DNA of 64,000 bases from Vezdaea acicularis (lineage: Eukaryota). The notes beneath the pieces are model-generated. The model was given only the letters and a program-made list of their open reading frames with translations, was not told the DNA's origin and searched no databases. The stretch lies in assembly GCA_026025075.1 (NCBI GenBank), contig JAPEUI010000013.1:124001-188000 (forward strand), written 5' to 3'. Below, piece by piece: positions 1 to 64,000 of this stretch; within the stretch, counting starts at the first letter, position 1; the number at the start of each line of letters is the position of its first letter. A program made the translations under genes and the position numbers.

Positions 1-2
1 TT

Positions 3-368
3 TCAGTCGACCGACTCGACTCGACCAATGGCAGCGCGGGCGTTGTCCTCACCTGCTCGGCGCTGAAAGAGAAATATCGGGACGTGATCCGGATCGCAGC
101 CTACAATGACCACGACGTGATCGTGCGCTTCATATACCTGCGCGCCGACGAGAAGGTGCTGGTCGAGCGCGTGCGCGAGCGCCAGGGTCACTTCATGAAG
201 GAGGATATGGTCCGTAGCCAGTTCTCGTCGCTGGAGGAACCAAGGGTTGACAAGGAATCCGATGTTCTGGTCGTGGACGTGGGCGGCTCCGAGATGGAGG
301 CGAAGCGGCGCAGCTTGGATGCTGTGAGGAGGAGCTTGGCCCTTGACGGGAGGTCGTCGGAGTGCTGA
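3..368 (+). CDS. Gluconokinase (GntK/IdnK, shikimate-kinase-like), 3' part; 5' end lies outside the window
   Basis: The frame is open from nt 3: ..GVVLTCSALKEKYRDVIR..FIYLRADEKVLVERVRERQGHFMKEDMVRSQFSSLEEP. CSALK..YRD and R.GHFM...M..SQF..LEEP are gluconokinase motifs. Confidence 0.9.
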   Translation, partial: SVDRLDSTNGSAGVVLTCSALKEKYRDVIRIAAYNDHDVIVRFIYLRADEKVLVERVRERQGHFMKEDMVRSQFSSLEEPRVDKESDVLVVDVGGSEMEAKRRSLDAVRRSLALDGRSSEC

Positions 369-1714
369 AAATATACACCCCTTCTCCCCGCGCAAACCAC
401 ACGGAGCCGGCTCGCGGGCCTCCCGTCGCTTACTCTTGCCGCCAACGCCGCATTTCTTTTTCGGCTCCCTTTTTTCCCCTCCTTCGCCGCAGCTGCATAG
501 TGGTCAGCTGTGCTCCCCCTCCGGGAATGCTCTCTATACGTCACCTGTCCTCCTGCTCCTTCCTCCGTCTACCCTTTGGGGTCTTTGATCGCACTTTCTT
601 GCACTGCCTCGCTTTCCTCTTCTGGGGGGAATGCATCATACCTTCCCAACTCCAGCGAGGGCAAGGGCGAAGGCGCGACAGGGGGGATGGGGATTTTTAG
701 GAAGGTGGGGGCGGGGATTCGTTCCTTCCTCCATCCCTCCCTGCCTTTCCTTTATCTATCCATCTGTCGCACTTGGTTTGGGGGCGGGAACACAAAAAGT
801 ACACGGCGTCTGTCGGAGTTTTCGCATCTTTCATCTATCCGGCTCTTCCTCTCCCCACGTCTCGGACTCTTTCCCACGCTCCAGACCTGGGCTATCAACC
901 CTCCTCGCTCCGCCTTCCCTCCAATTGAATCAGGAGTTATTCGTTGACGGAGTTTACACAAACCAGCAGCGGGATCAAAAGCGGGGCCATGGAAAGTATG
1001 TGAAAAAATACAAGGGCTTTCAACCAGTACCGCAGATGTACAGAAGCTCAGCGGCCTCTCTCTCTCCCTCCATTCATCCACCTCTCCATCTCTCCATCCT
1101 TTTTTCTTACCTTTTTTCTGTTCGCTGCACATACTTTACATACTTCACGACAGACTCACCGCGCCGGCCGGGATGGAAAAAAAGTGGAAAGGAGGGGAAA
1201 ACAAAAAGTTCATCAGGGGTTTTCACGGACGGGACGGGAAGGGTCTTGATGGGGTTTTTTGTTTTTGTTTTTGTTTGGTTGGTGAGGAAAGAAGGGATGG
1301 GGTGGGGGAGGGCGAGAGAGGGGAGAGGAAGGGAAGATATAGCGCTACCATAGAATTGGAGACACCATTTTCAAAAATCAAGATATCAAAATCTTTTCAA
1401 TCCTTCCGTTCTCTTTCAAGCTTCTGCTCCATCACGAGCCGCGTATGAAAGGCCAGATGACGATGACAAGTATCATTCATTCTTCTAACGGAGACAAAGC
1501 TACCTAACGACCCGCCCACGTTCCAGACTAGCTAACCTCTACCATTTTAGGGAGTCGCAAGTCGTCACTCCATAGACGTCCCGCCCACCGAATAAAGTAG
1601 CAAGAAGCAGAATAAGAAGAGGCTGAGCAAAGCAAGGCAAACAAAACCCACAATCGCCCACAAGATTCCCCCGGAGTTTTGATCTAGTCTAAAACAAGAG
1701 AGAACGAACAGACA

Positions 1715-1730
1715 GGGGGGGGGGGGGGGG
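1715..1730. repeat. Poly-G homopolymer (16 nt) in a purine-rich intergenic/3' region
   Basis: Directly visible: gacaGGGGGGGGGGGGGGGGtataac, with further G-runs nearby. Confidence 0.9.
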
Positions 1731-1970
1731 TATAACACCTTTTATGAGGGGGAAAGGGGGAAGGGGGACGCGAAACAGATCCGACTTGTGAAATGCCTGG
1801 ACGAAGGACGGACAAACAAGAACCCACCGTGAACACCCTGAAAGAAAGGGGGGGAAATGCCAACGTGTGTGAAAATGCCCAGTAACCATGCATGATCCAC
1901 GACCGCATAAAACAAGAGAGGGGTTGAGAGAAAAAAAAAGAGAAAAAGAGATGCAAGTGCGAATGCCCCG

Positions 1971-4065
1971 TTAAGACAAGAAATCCACCTTCCTCCCCAG
2001 ATCCGCCACCAGCTCTCCTCGCCACAGTTCCTCCATCTTATCGCCGTGCTCTTCGCCTACTCCCTCTTCCTCACTAGTCCCCCTCAAGATCTGCCCCTCG
2101 TGCGTACGTGAATGTCTCTTGAGCTGGTCCAAGCGATGGAAGGTTCGCCCACACCCCTCGACGGGGCAGCGGTGCTGGCCGATGGCGTAGTGCGTCTTCT
2201 TGTGTTTGGAGAGGTTGGAGGACTCGCTGAAGCGCTTGCCGCATTTGGGGTGGTCGCATCGGAGAGGGCGCTCTTTGGTGTGGGTACGGACGTGCATGGC
2301 TGGTGGGAGGGTTTGGTTAGAATGCCTGACTGTGCTGGCGACTGTTTAAGGGGGGGGTGAGGAGTCACTTACTCAATGCGCTGCCTTGTTTGAACGTCTT
2401 GCCGCAGTCTTCGCACTCGTAGGGTTCTTCGCCAGTGTGGATGCGAATGTGCTGCTGGAGGGCTTGCGGGGCGGAGAATTGGCGGCCGCATTGGTCGCAG
2501 ATGCAGGCTTTGACTGAAAGGAAGTTCCGCATGAGTTTTTGTTTTCCGTTTTGCCTCACAGATGGAAAGAGAATTTGGGATGAGATATCTCTATCTCAGA
2601 GGCCGAGGGAAAAGAAAGATTGCGCGAAATATCTCTATTTCATGGACGGGATAAAGCGAGCCGCGAGGTATAGGAGTATCACGACGAACAAAAAAGGCAT
2701 GAAGTGTATGAATCTCGTCGACGGAATTGGAAGGTTATGCTTACATCCAGTATGAACTTGGAGGTGGCGGTCGAGCTTTCCTTTCTGGCTGAATGGCTTC
2801 ATGCCATAGCGCGAGCAGCCGTTCCAGCGACATTCAAAGCCGATCTTCTTCCTAAGTCTGTCAATGTGCGCTTCCTTGGCGTGCTGCTGGAGGGCGAGCG
2901 CTCCATCTAGAACGGCGCCACACACTTTCTTCTTGCCGCTGGTGGAGTCCACATGGATAACCCATTCGCAGGAACGTGCAGCAAAGAGCTTAGAAATGTT
3001 GAGGGTCTCGTCGAATGTAGCAGTGGTGCTGTAGTGAGCGGTATGTAGATGCTCGTTGAGGCTCTCGATGTTTTCCGCGTCTAGTCCGCAGTTCTTCCAC
3101 TGGCATTGGAGCTCGGGCTTCGGAAGGTGGACGTGATCGTTCTGCAAATGGCGCCTGAGGTCCTCGCAATCGGTGAAGCAGGCTGTGCAGTCCTGCCATA
3201 GACATGTGTGCAAATCATGATCGACATGGTGGTTCTCCTCGACGTGGGTGAATATGGTTGTTGGGTCTGTAGGTTGCTCACAATTGTCCCACCCGCATGG
3301 AATCGGGCTTTGAGACTGGAATTCCTTGGATTGCGGCTGAACATGATCCTTGAAGACGTGGTTCTCGAGACTTCCCCAGTCGATAAATGATTGGCCATCA
3401 CAAATACCGTTCCAATGGCATTGCAAAGCGGCTGTAAGTTCCTGGTCTTCCCCAACATGCTTTGTTGGATCGACTTTCTGTAGATGTTGGTTTGAAAGGT
3501 GGTCCTCATGAGCGATTCGACGTTTTTTGATTGGCCGCTCATGGCATATTGGGCCATCCTGAAATGGAGATCGTGATACGCTTGACGTTGTTGGCGCATG
3601 TTGTGTGATGTAAGGCGGATACAACTGCAGGGGAGGTTCCGCCCAGCTCAACTCGGAAGGGTCGACACCGGCCGAGAAGAAATTAGAGCCCCCCACCCCA
3701 ACATTGCCTTCAAGGCACTTCGCGTCAAAGCATGGAGGGGAATCTTGACGACAGCCAGTTTCCTTACAGTCCGAACTCGTACATATAACCTTCTTGCAGT
3801 CCACATCCTCTAGGCATGTCTCATCACACTCTTCAAGACACTCGTCCTTGTCGCAGCAGTCATTGCAGACCTTTTCATCGCACTCTGCGCTGCAAATCGA
3901 GCTTGCATCACTGTCTGGAGTGAGCACCGGTTCCTGTTGCGTTGCGGAGGGGGATATGTAAATCGCTGGCGGTGAGAGACCCATCGACGGTGGATCATAG
4001 GAAACGGGTTGAGGAAGATCCCAGGTGTATTGAGCCGTTTGTCGATCTATTCCCATAGTATCCAT
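1971..4065 (-). CDS. Multi-C2H2 zinc-finger transcription factor, Zap1/ZafA-like (zinc-responsive activator family)
   Basis: Exons ~4065-2745, 2513-2373 and 2299-1971; GTAAGC/GTAAGT donors and CAG acceptors keep the frame. Tandem CxWxxC fingers are followed by classical fingers with HTG links. [17 protein letters not shown] closely resembles the C-terminal finger of yeast Zap1. An alternative in-frame ATG is at 4173. Confidence 0.8.
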
Positions 4066-4715
4066 GACCAAAGCATCATATTCGTCGTAACCATGACACC
4101 AGATGAAAAGATCCTTCGCTACTTTAGCACCATACGCACTATCTCGACAACGACGACGACGACGCCCCTCCATCGGGAATGACTAGGAAAGTATGCAGAC
4201 AGATGAGAGAGAACAAAATCAAACAAATTGATTGTCTTCTGAGCAAAGGAATGTGTTATTCGGATCAGAGCGTGTATGACTTACAGAAAGTTGGCCAAAA
4301 CCATACGGCTCTTCACAAGCAGCGCCCCACCAGTTAGAGGAATTGAGTCCCTTGTTGGCCCTTTATCAGCAGCCTCACAACGAAAGCTTAGGCGAAAGGC
4401 ACAACCTTGAACCCCCGCGCACGTGACCTCCCCTTCCAGTTTTCCAACTCCCTGTCTTGCCATTCACTTCTTCTGGATATCTTATTGATATCAGTAATTC
4501 CTAAACCCTTCTGGTACTTAGACTACGACCTGGCAAGTCGAACATGGAGCGCTGCAGAAGCAGACCCTTGCGATTCACAGCATGAAAACTAGCGTGGGCG
4601 ATACTGCAACCATACGCGTTACTTTGTAAGGCTAATCAGCCTCTGGATTGTATATATCCACTTTGCTTATCAGCCTCGGCTTCAAGCGCCGTTCTTCGGT
4701 AGATTATCACCAGAC

Positions 4716-5189
4716 ATGGGCAACCTATGTGGGAAGCCTTCCAAATCTGATCCATTTTCGCAGCCCGGTCGAACTCTCTCTTCCGCCCCATCAAAGCCCA
4801 CCAGAGCCCCCGTCCCGTCCGCTGCCCAGCGTAACCACCCCAATAGAGCGCCATCCGGTGATAAAGGTCGTTCATTAGGCGGTGCGAATACGCCGGCCGA
4901 TGTCAGCGAAGCAAGACGGAAGGCGGCGGCGGCTGCAGAGGTACGTCATGCGCCTTCTCGTCCGCCGGACGAGCCTCGGCCGTTCGTCACGAGCATCTGG
5001 ATAGGCTGAACGCTGATGTCCGGTGAATAGGAGCGCGCGCGAGCAACGCAGAAACCCAAGGGAAAACTAAGCTCCCAGTTACAAGAGCAGAAAGCCAAAA
5101 CAAGGACCAATACATTGGAGCAGGCGAGCGCCGATACGAGGAGAATGAGAGATGCGGACGAGGCGGCAGAGGCCAGGCAGTATAATTAG
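4716..5189 (+). CDS. Small N-myristoylated/palmitoylated protein, SVIP (small VCP/p97-interacting protein)-like
   Basis: The MGNLCGK start fits Gly2 myristoylation plus Cys palmitoylation. Intron 4941-5030 (GTACGT..GCTGAT..TAG) joins ARRKAAAAAE|ERARA (VIM-like) to KGKLSSQLQEQK..ARQYN*. Confidence 0.7.
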
Positions 5190-5419
5190 CATTCTGGCGG
5201 CCGATTAATTGCTCCCAACGAGGCGTCATCCGAGCATAGTCGTTCTTTTGGCATAAAATATTGGCAAAGGCTCGCGGTCACAAGCGGTGGCAGATTCCAG
5301 ATTGCGCCGATTTGGGGCACAAGGCCGCCATCATGCTCTACTACCTAGTAGCCCTAACGAAGCGGCTTTGGAATCCCTAATCTAAGCTCCCAAAAGTGCA
5401 AGTATGTAATTGTCACAAA

Positions 5420-8400
5420 CTAAACGACATTGTATCGCCCACCTGTAGGAGCACGATTCTCTCCTTCCACAGCAGCAGCAGTGCCTTCCTTCAATAGCCT
5501 CATGAGTTCTCTCATTGCATTTGTAACAACAACTTCAGTATCCCCCTCCACGAGTATGTATAGTTTGGGATTTTCGCCCACTTGAGGCTCTTTACCTGCA
5601 GCGTAAAAAGACCCTTTCGTAGTAATAGAAGTGCCTGTTGCTTCCAATATCTTTGCGACGTTCGTCCGGTTCGTAACGGCCCACCTTGCCTTCTCTATAG
5701 CTGTGTTAGTTTTATAGGATAACTTGAGATGATTTCGGATATACTTACGGGGGAAATCATTAATCTCCAGGGTTGCATGGAACGCACCAGCGTCCGGACC
5801 TTTGTTGTCGATCGGTACACCGGATCGCATTACGCCAGTCTTACTAAGTCTATTGTGGATGTTTGCAACGGCTTGCCCAACTTTATCAAGGGGGTTCTTA
5901 GATCCTCCCGCAGCGGGTTCGGTCCTATGCACCGTAATCTTGCCGTCCAGATCGATACCTTTAGGTACCCCAGGAAGTGAGACAGGTGCTGGCGTTGGCG
6001 CCGACGCTGATTTCACAACGATCTCGTCGTCTTTCTTCTCCTCTTTCTCATCATCGTCGCCTTCCTCGCCCGTCTTGTAGGTCTTGCGCTCGCGATTCCG
6101 AGCTGCATCACGTTCCTGATCAAGCCGCTCGAGACCTTTGCCTCCAAATCCAGAACCACTGGTCTTCTCTTTCCCAGCCTTGACCTTCTCAACAAAAGAA
6201 TCAACCAGCTTCTGTACTGACTCTGGGACATTTTGACCACTCTGCCTTAACGCTTTCGCAATCTCAACAGAGTACCGCTCCTGTTCTTCGGTGAGAAAAG
6301 TGACTGCAGTGCCAGTTTCGCCTGCACGGCCAGTACGTCCAGCACGGTGTACATAGTCTTCCAGATGATTTGGCGCATCATAGTTAATCACAAGTTTCAG
6401 TTGCTTAACATCGAGACCTCGCGCAGCGACGGACGTAGCGACCAAGATTGGAACGTGGCCAGCCTTGAAATCATCGATTGCAGAGTCCCGGTCAATTTGA
6501 TCCTTGCCTCCGTGGATAGAAAGGCATGGATACCCTTTCCGCATAAGGTCACGTAAGAGACCATCTGCAGCCTCCTGGCGATCTACAAAGATCAAGGTCC
6601 TAGCATCTTCATCTTTGTAGTGCAGCTCGCCCAGAAGTTCTAGTAGCCGATGGAACTTGGTTTCCTCAGACCTTACCTCTACAACTTGAGTGATTTCTGG
6701 AGCTACAACGCTGCGGCCTCCAACGACTATTTCGACTGGCTTCTGCAGCGTTTTTCGTGCTAACGCCTCCATTTGCCGTGGAAAGGTTGCTGAGAAGAGG
6801 ACCGTCTGTCGATCTGGGCGGATGTTTGCCATGATCTTCATTACTTGTGGCTCAAACCCCATGTCGAACATCCGATCAGCTTCATCCAACACAGTGTAGG
6901 TAACACGTCGTAGATTTGTAACTCTCCCTGAGTTTGCAGCTAGCAGATCAATCATACGCCCAGGTGTGCAAACTATTATTTCCGCACCTCTTTTAAGGTC
7001 GGCGATCTGGTCTTTGATTGGGGCCCCACCATAGGCGCACACAGCCCTCAAGTTCAAAGCTCTCAGGAATGGCTTACATTCCTTGTGAATCTGCGTCGCT
7101 AATTCACGTGTGGGGGTCATGACTAGCCCTACTGGACCATCTAGTGGATCCAAGGGCCTTTGATCTTTGATATGTCGAAACATGGGCAGCAAGAATGCTA
7201 TCGTCTTTCCAGAACCTGTTTTAGCCACGCCGATGACATCGCGACCTGACATGATTGCGGGTATCGCCTGTGTCTGAATGGAAGTTGGTTTTTCGTATCC
7301 TAGTCTTTGTATCACGTCAAGTGTCTGGACACCCAAGCCACACTGTGACCACTTCTGTACTGGTTTGGGCGCCTCTACCCCGCGGATTTTAATGCCGTCT
7401 AACTCTAACCTTAGATCCGCCACTTCTCCTTCAGTCATGTCAGCCAGTTCAGCAGGCTCGCTATAAAATTTCTTTCGGAAAGGTTCATAATTGATCTTGG
7501 CGTGATTGACGGCAGGGAGGTCTTTTTTCTTTCGAGCTTTGCTTGCCATCGCTAATATGTCGTCTGGATCTGCTTCTATAGCTTCCAAGTCGACATCGTC
7601 ATCCCCGTAAAGTGCCTCTGGCTGTTGTTTGCCGCCTTTGGTACTCGAGTTACGTGTCCCGTTCGTCTGTCTAGGGTTAGGATTCGGGTCGCCAAGGTCA
7701 GCCATAAATGCATCAAGCGGGTCAACCTCTTCATCTTCTTCCATGGGTTCCACATCGTTGGCGTGCTGAGGAGCGTCAGCCATTTGTGAGTCATCAGTAG
7801 CTTCAGCGCCCTTAACTTCAGTCTCGGCATCTTCGGGAATTTGGTGAGCCAGGCTGTGGATCTGAATCCTCTCTTCACGCTTTTCAGCCGCCGCGCGAGC
7901 CGCAGCAGCGGTTTCTTCTTCCGTTCCCGCGTCTTGCATGTCCACGTCATCATCTTCCTCTTCAACATCCTCAGCCGACACAATGGCGTCGGTCTCATTG
8001 AGTGGTTCCATGTGAAGGGTGGGCAGCTTCTCAAGTTTCTTCCTCGTAGACTCCTCCTCGCCGAAATCGAGTCCACGCTTAGAAGCCTTATCTCCATCGC
8101 TCCCACCTTTACCTCCAAGGCCAAAGCCACTCACGTTGCCCCTAGCCGTGGGTAGCGCGGATTTTGATACTATGAGGCCGTACGTCAGCATCAACGTAGT
8201 TTAAGGACAGCGTATGAAATGAAGCTTACATTTGGTAGAGCTAGAATCAGCTGATGAACTGTTAGCTTTTAGGCTCGTAGCTGCTGAGGTGGAGTTGGCA
8301 GACGCCTTAGCATTTTGTGGGAGAGGCACATCTATCCCTAATGCTCCATTTTCTGACAAACCGGCAGCCGCCTTCCTGGCAATAGCCTTCGGGTCGAACT

Positions 8401-9251
8401 TGCCAGCATACGGAACCGGGGTAGTAATATCATGTGGGGTAGCTGGGGATTGTGGAGACGCAGTATTAGATAATCCATTAGCCTTCCTATCCATTTCTTC
8501 CAGCAGGGTACGAGTCCCTCCTGCCGCTGCTTGTTCTCTTTCCTTACGTTCCCGCTCCTCAGCAACTTTCTTTTTCCACGCCTGCATTTTTGCCTGCCGA
8601 TCTGCCATACGTTGCTCATCCGTTTGTCCTGTAGTAGTTCCAGGCTTTGTAGACTGCCCGGACAAGTTAGTTTGGTCATTTAGAGGGTGTAGATCTCTTT
8701 GCGAACATACATCATTGGCCTTCGAGCTAGTCCTAGTAGCTGTTGTATCCTTACTCTCGTCGCGTCTATGCTTGCGCCTCGAGTCAGCAGAGTCGTCACG
8801 GCGCCTTCTGGGCCTATCACGAGAGTCATCTCGCCTCTCTCGGTAGTCTCTATCTCGACTGCGTCGACGACGTCTATCGGCTGAGCGATCCCGTCCAATG
8901 TAGCGATCTCTTGATCGCCTTCTATCCCGTGAGCGTTCCCTCCTACTTGGTCGGTAGGAATCATCATCGCGACGATTATCTCGACGGTCTAGAGAACGTT
9001 CACGTCGTCGATAGGAATCTTTCTCTCGATATCGACGCTAAAACATATGAACGTTAGCAACCCTTCCAGGTCGGCATCTAATAATATACACTACTTACAT
9101 CAGGGCTGCGCGATCGGCTCCTTCTCCGGGGCAGACGGCCATCGTCACGCCTATCTCGATCATGGCGATCATCATCGCGTCGAAAACGTTTTGAAGAGGA
9201 GTAATGGCTTCCTACAGGCGAAGGTGAGCGTGAATCCGCGTGGCGGGCCAT
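5420..9251 (-). CDS. PRP5: Pre-mRNA-processing DEAD-box RNA helicase Prp5/DDX46
   Basis: Start [16 protein letters not shown]-rich N-terminus, DPLDAFM motif, [31 protein letters not shown] and a C-terminal KH-like region. Introns near 9098-9038, 8230-8173 and 5747-5696. Confidence 0.95.
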
Positions 9252-9672
9252 GCCCACGGAGGTTTCTCTTTTAAGTGAGTAGTACTTTAGACATGCACAA
9301 TACTAGGCTTCTGAACGCGGCTCTCATCTAGAAAGCTTCTGCTTTTGCCGAATCAAATCAACGAAGATACCGATGTAAATTCTGGAATACCCAGTATGAA
9401 CAAGCGATGAGGTTCTGGAGCTAGGATATGTATGCGCCGCTCTAGCCTTTGCCTATTCTGGCCTAGTTTAAAGTCGCCAAGATGACTGCCGATGAGTGAT
9501 ACCAGCCTCCCTGTTTGATGCATGGTCGGCAGCTTCCTGTGACACGCACGCGATACTTGAAACCAGCTTCAATTTTCCCGCATTCCTCCACAGTATCAGC
9601 TTATTCCTATATTAACTTCCCATGATTCCAGCTGGTACCATCTAGGGCATACTTTGCCAATCTATCACTAGG

Positions 9673-10712
9673 ATGCTTGCTACGTCTTCGCGCATCGCTG
9701 CGCGACGAGCGAGACTCAATGTACCGAAGTCGCTTGACGGCTCTTTGATTGTGAAGATTGCGCGTCTTGAACAGATTCCTAGAGTACTGTTTTCTAGCTT
9801 CCCATCTAGAAGCTTGCGTCAATGGCCCTCGAACGGGGCCCTTACGCGGTCATATGCCATTACAACGACCACAACTAAAAAACCTCGAGGCAGAGCTCCT
9901 GCCAGAGCCAGATCAACCAAAAGGAAGACACCCAAGAAGAAGACGAAGGCGAAAAGGGCGAAGGCTAAGCCAAAGCGCAAGGCAAAGCCGGTTCTCAAAC
10001 GCAAGGTTTTGACGGAACGGCAGAAGCTTGTGGCTACCAAAGCTAAAGCGCGAACCCGAATACAAGAACTAAAAGAGTCGGCACTGGTTTCACCAAAATT
10101 ATTGCCCCAAACTGCATATCTGGTCTACCATAGCTCAAGAACCACGAAGGGCGAGAAGGCGACCACTGCAGCAAAGGAGATTGGCGAAGATTTCAAAAAT
10201 TTAAGCTTAACAGAGATAGAAGTAAGCCAACATGGAATAACCCTTTCCAATACGATCGCTGAACGTATGCTCTAGCGTCTGAATCATATTGCCAATCAGA
10301 ATAAAGCTACCAATGCTGCTAACTACGCCAATTGGGTTCGATCATACACACCTCAGCAAATTAACACGGCGAACAATGCTCGAAGACTTCTCAATAGAAC
10401 CAAGGACCCCAAAAGTCGTAGACGTCCACTAATAAAAGATGAGCGGCTTCCAAGGCAACCAACTCGGTCTTACATCTTCTTCGTTAAGGAGCGTTGGCAA
10501 AGTGGAGACTTTCATGGTATGAAGGTTACCGATGCAGGCAAACTTGCCGGGAAAGAATTCAAGGCTCTCTCTGCGAGTGAGAAAAAGGTATACAGCAACC
10601 TCACAAATCATTCTTGGGGCCAACAGCTTACAACCACTAATAGAAATATACCGATCTCCAAGCTGCTGACACGGCAAGATATCAGACAGAAACCAAGACA
10701 GTCATGGGCTAA
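9673..10712 (+). CDS. Mitochondrial HMG-box DNA-binding (nucleoid-type) protein
   Basis: Arg/Ser-rich presequence-like N-terminus, KKPRGR and a Lys-rich tract. Introns ~10222-10275 and ~10588-10643. The spliced HMG box reads IKDERLPRQPTRSYIFFVKERW..AGKEFKALSASEKK|KYTDLQAADTARY. Confidence 0.8.
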
Positions 10713-11189
10713 GGTACCCAAAAGCTCTTGAAGCCTAAAAAAATGGTAAGGATCATCTCGTAATTGGTTTTGGGGCCTTAGTCCGGCTGTATTCGCGCGA
10801 ATCCAGCGCGTTGTCATTAGGCAAGGGCATGTTTCCATATAGGAGGTCCATCGGTGCGGTGGCTCGTACGTTCTACTGCGTGAGTCGAGACGTCCAGTCT
10901 TTGAACCAAGATGCAGGGTCGGTGGCTTGGTAGGGCGCTTTTCGTAGTTATGCTTCTGAGCGTTTGTGGTCTAGTTTGACTCCTTTGTACGATAGCGGAT
11001 CCTACAGGATGAACATTATACAAAAGTCTTACCTTATGAGCAACCGTGATACTCCGTTTTCGCCACGCTTTAGATACGAAGCATGGGTACTTCGAAATTG
11101 CCCTTAGATGTCAGGAGCTAACGTCATTCAGCAAACAACCAGGACATTAATGCTTCCAGTCGAATAATCTGATTCGGGGTACGCCAACC

Positions 11190-12273
11190 TCATCTTAATG
11201 AAGCTATACTGCCTTCTACATTATGCATCTCCTCCTTGGCTTTCCTCGCTAACCTTGCTGCACCTTTCACCCACCTGTCCTGCACGTTGCTCCTCCTTCG
11301 CGCCTCTCTTTCTTCCATAACGAGCTCTTTTTCTCTATCGACGATTTCAATCATCTTTGCTGCTAGTACACTGTTCTTCATTTTCTCATTTATAAGAGTG
11401 GCCGTTGTACTCTTTTCGGTAATCTTTATTTCATCTACCCATAGGGACTCTAGATCGTGGCTAATCCCGTGCTCATGGGCTATTGACCGGTCCCATGCGT
11501 CTTCCGCCTTTGCGACCTCTAACAAGTCCCCAGTCCTCTCTAGGCGATCGCGCAGCTTTTGGCGCTGCTTGATCTTGTCGTTGATAAGCCTACTAAGAAA
11601 AGGAGACTGCGGCTTTTTGAATCTTAGAAAGGGGATTTTATTTGCTGAGACGAAGATTGGAATTCTTCGACGACCTGTGACTGAGGCGTAAGGGCGCTCC
11701 AGGACTGGCGTGGCAGACGGGTAAGGTGCAGGAGGTCGATGCTCCGCATGCAAACGCTTCCCAGTCGCATTCTGGGAAAAAGACCCCAAAAACATATCCT
11801 CGGCTGCAACATTTTTGCTCTTACTTGGGATGCTCCATTTGGTACGATCTTGCAGCAACGATAATTTTGTAATTTTTGCAACTATCATTGAGGTAATATC
11901 GGCATCTCCAGCTACAGAAGCGCGCATTCGCCTCTCGACCTAGATAATAGTCTAATAAGTATTTGTTGAACCTTGGGATGGCAAGCGACCTAGTGTACCT
12001 CATAACCCTCTTCGAGTGCCTGGACCACAAGTCGATGGCTCTGCAAATGTTTCCTTTTCTCAAATCTTCGTCTAACGTATCCCTTGAGCCATTCCTGTTG
12101 CTCATTGGCAATCGGGAGGTGCGAGCATTTTCCTAGTATAGCCCTGTACAATGCAAAGCCTACTCAAGCGGTTAGATAAACCCGGTCCGTCCGAGGCTCA
12201 GGGGGCAATCAGGGGGGCCTGTACAAGCTGAACGATGGACACCCGACCGTTTCGGAACCAAGAAAGTCGGCAT
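11190..12273 (-). CDS. LYR-motif mitochondrial protein (Complex1_LYR-like N-terminus), conserved fungal protein
   Basis: Spliced reading MPTFLVPKRSGVHRSA|CFALYRAILG..VRRRF..ALEEGYE, then exon 3 (ORF 11190-11927) with GRRRIPIFVSANKIPFLRFKKPQSPFLSR. Two introns with canonical ends. Confidence 0.7.
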
Positions 12274-12658
12274 TCAATGAGTTGATCTTCATTGCCGTGT
12301 CATTGACGAGTGAAGATGTCGGAGGCAACGTCTAAAATTACCGAAGCACGCGAGGCTACCCTTTCGAAGCCTACATTCGGCATTGACTCTTCATCTGCAT
12401 ATTATCACATGATCGCGAAATACTTATCGAAATAACATAATTCTTTCCATCCTTCCAGGTGCTATAAGATCTCCACTCTTCATGTTTATATGAATGATGT
12501 CATTCTCTGCCGCTCCTATGCAAGGACCAAACACCAGCTCGCAAAGCAACTCCCCAAAGTATGTCGTATCTATCGGGCATAGCTCACACCTTCAAAGATA
12601 AGGACGATACGGCATTCTATAACATTCTAGCTTTCTTCCAGGATAACTCATCGCTCTC

Positions 12659-13331
12659 TTAGAGACCATAAGTTGTGCCTTCTGCTGGTTGTGGAAGTTT
12701 TTTGTGCTGAGGCTGGGCCATATACCTGTCTTCATTATTACACTAATACCTAAATCTGGTACTCAACTTTGTACGCACCTTCTCAACTCAATCAATATTG
12801 TTTCCATGGTAAAGTCTCTCCTCCACTGAGCTAGACAAGGAAGCTTTGTGGGGTCAACCTGCGTCTAAATAAGCTGAATTCTGTTGCAATGTATTTCGTT
12901 GCGAGGGTTTCGAGCTTTACCTTGCCGTTACGATCAACACAAGGGAGGTTTATCTTTGAAACAAACTGGACAGTCGGAGGGCTATCTGGATAGGTATCAC
13001 CACAATGGATGTTAAGGCTATAGATTCGATTTTCATGGGCGCTCTATCTTCCTTGTCAGTACAGGGGAGAAAAGGCATGAAGAACGGTCGAGGAAGCTTT
13101 AAGTTTGGGCAGTTTACATGTGGTGGTCCCAATATTGTCCCGTTCCAATTCGACATGAGCAAGTCATCACCGTCTGCAAGACCATAGGAGCAAGCCTCTA
13201 AACAGAAATCATGTATTAGCTATCGCTTCTATGTCACAAGGGGCATATATATTCTCACCCGCTCCAAGTCCCTTCTCGCCCTTCTCTAGCTCCTCCAGCA
13301 AGCGAAAATTGCGGGGTACTTTTGCGGTCAT
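12659..13331 (-). CDS. MMS2: Ubiquitin-conjugating enzyme E2 variant Mms2/UEV
   Basis: Multi-exon: [84 protein letters not shown]. Confidence 0.95.
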
Positions 13332-13530
13332 CACTGTTGAGTCTTGCTTGTAAGGAAGCTGAGGCCTTCTTTGTAATTATGAAGTATGTGCCTAGCTTGG
13401 GCGATTATACCCGTGAATGCGTGGCCTGAGAGCGCGTGCACAACAATCGTGGTTGACGAGCACGATAAAGCTGCGTGCATGGAGGGGGCAGAAGTTAAAC
13501 TGCGCGGCACCCCCTGCCGCTTTTACTGAA

Positions 13531-13536
13531 ACGCGT
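13531..13536. promoter_or_regulatory. MCB-type element (ACGCGT) in the divergent MMS2/MON2 promoter
   Basis: gaaACGCGTgc in the ~400 bp head-to-head intergenic region, with other GCGTG motifs nearby. Confidence 0.4.
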
Positions 13537-13729
13537 GCTCACGTTGCCCCATTCATTCCCATCTTGACCACCATCTCCACAGGAGTTACGACAAGCAACC
13601 AAAAGTCCGGCGACGCTTATGTGTTCTCATGGCTCCTCTTATCTGGTTAGAAGCATCTGTACCAGGGACAGTCTGTAAGGGCTCTCATAGTTGTGCCTAT
13701 GCAACGAGGCTACTTAGGCTTGGACAAAG

Positions 13730-16700
13730 ATGACAGCCCACTTTCTTCATTCGGAGCTCTCAAATCTGGTTTTAGAGTCGAAACGGAAGAGGCCAGAATT
13801 AAGAATCGTAGGCTGCATTTCATCCGAATAGGAAGGCAGTGGGGAGGTACTAAAGTAATGCGCAGGCCGCAGAAAAGTCTCTGGAAGACCTCAAAGCTCT
13901 CAATGCAATCCCAGAGAATGAGCTCTTTACAGGTCTGAGCGCTTCCATTACTTGTTGCTGTTAAATGCTGATATGCCCGTAGAATTACGCAAGCGCCCGA
14001 GTTTTATAGATCCATTCTTGATTGCTTGCAACCCACGTGATATCAAACTCACTGGCCTTGCTATAGTTTGCTTGCAACGCATGATTGTGTTCAATGCCCT
14101 TGCGAACTCTAGATTGAATGACCTAGTAGAGTCACTGCATGACGCAGCATCCTTAAGTATGATGCCAAACGCCATTTTAGTAATCTGCTAATCGATCGAA
14201 GGCCAAGATATCCAACTCAGAATCCTGCAGTCCTTGTCTCCCCTTTTCCAGAACTACCAGGACGATATCCATGGAGAGCTTTTGGCGAACTCCCTTCACG
14301 TATGCTCTGTGCTGCAAGCCAGTAAACATGCTGCCGTCAGTCACACCGCGGCAGCCACGCTTCAGCAATTAGTCGTATCCATATTCGAAAACGTTGTTTC
14401 AGAGGACCGTAGGTTAAGCTGTTAAGCCTTATAAGACTAATCTAATTCTCGCTAGGGGTCGCCCAAGACCCATCTCATACGTCCCGTGCTGCAGCGGACG
14501 ATGCACTACGAGTGAGAGCTCCTTTTGCCAGGGTCCTGGGTTTATGCCGCCCTTACGCTGACTGCCAGTAAGGTTTTTAAAGACCTATGCCTCCTCACTG
14601 ATGGAAAACCTCCTCTTTTCCTAAAACTTGGCAGTGTGCAGGAGGCATCAACACTCGAACTGATTGAGTCGGTACTCGCGAACCATGCCGAGCTCTTCTT
14701 CGTATACAATGATCTAGCAGATATTCTCAAGGGAGACCTGGCCCCGTTTCTCATTAAGGCACTCTCGGAGCAACAGAAGTATCGTTTTTTTGTGCGTGTA
14801 GCAAGAGTCAGCAGCGTCCTGCTTCGGAACTACATCTCTCTCCTGGTATGGGAATGCGAGGTGATGTTCAAGATTCTAGAGCGTGTGCTAGAATCAAAAT
14901 CCTCAAGTCTATGGAAGCGTGCAATCGCGATGGAAATATACTCCGAAATGTACTCTACGCCAAACTTGATTCTTACAATATTCAAGCAATACGACGCACG
15001 GAATGATTCAGACGGGAGGCAACAAATGGTCGGCCATCATCTGTACACTTTAGCTTCTATTGCTGGCGAGAAGCCCAGCTCTATTGGCCTGAACATTGAG
15101 ACATTCAAGATTGTTGCAAATTCCAAAGCCGAAAACTTTATGAGTGAACCCGAGCTCCTAAGCAGCAAGACAATCCAGGGCAAATCAACTGACTCTAAGA
15201 CTGGTGGCGAAAGTAAAGCTGTGGGTATCAGCAGTGCTCAAAGTTGGATGCGAATTCGTTGCTTAGATCAGCTTGATAAGGCAGATGCTCCCACGATTCC
15301 TGAATCCTACATTTATAGTCTCGTTCTGGAGTGCTTGAGCCATCTCTCAGGTAGTCTATACGACCTTGTCTCGTCTGTAACATCATCAAAAGAAGGCCGC
15401 GCAAAGCAAAAATTCGAGACCAAAATGTTAGAACAGGATGATATATCTACGCCAGCTCCTGAGGCGCCATCACGAGTTTCTGGTTCTGAGGATCTGAGCG
15501 AGAAAGAGGATACAAATGATTCCTCAAAACCCAATGACGAGAAAGATCTTCCGGGGCTACAAAAGAAGTCCTCTTCAGCACCACGAAGCCAACGGGTAAA
15601 GCGGGTTAATAAATTACGTGTGCTAATCAATCCGCTTCATCTAGACTCAAGTCCTGCGCTTCAAGACATTCAATGCTCCGGTAAGCTACTAGATCAGTAT
15701 TGGAGTTCCCTCTTATCCATTTGCTCCACGTATCTCTGCTCAAGCTTAGACGCAAGACACCACGAAAAGCTTCTTCAATCGCTGCAAGAGTATGTGATGG
15801 TAGCAGGTCTTCTGGAATTGAGAGTACCAAGAGATGCGTTCCTCAGAGCTCTAGGCTATGCTTCTTTCCCACCGATCATTGCCAGCTCCATGATATCCTT
15901 AACCTCGCCTTCCCCACTAACTCCGAGCCCCGTCAGCCAGCCATTTATCATCGGGAGGCAGGAAATCCCGAGTGGGGACGGTATGGCGGCACGGTCGTCC
16001 TTGGAAGTTGTACAGGGATACACAACTTCCGGAATCACGCCGGCTCTCGAAATCCGGAATATAACCTCTTTGCGTGCGTTGATGAAGCTAGGAATTGTAC
16101 TAGGCCCTCTTCTTGAGCTCAGTGCGTGGGCTATAATCTTGAAGACTCTACAACGAGTCCAATTTTCCATCCGGTCTTTGCCTTCACGGACAGCGAATCC
16201 TGGGTCTTCGGATATACCAGAGACTTCGGAATCAGTACGACAGAAGACTCTTCAACTTGATGGGAGCATAGATGCAGCCGAGGATGAGTCAAACAAACTC
16301 TTCGAAAGCTCGAAGTCACTCCCACAAGCCCCTTTTGTGGGACTGCTTGAGGCATGCTGTAATTTTTTCGAGAGCTCTCCACCGAGCCCTGATCTCTCAC
16401 CTAGCTTGAAGAAGCCGCGCCAAAATTATCAAGGTTTGACTTCACACGAAGAGAAGTTTGCACTCTATTATATTGCTCTCATTTTGAAGACAAATATTTG
16501 GAGGTTCAGAACGAAGGACCAAAGCGGAAGCGGTTGGCAGGATTTAGTCACCAGATTAGTCCTTGTGTCCTCTACAGAATGGAGACCTCCCTCAGTCCGT
16601 CTAGCATCGGCTGAGGCGCTATCGGAACTGACAGTTCAGCTAGCTCTGTCGAGTCGCACTATCGAAGTCGATGCTAGAGGCGCTATTCAGACAAGGCTTC

Positions 16701-19274
16701 TTCACGCATTACAGTCCCAAATTGACGCGCTAGATATTCACAGCGAACTTCGCACTTCGGGGACTGACGATTCTGACCTTGAAGTGCATCGAAAATCTTT
16801 GGAGGCGTTGGAAGCAATCCTAGAGCAATGTGGTGAAGACCTCGTCGCTGGTTGGAACGATGTTTTCGCGATCCTACTTACTGCCTTCCAGCACTTAGCG
16901 ATACCACGAAGTCGGGAGTCGTCCCACGAAATGATATCTAAAGGAGGCCCTCAATATAACAATGAAAAGTATAGCACCAAGCTTGTATCAACAAAACTTA
17001 TCCGATCATCATTCTCCTCAATCCAACTAATTTGTTCTGACTTTCTCTCGTCGATCCCAAAGACTTCTATCAAACTCCTGATAGACGTTCTCTTTGGGTT
17101 TTGTTCGCAGCTTGAGGACCTTAATGTTTCTCTAACGGTAAGCTGACCGAATAAATGAAGGAAAATCAGGCCTAATAACGGTTTAACGTAGACTATCACT
17201 TTCTTCTGGAACCTTTCGGACTTTCTCTTGAATCCTAGGGGCCAGAAGGTAGTCAATGGCTCTAAATCCTCTAAAGATACGGATGCCTTATCACCAACAA
17301 AATGGGAGCAAAGCAGTAGGACTCATTTGATAGGCCAAGGCTTCGACAGGGACAACTGGCTCTTGTCATTGCAAAGATTAAAGGATGTCTCAACTGATCA
17401 GAGGGCAGAGGTTCGGAATGGTTGCGTTACCCTTTAGCCCCGTCAACCTCAGCTCAAGCTCATCGCTAACTTTTTCAGGCTCTCTTCAGACTTTACTTAG
17501 AATTTTAGACGTTAATGGTGGAAGGATTGATGCAGATTGCCTCGAAATCATATTCGAAGTGATGAAAGCAAATGATACAGGGAGGCGGAGTCTAGAATCA
17601 GTTCTAAAGAATGATGGTGAGGCTCTACGACACTGGAACGAGACAACAATTACAGTCATTAAAGGCGTCGCTGGTCTGTTTGCTGATCATCTCTATGAGG
17701 TGGAGTTCGAATCGAGACTTATCGGTCTCCTGAACTATTTAGGCTCAACATTAGACTACCAATATCTCGATATCAGGGCTGCAGTCTTCTCCTCTCTCAA
17801 AGGTATCGCTGAGCAAGTCAGAGAACCCGAGACCATTAGTGCTTCCCAAACCGAGATATTTTGGAAGGTATGGCAGGCCGGTCTGTCTAATATCAGTGCC
17901 AGCTCTACTCCGGAACTCAACAATCAAGACGCTTTGGTAGCCTACGTACAATGTTTCAATGAAATATATAGGATATGTAACAGAAATTTCACTAGCGAGG
18001 AGGTCAGATTCATCATCAGACAGCTGTACCAATGTGTCATAAAGTCTGATGCGCCAGCATATTCTTCCGACGTTGAATACTTGACGCCACTGCAGACGCA
18101 AGTACTTATGGCCATGCGCCTAATCAGACACGATATCAGCGACGCTCCATCTCTCCTACTAGCTGGAGCGACTACCCTTGCTCTGCTTTCTTTACCTTCT
18201 CACAGGGTTGGGGCTACACCAAGTAGACCGACATGGATTGCCCTCTCCCGATCATCACTCGAGCTGGCTCAAAGCATTGTTCTCTCTCATAAAGACGGGA
18301 GAACGCTCTTTCATAGCGGTGCGGTCACGAAGCTTCTAAATGGCCTTTGCCGCTTGATCAAGGCAAAGTACCAATTTGGTGCTGGTGAATTAAAGGGGAA
18401 GCCGCCTTGGCTACTAGCGACCGAAATTAGCATCTCAGTCGTTACACATATCCTACCAACTTTAACTTCACATGCAATCCCGAGCAACGTTTCACAAGAC
18501 GTCTGGTCCGCAATTGCTGATATTGCTGCAAGCGTCGCATCGGCCGTACCAGAGGCCGCAGATCCCCTTGTCGACCTAGAAGCCGCCGAAAGCTTGGACA
18601 TCAAATCGATCACAGCTCTTCACGAACTCATAATCCCGAATCTCGGAGCGATCACAGTCCCAAGTCAAGCTCGAGAACTCTACATTAAGTGTCTATATTC
18701 TAACTCTAATATCCATCAGGTCGATGTCGACGAACAATTACCAGAAACTGAAAATGCATTTATCAAGTCTATTGACAGCGTTCGGCGCGGCCGCACTTTC
18801 GACCCGCCACCATCTAAGAGATCGAGGATGAGCTACAAGTGTCTTGATCTTCTCTTTTCCCTCGTAAGCCGACATGATGGCTCGCCGGAGCGTATAAAAC
18901 TTTCGGAAGTAACAAGGAAAGCTTTCTACGCTCGGGTTGCTCGAACCATCAACGGCTACGTTGCGGTGAGTTATATTTTGCTACTGCATTGCGCGACTAA
19001 TTGAATAATGCAGGACCAACCTCTCCGCGGACGCATGCCTCAGCCTGGATCACAGAGGGCGGAGCTCCTTTATGTTCTCCAGAAACTTTTAGATTTGGAA
19101 AGCGAGCCTGGTGATGCTTCAAGTGTCGGAATATCGAAAAGAAATAGGACTACACATCTTCGACAGCTCCTACCAAGTATCGGTAAAGCAATCCCAGTTG
19201 CAGGAGCCGACCAAGGGGTATTGAACTTGCTAGGAGCGCTTTGTCATAAAGGAACAACTCTAGAAGGAGAGTAG
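13730..19274 (+). CDS. MON2: Mon2 endosome-Golgi trafficking protein (Arf-GEF-related DCB/HUS/HDS domains, no Sec7 domain)
   Basis: Start MTAHFLHSELSNLVLESKRKRPELR|AAEKSLEDLK; DIQLRILQSL; TAAATLQQLV; LDQLDKADAP; LRVPRDAFL; LQLICSDFLS; Q..DLNVSLT|TITFFWNLSDF; DQRAEVRNG; DQPLRGRMPQP. About 7 introns. Confidence 0.92.
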
Positions 19275-20321
19275 CCGCCGAATATAGTCGATCAAAACGT
19301 TGATTAGAGGCGGCCGAGGACTTGTCCTTGCGCTTGTCTCTTCACGAGTTGCGTAGTTTCTTCGTGAGATGATATAGTGTCGTTGAACATACAAGGGGGA
19401 ATGGCGACGCCACAAGGGGGAGTTTTATAGTCAGTACAGAGAGATACAGCACCAGCCTCCAGAATATGAAAAGCATTCTAGGCTGTCAGGGCTCATGTAT
19501 GTATTTTCTTCTCGATGTTGGGAGCGTGAATACGTGAATGGTTCGATATGAGAAGATCCCGTGGAAGGAGGTTTTGGAGGCCCCACATCACTTGACTATG
19601 ACGAACAGATAGATGCTCGTGCGCCGTCATTTGGTATGTCAATTATGAGATCAACATATAATCTCCTTCTTGTCCGTTTTTGGGTTCCTTAGAGGGAGCG
19701 GTCGAGTGTGAGAGAGTTGCCTGACAGGGTAGCAAAGCGCGAGCGGGTTACTCGCGTTGACCTAACTGTAAAACAAATTGCAATAAGAAAGCCCAATGTC
19801 ACCCGTCTTCATGTGAACTGGCAGTGTCCTTGTCACAATGCTGATACGTGGCCACCCCATCTTCTGCTCTGGTTTGGAGCAATTGGAGGGCCGTAGTCAT
19901 TTGAGTACGTAACCTGATCAGGTGTTTGAGGGGGGAGGTTTTTGGGTCCCTAATTCAAACCCCACAAGAAAGTGAAAAGCTAGGCGTCCCAACGTCATCT
20001 ATTGCTTTCCTTATTCCAGTTTACAATGCCTTACCTATCTGTTGACCTAGCGCTCCTCTCTTAGCGATCGGCGAAACCAATTAAGCTATGGCAGCCTTGA
20101 TTGGCTCATAAAGAAGAGTATACCTCTGAAATGCAACAAGTGACCTACATAGCTTCATACAGGCTCGCACAGAACCTCAACCAGGGAAGCTAGAAGGAAC
20201 AACTTAAAGAACCGAAACATTGAAAGTAAACCCTCAAATTTAGCATGTTCATCACGTGTAAGACCAATTCGACAATTGACCAATGCGTGTTCTCTCAATT
20301 TCATAAATTTCAACAACCAAG

Positions 20322-21384
20322 ATGAGCTCGAACTCCCCTGCCCACCGACGCCACGTCCTCCGGTCGAAGTTCGTCGACCTCATCGCTGGTGCCAAGCACC
20401 AGCTGTACTCCGACCCCGCGGTGCGGCGCGGGCCAGGTCACTCGTTACGAACCCTCGCCTGGTCGCCGTTAGGTAACCTAATCGCAACAGGTAGCTTGGA
20501 CAGGACGATACGGATATGGAACCCAGAGAAGCCTTTAGCGCGCCAGGCGACAGAGCTACAGAGCGAGGGAACGGTTGAGAAAGTTGATTGGCGGCCGAAC
20601 AAAGAGGCGGAGTTGGTGAGCGTCGGGAGTGATGGCCTGGCTAGGTTCTGGGACGTCAGGGCAAAGAGCTGTATCAATAAGGTCAAGGTGGGCGGAGAGG
20701 CGTTTACTGTGGCATGGATGCATGATGGGGAGACAGTGCTTGTGGGGCGGAAGGTATGCTACGCACTCTTCCACGAGGAGTTGTAGCAGGCTCATCAAAT
20801 AAGCATTGGTTGGCTAATTGATTGTTCGGATGTAGGACGACGTACTTGTCCCAATCGATGTGAAGACGTATACGGCCGGTGCGCCCCTCCCTCAAGATAT
20901 TCAGACAAACCAAGCATACTTCTCGCACTCCGGCGAGCATCTCCTCCTCTCCACTGGCAGTGGCCGCGTCAAGATCTGCAGTTGGCCGGATATGAACATC
21001 ATTCATTCGCTGAACGGGCATACATCCGCCTGCTACGCGCTCCAAATGAGTCCACGTGGTGACTATATCGCTGTCGGCGGTTCAGACGCCATGATAAGCT
21101 TATGGGACACCCGGGACTTTGTATGCAAGCACGCGCTAAGCAGGATGGTGGGGCCGGTACGAAGCGTCAGCTTTAGCTGGGATGGGAGTTATATCGTTGG
21201 AGGCTCGGACGAAGGGCTAGGAATTGAGATCATTCATGCTGCTAGCGGGGAGTATGTGCAGACGGTTCCAACAGCAAATCCGGCACCAGTTGTGGCATGG
21301 CATCCGTCAAGATATTGGCTGGCGTATACAGGTGATCCGTATGGAATGAAGATCGTAGCCGCAGGGCAAAATCTTGGCTTATGA
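20322..21384 (+). CDS. TEX1: WD40 protein, THO/TREX subunit Tex1/THOC3
   Basis: WD repeats (LRTLAWSPLGNLIATGSLDRTIRIWN; GHTSACY..GGSDAMISLWD; VAWHPSRYWLAY); one intron ~20754-20835. Confidence 0.8.
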
Positions 21385-21754
21385 CGAAGGAATGCGGCGT
21401 TTGTGGGGCCTCTAGGTATGGGGCACAGCATTTACAGCGATTGCACATTTCAGGTCGGTAGAGTTTCACGGTGGTCCTTCATCAATCATATGTTTATTGA
21501 ATGAGCAGTGTGATGTAGCCCTGGCGGCTAATGCTAGCAGCGACATGGCCTCCTACCCCCATACCAAAATCCCAGAGGTATAGCCGATTTCTAATACAAA
21601 CGTCTTCATAGTGCAGATCATCCTAGATCGCATGACCAACGCCAGATATCCACTAACCCCAGTCCGTCATTGTTCTAGAACCGATCATTCGAAGATACCA
21701 ACCATTTGCAGAGCCTGTCGTTCACAAAGTGTTCCTACTTATACACGATACCCT

Positions 21755-24638
21755 CTACTTTTGAACTCGAGGATCAAATTCTGGCGCCACGAGAGTCTCC
21801 CATCCCATCTCGTCCATTAATCCGCCAAATTCGTCTGCTTGAGGTGTCACTCCTGTCTGTAGGTAAGGTGTGCTGTCCCACTCCTGTCTGATCGGAAAAC
21901 CACCCCTAAGTTCATTATCAGGATTCGTCCCTGCCTTACTGCCATCGTCTGATCGCATCCAGATGGATTGCGATGCTAGTCTAGCGCCCATCTCCTTCGC
22001 AGTTGCGTTTTCACTATAAAAGAAGGGGGCAGCGTTGCTGGCGCCACCCTTATGGTGTGGATCTTGACCTAAGCTATCGGTCGCAGGAGGTGTGAAGGAT
22101 GGGTTACTAGGAGGCTGATTGGTAGAATCGGGAGTTGGGTGTCCGGCGCTCGAGAGACCACCACTGCCACTGTTATCAGGTGAGAGGTCCATCTCCGGCG
22201 AAGGTCCATCCGAAGAGTCCATACGATCTCGTGAGGGCCTGCCAGTTACAAAGGCTGTTTGGCCGTACAATGCGTCTGCTTCTGGTATTCCTGTAGGGTA
22301 TTGGTTTTTGGTATTTGAGATGAAGCTCTTTCGCCTATCGGGAAGTGCTTGAGTGCCGTCCGCTGAAGGCCATTTCGAGGGCGAAAATAGAGGTGACGCA
22401 CTTGTCTGAACTGGAACGCCCGGAGCCTGTGATTGGCGAATTTCGAACAAGGGGGAGCAGGATACGCTGTCGTTATATTGCGTAAACATTGAGTCTGGAG
22501 AACGGTTTATCATCTTGAGAGGATATTAGCCCAAGTCACCTTCCGCCAATCAAAGGGGCCTTACACTGCCATCAGGAGCTCTACTAGAGTTTATATGCGG
22601 GTCCCTAATCCCGCAGCTCTCTAGATCAACATCCAATTGGATCAAGAAAGACTCGGTGAGGGGGTTTTTCTTCAGCAATGCTCGCATGGCTGTCACGAGA
22701 AATTGTAAGGAGGTTCTGGCGTTGTCGTCGTTCGAGCGTTTTTTAAGGTATTGCACGAATACCCGGGCTCCAACATAGAGACAAAATGACATGAACGGAC
22801 TCATCTGCAAAGATCAGAATATCTTCAACGAAGCATTGAGCGTTGTTACTTACTGCAGTTAGATCTTGATGGCTCACCATACGCATTATCCTTGCTATCT
22901 CAGCAGCGGCTGTGATACATCTCATTTCGCTCTCTGCAGTGACAGTGCTAGACATTCTGTTCTTCTTAGCTTTAAATATCGCGGCTTGATGTAAACAGAT
23001 CGTAGATGTGTGAATATTCATATTGACAAAGACGATGTTAGTGTCATTAACGCCATTGGGTAATCTTAGATGGTTTGGGAGGTTGAGAGCAGTATTGAGC
23101 AGCACATTGTCTATTTGCCTATGTCGCTTCCAGAATTCTCCGTTCAAATCATCTTCACGATCATCCGGGTCAGGCCTGTGAAGGTGGACGAGGTTGCGGC
23201 CAAATAGAGAGGCCATGAGGACGACAGCGGCGAAAGAAGAAAGGCCGGCGGCTCCTGATGGGTGCATAGCATCTTTGAGGGACATCGTCTCCTGGGGTCT
23301 ACAATTGTTGTAAGCCTCCTCGCTTGTAGGGAGGTTCGTCATGATCTAGGACATAATTAGATGTCTGAAGTGTGGGTGACTATTATGCAGGTCGAGATCG
23401 GGCTTACGTCTTTTTCTTCAATGATCATTGGCCATCCCGTACCAACACTGGCATATCTGTCTTGACAAAAAGCCATCCAGAACGTTCTCCGTCTCTCTTC
23501 CCGCTCTGTCCAATCTCTTGGAGGGTGGAGGCATTGCTTCACATCAAGTCCAACACCATCGAGTCGATATAACCCCATCATCTGAGCAAGTCGAATACCC
23601 TTTCCAGTGCTCATCCACGCACGTGGGAAGTACATTAGCTTAAATTCATAAGAACCAATCAATGTCCAGCATTGGGAATGGGCCACGCTAATTGCATTTT
23701 CACCATGGCCCTTCATGTCATCGAGTTCGATATATTTACGGGCACGCTGGTAGAAGAGCTCCGCGAGGTTGCCGTACTGGTCACTCAGCAAGGCAGCCAA
23801 AGACCACATGATATATCGTAAGCAAACCGGTGGTCGCATATGGGGCGCCAGGTTCATTGAAGCGCGGTAGCGCCCTTGGTGAATCATGGGTCCTGACGTG
23901 TGCACTTTCGCGAAGTAAATGTTTTCTCTGATTTGGAGTTCAGCTTTGAGGTTGGCATTTGAAGGTCTATCAGAACACTCACAGCTCGTCTATTATTTCT
24001 TGAGAAGGGAGCGGTTCGTCAAGTCCTAGCCCAATCATCTCCCATGACATTGTGTCATCAAAGTTGATACTACCGCCAAATTCAGGGATGGCAGTGAAAT
24101 CAGTTTGGGGAGCTGCGCTTTGATATAGTTCAGGTATATCAAGCATATTCGTAGTACCTTCTCGATTGTTGATGGCAAAATTGATGCCCTCATGAGTGCT
24201 GACAAAACTTGTGTTCTGAAGGAAGCCATTCTGTTCATTCTCGGGGAATATTGGTTGTGTCGCACTTGGTGATGGTTCTTGCGTGTCTTGGGTCTTCAGG
24301 AGAGTTTCTACCTGCTGAAGCCTAGCCTCGAGTGCCTTTACGTATCCTCTTTTCGGACCGCTTTTCCGTCTGACTTCATCATACACACAAGTATGTCCCA
24401 GCCTCGAACAGGTTCCACAACTGGGCTTGACGCCATCACACTTCAATTTCCTCTTCCTACATATCACACAAGCAATCCTCTTTGGTCGAGGAACAGCTTC
24501 CGTCCCCTCCGTACTACGTTTATCTTCGCCATTTATATCGTCTTGACAATCTTTCTCTGGACTCTCGTTGGAATTTGATCGATTCAGATCGTTGAAATAA
24601 TCATCCTCTGACCCCTTTCGATTACTGGGAGGCGACAT
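21755..24638 (-). CDS. Zn(II)2Cys6 transcription factor with fungal-specific TF (middle homology) domain
   Basis: ACVICRKRKLKCDGVKPSCGTCSRLGHTCVY cluster, KRGYVKALEARL coiled coil and EERRRTFWMAFCQDRYAS motif. Five exons correspond to ORFs 23979-24761, 23357-23905, 22743-23342, 22550-22810 and 21755-22513. Confidence 0.92.
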
Positions 24639-26871
24639 GACACTTATGCCGCAGGCATTAAGTACCGACCAGATTTCGTCACAATAAATGAGGGGGCTAT
24701 GAAAGTCTCCGCAGGATAAAGTCGACCAGTGGGTACAATGCCGGACGAAGCTACAGGCCAATAAGTCTCGGCGACGTTAAATTTCAATGGAGGAAATGAT
24801 ATCTTATTGCTGTTGCGAGATTTTGAGGCCAAATGCTCTGCCTGGCGAGGAGGAAGGTTGGTCAGTCGAGACACTGGGCCCTTGAGAGCGGTCTCCAAAT
24901 CCGATGTTCTCCCAAGTCGCTAAGGGACGGAGCTTACAAACGCCGACTGTTACCAGGGCTGAGAAGTGCCGTCGCGCTTAACACCGCATGTCCGTGGACG
25001 TGGTCAAGATATCAAACGGACGGACCGGATCAAATCACATATAAGCTCTACGGGACATGAAATCCAGCGGACCAAGAACGCGTGGCAATGACGATTACAT
25101 GTGCGCCCGTTCAGTCGATATGTCCAATGACCGAATGCGTTGGTGGTGTTGACAGGCGGCGCCAAAGAACCATATATCTCTAACGGGCCCACTCTAAGGC
25201 AACAAGGCTCTATTACGCAGGCGTGGCTTGTTGATAAGTCGGACGACGCGCAGGGGCCCCGTTGGAATAGCGCGGCCAATGTGGACACATCTTCTCATCG
25301 AGTTACGGGACCTGTAAGAACCAAGGGAGCCCGGATGAATTTTCGCCCGAGCAGGAATACAGGATCCCCTGGCCTCGGGTCGCTTCAGAGACATGTGCTC
25401 GAGGAGTCTTGTACGCAAGACAAAGGATAATCAAGATCAAACACACATTTACTGTGTATAATGCTCGATACTAGCCAAACAATTCCCCAACATCTATTCA
25501 ATTGCGAAGACGGTCCTGGTCTTGGCGCTCTGTAACGCCAAGCTCCAACTTCTCCTATAGGTCTTTTAATTCTCTCCTATCATGACCAGCACTGATGAGA
25601 CCATGAATCTTCTATCTACATGACTTTCTCATGATTCTTGTCCAAAGCAAGTATCAATGGTACCTGCGATTTCTTTGTATGCTCCATCGCTCGCAAGTTG
25701 GCCGTCCACCACCCACAAATACAAGATACCCTTTTCTCTTCATCACTCACTTGAACTGCGCTGTTGTATGTATTTGGGAAGGAGGGGTATATAGTAGTTG
25801 AATATGGGCTCTAGCTCTGAGCTCGATTCAAACGTATTGATTTCTATAAAAGGCAGGCAAATAACTAGCAGCTTTGTTGATAGGATTGCATCGGGCAGCA
25901 GATGTTTTAATAAGCAAAGTTAGTGAATCGTATTCTACCCTGTTCACTGCTGAAAGCTACTTCATCGAGCGATCACGCCGTATGCTCGATCGCCTGGAAG
26001 CGGGTTAGATAGCATCGGAATAAAGCGAGCAAACACGCCTCTACAAAATCTAGGATCAAATTCAATGCCCTTCAGCCTAACAATCAAAACCGTGATCGCC
26101 CACATGTAAGTGATCTACTTCAAAGAGCTCACTCATCCGATCCGCACCATTTTGGAGAGCGGCATAATCCAGTAGCTCGCCTTATTCCATCCAGAAATGG
26201 CAGACGGCCTTCTCCTCGTAGATCTAGAGGTGGCCTGCCATATTTACAATTTGTCATATTAAGACACCATACAGTAGCTTGAAATTTCAATCATATTTTC
26301 TTGTGGAGAGCAAGGAGAGTTATTCATAGTGATCTTTATACGCTGAAATCAGATCAGACAATGGACTATTCAATGAGTGCAGTACTAAGTAAAATTAGAA
26401 TCCGTTCACAACATACAGATTGTATCTTCACCACCTTTCCGAATTACCATCTGCTCGGTCCCTAGAAATGTGGACTCTGATCCCAAGTGCCTTTACATTG
26501 AGTCTACATTGACTTTTAAATGGTTGTCCCCATAGGACGTCGATCAGTGAGGCACTGGTAGTCATCCAGCCAGAGTTGCATAGCTTTTTCCTTCTCCTCA
26601 TCTGCCCTATAACACCGTGTCTGGCCCATGGTTCAAGGCTTATCTTAACCGTAAGAGATCCTTTATGGCAGTTGCCTTCGAGCTCAAGTCAAGAATGTAG
26701 GGGAGAGAAAGGAGAAGCCGTACGGGCTAGTGCGTTAGAGCGAGATCATGACTAGCCATAGCACGGTAGTGACGCAAAGTGAAGAGTGATACTAGCGTCT
26801 ATCAGTTGCTAGAAATCTAAGTCTTCACCGCCCCAGGGGCAGCTTTCTATACAGTAACCTCGTGCCAGTCA

Positions 26872-27090
26872 CTAACACAACCCCATGGTTTCCCAGACCC
26901 TTGGGTCATACCTAGTGCCCTCCAACTTGCGTACATACCTCATAACTGCCACCTTTGTGAACATTCCCGCGCCGAAGTAGTCATTCATTTTGTCCGTGAC
27001 TTCATGGTATGCCGCATCGCTGTCTACGAAGCCGGTCATTTTCCAGTATTCCATGGCTTGCGATTTGTGCGTCGCAGTCCAGTCAGTCAT
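26872..27090 (-). CDS. Putative 72-aa orphan protein, possibly a small helical (Myb/Clr5-like) domain
   Basis: ATG-initiated ORF with globular composition, preceded on the minus strand by a CT-rich leader and a TATA-like GATATAAG (~27290). No recognised family. Confidence 0.45.
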   Translation of the reverse strand: MTDWTATHKSQAMEYWKMTGFVDSDAAYHEVTDKMNDYFGAGMFTKVAVMRYVRKLEGTRYDPRVWETMGLC

Positions 27091-27829
27091 GTTCTAATCG
27101 AATCAAACTGACGTTTCAGGCTTGGGCGTCGGGGATTGATGTTTGGCTTGGTCTGAGGTTATGGTGTGTAAGAAGGAGAAGGCGATGGTGAGTATAATTA
27201 AGAGTTGTGGTTTGAAGAAAGGAGAAGAAAATTGGGTCATCAATTTGTAGTGTGAAGGCGTCGACCAACGACGTGTTCAGTGAATCATACTTATATCAAC
27301 CCATTGATGAAGGCTCAGCCTCCACGTGTTGACGTGCAGTGAGTCCAGTACAATACGAAGATCGGCACTAAGAAGCTAAGGTTTGAAATGAAGCGTGACG
27401 CAACCTATAGTCCCTAGTCAGAACACCGCATCCACAAGGGCAAAAGCTATCTTTGCGATAAGTGGAAGGTTAGAACAGCCAGACAGTGAGGTGATATATC
27501 CCTTGTCCCTTTGGTTTGGCAGTACTTTACATTGCTAAACACCAATGCCTGGGTTGGTGTACCGAACGGTGTCTCAGGCCGTTGTTCTCGATTTCGATCG
27601 CTTTAATGCATTTATTAGAGCCTTCTCGGTCTAGTTTTACTACTTCCTGTGTCTTCCATTCCTAGAGTGCCCTGAGAGAAGAGCCCTCGTGACAGTAGTA
27701 CAGCGACCACCGTCGACGCAGGTAAGGGTTGGTAGAACCTGCTCAGCTCCCGTCGACAAGGTATCCTTTTGCAACAGTAGATTCGGGAAAATGCTACACC
27801 CACTACGCTATAATGTAGACATTGTGTCA

Positions 27830-29097
27830 CTATTTGGTTTTCCTCCTCTTTCCTTGATTCCGAACACGAGGCTGAACGACGTGTTTGTTCGATTTCCGCC
27901 GGTTGCGGGTCTTGTAGCCAGATTTCGCCTATGCAGAACTTCAGTATATGGCTCTAAAGACAGGCCATCTGGCACTTACTGGTAGACCCCACGGGCTCAC
28001 AGGATGCACGTTTCCCTTGGATTTGCCTCGTCCGCCTCCGTGGGGATGATCCGCTATATCAGAGCATATATCAGCATCGAACACAGAGTTAAGTCAATGG
28101 GAATGCCTAACGTACAAGCATTCATTGCTACACCCCTTACAGTTGGACGAATATTCAGCCAACGGGATCGACCAGCCTTTCCAAGTTGTCGATGTTGATA
28201 ATCTGGATTGCTCGCAACCCCAATCGTGGCACATGCATTGCTAGAAATCTTCCGGACCTCTCCGCTCTGGAGCCTTACTGTGACGTACTTGCCCTCAACA
28301 TCAGGCTTGCCCTCATTGTCCTTCGCGACTACGGTTGCAAATGTGCCTGCGCTTCTACAGAGCTTTCCGGGCCCCTTAGGTGCCATGCCGACATTAAATA
28401 CCGATGTGCCAATCGGCACCATTCTCAGCGGAAGGCAGTTTCCACGTGATGTGGTTCTTGCTGCCAACATCCCTGGGTCTACAGCGCCCCCCATGCTGGC
28501 CATGAGATCCTCTGGAATGCCTGACAGAAAACTCTCCACAATATCCCCTTCTCGTAGGCCCTCGGCGGCCAATATATAGCTCTTGTGAGCCGCAGGGTCG
28601 AATTTATCGTCTTTCGTCGCCTTGCTCACTAGAGCAATATGGGCGCTTCGGCCAGGATCATACTCGATCCGCTCGACGAAATGCTTTCCTTTCGAAAGTC
28701 GTTGGAAGTCCACGGTCCTTATCCGTCGTTTATGCCCACCTCCATGATGTCGGACAGTCACTTGTCCCGTGTTGTTCCTTCCCCCTTTGCCATGGCCCTT
28801 TTTAGGGAACGTCAGACGCTTGAAAGGCCCACCTTTCCATAAGTGATCGTTGATGGGCCTTATGAGATGGCGAACACCTGGGGTCCGTGGTTTGTAGGTA
28901 CGAAGCGCGAACGTCCCAGCCCTGAAGTCCTGAGGCTTCCCATCACCTGGGCCGAATATGTCTCCCAGAGATGCTTGACTAGCTCCTTGTGACGTTTCAA
29001 CCACAGTTGCGTATCTTCGAAAGGGGGATGGATGGGAAAGGGCGCAATGGCAACGCTGCGACGCTTGCGGCGGCAGACGTATCCGTGGCTGTAGCAT
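27830..29097 (-). CDS. RML2: Mitochondrial large-subunit ribosomal protein uL2m
   Basis: Presequence, [33 protein letters not shown] and [22 protein letters not shown], then spliced exons [17 protein letters not shown] and [15 protein letters not shown]. Confidence 0.95.
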
Positions 29098-29718
29098 AGC
29101 ACTAGTTCTCTTGCGGCGTAAATGCCCCGGTCGGACGTCTTTTGTTCTGCACTGGGCGCCGCGAACAATAGCAAGTTGATCGTTGTGGGTTCACGATGTG
29201 CAGATGAAGAAGTTGGCCTCCACGAGCTTTGGGAGGTTTTTTCGGTAGCCAATCAGGAGCTAGCGACTTTACATGGGCAGGGTAGATGCTATTAAGACTC
29301 CATTCGGAATGCAATTACTACATTGGGCATGACTTTACACCCTCTTCAAAAGCTGTGAAACAGACATCTTCATGATATTGTTGTAAAAGTCATAAGTCAG
29401 CTGGATCTTGATTTCCCGTGATTCGCTCCCGGGTCCGGACGTCATGTACGCTACATCACAGCTACTCCCTCTGCTGTCCCGTAAATAAGGAATTTACAGA
29501 TTTCTGTCAAAGAGAAGTATCTTCCTTATCCCAATTACATAACTTTTTGGATCGCATTGTGTCTCCATTGATGGTTTGGCGGATTAGCTGTCCGTGAAAG
29601 TGCTAGTACAGGGTACCTTTGGCCCGAAATCGAGAAAAGGCAACCGACTTTGACGATGAAAACCAACTTGGAAACTGGTATCAATTTGAAATTTATGTCC
29701 CCAGTAGAGAAAAAAGGA

Positions 29719-29737
29719 TTCGCGTGAAACCACGCGT
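29719..29737. promoter_or_regulatory. Paired CGCG/MCB-like elements upstream of cyclin B
   Basis: ttCGCGtgaaaccACGCGTc, with more CGCG cores at ~29822, ~30065, ~30083 and ~30105. Confidence 0.4.
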
Positions 29738-30676
29738 CTATAAGAATCATCCTCAATTAATATCTGAAAAGACACACAATCCAATTATAAGAACACGCTG
29801 TTGAAGATCTGTGGTACCTGACGCGAGAAATATTTGACATCGTGCCCCGAGACGATCGGTTGCTCGGACACCCCTCCACTTCAGCCACTTGTTTGTGGCG
29901 GTGCGCTGCGTGGTATCTGACCGCGACTTATAGCGCTCCTTGCAGCATGCCTGCAAAAATTTTTTTGCAAATACTTTGACACGATAACTCTTGCATCTGA
30001 TATGCGTGCTACACGCCGTTCCCAATAACTACTATATTCCATCAATTGCATGTCAGTCGGACGACGCGGAGTGCAAAGAATTCGCGGGTCGGTCTCGAAG
30101 CTCTCGCGCTAGGAAGCCAAGCGGCGTTGTTGCGTCCCTTGTCGTCCCAAACAAGCACCACATCCACACCCGACCTGAGCTGTGTTGACTTAAACTGCTC
30201 TACGGTCCACCTCCAATTCTCCTAGCATCCTCGAAGAATTGCATACTCGAGCTCCCATCCCATTCCCCAGTACTACCTTAGCTATCAGCTATTCCTACAA
30301 CAAGGAAAGTCAATCGCCCAGGTCCTACTCGCGTGTCACCGGCACGCTGCTCGTTCAGTACCCAGCGGCACTGCTTACTCGTGGATGCAACGAGTGCAGA
30401 TAGCTCCCCAAGCCCGATCTCTCTCACGTTCCAGTCTCGTGGGCTCCTAGAACCTCGACAGTATATCCTGCTTCTGCTACGTAATTATTCGACATTGCTG
30501 CAGACTGTGCCTCAAACGACTGGGTAGTCAAAGTCTGCTCGTTAATTGCAACAACCCTCTTCTCACGATAGCGATCATACAATCTCTCGCGTCTTGTCGT
30601 CCACGACGGCAGGCCCGTGTCCTTGCGTAGACTTTACATACACTTACCTGTGTTATTATTGTCGCTCCACATCATA

Positions 30677-32349
30677 ATGCCAGCCGTAGGTCTCTCCCAT
30701 CTAGCACAAGACACGCGCCCTCAAACTATCCTGAGGCTGTCTCCCCACTCCCTCGGCACTGAGAATATTTGATTAACATTGTTTGACGTACCAGGGAAGC
30801 ATGGCACGGCGAAAAGCCGTAAGTAATGAGAACGACGAGAACAGTGGGACTACGCGCGTGACCAGGGCGAAGGCCGCCGCGCTTAGTGTAGACGATACTT
30901 CAAGCGGCGGTCCAGCCAAGAAACCTCTTCAATCCAAGAAGTCTGCAGCGAGCACTCAGAACGCCACCGCTGGAGCCACGCGGAAGCGCGCTGCCCTCGG
31001 GGATGTGAGCAATGTTAATAAATCAGATATTACTGACAGCAAGGAGCTGAAGAAGGCCGTCAGTTCGAAGGTTGGACTGGTATCAAAGGCCTCTCAAACC
31101 GCGGGCGTCACTAAAGCCTCGCGTGCCAATTCAACTCGCTCCGTTCTCGGCGTTAAGGATAATAACAAGAAGGCTACTGGATCTGAACTGAAGCGTCCTG
31201 CCAGTGGTTCAGGTGTTATGGGGGCAGTACATAAGAAGCGAAATACTAGCTCGGCATCTAGCTCCAAGTTAGTCAAGGAGGAAGAGACTGGGCCACGGAA
31301 GAAGACCTTCACTGTCGAGGTGGAGTCACATCAGACCGACAAGGCAGAGCTGGAAGCAGATGTCCAGGCGAATAGCGGTTCTGCAGTCCCAGCTGGCGTG
31401 CGTGATCTCGACCCTGAAGATATAGACGACCCACTCATGGTGGCCGAATATGTGGGCGAAATCTTCGAATATCTTCAAGTCCTCGAGGAAGCGACCATGC
31501 CAAACCCAGACTACATGAGCCATCAGGACGACCTAGAGTGGAAGATGCGTGGTATTCTTGTTGATTGGCTCATCGAGGTCCACACACGTTTCCACTTACT
31601 ACCCGAAACACTCTTCCTTGCAGTCAATATAATTGACCGCTTCCTCTCCAACAAGAAGGTTCAACTGGACCGCCTCCAGCTCGTCGGTGTCGCTGCCATG
31701 TTCATCGCCTCCAAATACGAAGAGGTCCTATCGCCACACGTTGCTAACTTCCGCCACGTTGCAGATGATGGTTTCACCGTGCAAGAGATTCTCAACGCAG
31801 AGCGTTTCATTCTCCAAACTCTCAACTATGACCTCAGCTATCCAAATCCCATGAACTTCCTCAGGAGAATATCGAAAGCGGACAACTATGACATCCAAAC
31901 CCGTACAATTGGCAAGTACTTGATGGAGATTAGCCTTCTGGATCATAGGTTTATGGAGTATCAACCAAGCCACATTGCTGCTGCCGCAATGTATCTTTCT
32001 CGACAGATTCTCGAAAGGGGCGAATGGGTACGTACCTGCTAATCGAGGATATGATGAGTCTAACCTAACCGTTCTCAGAATGCAACACTGGCTCATTACG
32101 CTGGTTACACCGAGGAGGAAATCCTGCCTGTGTTCGAGCTTATGATCGACTATCTTGCTCGTCCGGTGACACACGAAGCATTCTTCAAGAAGTATGCCGG
32201 AAAGAAATTCATGAAAGGTGTGTTTTCTCTTACAGAAAGGTCAAGTACAGCGCTGACTCTTCATCCTAGCCTCTATCCTCACACGTCGCTGGGCCAAGGA
32301 TAATGCTACAAAATTCGGGGTAGACGTTACGAAGCCTGCCGTTCGGTAG
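30677..32349 (+). CDS. nimE: G2/M B-type cyclin (NimE/Clb2-like)
   Basis: 9-nt first exon MPA, intron 30686-30794, destruction box RAALGDVSN, cyclin box MRGILVDWLIEVHTRFHLLPETLFLAVNIIDRFLS, ASKYEE and PNPMNFLRRISKAD. Two further introns; ends ..KPAVR*. Confidence 0.95.
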
Positions 32350-33887
32350 CCCTACTTACTCCTTATTCCCTAATTGCCACGCTAGCCACCTCGAATCACT
32401 TCTAACACCATCAACATCTCTTAATGGTTTTACGACGGATATATTGGTGCATTGGCTGGGCCGAGGACTGAACATCCTTTACGATCGCGGATTAGATGAC
32501 TCTTTCTCATGGGCGGGGGTGTGATACATACTTAACTTTCCTCTCCTCGCCATGTTACCACCAACTCAACCTCATTCTGAGAGGAAAGCCTACTGTGTAT
32601 TCCGCACTACCTCCCTCATCCTCTTATCTCCTCTTCAAGAGTCCCATAGCAAGGGATACCAGGAAGGAAATTAGGCACTGCTCTTACATCACGGCGTTGC
32701 GGACTCTTCTGCTTTTCACACCCTCTTCAAACACATCCCCAGGAAAAATCGACACGGGCACAAACACTTGTATCAGCTTTTTTTCTCTCAAAGGGCGCGA
32801 TCGTTGTTGGCTGGGATCTGGCTTGGCTTGGCTTTTGCTTGCTTTGTTTGCATATCAAGCCCTTCCCCCCCCAAGTAAACTTTCCTATCCGCAGGCTTTG
32901 GGGGAAATGCGCTTTGGACACTGTACCTGAGGCATAGCTTTGCGCAATCCGAAAATCCTTCTTCTGTCATTGACCCGCCCGGCCCCGTGAAATTCTAGTA
33001 CCACCGCCGATGCACTCGCAATCTGGTCTATCCGCCAGCGTGACCACAGTTCTACGAACCCTGCGATCCGGGTTATTGTCGCTCGGTATGTCTGTAGCTT
33101 TGATGCCACCATATCCTTCCCCCGGCCCCTCCCTGTTCCACACGCAGCATCGTAAGTTTCAGCACGCAAGACCCCGCTGCTCTGGCTACCCTTCCTGTGA
33201 ACGCCCCAGCTTGATCGACCTCCCACGTAATGCTCCTCACTCACGACATCCCTGTTCTGGAAGGGACATCTTGAGGGGTTTTGTTGTTGCATGCTCTGGC
33301 GCGGTAGGGCATAGGAGGGGGAGGTGTGGCTGACCGTGTGCGGCTTCTCTTGCTTGGCGCTGGTTGGGGGAAGGAGGGTCATTGGGATTGGAGCCCTTGG
33401 GAGGGAGGTGGTGTACTATTGTGTGGGGCGTAAGAGCTTGTTCGTTACTAAGTCATTCAGTGAAGCGTGGAGAAGACTTGACGGCCTGATTATAGGCGAG
33501 GTTTTGAGTGAAGATGTGGACATGGGGGGACGATGGGACGGGGAGGATGCGGTGGGGCTGGCGGATTGGGTATGGGAGAAGGGGAGGCAGGAGGTGGAGA
33601 GGATACTAAGGGAGAGGGAACTGCGAATGGAGGCTCTTGGTTTTTCGAGGTGATGGTCTAACGTATATCTGGGTAATGGGTACATGCTGCAGAAATGATT
33701 ACCATGCACGTATGTCAAGTTCATGTCACTGCTGGGGAGAAAGAAGTAGAATTCATAACTCATTGATACTTGATGCAGCATAATAAGTGAAGCCTTAACT
33801 TTGCCTCCAAGTACCCTCCCCCCAAAGTCCTAGTACAGACATGTAGTGGTTACAAGGGGCACCGCCACGGATTTTTCTGCTTTATAT

Positions 33888-34463
33888 TTACAGACCGATA
33901 GCCAGAGCTAAGACACCAGCGGCACCGACGGCCATTCCAGCGAACGCACCAGTCGGGCGAGCGGCAAGACCCGAGGAAGAGGAAGAGCTGGCGGAGGAGC
34001 TCGCAGCGCTAGCCTTCGAGGAGGCGGCCGAGGAGGCGCTCGAGGCGCTCGAAGCGCTCGAGCTTGCCTTGGCGGACGAGCCAGAGCCAGTGCTGGTGCC
34101 AGTGGCGGTAGCGGCGGAGCTGGCTACAGCGGCGTTGGAGGCTGAAGCGGAGGCGAAGGCCGTCGAGAAGTAGCTCTTGGCGTCGGGTGGCAGAGAGGAG
34201 AACCAGCCCGGGACGGAGCCGGCGTAGTAGGCCGAGTAGAGAGAGGCCTGCCCGGCGGTGCCTTGGAGAGCGGCAAGGTCGGAGGCGGGGATGGCGGTGA
34301 GGAGCTCGGAGAGGATGTTTGCTGGTGGTGTAGCAGGTTGGTTTCTGTTGAAATGTTAGGAGGAACTTGTCAAGATGCAGAGGGAGCTTGAGGGTCCTTA
34401 CTGAGCGGCGGCAAACGTGGCCAAGGCCGAGACAGCAGCGAGGACGATGGTCTTGGGATACAT
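33888..34463 (-). CDS. Secreted Ser/Ala-rich GPI-anchored cell-wall protein (absent from the ORF track)
   Basis: Exon 1 is signal peptide MYPKTIVLAAVSALATFAAA; intron ~34401-34345 (GTAAGG..CTAAC..CAG). Exon 2 reads NQPATPPANILSELLTAIP..VPGWFSSLPPDAKSYF, then a Ser/Ala tract and a GPI signal SSSGLAARPTGAFAGMAVGAAGVLALAIGL*. Upstream TATAAC at ~34610. Confidence 0.88.
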
Positions 34464-36958
34464 ATTGCTGGCTATACGACTCAACTAAGAGCTTATAGAC
34501 TTTGTGAGATTGAAATGGATTGACTGGTTTTGGTAGAGTGCGATTTTGCGTAAGTTCACGGGGTGGCTTCAGAAAGGTTTCAGGCACGAGATTGGGGCGA
34601 GAGCTTGGTTATATAGGCCCGTCAGACCGTCATCGCAGGAAAGTGCAGTTTTGCTAGTCTCGTGTCCTGATTGGCGGATGGCGACTGTCCTCAGGGGGGC
34701 GCCGCCAAGCGGAAAGCGACGCCGGCCCTCAACCTTGGGATGGCCTTCAGCCAACCCATGCCTGTTCGCGGCCATGGCCGAATTGGAGCATCGCGGCTGT
34801 TCGCGACTGGCTCAGGCGTAGTTTAGCCACGATCATCCGCATGCCGAGGTCGAGGTCGAGGCAGCTTCTTCCGTGTTGGCTGCCCCCAGCAACCGGATGT
34901 TGTGGTGTGGAGTGCAGCCAAGCCGACGCTAATGCTGATGCGGGCAAGGCAGGGTTACCCTTTGCCAAGCAAGACGTGAGCTAAGCATTTGCATGTTGCA
35001 CGATGACCGATGTCTCTCCTTCAGCTCGACCTTCCCAGCACTGGTCGATCCAACGGTCCACAGCCCATCGGCACAGTCGAACTGGATGCGCAACCTCCCA
35101 CGCACGCAGACGGTAACTTCCAGACAGAACTGGAATTGAAAGCAAAGAACAACGGCAAATTCCGCTGCTCAATATGCATCACGTCGCCCATACTGGGGAT
35201 GGTGGAACGCTGTGTGGCCCCCATCAACGTAATACAAAGCCGCACGACCTAGCTCGCAGTAGGAATGGGCTGAAAGGGTGGATGGCAATTTGGGATAGAA
35301 TTCTTGGCGCTGGCGGGCTTTGCCAGGCCAATTGCATTCGCAAGATATTGCGAACGTGGGGCCTTGACGTCGTTTGTGTTTTCCATTGGGGCGGCGTCGC
35401 GCTTATTGGTGGAGCGGGGAATCCGCGGGCTGCACACAAATGCGGAGAAGGAGCTCAAGTCTTGCGCGTGAAAGGATACGCCACTGAAGGACGAATCACC
35501 TTACGTGCTCTGACCTTGCCCTTCCGCCATCCAGGACTGCGACCGTCCGTCCGGCCCCCGATCGACACTCAGTCCCACCCGCGAAAGGCCTCTCCGGATA
35601 GAGCACCGAAGTCCGGGGACGGTACCGAGGTAATGTCTCTCTAGTGGAGTCCGTGCCCGCCATGACACCAGTGGGGTTCACTGGGGCTTGTTTTGCTTGA
35701 GGAACGAAAAGCGATTGAGGAGTGCCTGGTCATCCGGCCTGGGCGTTCCACGACCAGTTTCTTGGGCCGTTTTTTGTTTTATCCAAAATTTTCGATATGA
35801 CCCTGAAACTTAGCCGTCTTTAATGCGCAACTGTAAGCGCATGGAACTACTCGTGCATTTCTGGGTCTTGACATCCAAGCCCTTGCATGTTTCCCTCCCG
35901 CTTCGTCCTCCCGTCCTGCACCCAGTTGCAGATCGCGGTACAAAGCGGCAGTGCGTGCAGGCCCATCGACAGATACTAAGTGGACTGGACCGTGGGAAAA
36001 GTCGGTGTTCTGGGCTGGGGTCCGCATCCTCTTGGCTTCGGGCGTCTGTTTCGATATCAAGATGAAACGCGACGCGGGATAGGCAGAGAGGGAAGCGCGG
36101 GTACGAACTCCGATTGCACCTAACGAGGCACTTCTAGGCCTTCTTTGCAGATAGTCATTGAGGACGAGAGAGCCTTACTATAGGTGATAGTCAATTGGGA
36201 TCGTTCATAACCTTGTCTCAAAGGGGCATTGCTACGTGCTTCTGTCTGCTTTGAAAGAGTAAGGCTGAGAGCCACTACTGCTCCTCTCGTGCGGGGACTC
36301 AAATGGGATACGGTGGGATTGGAGGTCAATGCCGTCGGCTTATCATATTTCTACCCGTCAACTTGAAAGAATATAGGTTGATATGATGCCGGACAGTAAG
36401 GGTGCACAACTGGGCACAGACGTTGCTGGATGAAGTACCCTTCTATCTAATTCGAGAGAAAGGTACTTCGAGATGTTTCTATCCTCACTTTCCCTATTTA
36501 GCCTACAATTGATACCAACTACTGGGATTCTTTCACTTCTCCCCACTATTGGGCGAGCTTGACAGCGGTATCGATTCTGACGATCTTATCTAATAGAGGC
36601 GTTGGTGTCGTAGAGTAGTTGTAGTAATCAGCTGTGTGCATGTGGAAGAACGCCAAGGTGCTTATGCGTAACTATCGAGATTTCTGTTCACCTCATACGC
36701 TCATTCATTGACCCTTTGGCATATCCCTTCAGCCATGTATCAGCATGGGTTTTTTTCCCAGACTCTCCCGACCTCATCTCCACGCGGCAGATACTGATTG
36801 AGCTCAATGTGTTTGTAAGCTCGGTGTTTCTTCGGCTTTTGAAGCCGACGTCATTGGCGGGTGGCAATGATGTATTCCCCGCGTCGCCAGATCGCAATCA
36901 TGTAGTACATAAATATTTGATTGACTCAATTGAAGCCCTCAATCTCTCATAAACTTCT

Positions 36959-38086
36959 ATGTTCGCACAGTCTGTAAGAAGAATAGCTTCTGCAAGGGTA
37001 TCTCAGCTTTCGAAGCAATTGACACAGACTAGAAACATGGCATCAATCACAAAATTCAAGCTCAATACAGGGCAGACAATTCCAGCAATTGGCTTTGGAA
37101 CTTGGCAGGACAAAGATGCCCAGGAGGAAGCCGTCACCGAGGCCTTGAAGTGTGGCTACCGTCACATTGACACTGCACGGATTTATGGTACTGAGCCCGC
37201 CGTCGGAAAAGCCATCAAGAGGAGCGGCATCCCAAGAGACGAGCTCTTTATAACCACGAAACTTTGGAATAACAAGCACCACCCCGAAGATGTTCAGAAG
37301 GTAAATTTTAAACTCAAGTCATGTATGGGAATGTCTAACGTCACTTTAGGCTCTCGACGACTCGTGCGCAGACCTTGGCGTTGAGTACGTTGACCTCTAC
37401 CTCATGCACTGGCCGGTCGCTTTCCAGCGTGGCGACAGCCCCTTCCCCAAGAAAAATGACAAGACTCAGGTGGAGGATATCGACTATGTTGATGTAAGTC
37501 TTCTTTTATTGAACCAATGGCGCTCCTTTACCACGTATCTGACATCATGCAGACTTACAAAGCATTGGAGAAGACTCTCAAGTCTGGAAAGACCAAGGCA
37601 ATAGGAATTTCGAACTTCTCAAAGGCTGAGGTCGAGCGGCTGTTAAAGGAGACTTCCGTTGTACCAGCTGCTCACCAATTGGAATTGCACCCATGGTTAC
37701 AGCAGACCGCCTTCACCGACTTCCACAAGAAGAAGGGCATCCATATCACCCAATACTCGCCTTTTGGCAACCAGAACGCGACTTACTCGTCCCATGGCCA
37801 TATGGGTAAACTTATGGATGATCCAGTATTAGTCAAGATTGGAAAGGCACACAACAAAACCGGCGCTCAGGTTGCGCTCGCGTGGGGTATCGCCCAAGGG
37901 CACAGTGTTATCCCGAAATCCAAGACGCCTGCTAGACTAAAGGCCAATCTGGAGGGAGACTTTAAGCTCAGCGCTGAGGAATTGAAGGAGATTTCGACGA
38001 TCGACCACAAACTTCGGTTCAACGACGCTTCGGAGTCGTTCGGGTACGATTTCTTTACCGACCTGGAGGGTAAGCACTCGAAATAG
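36959..38086 (+). CDS. Aldo-keto reductase (Gcy1/Ypr1-type NADP-dependent glycerol dehydrogenase family)
   Basis: [53 protein letters not shown] and VIPKS motifs; introns ~37300-37349 and ~37494-37552. Confidence 0.93.
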
Positions 38087-38425
38087 AGCAACTACTCCCG
38101 AGCTTCTCTGAGCACGTCTTATAAATTAGCATAGCAAAATCAAAACATTTAAATCACTTATGAATGAAATGGTTTGAGGTTCATTGGCCAATATCCAGAC
38201 CCTGACCTAGCGTGACCCCATGCATGATGCAGGAAGCGAGAAGTTCAAACGACTTTCTTGCATCAAATTGCTGCCTCAGCCCCATGATGACTACTGCACA
38301 ACATCCAATCACTGCAGCATTGCTAAACAAGGCAGAGAGCCTCATTACGCTGATGCCATAGTCCTGGACTATCAGGACCTATCCTCCTCACCTGCTCACC
38401 ATACGGCACCTAATATCACATCAGC

Positions 38426-39609
38426 ATGTCCTCCACCTCCCCCGACCCCTCAAACAGCGCATCCCCCCCAAACCTCCCACTCATTCCTGCCGCCCTCGCA
38501 AACGTTGAAATCGACGATGAGCTCGTCCGTCAACAAGCTGAAGCCTACCGTGTCGCCGGCGTCGACGAAAGCGAGCCCGTCCGCCCGACCAAGAAGCGGA
38601 AATATGTTTATACAAACGGTGACGAGGTGAGTTCCTCTTCTTTCAAGTCCTTCAGCAGCGCAGCACCCCCAGCTAACACTGTGTTACCAAGGTCGACGGC
38701 CGTGGCAAAGCGCCTAAGCAAGCGTCCGCAAAAGGCAAGCCGGAGAAAGAAGTGAAGGAAAGGAAGAACACAGCCGTGTACATCACCAACCTTCCCCCCG
38801 ACACGACCCTCTCGGAAGTCGAGACGGTCTTCAGCAAATGCGGCGTCATCGCCGAAGAGATCTCCACGCGTGCCCCCCGCATAAAACTCTACACCGACCC
38901 CACGACCTCAAACTTCAAAGGCGACGCGCTCGTCGTCTACTTCCGCGCCGAAAGCGTCCAGCTCGCCGTACAGATGCTGGACGACACGCCCCTTCGCCTC
39001 GGCGAGAGTGCCCGCATGAAAGTCCAAGCCGCTGACTGGAGCTACAAAGCCCAGCAGGAAGTGCCTACCGAAGCTGCTGCAGGAGAGTCTGGAGCCGCCG
39101 GAGCGCGCCCCGGCAAGCCCAAGGGCGAGCGCGCCAAAGTCATCAAGAAGACACAGAAGATGAACAGTAAACTCGCGGACTGGTCCGACGACGAATCGCC
39201 CTTCGCGGACCTCCCCAACCCCAACGCCGCCAAGACCACGAAATGGGACCGTGTCGTTATCTTAAAGCATATGTTCACGCTCGCGGAGCTGGAAGAGGAT
39301 CCCGCTGCGCTGCTGGACATCAAGTCGGATATCCGCGAGGAGTGCGAGAAGCTGGGCCAAGTCACCAACGTGGTCCTTTTTGATCTGGAGGAGGAAGGCG
39401 TGGCGAGTGTGCGCTTCAGGGATGTCGAGGCGGCGAGGCAGTGTGTTCGCGTCATGAATGGTCGCTTCTTTGGCGGCATGACCGTCGTGGCGTATGTGGC
39501 GGATGGCTCTGAGAAGTTTAGGAGGAGTAAAGGGAGTGCGGCGGAGGATGGGGAGGAGGGGGAGAGACTGGAGCGGTTCGGGGAGTGGTTGGACGAGGGC
39601 GGAGAGTGA
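38426..39609 (+). CDS. CUS2: U2 snRNP-associated splicing factor Cus2/Tat-SF1 (RRM + UHM)
   Basis: IDDELVRQQAEAYRVAGVDE, intron 38627-38691, RRM1 NTAVYITNLP..FKGDALVVY, KLADWSDD and UHM VVILKHMF..DIREECEKLGQVTNVVLFD..MNGRFFGG. Start codon uncertain. Confidence 0.88.
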
Positions 39610-39904
39610 GTTGGCGTGGGCCGTGGGGATAGGGGAGGAGCATCGGGCGGCTTGCATGTGATGGAGACACTCTACTGTGGGACAACGGATATAGGGAATT
39701 TATTTTTTCAGGAGTCGGAGCTTTCCCTGGTATGATCGCTAGCTATCAGGAGGGCTTCCATAGTACAATTTTCAGGACAATCCAAAACTAACAGCTCATT
39801 CCAAACGCCGGATATCCTTGTACAATGCAGCCAATAACAGCACATGCTTATGAGCATCACAAGTCGCACGGAACCGCCATGATCGCTAGCCTCATGGGTT
39901 GTCC

Positions 39905-41245
39905 CTAGTCTTCGTCCTCAGAGCCGCTCGATATGTTGACGACTTCATTCTCTTCTCGGCCCTCCATCGTCTCTTCTTGCTCATCCTCGTTCACGTCCTC
40001 TTCGGTGTCGCCGTCGTCTTCTTCATCAACTTCATCGCCTTGCCCCTCCATTTCTGCTTCATCGTCCAGGATTATCTCGCTCTCATCTTCGTCCTCTGAC
40101 CCAATACCACTTCTTCGTGGCTTCTTTGCAGCGGGTTCAGAATCCTCGCCACGAGATGAGGGATGCGCGGTGCCATTGGCAAGGTTTGCGGGGCTGTAGG
40201 GACCAGCTTGAGAGTTGGCGGCTGTGCCGAGGCTTGGCTTCTTGCGGTAGGCATTCCGTTTGGCCGTCTGAATATCGCTGTACTCTGCGAACTGCGGGTA
40301 AGAACCATGCGTATAGGTTTAAAGAAGAACGATGGCAAAGTAGTGGAGAAAGAGCAACATGCGATGGAAAGGATGTGGGAATCGATAGCCCGGAGGAGGG
40401 GAAGAGAGAGTAAGATAACAGAGATTTGGAAAAACAGAACGGGAGACATTCGAGAAATCACGAGAGTCAAAGTCCCGCAAGCGTGGATGTTGACCGTGAA
40501 TTCAGCAGGAACTTACTGTTTACCTCTTCCTTCAGGCGTGGTATGAAGCTCTCGAACTCGAGCTGCTCCAACGCTTCAAATACATGCAGAGGCTCAATTC
40601 TTTTCTTCCCGTGTCGTTCGGCAGCGATCTCATTTGCTCTGCGTTGAGATTAGCTTTCGTCTGTAGGCTTGCTGGTTTTTAGTTTATCATGGAGACAAGC
40701 TAGTGAGGCCGCTCAGCCAGGTGGCCCTTTCTCAACCTCATACAGTGTTGACTGTGTCGGGCTATTCGCTCGTCCACGCCTTCGAACGAAAGAGGATTGA
40801 TTTGCTGCCCAGAGCAATGGACCAGAAGACGCTAGACTTACTGAGCACTCAGGTAGTTAACAAAGACAGTTGCGCTTTTGCTCATGGCGAGCATTGCATC
40901 CTTATTTATGTTGGTGTTCGCAGGGAGAACGCCCTTTCCAAGTCTCGTTACCATCGTACGAGGGAGTGTGAGGTCCTAAGATGACACCGGTAAGTATATA
41001 TATCCATTGCGGGAGGTCCGGTAATGAGAAGAGATTCGAAAGGAAAAGTAGCAAAGTGCTACTCGGCTAACGAGAAGAGCATAAATCCATGCAGTAGCAT
41101 GCGGACTAGATGAAAGGGTAAGGCTTGGACGTTGATGTAAAGAATACTGACGCACATCGATGGACATGGCATCTTTGTCCTTGGAAGGAGTTGTTGTGCT
41201 CTCATCGCCTGCAACCGTAGCCGGATCTGACTTCCGTGGAGGCAT
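39905..41245 (-). CDS. DPB4: Histone-fold protein, DNA polymerase epsilon subunit Dpb4 / CHRAC17 (CBF/NF-Y fold)
   Basis: Spliced MPPRKSD..MSID|DLTLPRTMVTRLGKGVLPANTNINKDAMLAMSKSATVFVNYLSA|ANEIA..KKRIEPLHVFEALEQLEFESFIPRL, followed by a long acidic tail; three introns. Confidence 0.88.
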
Positions 41246-42451
41246 CTTGGATGTTCAAGAGAAACCGGATAGAAGATGGGGAATTTGAATTGAATTGGAG
41301 AAGAGAAGATTTAGGAGTCGACTGGGAGGGGGGTAATATCAACGCAGTTGCAATAGGCTTGAACGTGTTGGTGAGGTGTTGGTTTCGTGAAATATTAGGC
41401 TATAAACTTCGTTTAACCATGGGCCAGGGTTTTGATATGGAGCGTACGTCCGGAGTGTTGATGGGTTGGGACCAGGTAGTTGGGAATGATATTCTGTACC
41501 AGGATGAGGCTGCCCGGAGGAAGACTCGAGAGGGACCATGTAGCTAGTACTGCGGTCGCATGCTTTCATGCGTAGTAAATGCATGTTTGGGGCGGTGTGG
41601 AGCCGTACAAGCTTGACGTGCGATGGCCACAAGTCGGCAATCGCGAAACCTTACCTCGACCTGTCCTGCCCACACGTACCCTAAACCCCACATTCTACAA
41701 CATAAGACATACCAACAATGCAGGGTAGAAGGTCTGATCCTGTGAAAGGTAAATGTTTGAAGCCGCAAGCTTGTGCCTAAGTCCCTCATGCTCAGCCTTC
41801 ACCAGGGTTCGACCCCATAGGGCAGGTCTCTGACGTTGAGGCGAGCTTGGAGGTCAGGATCAGATCCATCGCCAGGAGGTATCTCATACATCAGCCTCTA
41901 TACCAGCCGAGTGTTGGAACTGCTGATAGGGCGCATATTCCAGTGGGCCTATAAGCGGTGACTGGCTTTAGGGTCCATGCGTCTTCGGTGCGCCATCCGC
42001 GCACGAAACAACGTGACTGTCGGGAGGCTCAAAGCGGGGAGGCATAAATGTGGCGGTGCACCTAGAAATGGTCGATGCCTCCTCATTACCTACTTCAAGT
42101 ATCTAGATTGGTACCTGGAGCTTCTCCCTCGGACCTTTATACTTTGGCCTATCATACTGTCTCGTACAAACTCGTGGGTGCATTCGGGATTGCTGCCCGA
42201 CTTTGCGCCGGTTAGTCCCGATCTCACCGCTTGTAGAGATCATCAGCGGGTTTTCGCTTGCCAGCAGAACGCTTCCCCACCAAAAAGCCCCACCAACATT
42301 TTCTTGATCAGTTTTGGGCCCGTTTCCAATTGAGCTCTGGCATATATAGTATATCAATCGTCCAGTTGCTCACTCTCTTGGTTTAGTAGCTTCCAGTCAC
42401 TTCATACAACTTAGCACCATTTATCCTTACTGACGAGCTCATATAGCCAAT

Positions 42452-43244
42452 ATGGTTAAGGTAAGGCGTCCATATCTTTCACACCAAAAGCTCGACGATA
42501 AGTGCTTACTAGCTATAGATTACTGAACTTCTCTTCGATTGCGACAACACTCTTGTCCTTTCTGAAGAGCTTGCCTTCGAAGCATGCGCTGAGCTTGCCA
42601 ACAAGATCCTTGAGTCCAAGGGCATTCCAGATCGCTACACGGGTCCGCAGCTCCTCGTCGATTTCGTAGGACAAAACTTCCGCGGCATGATGGTGTCCCT
42701 CCAGAAGAAGTTTGGCTTCACGATGGGTGATGCTGAGTTCGAGAACTATGTTAAGGAAGAAGAAAATCAGGTTATTAAGACCCTCAAGGCAAAAGCTCAG
42801 CCATGCGTTGGCGTTACTCCAGAATTGGAGAAACTCGCAGCTTCGAAGAAGTATGGGATGGCTGTCGTTTCCTCTTCGGCATTGAGACGAGTGATTGCTT
42901 CTCTCGAGAAGGTCGACCAAATGAAGTTCTTCCCGCCAGACCATATTTTCAGTGCCGCGACCTCTCTTGAAAAGCCTACGAGCAAGCCAGATCCCGCGAT
43001 CTATTTGCACGCTTGCAAAGTTATCGGCGTCAAGCCAGAAGAGTGCATTGCCATCGAAGATAGCAAAAGTGGCGCTACGAGCGCCGTGCGCGCCGGCATC
43101 CACGTCGTGGGATACGTCGGCAGCTATGACGGATTCGAGAAACAGGCTGAGATTACCAAGGTCCTCGAAGAAGTTGGTGCAAAGGTCATCATGAAGGAGT
43201 GGTCCGAATTCGACGCGTGCTTGAAGAAGATCGAGGAATCCTGA
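42452..43244 (+). CDS. HAD-superfamily hydrolase/phosphatase (beta-PGM/CbbY-like)
   Basis: 9-nt exon MVK, intron 42461-42518, motif I LLFDCDNTLV, motif II VVSSS, motif III KPDPAIY, motif IV IEDSKSG. Confidence 0.92.
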
Positions 43245-43903
43245 ACTGGGTAAGGAGTTTAAAACATCGTTAGACGGCGTCATGCAGCATGGTCTGTGCT
43301 TTGCAAAGCAGCGTTTCTTTTTTAAAGATTGATAGAGAATTATAGACAAAACGCCCATATAGCTATCTCTTCCTATACTCTTAGATCTTCTTCAGAGCAT
43401 AGGCGAATATAAAAGGAGTTTCGTTGATGAAAGTAAACCCTCGATTGAAATATCACGTGAATTTTTGAATCCCAATTCCGATGAAATAAAAGTCATGTTC
43501 GAGCCTTATCACAACGGACATGTCGCTACCCCTTTGTGATAATAAAGCCTGAACTCCAGAAAGCCTCATATGAGAAAACGATTACCCTGCCTACGAATTC
43601 ATACCTGCAAAACTACTCGGCTTAGTAAAGCCAGCAACTACGAGGGGTAAAGCTATGACGCAAATCAGGTGGGGGACTACATTTCGGAAATGCGCCCTTC
43701 AACCTTGTCATGACCCCGGATCCTAGACATAGCTTGGCCCTCTTCTATATAAAAGGGAGAATGTGGCAACACATGGCCAAATGAAAAACGCGAGCAGGGC
43801 TTTGATGAACTCTCTCCTGCTTCTCAACTGACTGACACCCCCTCTTCCTTCTCCATAACAAAGAGCTTCTAACTGAACTTGCTTTCCCCACATTCCTCCC
43901 ACA

Positions 43904-45264
43904 ATGGTCACTCCTACTCCGTTCACAGTCTCAATCAGCGACAGTGCGATTGATAGATTGAAGCAAAAGCTTGCCCTTTCAACCTTCCCTGATGAGCTAG
44001 AAGGCTCTGGTTGGGAGTACGGGAGTCCGCTCGCAGACGTGAAGCGGTTAGCAGCTTACTGGCAAAATGACTTCGACTGGAAAGCACAAGAAGCCAAATT
44101 GAACAAGCTGCCACAATTTCGATTGAAAGTACCAGTCAAGGGCTACGATGACGTGGACATGCACTTTGTCCACCAGAAGAGCAACGTAAAGGGGGCAATC
44201 CCATTGATATTTGTGCATGGCTGTGAGCTCCCTAATTTTCAGACACAACAGAGAAAACCTGACGCCACCTAGGGCCTGGAAGCTTCATAGAAGTGACCAA
44301 AATCCTCCCCCTTCTGACGCAAGCCGGCTCCAACCAACCCGCTTTCACCGTCGTCGCCCCCTCCCTTCCCAATTTCGGCTTCTCATCCCTTGTTACCAAA
44401 AAGGGCTTTGAAGCACGCCACTGCGCCGAAGCATGCCACAATCTGATGCAGGCTTTGGGCTACACCTCGTACGTGACGCAGGGCGGCGACTGGGGTACGT
44501 GGACCACACGTAACATGGGTTTCCTATATCCACAATCCGTCAAAGCGAGCCACATTAACATGGTCCGCGCAAGCGCGCCCAAACCGACCCAGAATCCGCT
44601 GCTATGGTTGCAGTACATGACGACGCCATACACGGAGCGCGAAAAGCAGGACGTGGTGCGCACGACTTGGTTCAAGGAGCAGGGGAGTGGCTATAAAGGC
44701 ATCCAGGCGTCGAAGCCGCAGACGCTCGGGTACGGTCTCACGGATAGCCCCGTGGGCTTGCTGGCGTGGATCTACGAGAAGCTGCATGATTGGACGGACT
44801 CGTATCCGTGGACGGACGACGAGATCTTGACGTGGGTTAGCATCTGTGCGTATCCCCCCTTTTTTTAAAAAAATTCGGCCTACCACCCAGGCCTTCCTTT
44901 CATCTAACAATTTCTGCTGGTAGACTACTTCTCGACTGCGGGCCCGACAGCTTCAACGCGAATCTACTATGAAACGGAACACGGCAAATTCGGGACGAGG
45001 GCTCGCTGCCAAAGCTATATTGGAGGTCCGAAACTGGGCCTGGCGTACTTCCCCAGGGACATTGGCATTGTGCCGAAGACGTGGGGCCGGACGCTGGGGC
45101 CGGTTGTCTTCGAGAGGGACCACAAGGATGGGGGGCACTTTGCGGCCTGGGAGAAGCCGGATGCCATCGTCTCGGACCTAAGGGAGATGTTTGGGAAGGG
45201 TGGGGGGGCGTACGGGGTTGTGGAGGGGAAGAAGGGGTATGATAGCGAGAGCGCAGAGTTGTAA
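43904..45264 (+). CDS. Microsomal-type epoxide hydrolase (EHN domain + alpha/beta hydrolase)
   Basis: [22 protein letters not shown] across intron 1, PSLPNFGFS, nucleophile [19 protein letters not shown] and catalytic His [10 protein letters not shown]; two introns. Confidence 0.95.
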
Positions 45265-45577
45265 ATGGCTTCCATTTAACATAGCGAAAATCAACCACGC
45301 ATGTATCTGTACGTTTTTTCGGATATGGGGGTATAGATGAAAGAAAAAAAATGAAAGCAAAGCTCGCCCCTGAAATGCAAATTGTCCGAGGACAACAAAA
45401 AAGCCGGTGATCGCCTCGTACAAGTTCCATACCCACTCATGCAAATTTTCGCCCTTAGAAAGCCAGCAAAGTAAAGAAAATTGAGAGTTAAATCCTAGAT
45501 AATTCCCCTTACCCCGATGTCCCGAGCTCCTGTAGGTGCAAAGAAAGAGCAAGAGCAAGAGCAAAACCCAAGATATA

Positions 45578-45596
45578 GCAGCAGCAGCAGCAGCAG
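45578..45596. repeat. (GCA)n microsatellite
   Basis: gcagcagcagcagcagcag between the convergent epoxide hydrolase and RCD1 3' ends. Confidence 0.8.
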
Positions 45597-45830
45597 TCCA
45601 TATTCTCGAATGTAGAAGACATTTTAAAGGGGAATGGACAAGAAGAGAACTATTGGTATGGCTATATCTCGTCTGCCACCTGACGCCTTGAATGATGCTA
45701 ATAAAGGTCACATCCGTTCTGGAATGCTGACATGAAAGTGCCCGTTTCTGAAATGCAAGGTTGAGTATGCAAAACAAGAGAAAGGCACCCAGGCGCCCAA
45801 GTCAATGCTGTATCGTCGTTGTATGTGGAA

Positions 45831-47119
45831 TTATTGGAGGCCCCCTGGGTTCATCGTGTTATCGACTACATTGTCTGAGAGATTGATAAGGAGTTGGGCA
45901 AGGCAGCGCTTGGTGGCGGCATCATCGCGGAGAACGGGCGAGAATGTAGCGTCACGGAGGGGCTCGGGGAGACATTGGCGGAGAGCTTCTCTCGCGCGAG
46001 CGTTGTCGCTCAACCTGCGCTGTATTAGGACGGCTGTCTTATGAATAGTTATGGCATCTTTCTTCTGACTTACCGGAGGAAACACCGTACGACGTGCTTG
46101 AGTAGACGCACCGTTTGCTGCTCGACGAGCTGGGTCACCATATTGCTCAACACAGTGCCTACAGCGTAAAATCTCTCATAGGTATGGCAGATATACGCTA
46201 GGCCCGTGTCATCCAGAAGAATCTTCTGTACAATGAAGATGGCGACGGTCTTGCTCAATTCTGAGCCAGTCTCCATGATTCGAAGGCAGAGGGGGATGAT
46301 CTCCGTTGTGAGGAGGAAATTAATCACATCGGTTGAGTCATTTTTAACAAGAGCCCCAATTACGCCCAAAGAGGTCAAGCGCAGATATTCAAACGGCCTA
46401 GATTTAGATGTGGTGTTGAGGAACGGGTAGAGGAACAAGGGAAGGTGTGCTGCAGATATGTTAGCACAGGGTTAAAGACCTAATATGATTGAAGCTAATA
46501 CCATTCAGGAAGAGCGCACGGGTCTCCACGTGGGAAGCAACGCATTGCAAAAGAGCCAAAGCGTTGCAGACCCGGTTTGATGCCCCAGCAGTAAGCTGGG
46601 ACGGGTTGAGTAGAGGGTACACGGATATGATTTCTTGGAGCAGGGAAGTCATTACGCCTTTTGAAGCGTGTTAGCAGTCTCTCAAAGTTGCCAACATCAT
46701 GTCTTGGAATTGATCCCCATACCGAATGAGTGCCATAGGATAAGAGCTAGCTCTGGTACTTGCTCGCGCTTCTTGCTCAACTCCAGAAGTGCTGCTTCTC
46801 TGGATGGACCGTTCATGAGCTCCGCGATCCATCCTAAGAGTCGTCGATTCTCATCTGACATCCCGTGCTCCATCGGCGCACCCATCTGGCCGTGTTCTCC
46901 AGACAGAGATGCCGTGGCATTATTGGAAGTTACAGCATTACGATTGTATCGCTGCTGCTGCGCGACGGCTGCTGCCGCCGCTGCAGCCTGTGCCTGGGCG
47001 TTAGCATGGGCAGCTTGGTGAGGTTGGTGGTGAGGCTGATGAGCTTGATGTTGCATCCATGTTGATTCAGCCTGTGGATACTGGTGCTGATGTGAAAACA
47101 CGTGCTGCGACTGCAGCAT
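45831..47119 (-). CDS. CAF40: CCR4-NOT subunit Rcd1/Caf40/CNOT9
   Basis: [63 protein letters not shown] and [23 protein letters not shown]-rich N-terminus; three introns. Confidence 0.96.
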
Positions 47120-47510
47120 TGTCAAGGAAGGATTTGAGAAGAAGTCAGAGAAATCCAAGGTGATACGGGAATTGGATTAGTGGCGTGGGGTTCCAAATGG
47201 TGTCAGGGCAAGAAAAACTTCAGACTAAGGTGGGTGGCATCCTGTAGCATCTGAAAATCTTATGCGGCTACTTGGGTTTGTGAGGTGAGATCAGCGTAGA
47301 AGTTAATATCAGACCGTCTGTAGCGGGGAGCGGTCAACTGGTGAAGAGCTTCGGTGGTGGTCGCGGCAGACTGCTCCTAAGAGTGGAGGAGAAAGCGAGA
47401 GTTTCAGCACGAATGTTGCTACAGATAGCCGTAACATGTAGGGTGGGGCAAGTTTACCCTCGCTGCTCGAGGTATACAGTCAGCATCAGTTATTGGATGC
47501 TGTTACAAGA

Positions 47511-48396
47511 ATGGGCCAGGAAGAGCAGAAGGAGGAGCGTGAGGTCCTCGACTCAATCTACACTGATGAGATTACGGGTATGTCATTCCATTGGTCTAAG
47601 AAAAGAAATAGACCGCAGCTCTAATATCTTTCACTTAGACATTTCTGATACTGCATTCACGATCTCGATTAAATTGGATACAATCAACGCAGACGGTGAT
47701 ACGTCAGACCCTCGTAGGTCAAACTGTTTTCCTGAGCATGCCCAGCATATCTATTTCGAAAGTCACGAAATGGCATGCGCTAGAAAGCTCTGTCGAAGAG
47801 TCTGATGTCAAACTGGGTAGATCAAGCATGAATAACATATATTAGCTACAATTCTCCTCCATGTCTCTTACCCAGAGGCCTACCCCGATGAAGCACCCGA
47901 GATCGATATATCAGCTCCTCAGGATGAACCCAGCCATCCATATCTGGACGTCTCGTCCGATAAAGCTCGAATCTTAGAGGAGCTCGCACCGGTTATAGAA
48001 GAGAACATGGGTATGGCCATGGTATTCACACTTGTATCTACAATCAAAGAGGCCGCCGAGCAGATTGTTAGTGAACGGCAGGCCTCAGTCCGGGCGGAGC
48101 AAGAAGAAGTCATTGCGAGGGCCGAGCAGGAGGAAAACAAGAAGTTTCACGGGACGCCCGTGACGAAGGAGACATTCTTAGAATGGCGTAATGCATTCAT
48201 GATTGAGTTGCAAGAAGACGCGCAGAAGAGAAAAGAAGAAAAGGAGCTGGACGATAAGAAGAAGAGGATTGCGAAAGAAGATAAGAAAATGACAGGCCGC
48301 GAGTTGTGGGAGAAGGGACTTGTGGGCAAGGTCGAAGAGGATTACGAGGACGACGGATCAGCGATCGATATTGAACAGCTTAGGGTCTCTGGTTAA
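47511..48396 (+). CDS. GIR2: RWD-domain protein Gir2/RWDD1
   Basis: MGQEEQKEEREVLDSIY, RWD motif YPEAYPDEAP, ENMGMAMVFTLVS, FHGTPVTKETFLEW and MTGRELWEKG; two introns. Confidence 0.92.
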
Positions 48397-50348
48397 ACCT
48401 GCTGGGCCGACCTTACAGGTACGTTTACATGCGATTGTCTAGGGCTTCGTGAAGGTTCATAGAAGCAAGAGCAACGCTAGCTCGGCGGTCAAGCTTAACA
48501 AATGAGTGTCTTGCAAGAAGCTTGCCAGCTGGCCCATTTGGCGAAAAGATACGGTGATGGTATCTGGTACTCTGCCAAAGCTTCGCCAATGGCCATACCG
48601 AGTCGTCTCATCTGCAGCGAGCCAAAGAAGGTATACATGTAGCTTCCAAGCTGTCGATGCAAGACGAATTGAGCATTCAATAAGCCTGCACGTCGTATGA
48701 AAGTGATCCGCGCAATGCGGATAGAGCTTATCCGTGCATCGCAACTTCAAAGGCGTGCTCGACATCGGGATGAACAATGACGTCTTGGAAAGGCTTGTAT
48801 GAATGCGTGGCATGAGGGGCGATCTTTTGACAGCGAAACTGACGCTTTAGCCAAGAGTGCCTGAAGATGTCGGTGTATCGCGACAAACGACAAAAGGCCG
48901 CCATTGCTTGAAGGCTCTGTGATCGCCTGGATTAGCGCTATATCAGTATATCAGGTCGGTCTGGACAACCGAAACATAGTCTTGTGCATTGTATTGTTTC
49001 ATGCGCTCTGCAGGTATATATAGAGCCCCGCCACCACGATGCATGCTCCTTATCGTCTTCGACGTCGATGCCTCTGCCATTTAGCGACCCACGCTCGGCA
49101 GCGGCACCGAACCTCGAACTCCTGACGGTAAGCTACCGGTCCCGCGTTATCGTGTAACCGAACGGTAACACGTCCAACGCTTCTGCGATGTAACAGGTTC
49201 TCGTGTCAGGAAGCGCGGTATATGTCGTACGCAGCGCATTGCATGTACTTATCGTTTCCCTGCTGGAGATGTTGGATGTCTGACCAGACTCTTTCTCTGT
49301 AGTCGTGATAGCGCCATCGAAACGCCCAAGTCCGTTTCGGCCGCCCCTCGTCCTCGAGCCATGGATGAGGACCGGTAAGCTGCCGAACGACCGATCCATC
49401 CGCCGTAAGTCGCGATCCTCTCGGATGAATCTCCTTTTCTCTTCAGTCGGCGACAGCTGTCTTGGCCAGTCATTGATCGGATCGCTGATGGATCTCTGGT
49501 GGACGGGGTGGAGTGGGGTGGGAGTGGACTGAGGTGGAGGGTCGCTAAGCGCCTAAGCCAGTCACAAGCGAACAAGCAGCATCATTAGCAGGGGGACGGT
49601 GTCGGGAGGATGGCTGCTCGTTCCTGAGTTATCCCCAACTCGGCCGCTCGTGCTCGCCAGGAGTTGGGAGGAGTCCACCGACATGCGCCCCTCGCCGTCC
49701 TCGTGGATGAGGTGACAGGCGCCCCGTCAGCAGCGCCTCGAGGTGTCCATTTGGTGCTGTAGCTTCCATGGGCTTTTTCCCTTTTTCCCTTTTTCCAGAG
49801 CATGAGCGGTCAGTGGATGGGTTCGCGGCGATTCGACCGAGCCATGCTCGTTGTGGCCATCGTCAAATTACCCCGACGCCATCGCCTTTCCTGTCACGGC
49901 ACAGCGTCGCTCGCTCTTCATCAAACTCTCACGACGGTCCACCGCGAATTCTCCGGGCGGTCGGCGGGGGCGGCGCGCTGCCATTTGCTGATTCGTTGCA
50001 TCGTGCGATCTCCGCCCCTAACCTTCTCTCATTTCTTTTGGGCGTCGCGGCGGACTGGCCGGTTCGTGCTCGGCCTGTCCAGGCCGGTCCCTCGTCGCGG
50101 GGGGAGAGACACCCAATCGGGCAAGCGCCCGACCCCGGCGGAATTGGCGCTGGTCGGTGGAGGCCAACCGCCGTCGACCTCCCATCCCTTTTCGCCGTCG
50201 CTATCTGAAAATCGCCCTTCCGCGATCGTTTTGCGGGCCCGCCTTCGTTGTTGCTTGTTGCTTCTTGAAATTGCAGTATACCGTTACCGATCATCTCTCC
50301 CCAGTTGTGCACCGGACTGAGATATGCCTTATCAGACGGCTTGACGCT

Positions 50349-53300
50349 ATGAGTGCTGACCCCTCGCATCGAGAAGCCGCTGGCGGCTGGCCTCCTGGCC
50401 CGTCTCATAACGTCCCCTTCGTTCCAGACGACCCTTCGACGCGACAAGACCCTGTGCCACGACCGCTCGACGACTCCGATACTCCTCGCCCTACGAGACG
50501 TCCAAGAGCCTTGACGAATACCGTGTCGCCCGTACGGAGGAAACCGCTTCCTCAGACGGCCTCGCCGCTTGCCATTCAACCCTCCCCCGTAGACCCTTCT
50601 CCGATCACTCCACGTGGATCGGAGGACACTTCAAGATCTCTGTCCATTGGCGACAGTCCGACGACCTACGACACCGTGAACTCCACCGCGTGGCCGGCCT
50701 CGAGGACAATCTCATCATTGCCCTTTGTCATCAGAAATCTTGACAGGTGAGACGTCGAAATCTCGCAATGAGGCTATAATACCTCGGCTCGTTTTAAGGA
50801 GTGCCCCATATTGACGATATCTGTAACAGTCCCGCTCTGCGAGGAACTCCGCAAGTCCCGCCGACTCGTGCGCATCGAGGTGCTGCGACGGACGAGTCTA
50901 GTTCATCTCACCAGACCGATAACAGACCTGCGTTACAGCCATTGTCCCCGCGTAAGCGCATCGACACAGCTCCCAAACAGAGTCATGTACGACTGCTCAG
51001 TGACCCCACTGTAAGCACCATCGACTCTCTTGCGTCACACACAAGGGAAGAAGGCACAGCATCTCGGCCGGTCACCATGTCCTTGTACCCTTCAAAGCCG
51101 CAAAACTTGAAACTATCCTTAGATGCCGATTCACGAAGCACGTCGAATCAGTCTGATGAATCCTACGACTCAACCTCAACATCAAAACCCAAATCACCAA
51201 GCAAATTCGGCGCATTCTTCGGTTGGAAGAGTTCGTCGCCCGGCGCAAATTCTTCTACAACCTCATTCTCGGATAAAACAACTTCACCATTACCGTCGCC
51301 TCTTTCGCCTAAACCCCCCGCGGAAGAGCCTCCCTCATCTCAGCGCTCCATACCAGCTGCAATCGACACTACGAAAGCGAACACATCAGAGGACAGTCAA
51401 TACTTCACCGACTCCGGGCTTGAGATCCCTCCGATAACACCGGACAATTCGAATGAGGTGGACGAAATGGAGGACGAACTTCGACAGATCAGCTCCGAGC
51501 TGGCCTCGTCGATACGGAGGGAGATGGACCTAGAAGACCTGGTGGACCGATTACAGGCAGAAGCCAATGCGCCGCCAGGGGGAGGTAGGCGGACAAGTGA
51601 CTATTTTTCGGATTCCGGCAATAGCTCGGTGCGAGCTTTAAGCGATTCGGAATCAAAGCATGATGAGATGGAGAAGTCGCAAAGGAAAATGGAACAACAG
51701 AAAGCACAACTCCAACTAGATCTCACACAACGGGTTCAGGAAGAGAGGACAAAACGGAAAGTGCTAGAATCACAAGTGCGGTCATTAGAACAGCAAGTAC
51801 AAAGAGTCAGTCATCTCTCACTTACACTAATCGATGATTTGCTAAATGGTATGACTAGGTCGACTATGCGCAACTAAAATCATCAGGCGAGTCTGGTAGA
51901 GTAAAAGAGTTGGAGTCATCCCTTGAAGATCTCCGACGGAAACTTTCAGAAGAACGACAAGTAAAAGAGAACTTTGAAGACTTACTGACCGCATTGCGTG
52001 GAGAGATACAAGAATCTCGAAATGAACGAGATAACCTTCGCGATGAAGTAGTACCTAATCTACGAGCCCGTGTAGAAGGGCTCGAATCCGAGGCCGCTGA
52101 GTTTCAGCGACTACAATATGAGAACACCCGAATGCAACAAGACCTACAAACACTAAAGAACGAGAATAATACACTCATTACAGCCCGGAAAATGCAATTA
52201 GATCTACAGCAACAAGGCAATCGAATAAATTCGATAACCGAGGAAGGCTCTATGAAGCCAGGCTTGTCAAGGGCGAACTCCGTTGCCCGGAGCTCAATGT
52301 CCGGTAGCAGGTCAGCTGGAGGGCTAAATCGATCGGGTTCCCTGAAAGAGAGGGAATCGAGAGAATCACTTGCCGAACGGGTAAAAGACATTGAAGCTCA
52401 ACGAGACGCCCTCCACCGAGCCCTCAAAAGTCTACTTGAACGACAGGAACATCAAAACCGCGAAAACCAAAAGCGAATAAGGACGCTTGAGGAAGAGAAG
52501 AAGCGATTGCAGGAAGGGAACCCCAAGCGCATGGGTTACGACCGTGAAGTCTCGCGTCTACGTGAAGAAATCAACCACCTCAGACGACGAGCGGACGAAG
52601 CTTTAGAACAGAAGTGGCAATGCGAAAAGGGGCTCAGTGGGCTGAAGATGGATCTTGACCGTGCGGAGCAAGAAACCGCATCCCTCCGAACACTTCTTCA
52701 AGAGCACGACATCTTGGTCCCCGACCTGAATCTGACTAAGTCTGGCCCAGAAATTCAGATCAATGGTATGACAACTTCTGCCTCGCTCGAGAAAGCGTAT
52801 CAAGAACTACGCGCAACACATTCCGCTTCCTTATCAAAAATTCGAGAATTGGAGGCTCGGGGTGAGGCGGTACAGAAGGAAGCCGAGGAATATCGCATGC
52901 GTGCGGATGCTCTCCAAGATGCCGGTCAGAACCATATGTCCGAGGAGACCACGCTTGCGGGGCAACTAAGAGCTTCTGCGGCACGAGTGGAGGAGCTTGC
53001 CGTTCAAGTTCGCCAGCAACTGGCCAGCAACAATCAACTCAGGGAGCGATTGGCCGATGCCGTACGGAGGGGAGATAGGGACCAGAAGGCGTCCGCGTCC
53101 AAGATCACCCAATTACAAGCCCGTCTAAAGACACTCGAAGACGAGGTCACGTCTGCCCAAAACGCATCTGAGGATATGATCTCGAAGCATGAGGAGGAGA
53201 TCCGTGTCCTGAAAGAGAGTCACAATGCGCAACTCCAGCGAATGAAAGCTGGAATGAAGTCCGTTCAGCCTGTGCCCAACCCGGCTCTCTCGCCGCTCTT

Positions 53301-53580
53301 CACCAATCGTACACCCAAGATTGATAAAACTACTTCAGGCAACGGCGTAAGTATCAACGAGGCGAGCAGAGCAGATGTCCTGCAGAAGAGAGTCGAAGAG
53401 CTCGAGAAGGCGTTGGCGAACGCCGACAAGGAGATGGAGGAAGTGGTGGGCCGCATGAGTAAGGCCCAGATGGAGGTCATGGAGCTGCAGTCGGAGCGCG
53501 ACGAGGCCATGCGCGCGACTCGGAAGCTGCAACAGTTAGCACGAGAAGCCGACAGCGACGCTAAGGCGTTGATTAAGTAG
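50349..53580 (+). CDS. Large coiled-coil protein with S/P-rich disordered N-terminus (conserved fungal, function unknown)
   Basis: Three joinable ORFs (50349-~50746, 50800-51806, 51859-53580) with GT-AG introns; SELASSIRREMDLEDLVDRLQ and ~600 aa of heptad-rich sequence. Confidence 0.8.
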
Positions 53581-54741
53581 GAACGATCAAGTAATATTCA
53601 AGGAAGAGAAAGTAAAAGAGCAGAAGAAAGAGAAGCGCGTGCGGAGACGAGGAGACGGAAAGGATCTATCAGCATTGCACCGGTGCCTTTTTCTTGAAAT
53701 CATTTTTGAATTCCCGGGGGGCCGGCTTTCAGCGAAACTTTTGCATTTACACCAGGCGCGCTCGGAAGATCAGAGACCACTGGGGGCGAGGGGGGGGGGA
53801 ATGTTTACGGCATGGGCTATCTATTCTTCTTTTTTTAACTCTAATCACTTTCGGGCGTATCACTGCTTCTCTTACTCCTCCTTCCCCCCAAACCCTTTTT
53901 CTTGGTGTTGTTGGCTAGCGCACTCGCAGCTGTCGATTATTACCTTCTTCCTTTTTTTGCGCACGGAGCATTTTAATGTATCTATGGAACGCGGAGTTCT
54001 GATATGCCCTTTTCGCCTAAATTATTGGCCGGGCACGAGATAAACCATAATCTAATGGATCTTAATCATCTGCACTCTGGGCCCTTGGTAGCTCGCTCTT
54101 TTTCTTTCTGGCGCCGCTCCTAAAGGCGGATGGGATGCTATTTTCCGCCTTATGTTCTCTCTGCGAAGGATCAATAGTGATCATCTACCTACTCTTATCC
54201 ACGGCGCTAATGATTCATCTCTAGCGTGTCTTCTGGGATTCCGCCGTTCCAGCTTTTTTCCTGGCGTGGTCCTACTCTGCCAGGTCGGAGAAATACCTCA
54301 TACCTCACGTCCCCTCGGGAATTGACAATAGACCACTTTCCTTCCAGAACATGGTGCATCAGAGTCACGCATGGCTGGATGACCTTTGTCAGGGGTCCCG
54401 ATCCTCTATCTGTAGCTTCTTTCACGCAGCCTTTTTCTTCTTAAGAGGGTTCGCTTTTACTTCATGCACACACTCCTTTCTCCTTCGACTGTTATTTCGA
54501 TCAGTCGGTATTGCTTTCATGTCCGTACTGCGCTCTTGTCCTGATGCGTTTGGGATCAGTGGCGACTGCTTGAGAAAGGAGATAAGGCCCTTTTGTGACG
54601 AGCGATATACGGAAATACGGCGTAGGGAGACTTGAATCAGCATCGCCCCGCAATCACGTCTTCGGCACTTGATTGTCTATCCAGAAGAGCTCTTTCTCTC
54701 GACACCTTTGCGATAGCTGTCTCAACCCACGCTTACCAAGA

Positions 54742-55593
54742 ATGTCGGAATCCCCACTTCGACAGAAAGCGGATAGAACTCGCACACCACCACCACCACC
54801 ACGACGAACGCGTCTTCCACGCAGGCTCGAAGCGCGCAAGCCTCAGCAGACGCATCACGCACCCACCAACCCCCTCCTCAAGCCCCAACTCCTCTCCCAC
54901 CTCCTCTCCACCCTCACCACCCTTATCATCCTACTCCTCCCCCTACCCCTCCACGCCATCTACACTCCAACCTGTACCGGCCCCCTCCCTCCCCCCATCA
55001 CCCTCCCCAATAACGGAGTATTCTACCTAACCGGCTATCACACCCTCTCAACCCTCTGCACCGGGCACCCGGCCCAGCCCTTCGTGCCCTTTCTGCGCCT
55101 AAGCTGCATCGAACCCACCCCCGGCCTAACCAACCTGGCCTACCCCGCCGACCCGGACGGCACCGCCTGGCTTCGCCGACAACCACCCGGCGACTGGCCA
55201 CTCTGGCTCGGTGAGGGTATGCTGTGTTACCGCCCCCCGCCCTATTGGGGCGAGATGACGCCTGGGACGATCACGTGGCTTGTGGTGACGCATTGTCGGC
55301 AGTATTGCACTTGTGAGAAGCAGGAGGGGAGGGAGGAGGAGGAGGAGGTGGGAAGTGTGCGGGTGGAGGACCACGAGGAGGCGGCGGAGAGGAGGGGCAG
55401 GCCTTCTAGGCGGAGGAAGTGGGATGGGACGGGGACGGAGGGTGGGGCGGGAGAGGGCGTGGATAGGACGGTTGGGGCGGTGCAGGGGACGCGGGGGCCG
55501 GTTTGTGAGGCCCGGGAGAGGAGGTGTGTTGGGCAGCGGACAAGAGGTCCCTTTGACGCGTTGGCCGGGATAGAATCCGATTCCTGGGGTTGA
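54742..55593 (+). CDS. Cys-rich, probably secreted or membrane-anchored protein, paralog 1 of the island (7-Cys module; probable premature stop)
   Basis: Hydrophobic segment LLSHLLSTLTTLIILLLPLPLHA, then YTPTC..TLCTG..VPFLRLSC..MLC..HCRQYCTC; intronless. Confidence 0.65.
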   Translation: MSESPLRQKADRTRTPPPPPRRTRLPRRLEARKPQQTHHAPTNPLLKPQLLSHLLSTLTTLIILLLPLPLHAIYTPTCTGPLPPPITLPNNGVFYLTGYHTLSTLCTGHPAQPFVPFLRLSCIEPTPGLTNLAYPADPDGTAWLRRQPPGDWPLWLGEGMLCYRPPPYWGEMTPGTITWLVVTHCRQYCTCEKQEGREEEEEVGSVRVEDHEEAAERRGRPSRRRKWDGTGTEGGAGEGVDRTVGAVQGTRGPVCEARERRCVGQRTRGPFDALAGIESDSWG

Positions 55594-55839
55594 TGCAGGG
55601 GAGTGAAAGGTTCAAAAGGGGACTTGGGTTAGTGAAACGCGTATTTCTACAGGTATGCTACAAGTTACGTGCTGGAAACCGTATCTATCGACGAATCGCC
55701 AGTTGTTGTGCTAATGAGACATGAGAGGTTTCAGTCCAGTCTAGTCTTCCATCACCGAAAAAGGGAATACAGAGGAAGCAGTCTCCGTTTTTCCATCCAG
55801 GGGTCCTACACGCCGCAACAACCCCCACTCTCCTCCCCG

Positions 55840-56988
55840 TCACTTGATCAAACTCCCTAACCCCCCCATCCACAGCTCCGGCGCCTCATAGACCAGCCCA
55901 TCACGCGCCCCGCAGCACGCCGCGCTGACATATGTGCTGTTGCAAGTACACGCATCAAATAGCGTCCCCTGCTCCTCCACCAGCCCATCTCTCTTCCCGA
56001 ACGGCCCCTTCGGGCCTCCCTTCAGATTGTTCTGCATGCACCGCCCGGTCGCCGCCCACTGCAGTGCGCCACGGAGCGCATCCCTCAGCTGCGCCGCGGT
56101 GATGGGCCTCCTGCGGTTCCTCCCGGGGATGATGGGTACCGCCTGACAAGCCATATCTCCGCAGCCGGCGCCGTTATTATTGCCTCCATTGCCACCGCTA
56201 CTCCCACTTGCGCCACCCGCCCCGAAATTACTCGTGCTGACGCTCATGCAGTCGCTGTTGCTGTGGCACGGCCGGCTCGTACACCTCCCGCTGACGATGT
56301 TGTTGACGTAGACGGGCCCCTCCAGCCAGGCGCGCAACTCGGCGCGCTCGCGCGCGATGCTCGCCGCTGAGCTGATGGTGGAACCGGTGCCATAGGCCTG
56401 GGCGACGGCGGCGCCGGCGCCGTTGGTGCCGGCGAAGGGCTCCCAGTCGGCGCCGTCGTCGTTCTGGGTCGGGTTGGCATCGCCCCAGATAACGCCGTCT
56501 AGCTCCTGGACGCGCTCGTTGTCGTCGTCGGCGTCGATGCTGCCCGCATGCAGCTGTAAGGGTTCCGGGCGCGGCGCGCAGCTGCAGTGGGTCTGGCAGA
56601 AGGTGAGGAGCTCGGTACTGGCATCCCAGCCCCTGGGGAGGGTGCAGCGCGGGGTCAAGAGATCGGGAGGTGCACCGGGGCATCGACACTTAAGGGAGGG
56701 GACGGATGGGTAGCGTTGCACTCCACTGGGATATTGGAGGAAAGACAGGGCGCTGCCGCGGCAAAATTCGGCGGAGCTGGTGTAGTCGAGCCATTGCCTA
56801 TAACCAGTATCGGGCCAGAGGGTTTGGTCGGTTGGAAGCTCGCCCCAGCAGATGGGACGGTAGGAGAAAGCGTCGACGAGGGCTTCGGCAACGGGGGTTG
56901 CGACGACAACAGTATGATGTGGGAGGAGGTGAGAGAGGAGCGTGAAGATGGGGAAGAGGTGACGCGGTCGAAACGAGGCTGAAGACAT
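55840..56988 (-). CDS. Secreted multi-module Cys-rich protein (~382 aa), paralog 2 of the island
   Basis: Hydrophobic N-terminus; 8-Cys module YRPIC..EFCRG..VPSLKCRC..PRC..FCQTHCSC; a 6-Cys module; a KR site; then CTCNSTYVSAACC..DGLVYEAP. Long, GC-rich, intronless ORF. Confidence 0.8.
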   Translation of the reverse strand: MSSASFRPRHLFPIFTLLSHLLPHHTVVVATPVAEALVDAFSYRPICWGELPTDQTLWPDTGYRQWLDYTSSAEFCRGSALSFLQYPSGVQRYPSVPSLKCRCPGAPPDLLTPRCTLPRGWDASTELLTFCQTHCSCAPRPEPLQLHAGSIDADDDNERVQELDGVIWGDANPTQNDDGADWEPFAGTNGAGAAVAQAYGTGSTISSAASIARERAELRAWLEGPVYVNNIVSGRCTSRPCHSNSDCMSVSTSNFGAGGASGSSGGNGGNNNGAGCGDMACQAVPIIPGRNRRRPITAAQLRDALRGALQWAATGRCMQNNLKGGPKGPFGKRDGLVEEQGTLFDACTCNSTYVSAACCGARDGLVYEAPELWMGGLGSLIK

Positions 56989-58644
56989 GATTATGGTAAG
57001 GAGAATGCTATGAACGCGATGGCAGTGATATTGGAAAAGTTGTGGGCATGGATGCGACAGTAGAACCACGGTTCGGAGCGCGTGGTGGCAGGGATGTGTA
57101 TGCAGGAGGAGGTCCAGTGTAATACGGGGGTTGGTTGATAGGAATATGAAGGCAGTTTTGTACCTAGGATGGGCAGCTCTGGATCTGCGTGAATATTTCG
57201 GCGGCCCCCCATATCCTATGATGCTGTCTGACACGAGGTTTCGGCCCGCAGAAACCTAATCGTAACAAAAACGTGGAGCCCCACGGGAAAACCGTCGATG
57301 CGGGGAAGGTCGCGAGCGGAGGTAAGTCATGCGTGGATGTTTATAGCCGCAGGGTGCCCAGAGCGTTGCGGTCAAGCTGGTGTCCGCACGCTTTCGATCG
57401 GTCCGACTTGTGATAAACTTTACCACCGAGCTCTTGTGGAGACGTACATGGTAATTAAGTCTTGGTCTAGTGCGATCATGCTTCAGTCATTTCGTCTTGT
57501 ACACAAAGCCGTTTTTGGCCGAGGTTTGCCATTTGCTGTTGGAAGCAACATCACCAACCACCTCGACTTCCTCCAGAGCATAGCCACATGTGATGGCGCT
57601 CGCTTATCGGAAGTAAGTCAAGACCTGCAACACACTTCTCCTTACTCTTTTCGCTGCGGTACTTGCGGGCCAAGTCGCGAGCAACACTATTATTTTGTTC
57701 CACCTGTCGCCCTGGCCCTTTCAATGTTCAATATGCGCTAGGTTCTGGACGTTCTGCAATTGCTCGTCAATCATTGTACCGAAGTGAGAACCGCTGAGAG
57801 AACCAGATCTCTCTTCAGCAGCTATGAGCAGGCTTCCTGAACAACAACCGATGTACGAGCATAGGGTCGAAAGGATATCGCTACGAGGGCGACTGTTATT
57901 GGATGCGCTGTAGGAATTGGTGGGTGAAGGCTCGAGAATCTTAGGCCCTTGTTTTCTGCTTCAACAGAAAGTTGCGCCTTGATTATTTCTTAGCTGCGCA
58001 GATCCTTGGATATGACGAAACGCTAGGATATATCTAAGGAACAAAATTCTGTGTCCGATGGGGCGCCCTCAAGAAGTATGAAGGTAGGTCGAGATCGGGA
58101 GCGTTGCAGTAGATGAGCATCCTTCGATGGCCCATGGGCGCGTACTACGATGGCCTGTATTGCCGAGGGTAACGTAGGCCGAAAACGACAAGAAAGGGTA
58201 AGCTTCTTGAAACCGGTCTCGGCCTCAGCTTTAGAAACTAGTTTGAAGTCTAGACTTCAAGAGAGAGATGAGAGCAAGCTCGGACGAGGATGCGCATGGA
58301 ATTCACCATAGGCATAACTCAAATGCTGCCGATAGATTTACTTAGCATGGCAATGTCCGTTGGATAATTTGGTAACGGAGTCTGAGCTTTGAGCTTTTGT
58401 CGGCGAAACCATTGAAATTGAGCGTAATCTAGAAGGCTAGGCATAGGTTGGCTGGTCCTGCGCGAATTTGGCCTTGCTGATACAAGGACGGCCTTGTCTC
58501 AGTGCACGTATCCTTCTAGCGACCCTCGATTCGGCTTTCGCGACCTTTGGTCACAATATCGGAAGCTTGACGGTATATTCTTGGTACTGGAGAGACACCT
58601 CGACCAGCAGGGGAACTCTGGACTTAAGTAATTGCTGACGTATA

Positions 58645-59241
58645 ATGCGACAACTACTGCTTCTCTTCACTATTGGATTCCATTGCTGGCTCGTCAGCAG
58701 CGGAGGAACTCCCAAGTGCGAGACACGGTCGGAGGCTTGGAAGAGAGGTTACAGCTACTCAAGTTGGCCACGACTAGGGCTTGACCAAATATGCGTAGGA
58801 CCAGGTCAAGGCACTGACTACCCATCCTTGAATTGCCAGTGCAAGCCTCCTGGCCGGGATCTGCGAGAGGAACAGCTTTTATGTTATCCTGACACAACAT
58901 GGCTGCAGCCTGTCGGAGTCTACACCTACAGACTTCAGTCCTTTCTGGATCTATGCAACCAACATTGCAAATGTTGGGATGAAGAGGACAAGGATTACTG
59001 GTGGAGAAAGATAGAGGGTATAGATGACCACGGACAAGAGAGAAAGCAGAAGAGGAGGAAAAGCCGGGACCAGTCAGGAGGAAGAAAAAGATTTCGATCG
59101 GATGAGTTCATAGAGAGCGGCTTGATGGAGCTCGGTTGGGATTATAAGACATGTGAGAATACAAGGCAGCGCAAGGGACATGAATGTCAGTCTTTTCCAG
59201 CACCTTTTATGGGACATCGCACTATATCGGCAGGAAAATGA
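58645..59241 (+). CDS. Small secreted Cys-rich protein (198 aa), paralog 3 of the island
   Basis: Signal peptide MRQLLLLFTIGFHCWLVSS; 8-Cys module GTPKC..QICVG..YPSLNCQC..LLC..LCNQHCKC; basic tail. Confidence 0.75.
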   Translation: MRQLLLLFTIGFHCWLVSSGGTPKCETRSEAWKRGYSYSSWPRLGLDQICVGPGQGTDYPSLNCQCKPPGRDLREEQLLCYPDTTWLQPVGVYTYRLQSFLDLCNQHCKCWDEEDKDYWWRKIEGIDDHGQERKQKRRKSRDQSGGRKRFRSDEFIESGLMELGWDYKTCENTRQRKGHECQSFPAPFMGHRTISAGK

Positions 59242-59837
59242 AAGAGGCCTACCTAGACAAAGATTTTTGCCTAGGGAGGAGCCTGAAATTAAGAAGCATA
59301 TAACAGCAGGAACTTTGCTTTGGTAGGGCGGAAAGGCTTCGAGATGTATCGGCTTTGGAAGGGCTTCTCGTCCTCTGGACTGAAAAACGCATAAAACGGT
59401 CAGCGTCGCCGAGGGAAGATCACTACTGGATCAAGAGTAATAACGATATGAGGCGAGATCTAATGACCATTAATGGGACATCTGATAGTACTGGAGACCC
59501 TCAGTACTTCCTGTTGAGATGTTCATCCACAACGAGACAGGCCGTATATGAAGTTGAGGTTAGGGGACTGGTTGCATCCATGTCAGGAGATACGTGGTCA
59601 GGATACTAGCGACTCGAGGAGAGGCTGTGCCTGAAAGACCGAGTGATTTCGTTAGACATAGAAATACCAGAAGGTTCGTTTAAATTTAGAGGGAACACGT
59701 TTCGCCCGAATATTCAATGGGAACGTGAACCGTCTTCCTTATTTTTGTTGGTCTATCAGAAGGAACTTGCCGTTTCATTGCAGCAGCAGTGATGCAATTG
59801 CAAGTTATCAGAGGAGAATGTTGTCCATGCGCTTCGT

Positions 59838-61107
59838 TTAAATATCATGCATATCTTCATCTTTGTCCGCAGCGTTCTCATCATCTTCCCACTCTTCACC
59901 ATCAAGTTCGTCCGCATCTTCGTCAAACTCATCTGCCGCATCTGAGTCCCCGAGAGCTTCACCTAACTCGCCGACGAGCTCCGTAGCATGGAGCTTAAGT
60001 TTTTCATCCTCATATTCTAGCAACTCATATATTTTCAGGCTGTTTTGGAGCCACTCGCGAGCTGCAATTCGCAGTTGCCTTGCTTCTTCTGACTCCCTAT
60101 TGTGTACTGCCTTATCACCCATGAGGTAGAGGCACCAACCACCCAGATACCAAACCTCGATACTATTGTCATCTTCACCAATCAGACGTTCTAGGGTTTC
60201 GATAGCCTCATCATACATCTCGGTCTCGATAAGAAGGCGAGAAAGGCTGACGCGAGTTGGAAAATCCGGCACAGCTGGGTCTCCTGGTTGTAGCCATTTC
60301 CAGAGGTTCACACTCCTTGATAGAGCTGCCCGTGCATCGTCAAGCCTCAATTGTGATATCCTCACTGAGGCAAGCGTTTGCAGTGGCTGAGACTGATCCG
60401 GCGCGACGAGTAGAGCCTCCGATGTGAGTCTCTCACAGCGTTGCTCAGCATCCTCCTCCCACCTGTGATTTGGTGAGTGAGGCTAGTTTTTGACTGTTTG
60501 GAGTGCAAAGGACCTACGATAGATCTGTCATATACACTTCGACCATTCCGCAAAGCGCATTGGCTAATTTTTGCTTATTCTCCAATATTTCTTGGCTGTG
60601 GCCCTTTTCTCCTTGTGATTGAAAATGTCCAAGTTGCCTCCTTAGTATTTTGATCCCCTTCTCGAACCAGGCCACGCTCTCCACGCCTCCTTCTTCACAA
60701 ATTTGAGCAAGCCAGAGAAACTTTTCCGCCCCGCCACCCGCGGCTTCCGGTATCAACCCCTCCTCGTCAAGTGAAACAGCCGATAGGAAGTGCGCACGAG
60801 CCGTCGCAATATCTCCTAACTCAACGTTGATCTCGCCGAGAAGATTTATGGCGGGCAATGCCGCTAGAATAGGTACTGAAGAAGGTTGCAGAATCGAAAG
60901 GGCACGATGTGCAATTGGCAGCGCCTCCTGCGGCTGAGAAATCTGTAGGAGGGCTGTTGCCTCTGCGAGAAGGACTTCAGGTATCAACTCTGATGTTGTG
61001 GCTTTTGCGGGTTTCATGGACTTGGCGGGCGATTTAGAGAGGATTGCACTGCTGAGTGTGGGTTTATCACGCCTCTTTGAGCGTTTGCTGCTTTTAGTCT
61101 TCGCCAT
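59838..61107 (-). CDS. ACL4: TPR protein Acl4, assembly chaperone of ribosomal protein uL4
   Basis: GGAEKFLWLAQICEEGG, EVYMTDLS|WEEDAEQRCE, LQTLASVRISQ and EVWYLGGWC, plus an acidic tail; intron ~60517-60463. Confidence 0.88.
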
Positions 61108-61681
61108 TGAAGGGAGTTACATCATCTGGAAGATGACCTATGCTCTGCTCGAAATTTCGACTATAGGGTCTGAATATTCAAAGAGAAGGAACACGCGGGT
61201 GCACCCGCGTTTTGCATGACTTCTCTCGATGTCATTTACGAAATTTAGAAAATTCAAGAAATTCGACCAATCAGCTTTCTGATAGGGCCTCCCAAGCGGA
61301 ATTTGGAAGTTTAATGGGAGTATATGCCACCTGAACGACACAAATTCCAGGCCGACATTGCTGCTAATTTAGCTTTCAGCTCATGCGAAAATTGGAAAAC
61401 ACCAGAAAATGTATCTGAAGAGCTGTTACTTCTGGGTTTGCGGAAAGCTGCTCTGTGCAAGAGGGGGCCTTAATTGAAGGCTTGCACTAAACGCGCTAGC
61501 GCGAAGTCGAGCAAGCCTAACCGTAACGGAAAAAGTCGCCCTCTTTGATTCCGCCTCTTGCGTGCTAGAACAAAGACGGGAAGGCAACTTTCACTGAATA
61601 TTCTCCTTAAAACTCACCATCTGCGCTTACAGAGTCTCAAAGCCTCTAAACATCGGGATCAATCACCTAAGGGCTACCATC

Positions 61682-61999
61682 ATGTCTCGTGAGCAATACG
61701 AAGTTCCAAACACTGCTTCCCCCGCCCTCGGTCAGACCAACGACAATCAAGCTGGCGGCTCCGCATCTGCCGACAATCTTGGACCGTCAATTCAATATAC
61801 ATGTGGGCAGTGCAACTTGAAAACTCCGCTCAGGAGGGGAGATGCTGTGAGATGCTTTAGCTGTGGACATCGTGTCTTATATAAAGAGAGGACTAAAAGG
61901 TATATTTCCTTGGAAAAGCTGCGTTCGTCTAGGATGAGTCGCAGTGTATAGCTAACATTGCTTTCTACTCATAGAATGGTTCAGTTCGAAGCAAGATGA
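61682..61999 (+). CDS. RPB12: RNA polymerases I/II/III shared subunit Rpb12 (RPABC4)
   Basis: Zinc ribbon YTCGQC..VRCFSCGHRVLYKERTKR, intron ~61900-61973, final exon MVQFEAR*. Confidence 0.95.
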
Positions 62000-62210
62000 T
62001 ATACTGATAGTTGGCGCTCCAAGCATATAGGAGAGAGCTAGTACCTCTAGCATTTCGCTGGTTCAGGGGGATAAAAGCGATGGAGTCTAGGCTTGGATGA
62101 TATTAGACGGCATGGCTCCCATGGTATCAAAGCACATATCCACATGCTGTTCTCAAGATACTTGGATCCTTCAGGACTATTCAAGACCACCTGCTTGAGT
62201 TTTCTTTCGA

Positions 62211-63491
62211 CTAAGGCTCACTGAAACTGTTGGTAACTTCAACAAAATCCTCCCATGAACTCCAGGCCGCTCCGCTCTCAACGGCCCATCTCGCCCGTCT
62301 AACACCTTCTTTCCACCTGCCACCTCCAGGGCCCCTTTCCTTGATTACTTCTCCCTTGATCCCTTTATTATTAAGGCTTGTGTCCGCGTCACAGACACCA
62401 GCTGTGACGAGTAAGGCAGCAGTGTTGATGAGTACAAAGTGTAGTATTGGATCGTCTGGATCCATCTCGTTCTTCAATAGTTTCTTGAGTATCATTGCGT
62501 TATTCTCCGGTGACAACCCTGGCGAGACCTCGGATAGAGGATGTTCCGGCAAACCAAAGTCAGCCGGCGACAAAGTGAAGTGAGATATCTTCCCATTGAC
62601 TAGCTGCCAGCAGAAAGTACGTCCAGCGCAACTGAGCTCATCCAAATCTTCCTCGCCACAGATAATGAGGGCCTTCTTTGATCCATTCAGTCGAAGCGCT
62701 TCTGCAAAGACTGGGCCTAGGTCGCGTCGAGCGACTCCAATGACCCTGGCTTCGATCGCGTCATCCACTGGGTTAGCTAGCGGACCAAGGAGGTTGAAGA
62801 TCGTTCTCCATCCCAACTCCTTTCGTATTGCAGCGACATACTTCATCCCCGGATGAAACATCGGAGCGAAAAGGAAGGCGTAGGTGCTCTTCTCATAAAC
62901 TTTAGGGAGAGTCTTATTTGTTATGGCCTGAAGATCTGGAGGCGTCGGTTTAATTGCACACAAGAGGTCGGCAGAGCCTGATGTTGAGGTTGAGGCGCGG
63001 TTCCCATGTTTGGCAACAAGTAGTATCGACGAAGCTAAAATGGAAGATGTTGTAGAAATATTAAAAGTATGATGATCATCCCCTCCAGTGCCAACAATAT
63101 CGCACTGTGAAGGCTATTAGCCGTGGGCTTTGGGGAATGGATAGGAAAGTAAATTGCCGCGAGATAGTTGACATACCAATCCGCCCTGGTACAGTCCTTC
63201 AGTTTTGCGCCTACTCTTCAGTACCTTGTCTAGCTCTTGATAATCTACGAGAGACGCAGCATCTCTCATTTCCCTGGCACATTTGTAGATAACATCTGCC
63301 CTTCTGTCCCAGCCTGTGAAATGCAAACATGTCAGCAGGGCTCCGGTCTGAACAGGTGAAAGCTGGTTCGTGAATATCCGAGATATTGCCAAGGCGATCT
63401 CATCTGCAGTTACTTTCGCGTCTTCCGGTGAGGGCCATAACCGTTTGAGCAGCGGGGTTATCGAAATCTGCTGGGACTTGATTGCATCCAT
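62211..63491 (-). CDS. TRP4: Anthranilate phosphoribosyltransferase
   Basis: After intron ~63175-63105: CDIVGTGGD..FNISTTSS..KHGNRASTSTSGSADLL, FLFAPMFHPGM, RTIFNLLGPLANP and LDELS. Confidence 0.95.
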
Positions 63492-63828
63492 GATCTACGC
63501 TGTTCGAGGTTGCTCTTTCTCAAGAATCCATCTCATGGATTATTTGAACAATTACCGGAACTCGCTGAGCTCCGTATCCCGCATCAGCTCTACCACAAAG
63601 GGAGTTCCTTGTCACTAAATGCGGGTTCGTGATTCGCTAGGCGCTAATCGGAATACGAACCTTTTTATTTTCCGAACTCGATCGGAATCGCATCCACCCC
63701 GTCAAACTTCCTCACCCTGCCCGTCCTGCTCCCTCTACTCTGGTAAGACGAAATTTCCTCGTGAACAAGAACGAGCTGACCCTCTCTGAATAGTCGCTGT
63801 AGACATTGAGCGGCTTTCAACTATCACA

Positions 63829-64000
63829 ATGCAACCCCAAACTTCTCTCACCTCAAAAGCTCTACCGCTCCGCCCAGTCACCCGCCTCAAACCAGTCCGT
63901 TCCAGACGACGCTTATACGCAACAGTAACAGCGACAACTCCTGCTGCCCACCGCTCCGGCGTACACCCAGCAGTTGTACCGATACAACGCTTTCCGCCTA
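63829..64000 (+). CDS. 5' end of a mitochondrially targeted protein, probably ribosomal uL10m (YmL11-like); runs off the window
   Basis: Good Kozak context acaATG; Arg-rich, acid-free presequence MQPQTSLTSKALPLRPVTRLKPVRSRRRLYATV..PIQRFPP. The RFPP motif recalls fungal uL10m N-termini (recollection only). Confidence 0.55.
   Translation, partial: MQPQTSLTSKALPLRPVTRLKPVRSRRRLYATVTATTPAAHRSGVHPAVVPIQRFPP

Follow-up and report, generated by a model that had tools for sequence, protein, structure and literature searches.

Do three cysteine-rich ORFs lying close together in the genome of Vezdaea acicularis belong to one family, and what might such a family do? The window, the whole 64-kb stretch of DNA that was analysed, encodes under the standard code ORF1 (P0001; 54742-55593, + strand, 283 aa), ORF2 (P0002; 55840-56988, - strand, 382 aa) and ORF3 (P0003; 58645-59241, + strand, 198 aa), exactly where a first-pass annotation of the same DNA had placed them. 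The strings from which that annotation had read a common cysteine scaffold are all present in the ORFs, namely YTPTC, YRPIC and GTPKC for a PxC motif, then TLCTG, EFCRG and QICVG, then VPFLRLSC, VPSLKCRC and YPSLNCQC, and lastly CRQYCTC, CQTHCSC and CNQHCKC. The flanking genes, which encode a DUF7603 coiled-coil protein, a TPR protein and Glycos_transf_3, are all of conserved kinds. The exact ORF1 and ORF2 proteins are found in NCBI nr as annotated proteins, and an exact match to ORF3 comes solely from metagenome gene calls (ENA, Logan). GC3 exceeds GC2 in ORF1 (0.72 vs 0.57), as is usual in coding frames, and in ORF2 (0.77 vs 0.57); GC in ORF3 shows no pattern by codon position (0.52/0.47/0.49). 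No RNA run was found to contain the region.

Results

Direct comparison of the three proteins gave weak BLASTP matches, with E values of 0.001 for ORF1 and ORF2 (a match that includes LLSHLL, common to both, in the hydrophobic stretch), 0.012 for ORF1 and ORF3 and 0.12 for ORF2 and ORF3. Smith-Waterman alignment of their N-terminal cysteine modules, judged against 2000 composition-preserving shuffles, gave z scores for the same pairs of 4.8 (0/2000 shuffles reached the score), 2.8 (44/2000) and 3.05 (27/2000). We regard as the decisive test of relatedness an HMM of this N-module that was built from 87 N-modules of foreign proteins, without any window sequence. ORF2 scored 27.6 bits on it, against 12.4 for the best of 1000 shuffles, and ORF3 scored 25.3 against 14.1, with ORF1 marginal at 10.6 against 9.6. 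When all 64 kb were scanned in six frames, the top three segments were precisely these three ORFs (E 5e-7, 2e-6 and 0.062), and when hhalign was run against the family profile ORF3 aligned over 88 columns (95.5% probability, E 1.4e-8) and ORF1 over just 19 (68% probability). Taken together, the HMM, scan and hhalign scores argue that ORF2 and ORF3 are clearly related and that ORF1 barely exceeds chance. The cysteine module proposed to be shared by all three is thus borne out, marginally for ORF1, although only as the first of three modules.

An exhaustive phmmer search of 1.84 billion representatives with ORF2 returned 23 foreign proteins at E<=1e-3, whose best stretches all finish at ORF2 residues 370-380 and, for 21 of them, begin no earlier than residue 286. 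Full-length reading of these matches revealed a three-part order repeated in many of them: a leader, an eight-cysteine N-module, a disordered linker, a six-cysteine middle module, G-[KR]-R-[DE] and a C-terminal motif. An end-to-end alignment of ORF2 with 75 relatives (76 rows; A5) contains 18 conserved cysteine columns (8+6+4), and ORF2, with 18 cysteines in total, has a cysteine at 17 of them. At the level of sequence, ORF2 is a complete member of an unnamed, undescribed three-module fungal family with 18 conserved cysteines. The family is not confined to the three genes, for the C-terminal motif of ORF2 is common to at least 139 clusters (90% identity); the N-module was found in 86 of 133 stored proteins, and it is also present in 82 of the 128 that carry the C-terminal motif. 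Identity of the 75 relatives to ORF2 is 20-32%, in agreement with the earlier remark that the sequence between the cysteines is very different. The ~100-aa module of the first-pass annotation is real, but it is module one of three; ORF2 has all of them, and ORF1 and ORF3 are truncated.

ORF2 is a single exon and opens with a probable signal peptide at residues 1-31 (56896-56988, - strand), consisting of RPRH, a hydrophobic core and VVA before TP; AF2 models a helix at residues 11-21, and crude hydropathy is just moderate (KD 1.64). The N-module, residues 41-143 (56560-56868, - strand), contains C47, C76, C101, C103, C115, C131, C135 and C137, and was modelled with block-mean pLDDT of 75-91 except in one loop, 82-86. 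Its eight cysteines would probably form four disulfides, one of them C3-C5, as is hinted by the joint absence of C3 and C5 in 21 of 110 modules. The linker, residues 144-233 (56290-56559, - strand), is acidic (16 D+E vs 6 K+R over residues 138-235), Gly/Ala/Ser-rich and predicted to be disordered, with pLDDT <50 over 144-206 and 217-233, and the strain difference Q161E falls within it. The six-cysteine middle module occupies residues 234-321 (56026-56289, - strand), its conserved cysteines being C236, C241, C247, C281 and C317. It is followed by a conserved dibasic pair, K332-R333 (55990-55995, - strand), and by the C-terminal motif at residues 346-377 (55858-55953, - strand), CxCNx[TS]YVSxxCC..DG.V.E..L.LG.L, for which ORF2 scores 71.8 bits against the motif HMM. 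In all 76 rows of A5, C347, C349, N350, Y353, S355, C358, C359, G364 and E368 are invariant and residue 352 is either T or S, so that the N-x-T/S sequon is invariant as well.

Known domains and folds gave no counterpart. For the three ORFs Pfam returned no match at E<=1, including hydrophobin, CFEM, cerato-platanin, LysM and RALF, and for 21 relatives none above Pfam's own cut-offs, with no hydrophobin, CFEM, cerato-platanin or LysM match at E<=0.1. The PDB sequences likewise gave no match at E<=1. Foldseek, run on two AlphaFold models as had been suggested, found nothing at E<=10, a fold comparison against 48,161 chains reached a best Z of 2.5, and the ORF2 N-module had no PDB fold match. The view that the cysteine scaffold belongs to no named domain therefore held for Pfam families, PDB sequences and PDB folds, and membership of a well-described Pfam family, which would have spoken against it, was not seen.

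The two other ORFs both break off where the middle module begins, after its first two cysteines, and a six-frame HMM scan of the 64 kb found no C-terminal motif near either of them in any frame. ORF3 comprises a leader with a hydrophobic core at residues 4-13 (KD 2.1), an N-module at residues 21-112 (58705-58980, + strand; C25, C50, C64, C66, C80, C104, C108 and C110) and an acidic-then-basic tail, in which C170 and C181 fall on middle-module cysteine columns before the stop. Its sole difference from a close strain is synonymous. ORF1 begins with a 47-residue basic, Pro-rich head, followed by a hydrophobic helix at residues 48-68 (54883-54945, + strand); the best 19-residue hydropathy window (2.03) starts at residue 50, no window in the first 40 residues is hydrophobic, and the AF2 model has a helix over residues 48-65 whose block-mean pLDDT rises to 94. 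This helix looks membrane-anchor-like in the model, a signal anchor rather than a cleaved leader. The hydrophobic leader once ascribed to all three ORFs is accordingly N-terminal in ORF2 and ORF3 and internal in ORF1.

The ORF1 N-module, residues 74-193 (54961-55320, + strand), appears to be a degenerate or divergent copy with seven cysteines (C78, C106, C122, C162, C185, C189 and C191); its CxC pair is short of one cysteine and it carries a ~35-residue insert. MAFFT places these cysteines in seven of the eight N-module columns, and in hmmalign they follow the pattern CC.C.CCC, which 15 foreign six-cysteine modules also show. The AF2 order of elements is that of ORF2 (strand-helix-strand-strand-helix-strand) in a model that was built on, and leans on, the family alignment. 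ORF1 differs from the close strain by one synonymous and four non-synonymous changes, one of which is C262Y.

The three copies do not appear to be recent duplicates. Local duplication and inversion had been proposed, but no DNA repeat was found between the three genes, and the ORF3 module is not nearer to the ORF2 module than to foreign members. In a tree that is saturated, the three ORFs fall into one clade, which comprises 9 of the 101 tips and has a support of 0.69. At 32 metagenome loci the family gene stands alone, without an N-module-only neighbour; because relatives were sought via the C-terminal motif, N-module-only genes elsewhere are beyond the reach of this count.

Among the 120 rows listed, all 20 that name an organism come from six lichen-forming species. 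Stereocaulon virgatum is a seventh named species and Caeruleum heppii is the source of another two named proteins, so that among the matches listed every organism-named relative is from a lichen-forming fungus, a pattern drawn from a word-index search limited to 8000 candidates in which about a quarter of records carry names. Paralogs number at least seven in a Chrysothrix MAG and at least six in Caeruleum. According to the available text of PMC12238968, Lichinomycetes as revised contain Vezdaea, Thelocarpon, Caeruleum and Chaenotheca, which places five of the seven named species (two of them Vezdaea) in this one clade. The lichen-only distribution may for that reason be an effect of lineage rather than lifestyle.

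Discussion

The reading that we favor, and hold to be somewhat better than even, is that ORF2 encodes a pre-pro-protein of an undescribed family that acts outside the cell after processing. Its leader would take the protein into the secretory pathway, where up to nine disulfides and glycosylation would be added, and a Kex2-type convertase would then cleave behind K332-R333. The fast-evolving N-module, disordered acidic linker and six-cysteine middle module would in this way be parted, at the G-[KR]-R-[DE] of a flexible loop, from a near-invariant four-cysteine peptide of ~45 residues bearing the N-x-T/S sequon. The conserved peptide and the variable N-terminal part would both work extracellularly, at the interface of the lichen fungus with a partner or a competitor.

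ORF3 and ORF2 may plausibly be secreted, and for ORF1 secretion is doubtful; the label "secreted-type" given to all three suits the leaders of the former two and not ORF1, which has no N-terminal leader. In the family at large, 77 of 126 proteins passed a crude leader test, many being metagenome calls with uncertain starts. Of the 76 rows of A5, 67 have K or R at position 332, 69 have R at 333 and 55 have D or E at 334, and of the 128 proteins with the motif, 101 have a dibasic pair in the 25 residues before it. For cleavage by Kex2, P1 must be Arg and P2 is preferably Lys or Arg, as described in the available text of PMC8528282, and K332-R333 sits in stretches with pLDDT <50 (325-329 and 331-342). 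We therefore predict that this pair is a candidate Kex2 cleavage point; the conserved KR could instead be structural.

As part of the same explanation, and with the same confidence, ORF3 and less surely ORF1 would be old, highly diverged copies of the family that keep the leader, the N-module, a charged linker and the first two middle-module cysteines. ORF3 has the look of a secreted protein made up of the N-module only, and ORF1 looks membrane-tethered or decaying. Chance likeness is refuted for ORF2 and ORF3 and could hold for ORF1 alone. For all three ORFs, a chance resemblance among cysteine-rich ORFs of GC-rich DNA is very improbable: it would fit the weak pairwise BLASTP values, the few bits and columns obtained for ORF1 and the ease with which long ORFs arise at 65% GC (ORF2 itself contains an alternative frame of 151 codons), but ORF2 and ORF3 exceed the best of 1000 shuffles by 13 and 11 bits, ORF2 aligns with its relatives end to end, and the three ORFs head all segments of the six-frame scan. 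A stronger contender, to which we would give about one chance in three, is that ORF1 and ORF3 are decaying, non-working remnants and ORF2 is the sole functional gene. Their common stopping point and missing motif suggest as much, as do the lost leader start, lost cysteine and insert of ORF1, its excess of non-synonymous strain differences with C262Y among them, the flat GC profile of ORF3 and its absence from NCBI nr, and the 32 foreign loci. Yet both frames are still open over 198 (ORF3) and 283 (ORF1) codons; ORF3 retains a good leader, all eight module cysteines and a single, synonymous strain difference, ORF1 has coding-like GC3 and a cysteine pattern that occurs as a natural six-cysteine subtype, and the motif-based searches were blind to N-module-only genes.

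Two further explanations concern the role of the family rather than its membership, and we consider each of them improbable to the same degree. The family could be a killer-type or antimicrobial pre-pro-toxin matured by Kex2, which would release the disulfide-rich parts from a spacer for use against competing microbes and not in symbiosis. The ORF2 layout of leader, cysteine-rich part, disordered spacer, dibasic sites and second cysteine-rich part is one that we take to resemble yeast and Ustilago killer pre-pro-toxins, several paralogs occur per genome, and the middle module is weakly like a plant cystine-knot-like peptide (Z 2.4); against this, no toxin was matched in sequence or fold (Pfam, PDB), and the near invariance of the C-terminal peptide points to a conserved target and not an arms race. 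Alternatively, the protein could be a structural component of the wall or surface of lichen hyphae, such as a hydrophobic wall layer sealing fungus and alga, and neither effector nor signal. The symbiotic interface of lichen fungi is coated with hydrophobins, and the many disulfides, the invariant sequon, the long Ser/Gly/Ala-rich linker and the lichen-forming hosts of all named relatives would suit such a protein, but Pfam matched neither hydrophobin nor CFEM nor any other wall-protein family, the repeats typical of wall proteins are absent, and the consensus sequences end in KLGEL plus acidic residues and so have no hydrophobic GPI signal at the C-terminus. For the pre-pro-protein that we prefer, the link to symbiosis or antagonism offered by the first-pass annotation stands in part: symbiosis is compatible with the named relatives, which may nevertheless reflect lineage.

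The family resembles several known systems in part. For lichen fungi, clusters of "novel" proteins and numerous small secreted proteins that are lineage-specific are reported in the available text of bioRxiv 10.1101/2024.08.16.608140 and PMC9232553, and these candidate effectors and lichen-enriched orphans are, like our probably secreted family, unannotated secreted proteins with no Pfam domain. No cluster in the available text of either study could be matched to the family, and Xanthoria and the six species of PMC9232553 are absent among the named matches listed. Hydrophobins, CFEM proteins, cerato-platanins and LysM effectors share with the N-module eight cysteines, ~100 residues and a leader; the N-module spacing, C-x(25-30)-C-x(20-25)-CxC-x(8-12)-C-x(15-40)-CxxxCxC with no CC pair, is unlike theirs. 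The ORF2 middle module superposes on 2hlg, a 39-residue tomato peptide, over 39 residues with an rmsd of 2.4 and 23% identity, and is possibly, if weakly, knottin-like; this likeness (Z 2.4) lies within search noise, is limited to the middle module and has no bearing on the N-module scaffold. SnTox3 and other solved effectors showed no sequence or fold relation to the family in the PDB and fold searches.

Plant propeptides of the RALF type carry a conserved C-terminal peptide of ~45-50 residues with four cysteines behind a dibasic site. Their layout is an analogy to that of ORF2 and implies no homology, as organism and motif differ and Pfam RALF was not matched. The K2PP effectors and Kex2-released peptides, as described in the available text of PMC8528282, share with ORF2, itself predicted to be secreted, the make-up of a secreted, cysteine-rich fungal protein with a canonical KR site in a disordered stretch. 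What is removed from K2PP effectors is a short, unstructured N-terminal pro-domain (PMC8528282), whereas the candidate site of ORF2 is near the C-terminus, between folded cysteine modules, and would release a conserved 45-residue peptide.

Coding status and surroundings of the three genes

Under the standard code, the three cysteine-rich genes are read as ORF1 (P0001; 54742-55593, + strand, 283 amino acids), ORF2 (P0002; 55840-56988, - strand, 382 amino acids) and ORF3 (P0003; 58645-59241, + strand, 198 amino acids), and every motif string quoted from them in the first-pass annotation is found in the translations. Conserved-type neighbours surround them: a gene for a DUF7603 coiled-coil protein at 52132-53580, one for a TPR protein, divided between two ORFs, at 59838-61107 (- strand) and one for a Glycos_transf_3 protein at 62211-62861. 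The two pieces of the TPR gene, 59838-60218 and 60514-61107, are consistent with an intron; this gene had earlier been labelled ACL4, and we saw sub-threshold TPR matches. The 1.65-kb spacer between ORF2 and ORF3 (56989-58644) contains a 147-codon ORF (57298-57741, + strand) that matches no Pfam family and gives no signal of the cysteine-rich family in the six-frame HMM scan.

The exact ORF1 and ORF2 proteins are present in NCBI nr, and the exact ORF3 protein is recorded only in metagenome gene calls. The GC content of ORF1 and ORF2 is about 65%, and their GC3 of 0.72-0.77 against a GC2 of 0.57 is a coding-like periodicity; ORF3 is 49% GC and has no codon-position periodicity. The housekeeping ORFs of the window (n=7) are much poorer in GC than ORF1 and ORF2 (GC 47-53%, GC3 0.46-0.57), and codon-usage log-likelihoods calculated against them barely separated the reading frames. 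The GC excess relative to the rest of the window is thus seen around 55000-57000, where ORF1 and ORF2 lie; at loci outside the window, the related genes are only modestly GC-richer than the surrounding DNA.

A shared cysteine module

Taken pairwise, the case that the three ORFs share a module is thin. BLASTP gave E-values of 0.001 for ORF1 and ORF2, 0.012 for ORF1 and ORF3 and 0.12 for ORF2 and ORF3, and Smith-Waterman comparison of the modules gave, in the same order, z scores of 4.8, 2.8 and 3.05, with 0, 44 and 27 of 2000 composition-preserving shuffles scoring as high. MAFFT alignment of the three modules alone put the central cysteines wrongly, and an HMM of the three sequences was therefore passed over in favour of HMMs built from foreign modules only (those of proteins from outside the window), with no window sequence included. 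An HMM of 12 foreign modules gave ORF2 28.6 bits, ORF3 20.6 and ORF1 4.1, against 8.9, 9.4 and 7.7 for the best of 1000 shuffles of each; with 87 foreign modules the scores were 27.6, 25.3 and 10.6, against 12.4, 14.1 and 9.6. When all 64 kb were scanned in six frames, the top three segments were ORF2 (E = 5e-7), ORF3 (E = 2e-6) and ORF1 (E = 0.062). By hhalign, ORF3 matched a 76-row family profile (ORF2 and 75 relatives) over 88 columns with a probability of 95.5% (E = 1.4e-8), and ORF1 matched it with 68% over just 19 columns, namely the CxxxCxC and acidic stretch. Therefore, the module is genuinely common to ORF2 and ORF3, both far above their shuffles, and the common cysteine module that had been aligned by eye is confirmed, with ORF1 as a marginal case. 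ORF1 is probably a degenerate relative; its relatedness is further backed by its adjoining position and by the BLASTP match to ORF2, which includes a common LLSHLL within a hydrophobic stretch.

Architecture and conservation of the family

An exhaustive phmmer search of 1.84 billion representative proteins with ORF2 returned 23 foreign proteins at E<=1e-3. The best-matching stretches of all 23 end at ORF2 residues 370-380, and 21 of them fall within residues 286-380; at full length, many of these proteins have a leader and then a module with the cysteine pattern first noticed in the window. Alignments of ORF2 with 12 relatives and with 75 relatives both have 18 conserved cysteine columns, which divide into an N-module of eight, a middle module of six and a C-terminal motif of four. 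The N-module was recognised by its eight cysteines (C / C / CxC / C / CxxxCxC) and the acidic stretch that follows. Of the 133 proteins collected, 128 contain the C-terminal motif (by regular expression), 86 the N-module (E<=1e-3) and 82 both.

At the C-terminus, the consensus reads G-[KR]-R-[DE]-E-x-P-C-P-C-N-x-T-Y-V-S-H-x-C-C-x-x-x-D-G-L-V-W-E-x-P-x-x-K-L-G-E-L. In the larger alignment, C347, C349, N350, Y353, S355, C358, C359, G364 and E368 are each present in 76/76 rows, and position 352 is T or S in 76/76, so that N350 begins an invariant N-x-T/S sequon. Upstream of the motif lies a dibasic site (K332-R333 in ORF2), with K or R at 332 in 67 of the 76 rows, R at 333 in 69 and D or E at 334 in 55; 101 of the 128 motif-containing proteins have a dibasic pair no more than 25 residues upstream of it.

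ORF2 has cysteine at 17 of the 18 conserved columns (18 cysteines in total), those of the middle module including C236, C241, C247, C281 and C317, and its C-terminal motif scores 71.8 bits against the motif HMM, with all invariant residues present. ORF1 and ORF3 consist of an N-module, an acidic stretch and a basic stretch, and they end after two cysteines aligned to the beginning of the middle module; the six-frame HMM scan found no match to the C-terminal motif near either gene in any frame. The unnamed and probably secreted cysteine scaffold proposed in the first-pass annotation is real, but it is recast here as part of a wider, undescribed three-module family, of which ORF2 is a full-length member and ORF1 and ORF3 are truncated ones.

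The N-module of ORF1 has seven cysteines, against eight in the family pattern. Among 110 aligned N-modules, 67 have all eight cysteines, and in 21 the third and fifth are missing together (P0010, P0017 and P0019 are examples). This joint absence points to a disulfide between the two and to a natural six-cysteine subtype, with whose pattern ORF1 aligns.

The superfamily defined by the C-terminal motif is wider than the three-module form. The motif is also seen in other architectures (loci L001, L007, L011, L013, L016, L020, L022 and L024; proteins P0004, P0005, P0008, P0020 and P0023). There is a non-terminal CPCNCTYVS variant, after which the chain continues into a further cysteine-containing tail, and some motif proteins contain the motif twice or carry a pair of N-modules.

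Known families and folds

Pfam returned no family at E<=1 for the three ORFs and, for 21 relatives, just three sub-threshold chance matches to unrelated families. Neither set matched the Pfam models for hydrophobin, CFEM, cerato-platanin or LysM, and the family belongs to none of these, in agreement with the earlier judgement from the cysteine spacing. No PDB sequence matched the family profile at E<=1, and the ESM Atlas gave no usable match for ORF2 or ORF3.

AlphaFold2, supplied with the 76-row alignment, gave a model of ORF2 with a mean pLDDT of 63 and a pTM of 0.42. Within it, the means of 10-residue blocks are 75-91 over the N-module (41-143), one loop (82-86) excepted, and block means are 71-87 over the C-terminal motif; pLDDT falls below 50 in the linker (144-206 and 217-233) and in the loop containing K332-R333 (325-329 and 331-342). 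The ORF1 model made on the family alignment has a confident helix at 48-65, followed by a predicted strand-helix-strand-strand-helix-strand around the aligned cysteines in the same order as in ORF2, a likeness that leans on the alignment supplied. Structure prediction with Foldseek had been proposed as a check on the scaffold, and for these two models it returned 0 rows from the PDB at E<=10. VIA-align against 48,161 chains gave four at Z>=2 (best 2.5), of which only 2hlg, a 39-residue tomato peptide, is suggestive, aligning on the middle module over 39 residues (Z 2.4, rmsd 2.4); the likeness to cystine-knot miniproteins is weak. On these models, the PDB searches found no known fold, which falls short of proving a new one.

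Origin of the cluster and strain variation

Local duplication and inversion had been suggested as the origin of the three genes. Recent events of this kind are not shown: in the DNA no repeat links the genes across 53600-59900 (just short low-complexity pairs were found), and by BLASTP the ORF3 module is no nearer to that of ORF2 than to foreign members. In a FastTree phylogeny of 101 N-modules, those of ORF1, ORF2 and ORF3 fall within a nine-tip clade with a support of 0.69, on saturated branches and with patristic distances of 4.7-6.2; an old local duplication is neither shown nor excluded by so saturated a phylogeny. Taken together, these results indicate that either the cluster is old or its members evolve very fast. 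Each of 32 metagenome loci (many redundant, with flanks of up to 10 kb) has one family gene, so tandem clustering is not general in those loci; a recognisable N-module was present in only 2 of the 32.

The stretch 54600-59400 is near-identical in contigs of three moss-metagenome runs from one study, and a soil-metagenome run contributes a small share, with near-identical pieces at 57208-57358 (151 bases) and 57764-58005 (242 bases) in the ORF2-ORF3 spacer. The close strain represented in these four runs differs from the window at 16 single bases in 4.8 kb, nine of them inside ORFs (three synonymous, six non-synonymous). ORF1 has one synonymous and four non-synonymous differences, three of the latter in its tail, including C262Y; ORF2 has one synonymous and two non-synonymous (Q161E in the linker and V250A in the middle module), and ORF3 one synonymous. 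Nine differences are too few for a selection test. Metagenome matches of <90% identity at 56324-56547 were rejected as homologues, the contigs diverging from the window beyond the match; this Gly/Ala-rich, GC-rich stretch of ORF2 is of low complexity, and short contigs of other organisms cross-match it.

Taxonomic distribution

A word-index search with the C-terminal motif profile scored 8000 candidates and found at least 139 clusters with E<=0.01. None of the 120 matches listed has a precomputed Pfam domain, and where a name is given it is always "hypothetical protein". All 20 organism-named rows among the matches listed belong to six lichen-forming fungi: Chrysothrix sp. (7), Vezdaea aestivalis (4), Caeruleum heppii (4), Vezdaea acicularis (3), Chaenotheca gracillima (1) and Thelocarpon superellum (1). 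A seventh species, Stereocaulon virgatum, and two further Caeruleum proteins came from cluster look-ups. Word-index searches with ORF2 alone, which returned only ORF2, and with the alignment of ORF2 and 12 relatives, which returned the alignment itself and one protein, are dominated by low-complexity words at a limit of 8000 candidates and are no evidence of absence.

In the NCBI taxonomy, Chrysothrix belongs to Arthoniomycetes, Chaenotheca to Coniocybomycetes and Vezdaea is incertae sedis, and the named taxa span at least three classes. A 2025 phylogenomic study unites Coniocybomycetes, Caeruleum, Thelocarpon and Vezdaea in the class Lichinomycetes (PMC12238968), and therefore, on that revision, five of the seven named species are one lineage. 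Organism names stand on only about a quarter of the records, and the taxon statement rests on these and on a search limited to 8000 candidates. We regard a lichen-restricted family as a well-motivated lead rather than a result.

Predicted secretion and processing, and possible roles

A hydrophobic leader had been proposed for all three proteins. By crude hydropathy, ORF3 has a good core (residues 4-13, KD 2.1) and that of ORF2 is moderate (KD 1.64); ORF1 has no hydrophobic window in its first 40 residues and only an internal TM-like segment from residue 50, behind a 47-residue basic head. Secretion is thus plausible for ORF3 and ORF2 and doubtful for ORF1. We infer that ORF2 would enter the secretory pathway, where it would form up to nine disulfides and acquire a glycan on the invariant sequon, and where a Kex2-type convertase would cut after K332-R333. 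K332-R333 falls within a loop that is predicted to be flexible, with acidic residues directly after it. Kex2 needs Arg at P1 and favours Lys or Arg at P2, and processing by it is widespread among fungal effectors (PMC8528282).

The combination of a fast-evolving N-module and a near-invariant C-terminal peptide suggests two jobs, one with a variable partner and one with a conserved partner. We favour an extracellular role at the interface between fungus and partner, whether as effector, signal, antimicrobial or wall component. A far more specific reading is that the C-terminal peptide, freed by Kex2, glycosylated and closed by two disulfides, serves lichen-forming fungi as a conserved signal or ligand outside the cell, with the N-module as modulator and the family linked to symbiosis and absent from non-lichenized fungi. 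As a thallus forms, either the photobiont or the fungus itself would then sense the peptide. The fast-evolving N-module, which truncated genes like ORF3 would also supply on its own, would adjust or oppose this function, and the precursor family would be linked to symbiosis and shared by lichenized lineages that are far apart (Lichinomycetes as revised, Arthoniomycetes and Lecanoromycetes). As a whole, we consider this reading improbable, and the broader role at the fungus-partner interface is the one we retain. If the distribution tracks lineage and not lifestyle, or if the genes are silent, this is one more orphan cysteine-rich family.

The molecules that enable a fungus and an alga to build a lichen are largely unknown. 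Defined here is a multi-copy family with a sharp sequence signature that, in these searches, has no Pfam domain, PDB relative or PDB fold match, and every organism-named member of which comes from a lichen-forming fungus. It offers a motif for searching proteomes, a predicted cleavage site and a conserved peptide that can be synthesised, and the full-length and N-module-only genes provide a natural contrast. In the literature searched, we found no description of the C-terminal motif or of the family.

Unannotated, lichen-enriched secreted proteins have been described in lichen secretomes (bioRxiv 10.1101/2024.08.16.608140; PMC9232553), and a comparison of six species found a single lichen-specific core orthogroup (PMC9232553); from the texts of these reports, the family could not be mapped to any of their clusters. 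The closest systems in manner of working are the Kex2-processed cysteine-rich secreted proteins, from which the family differs in having its predicted site towards the C-terminus, between folded modules.
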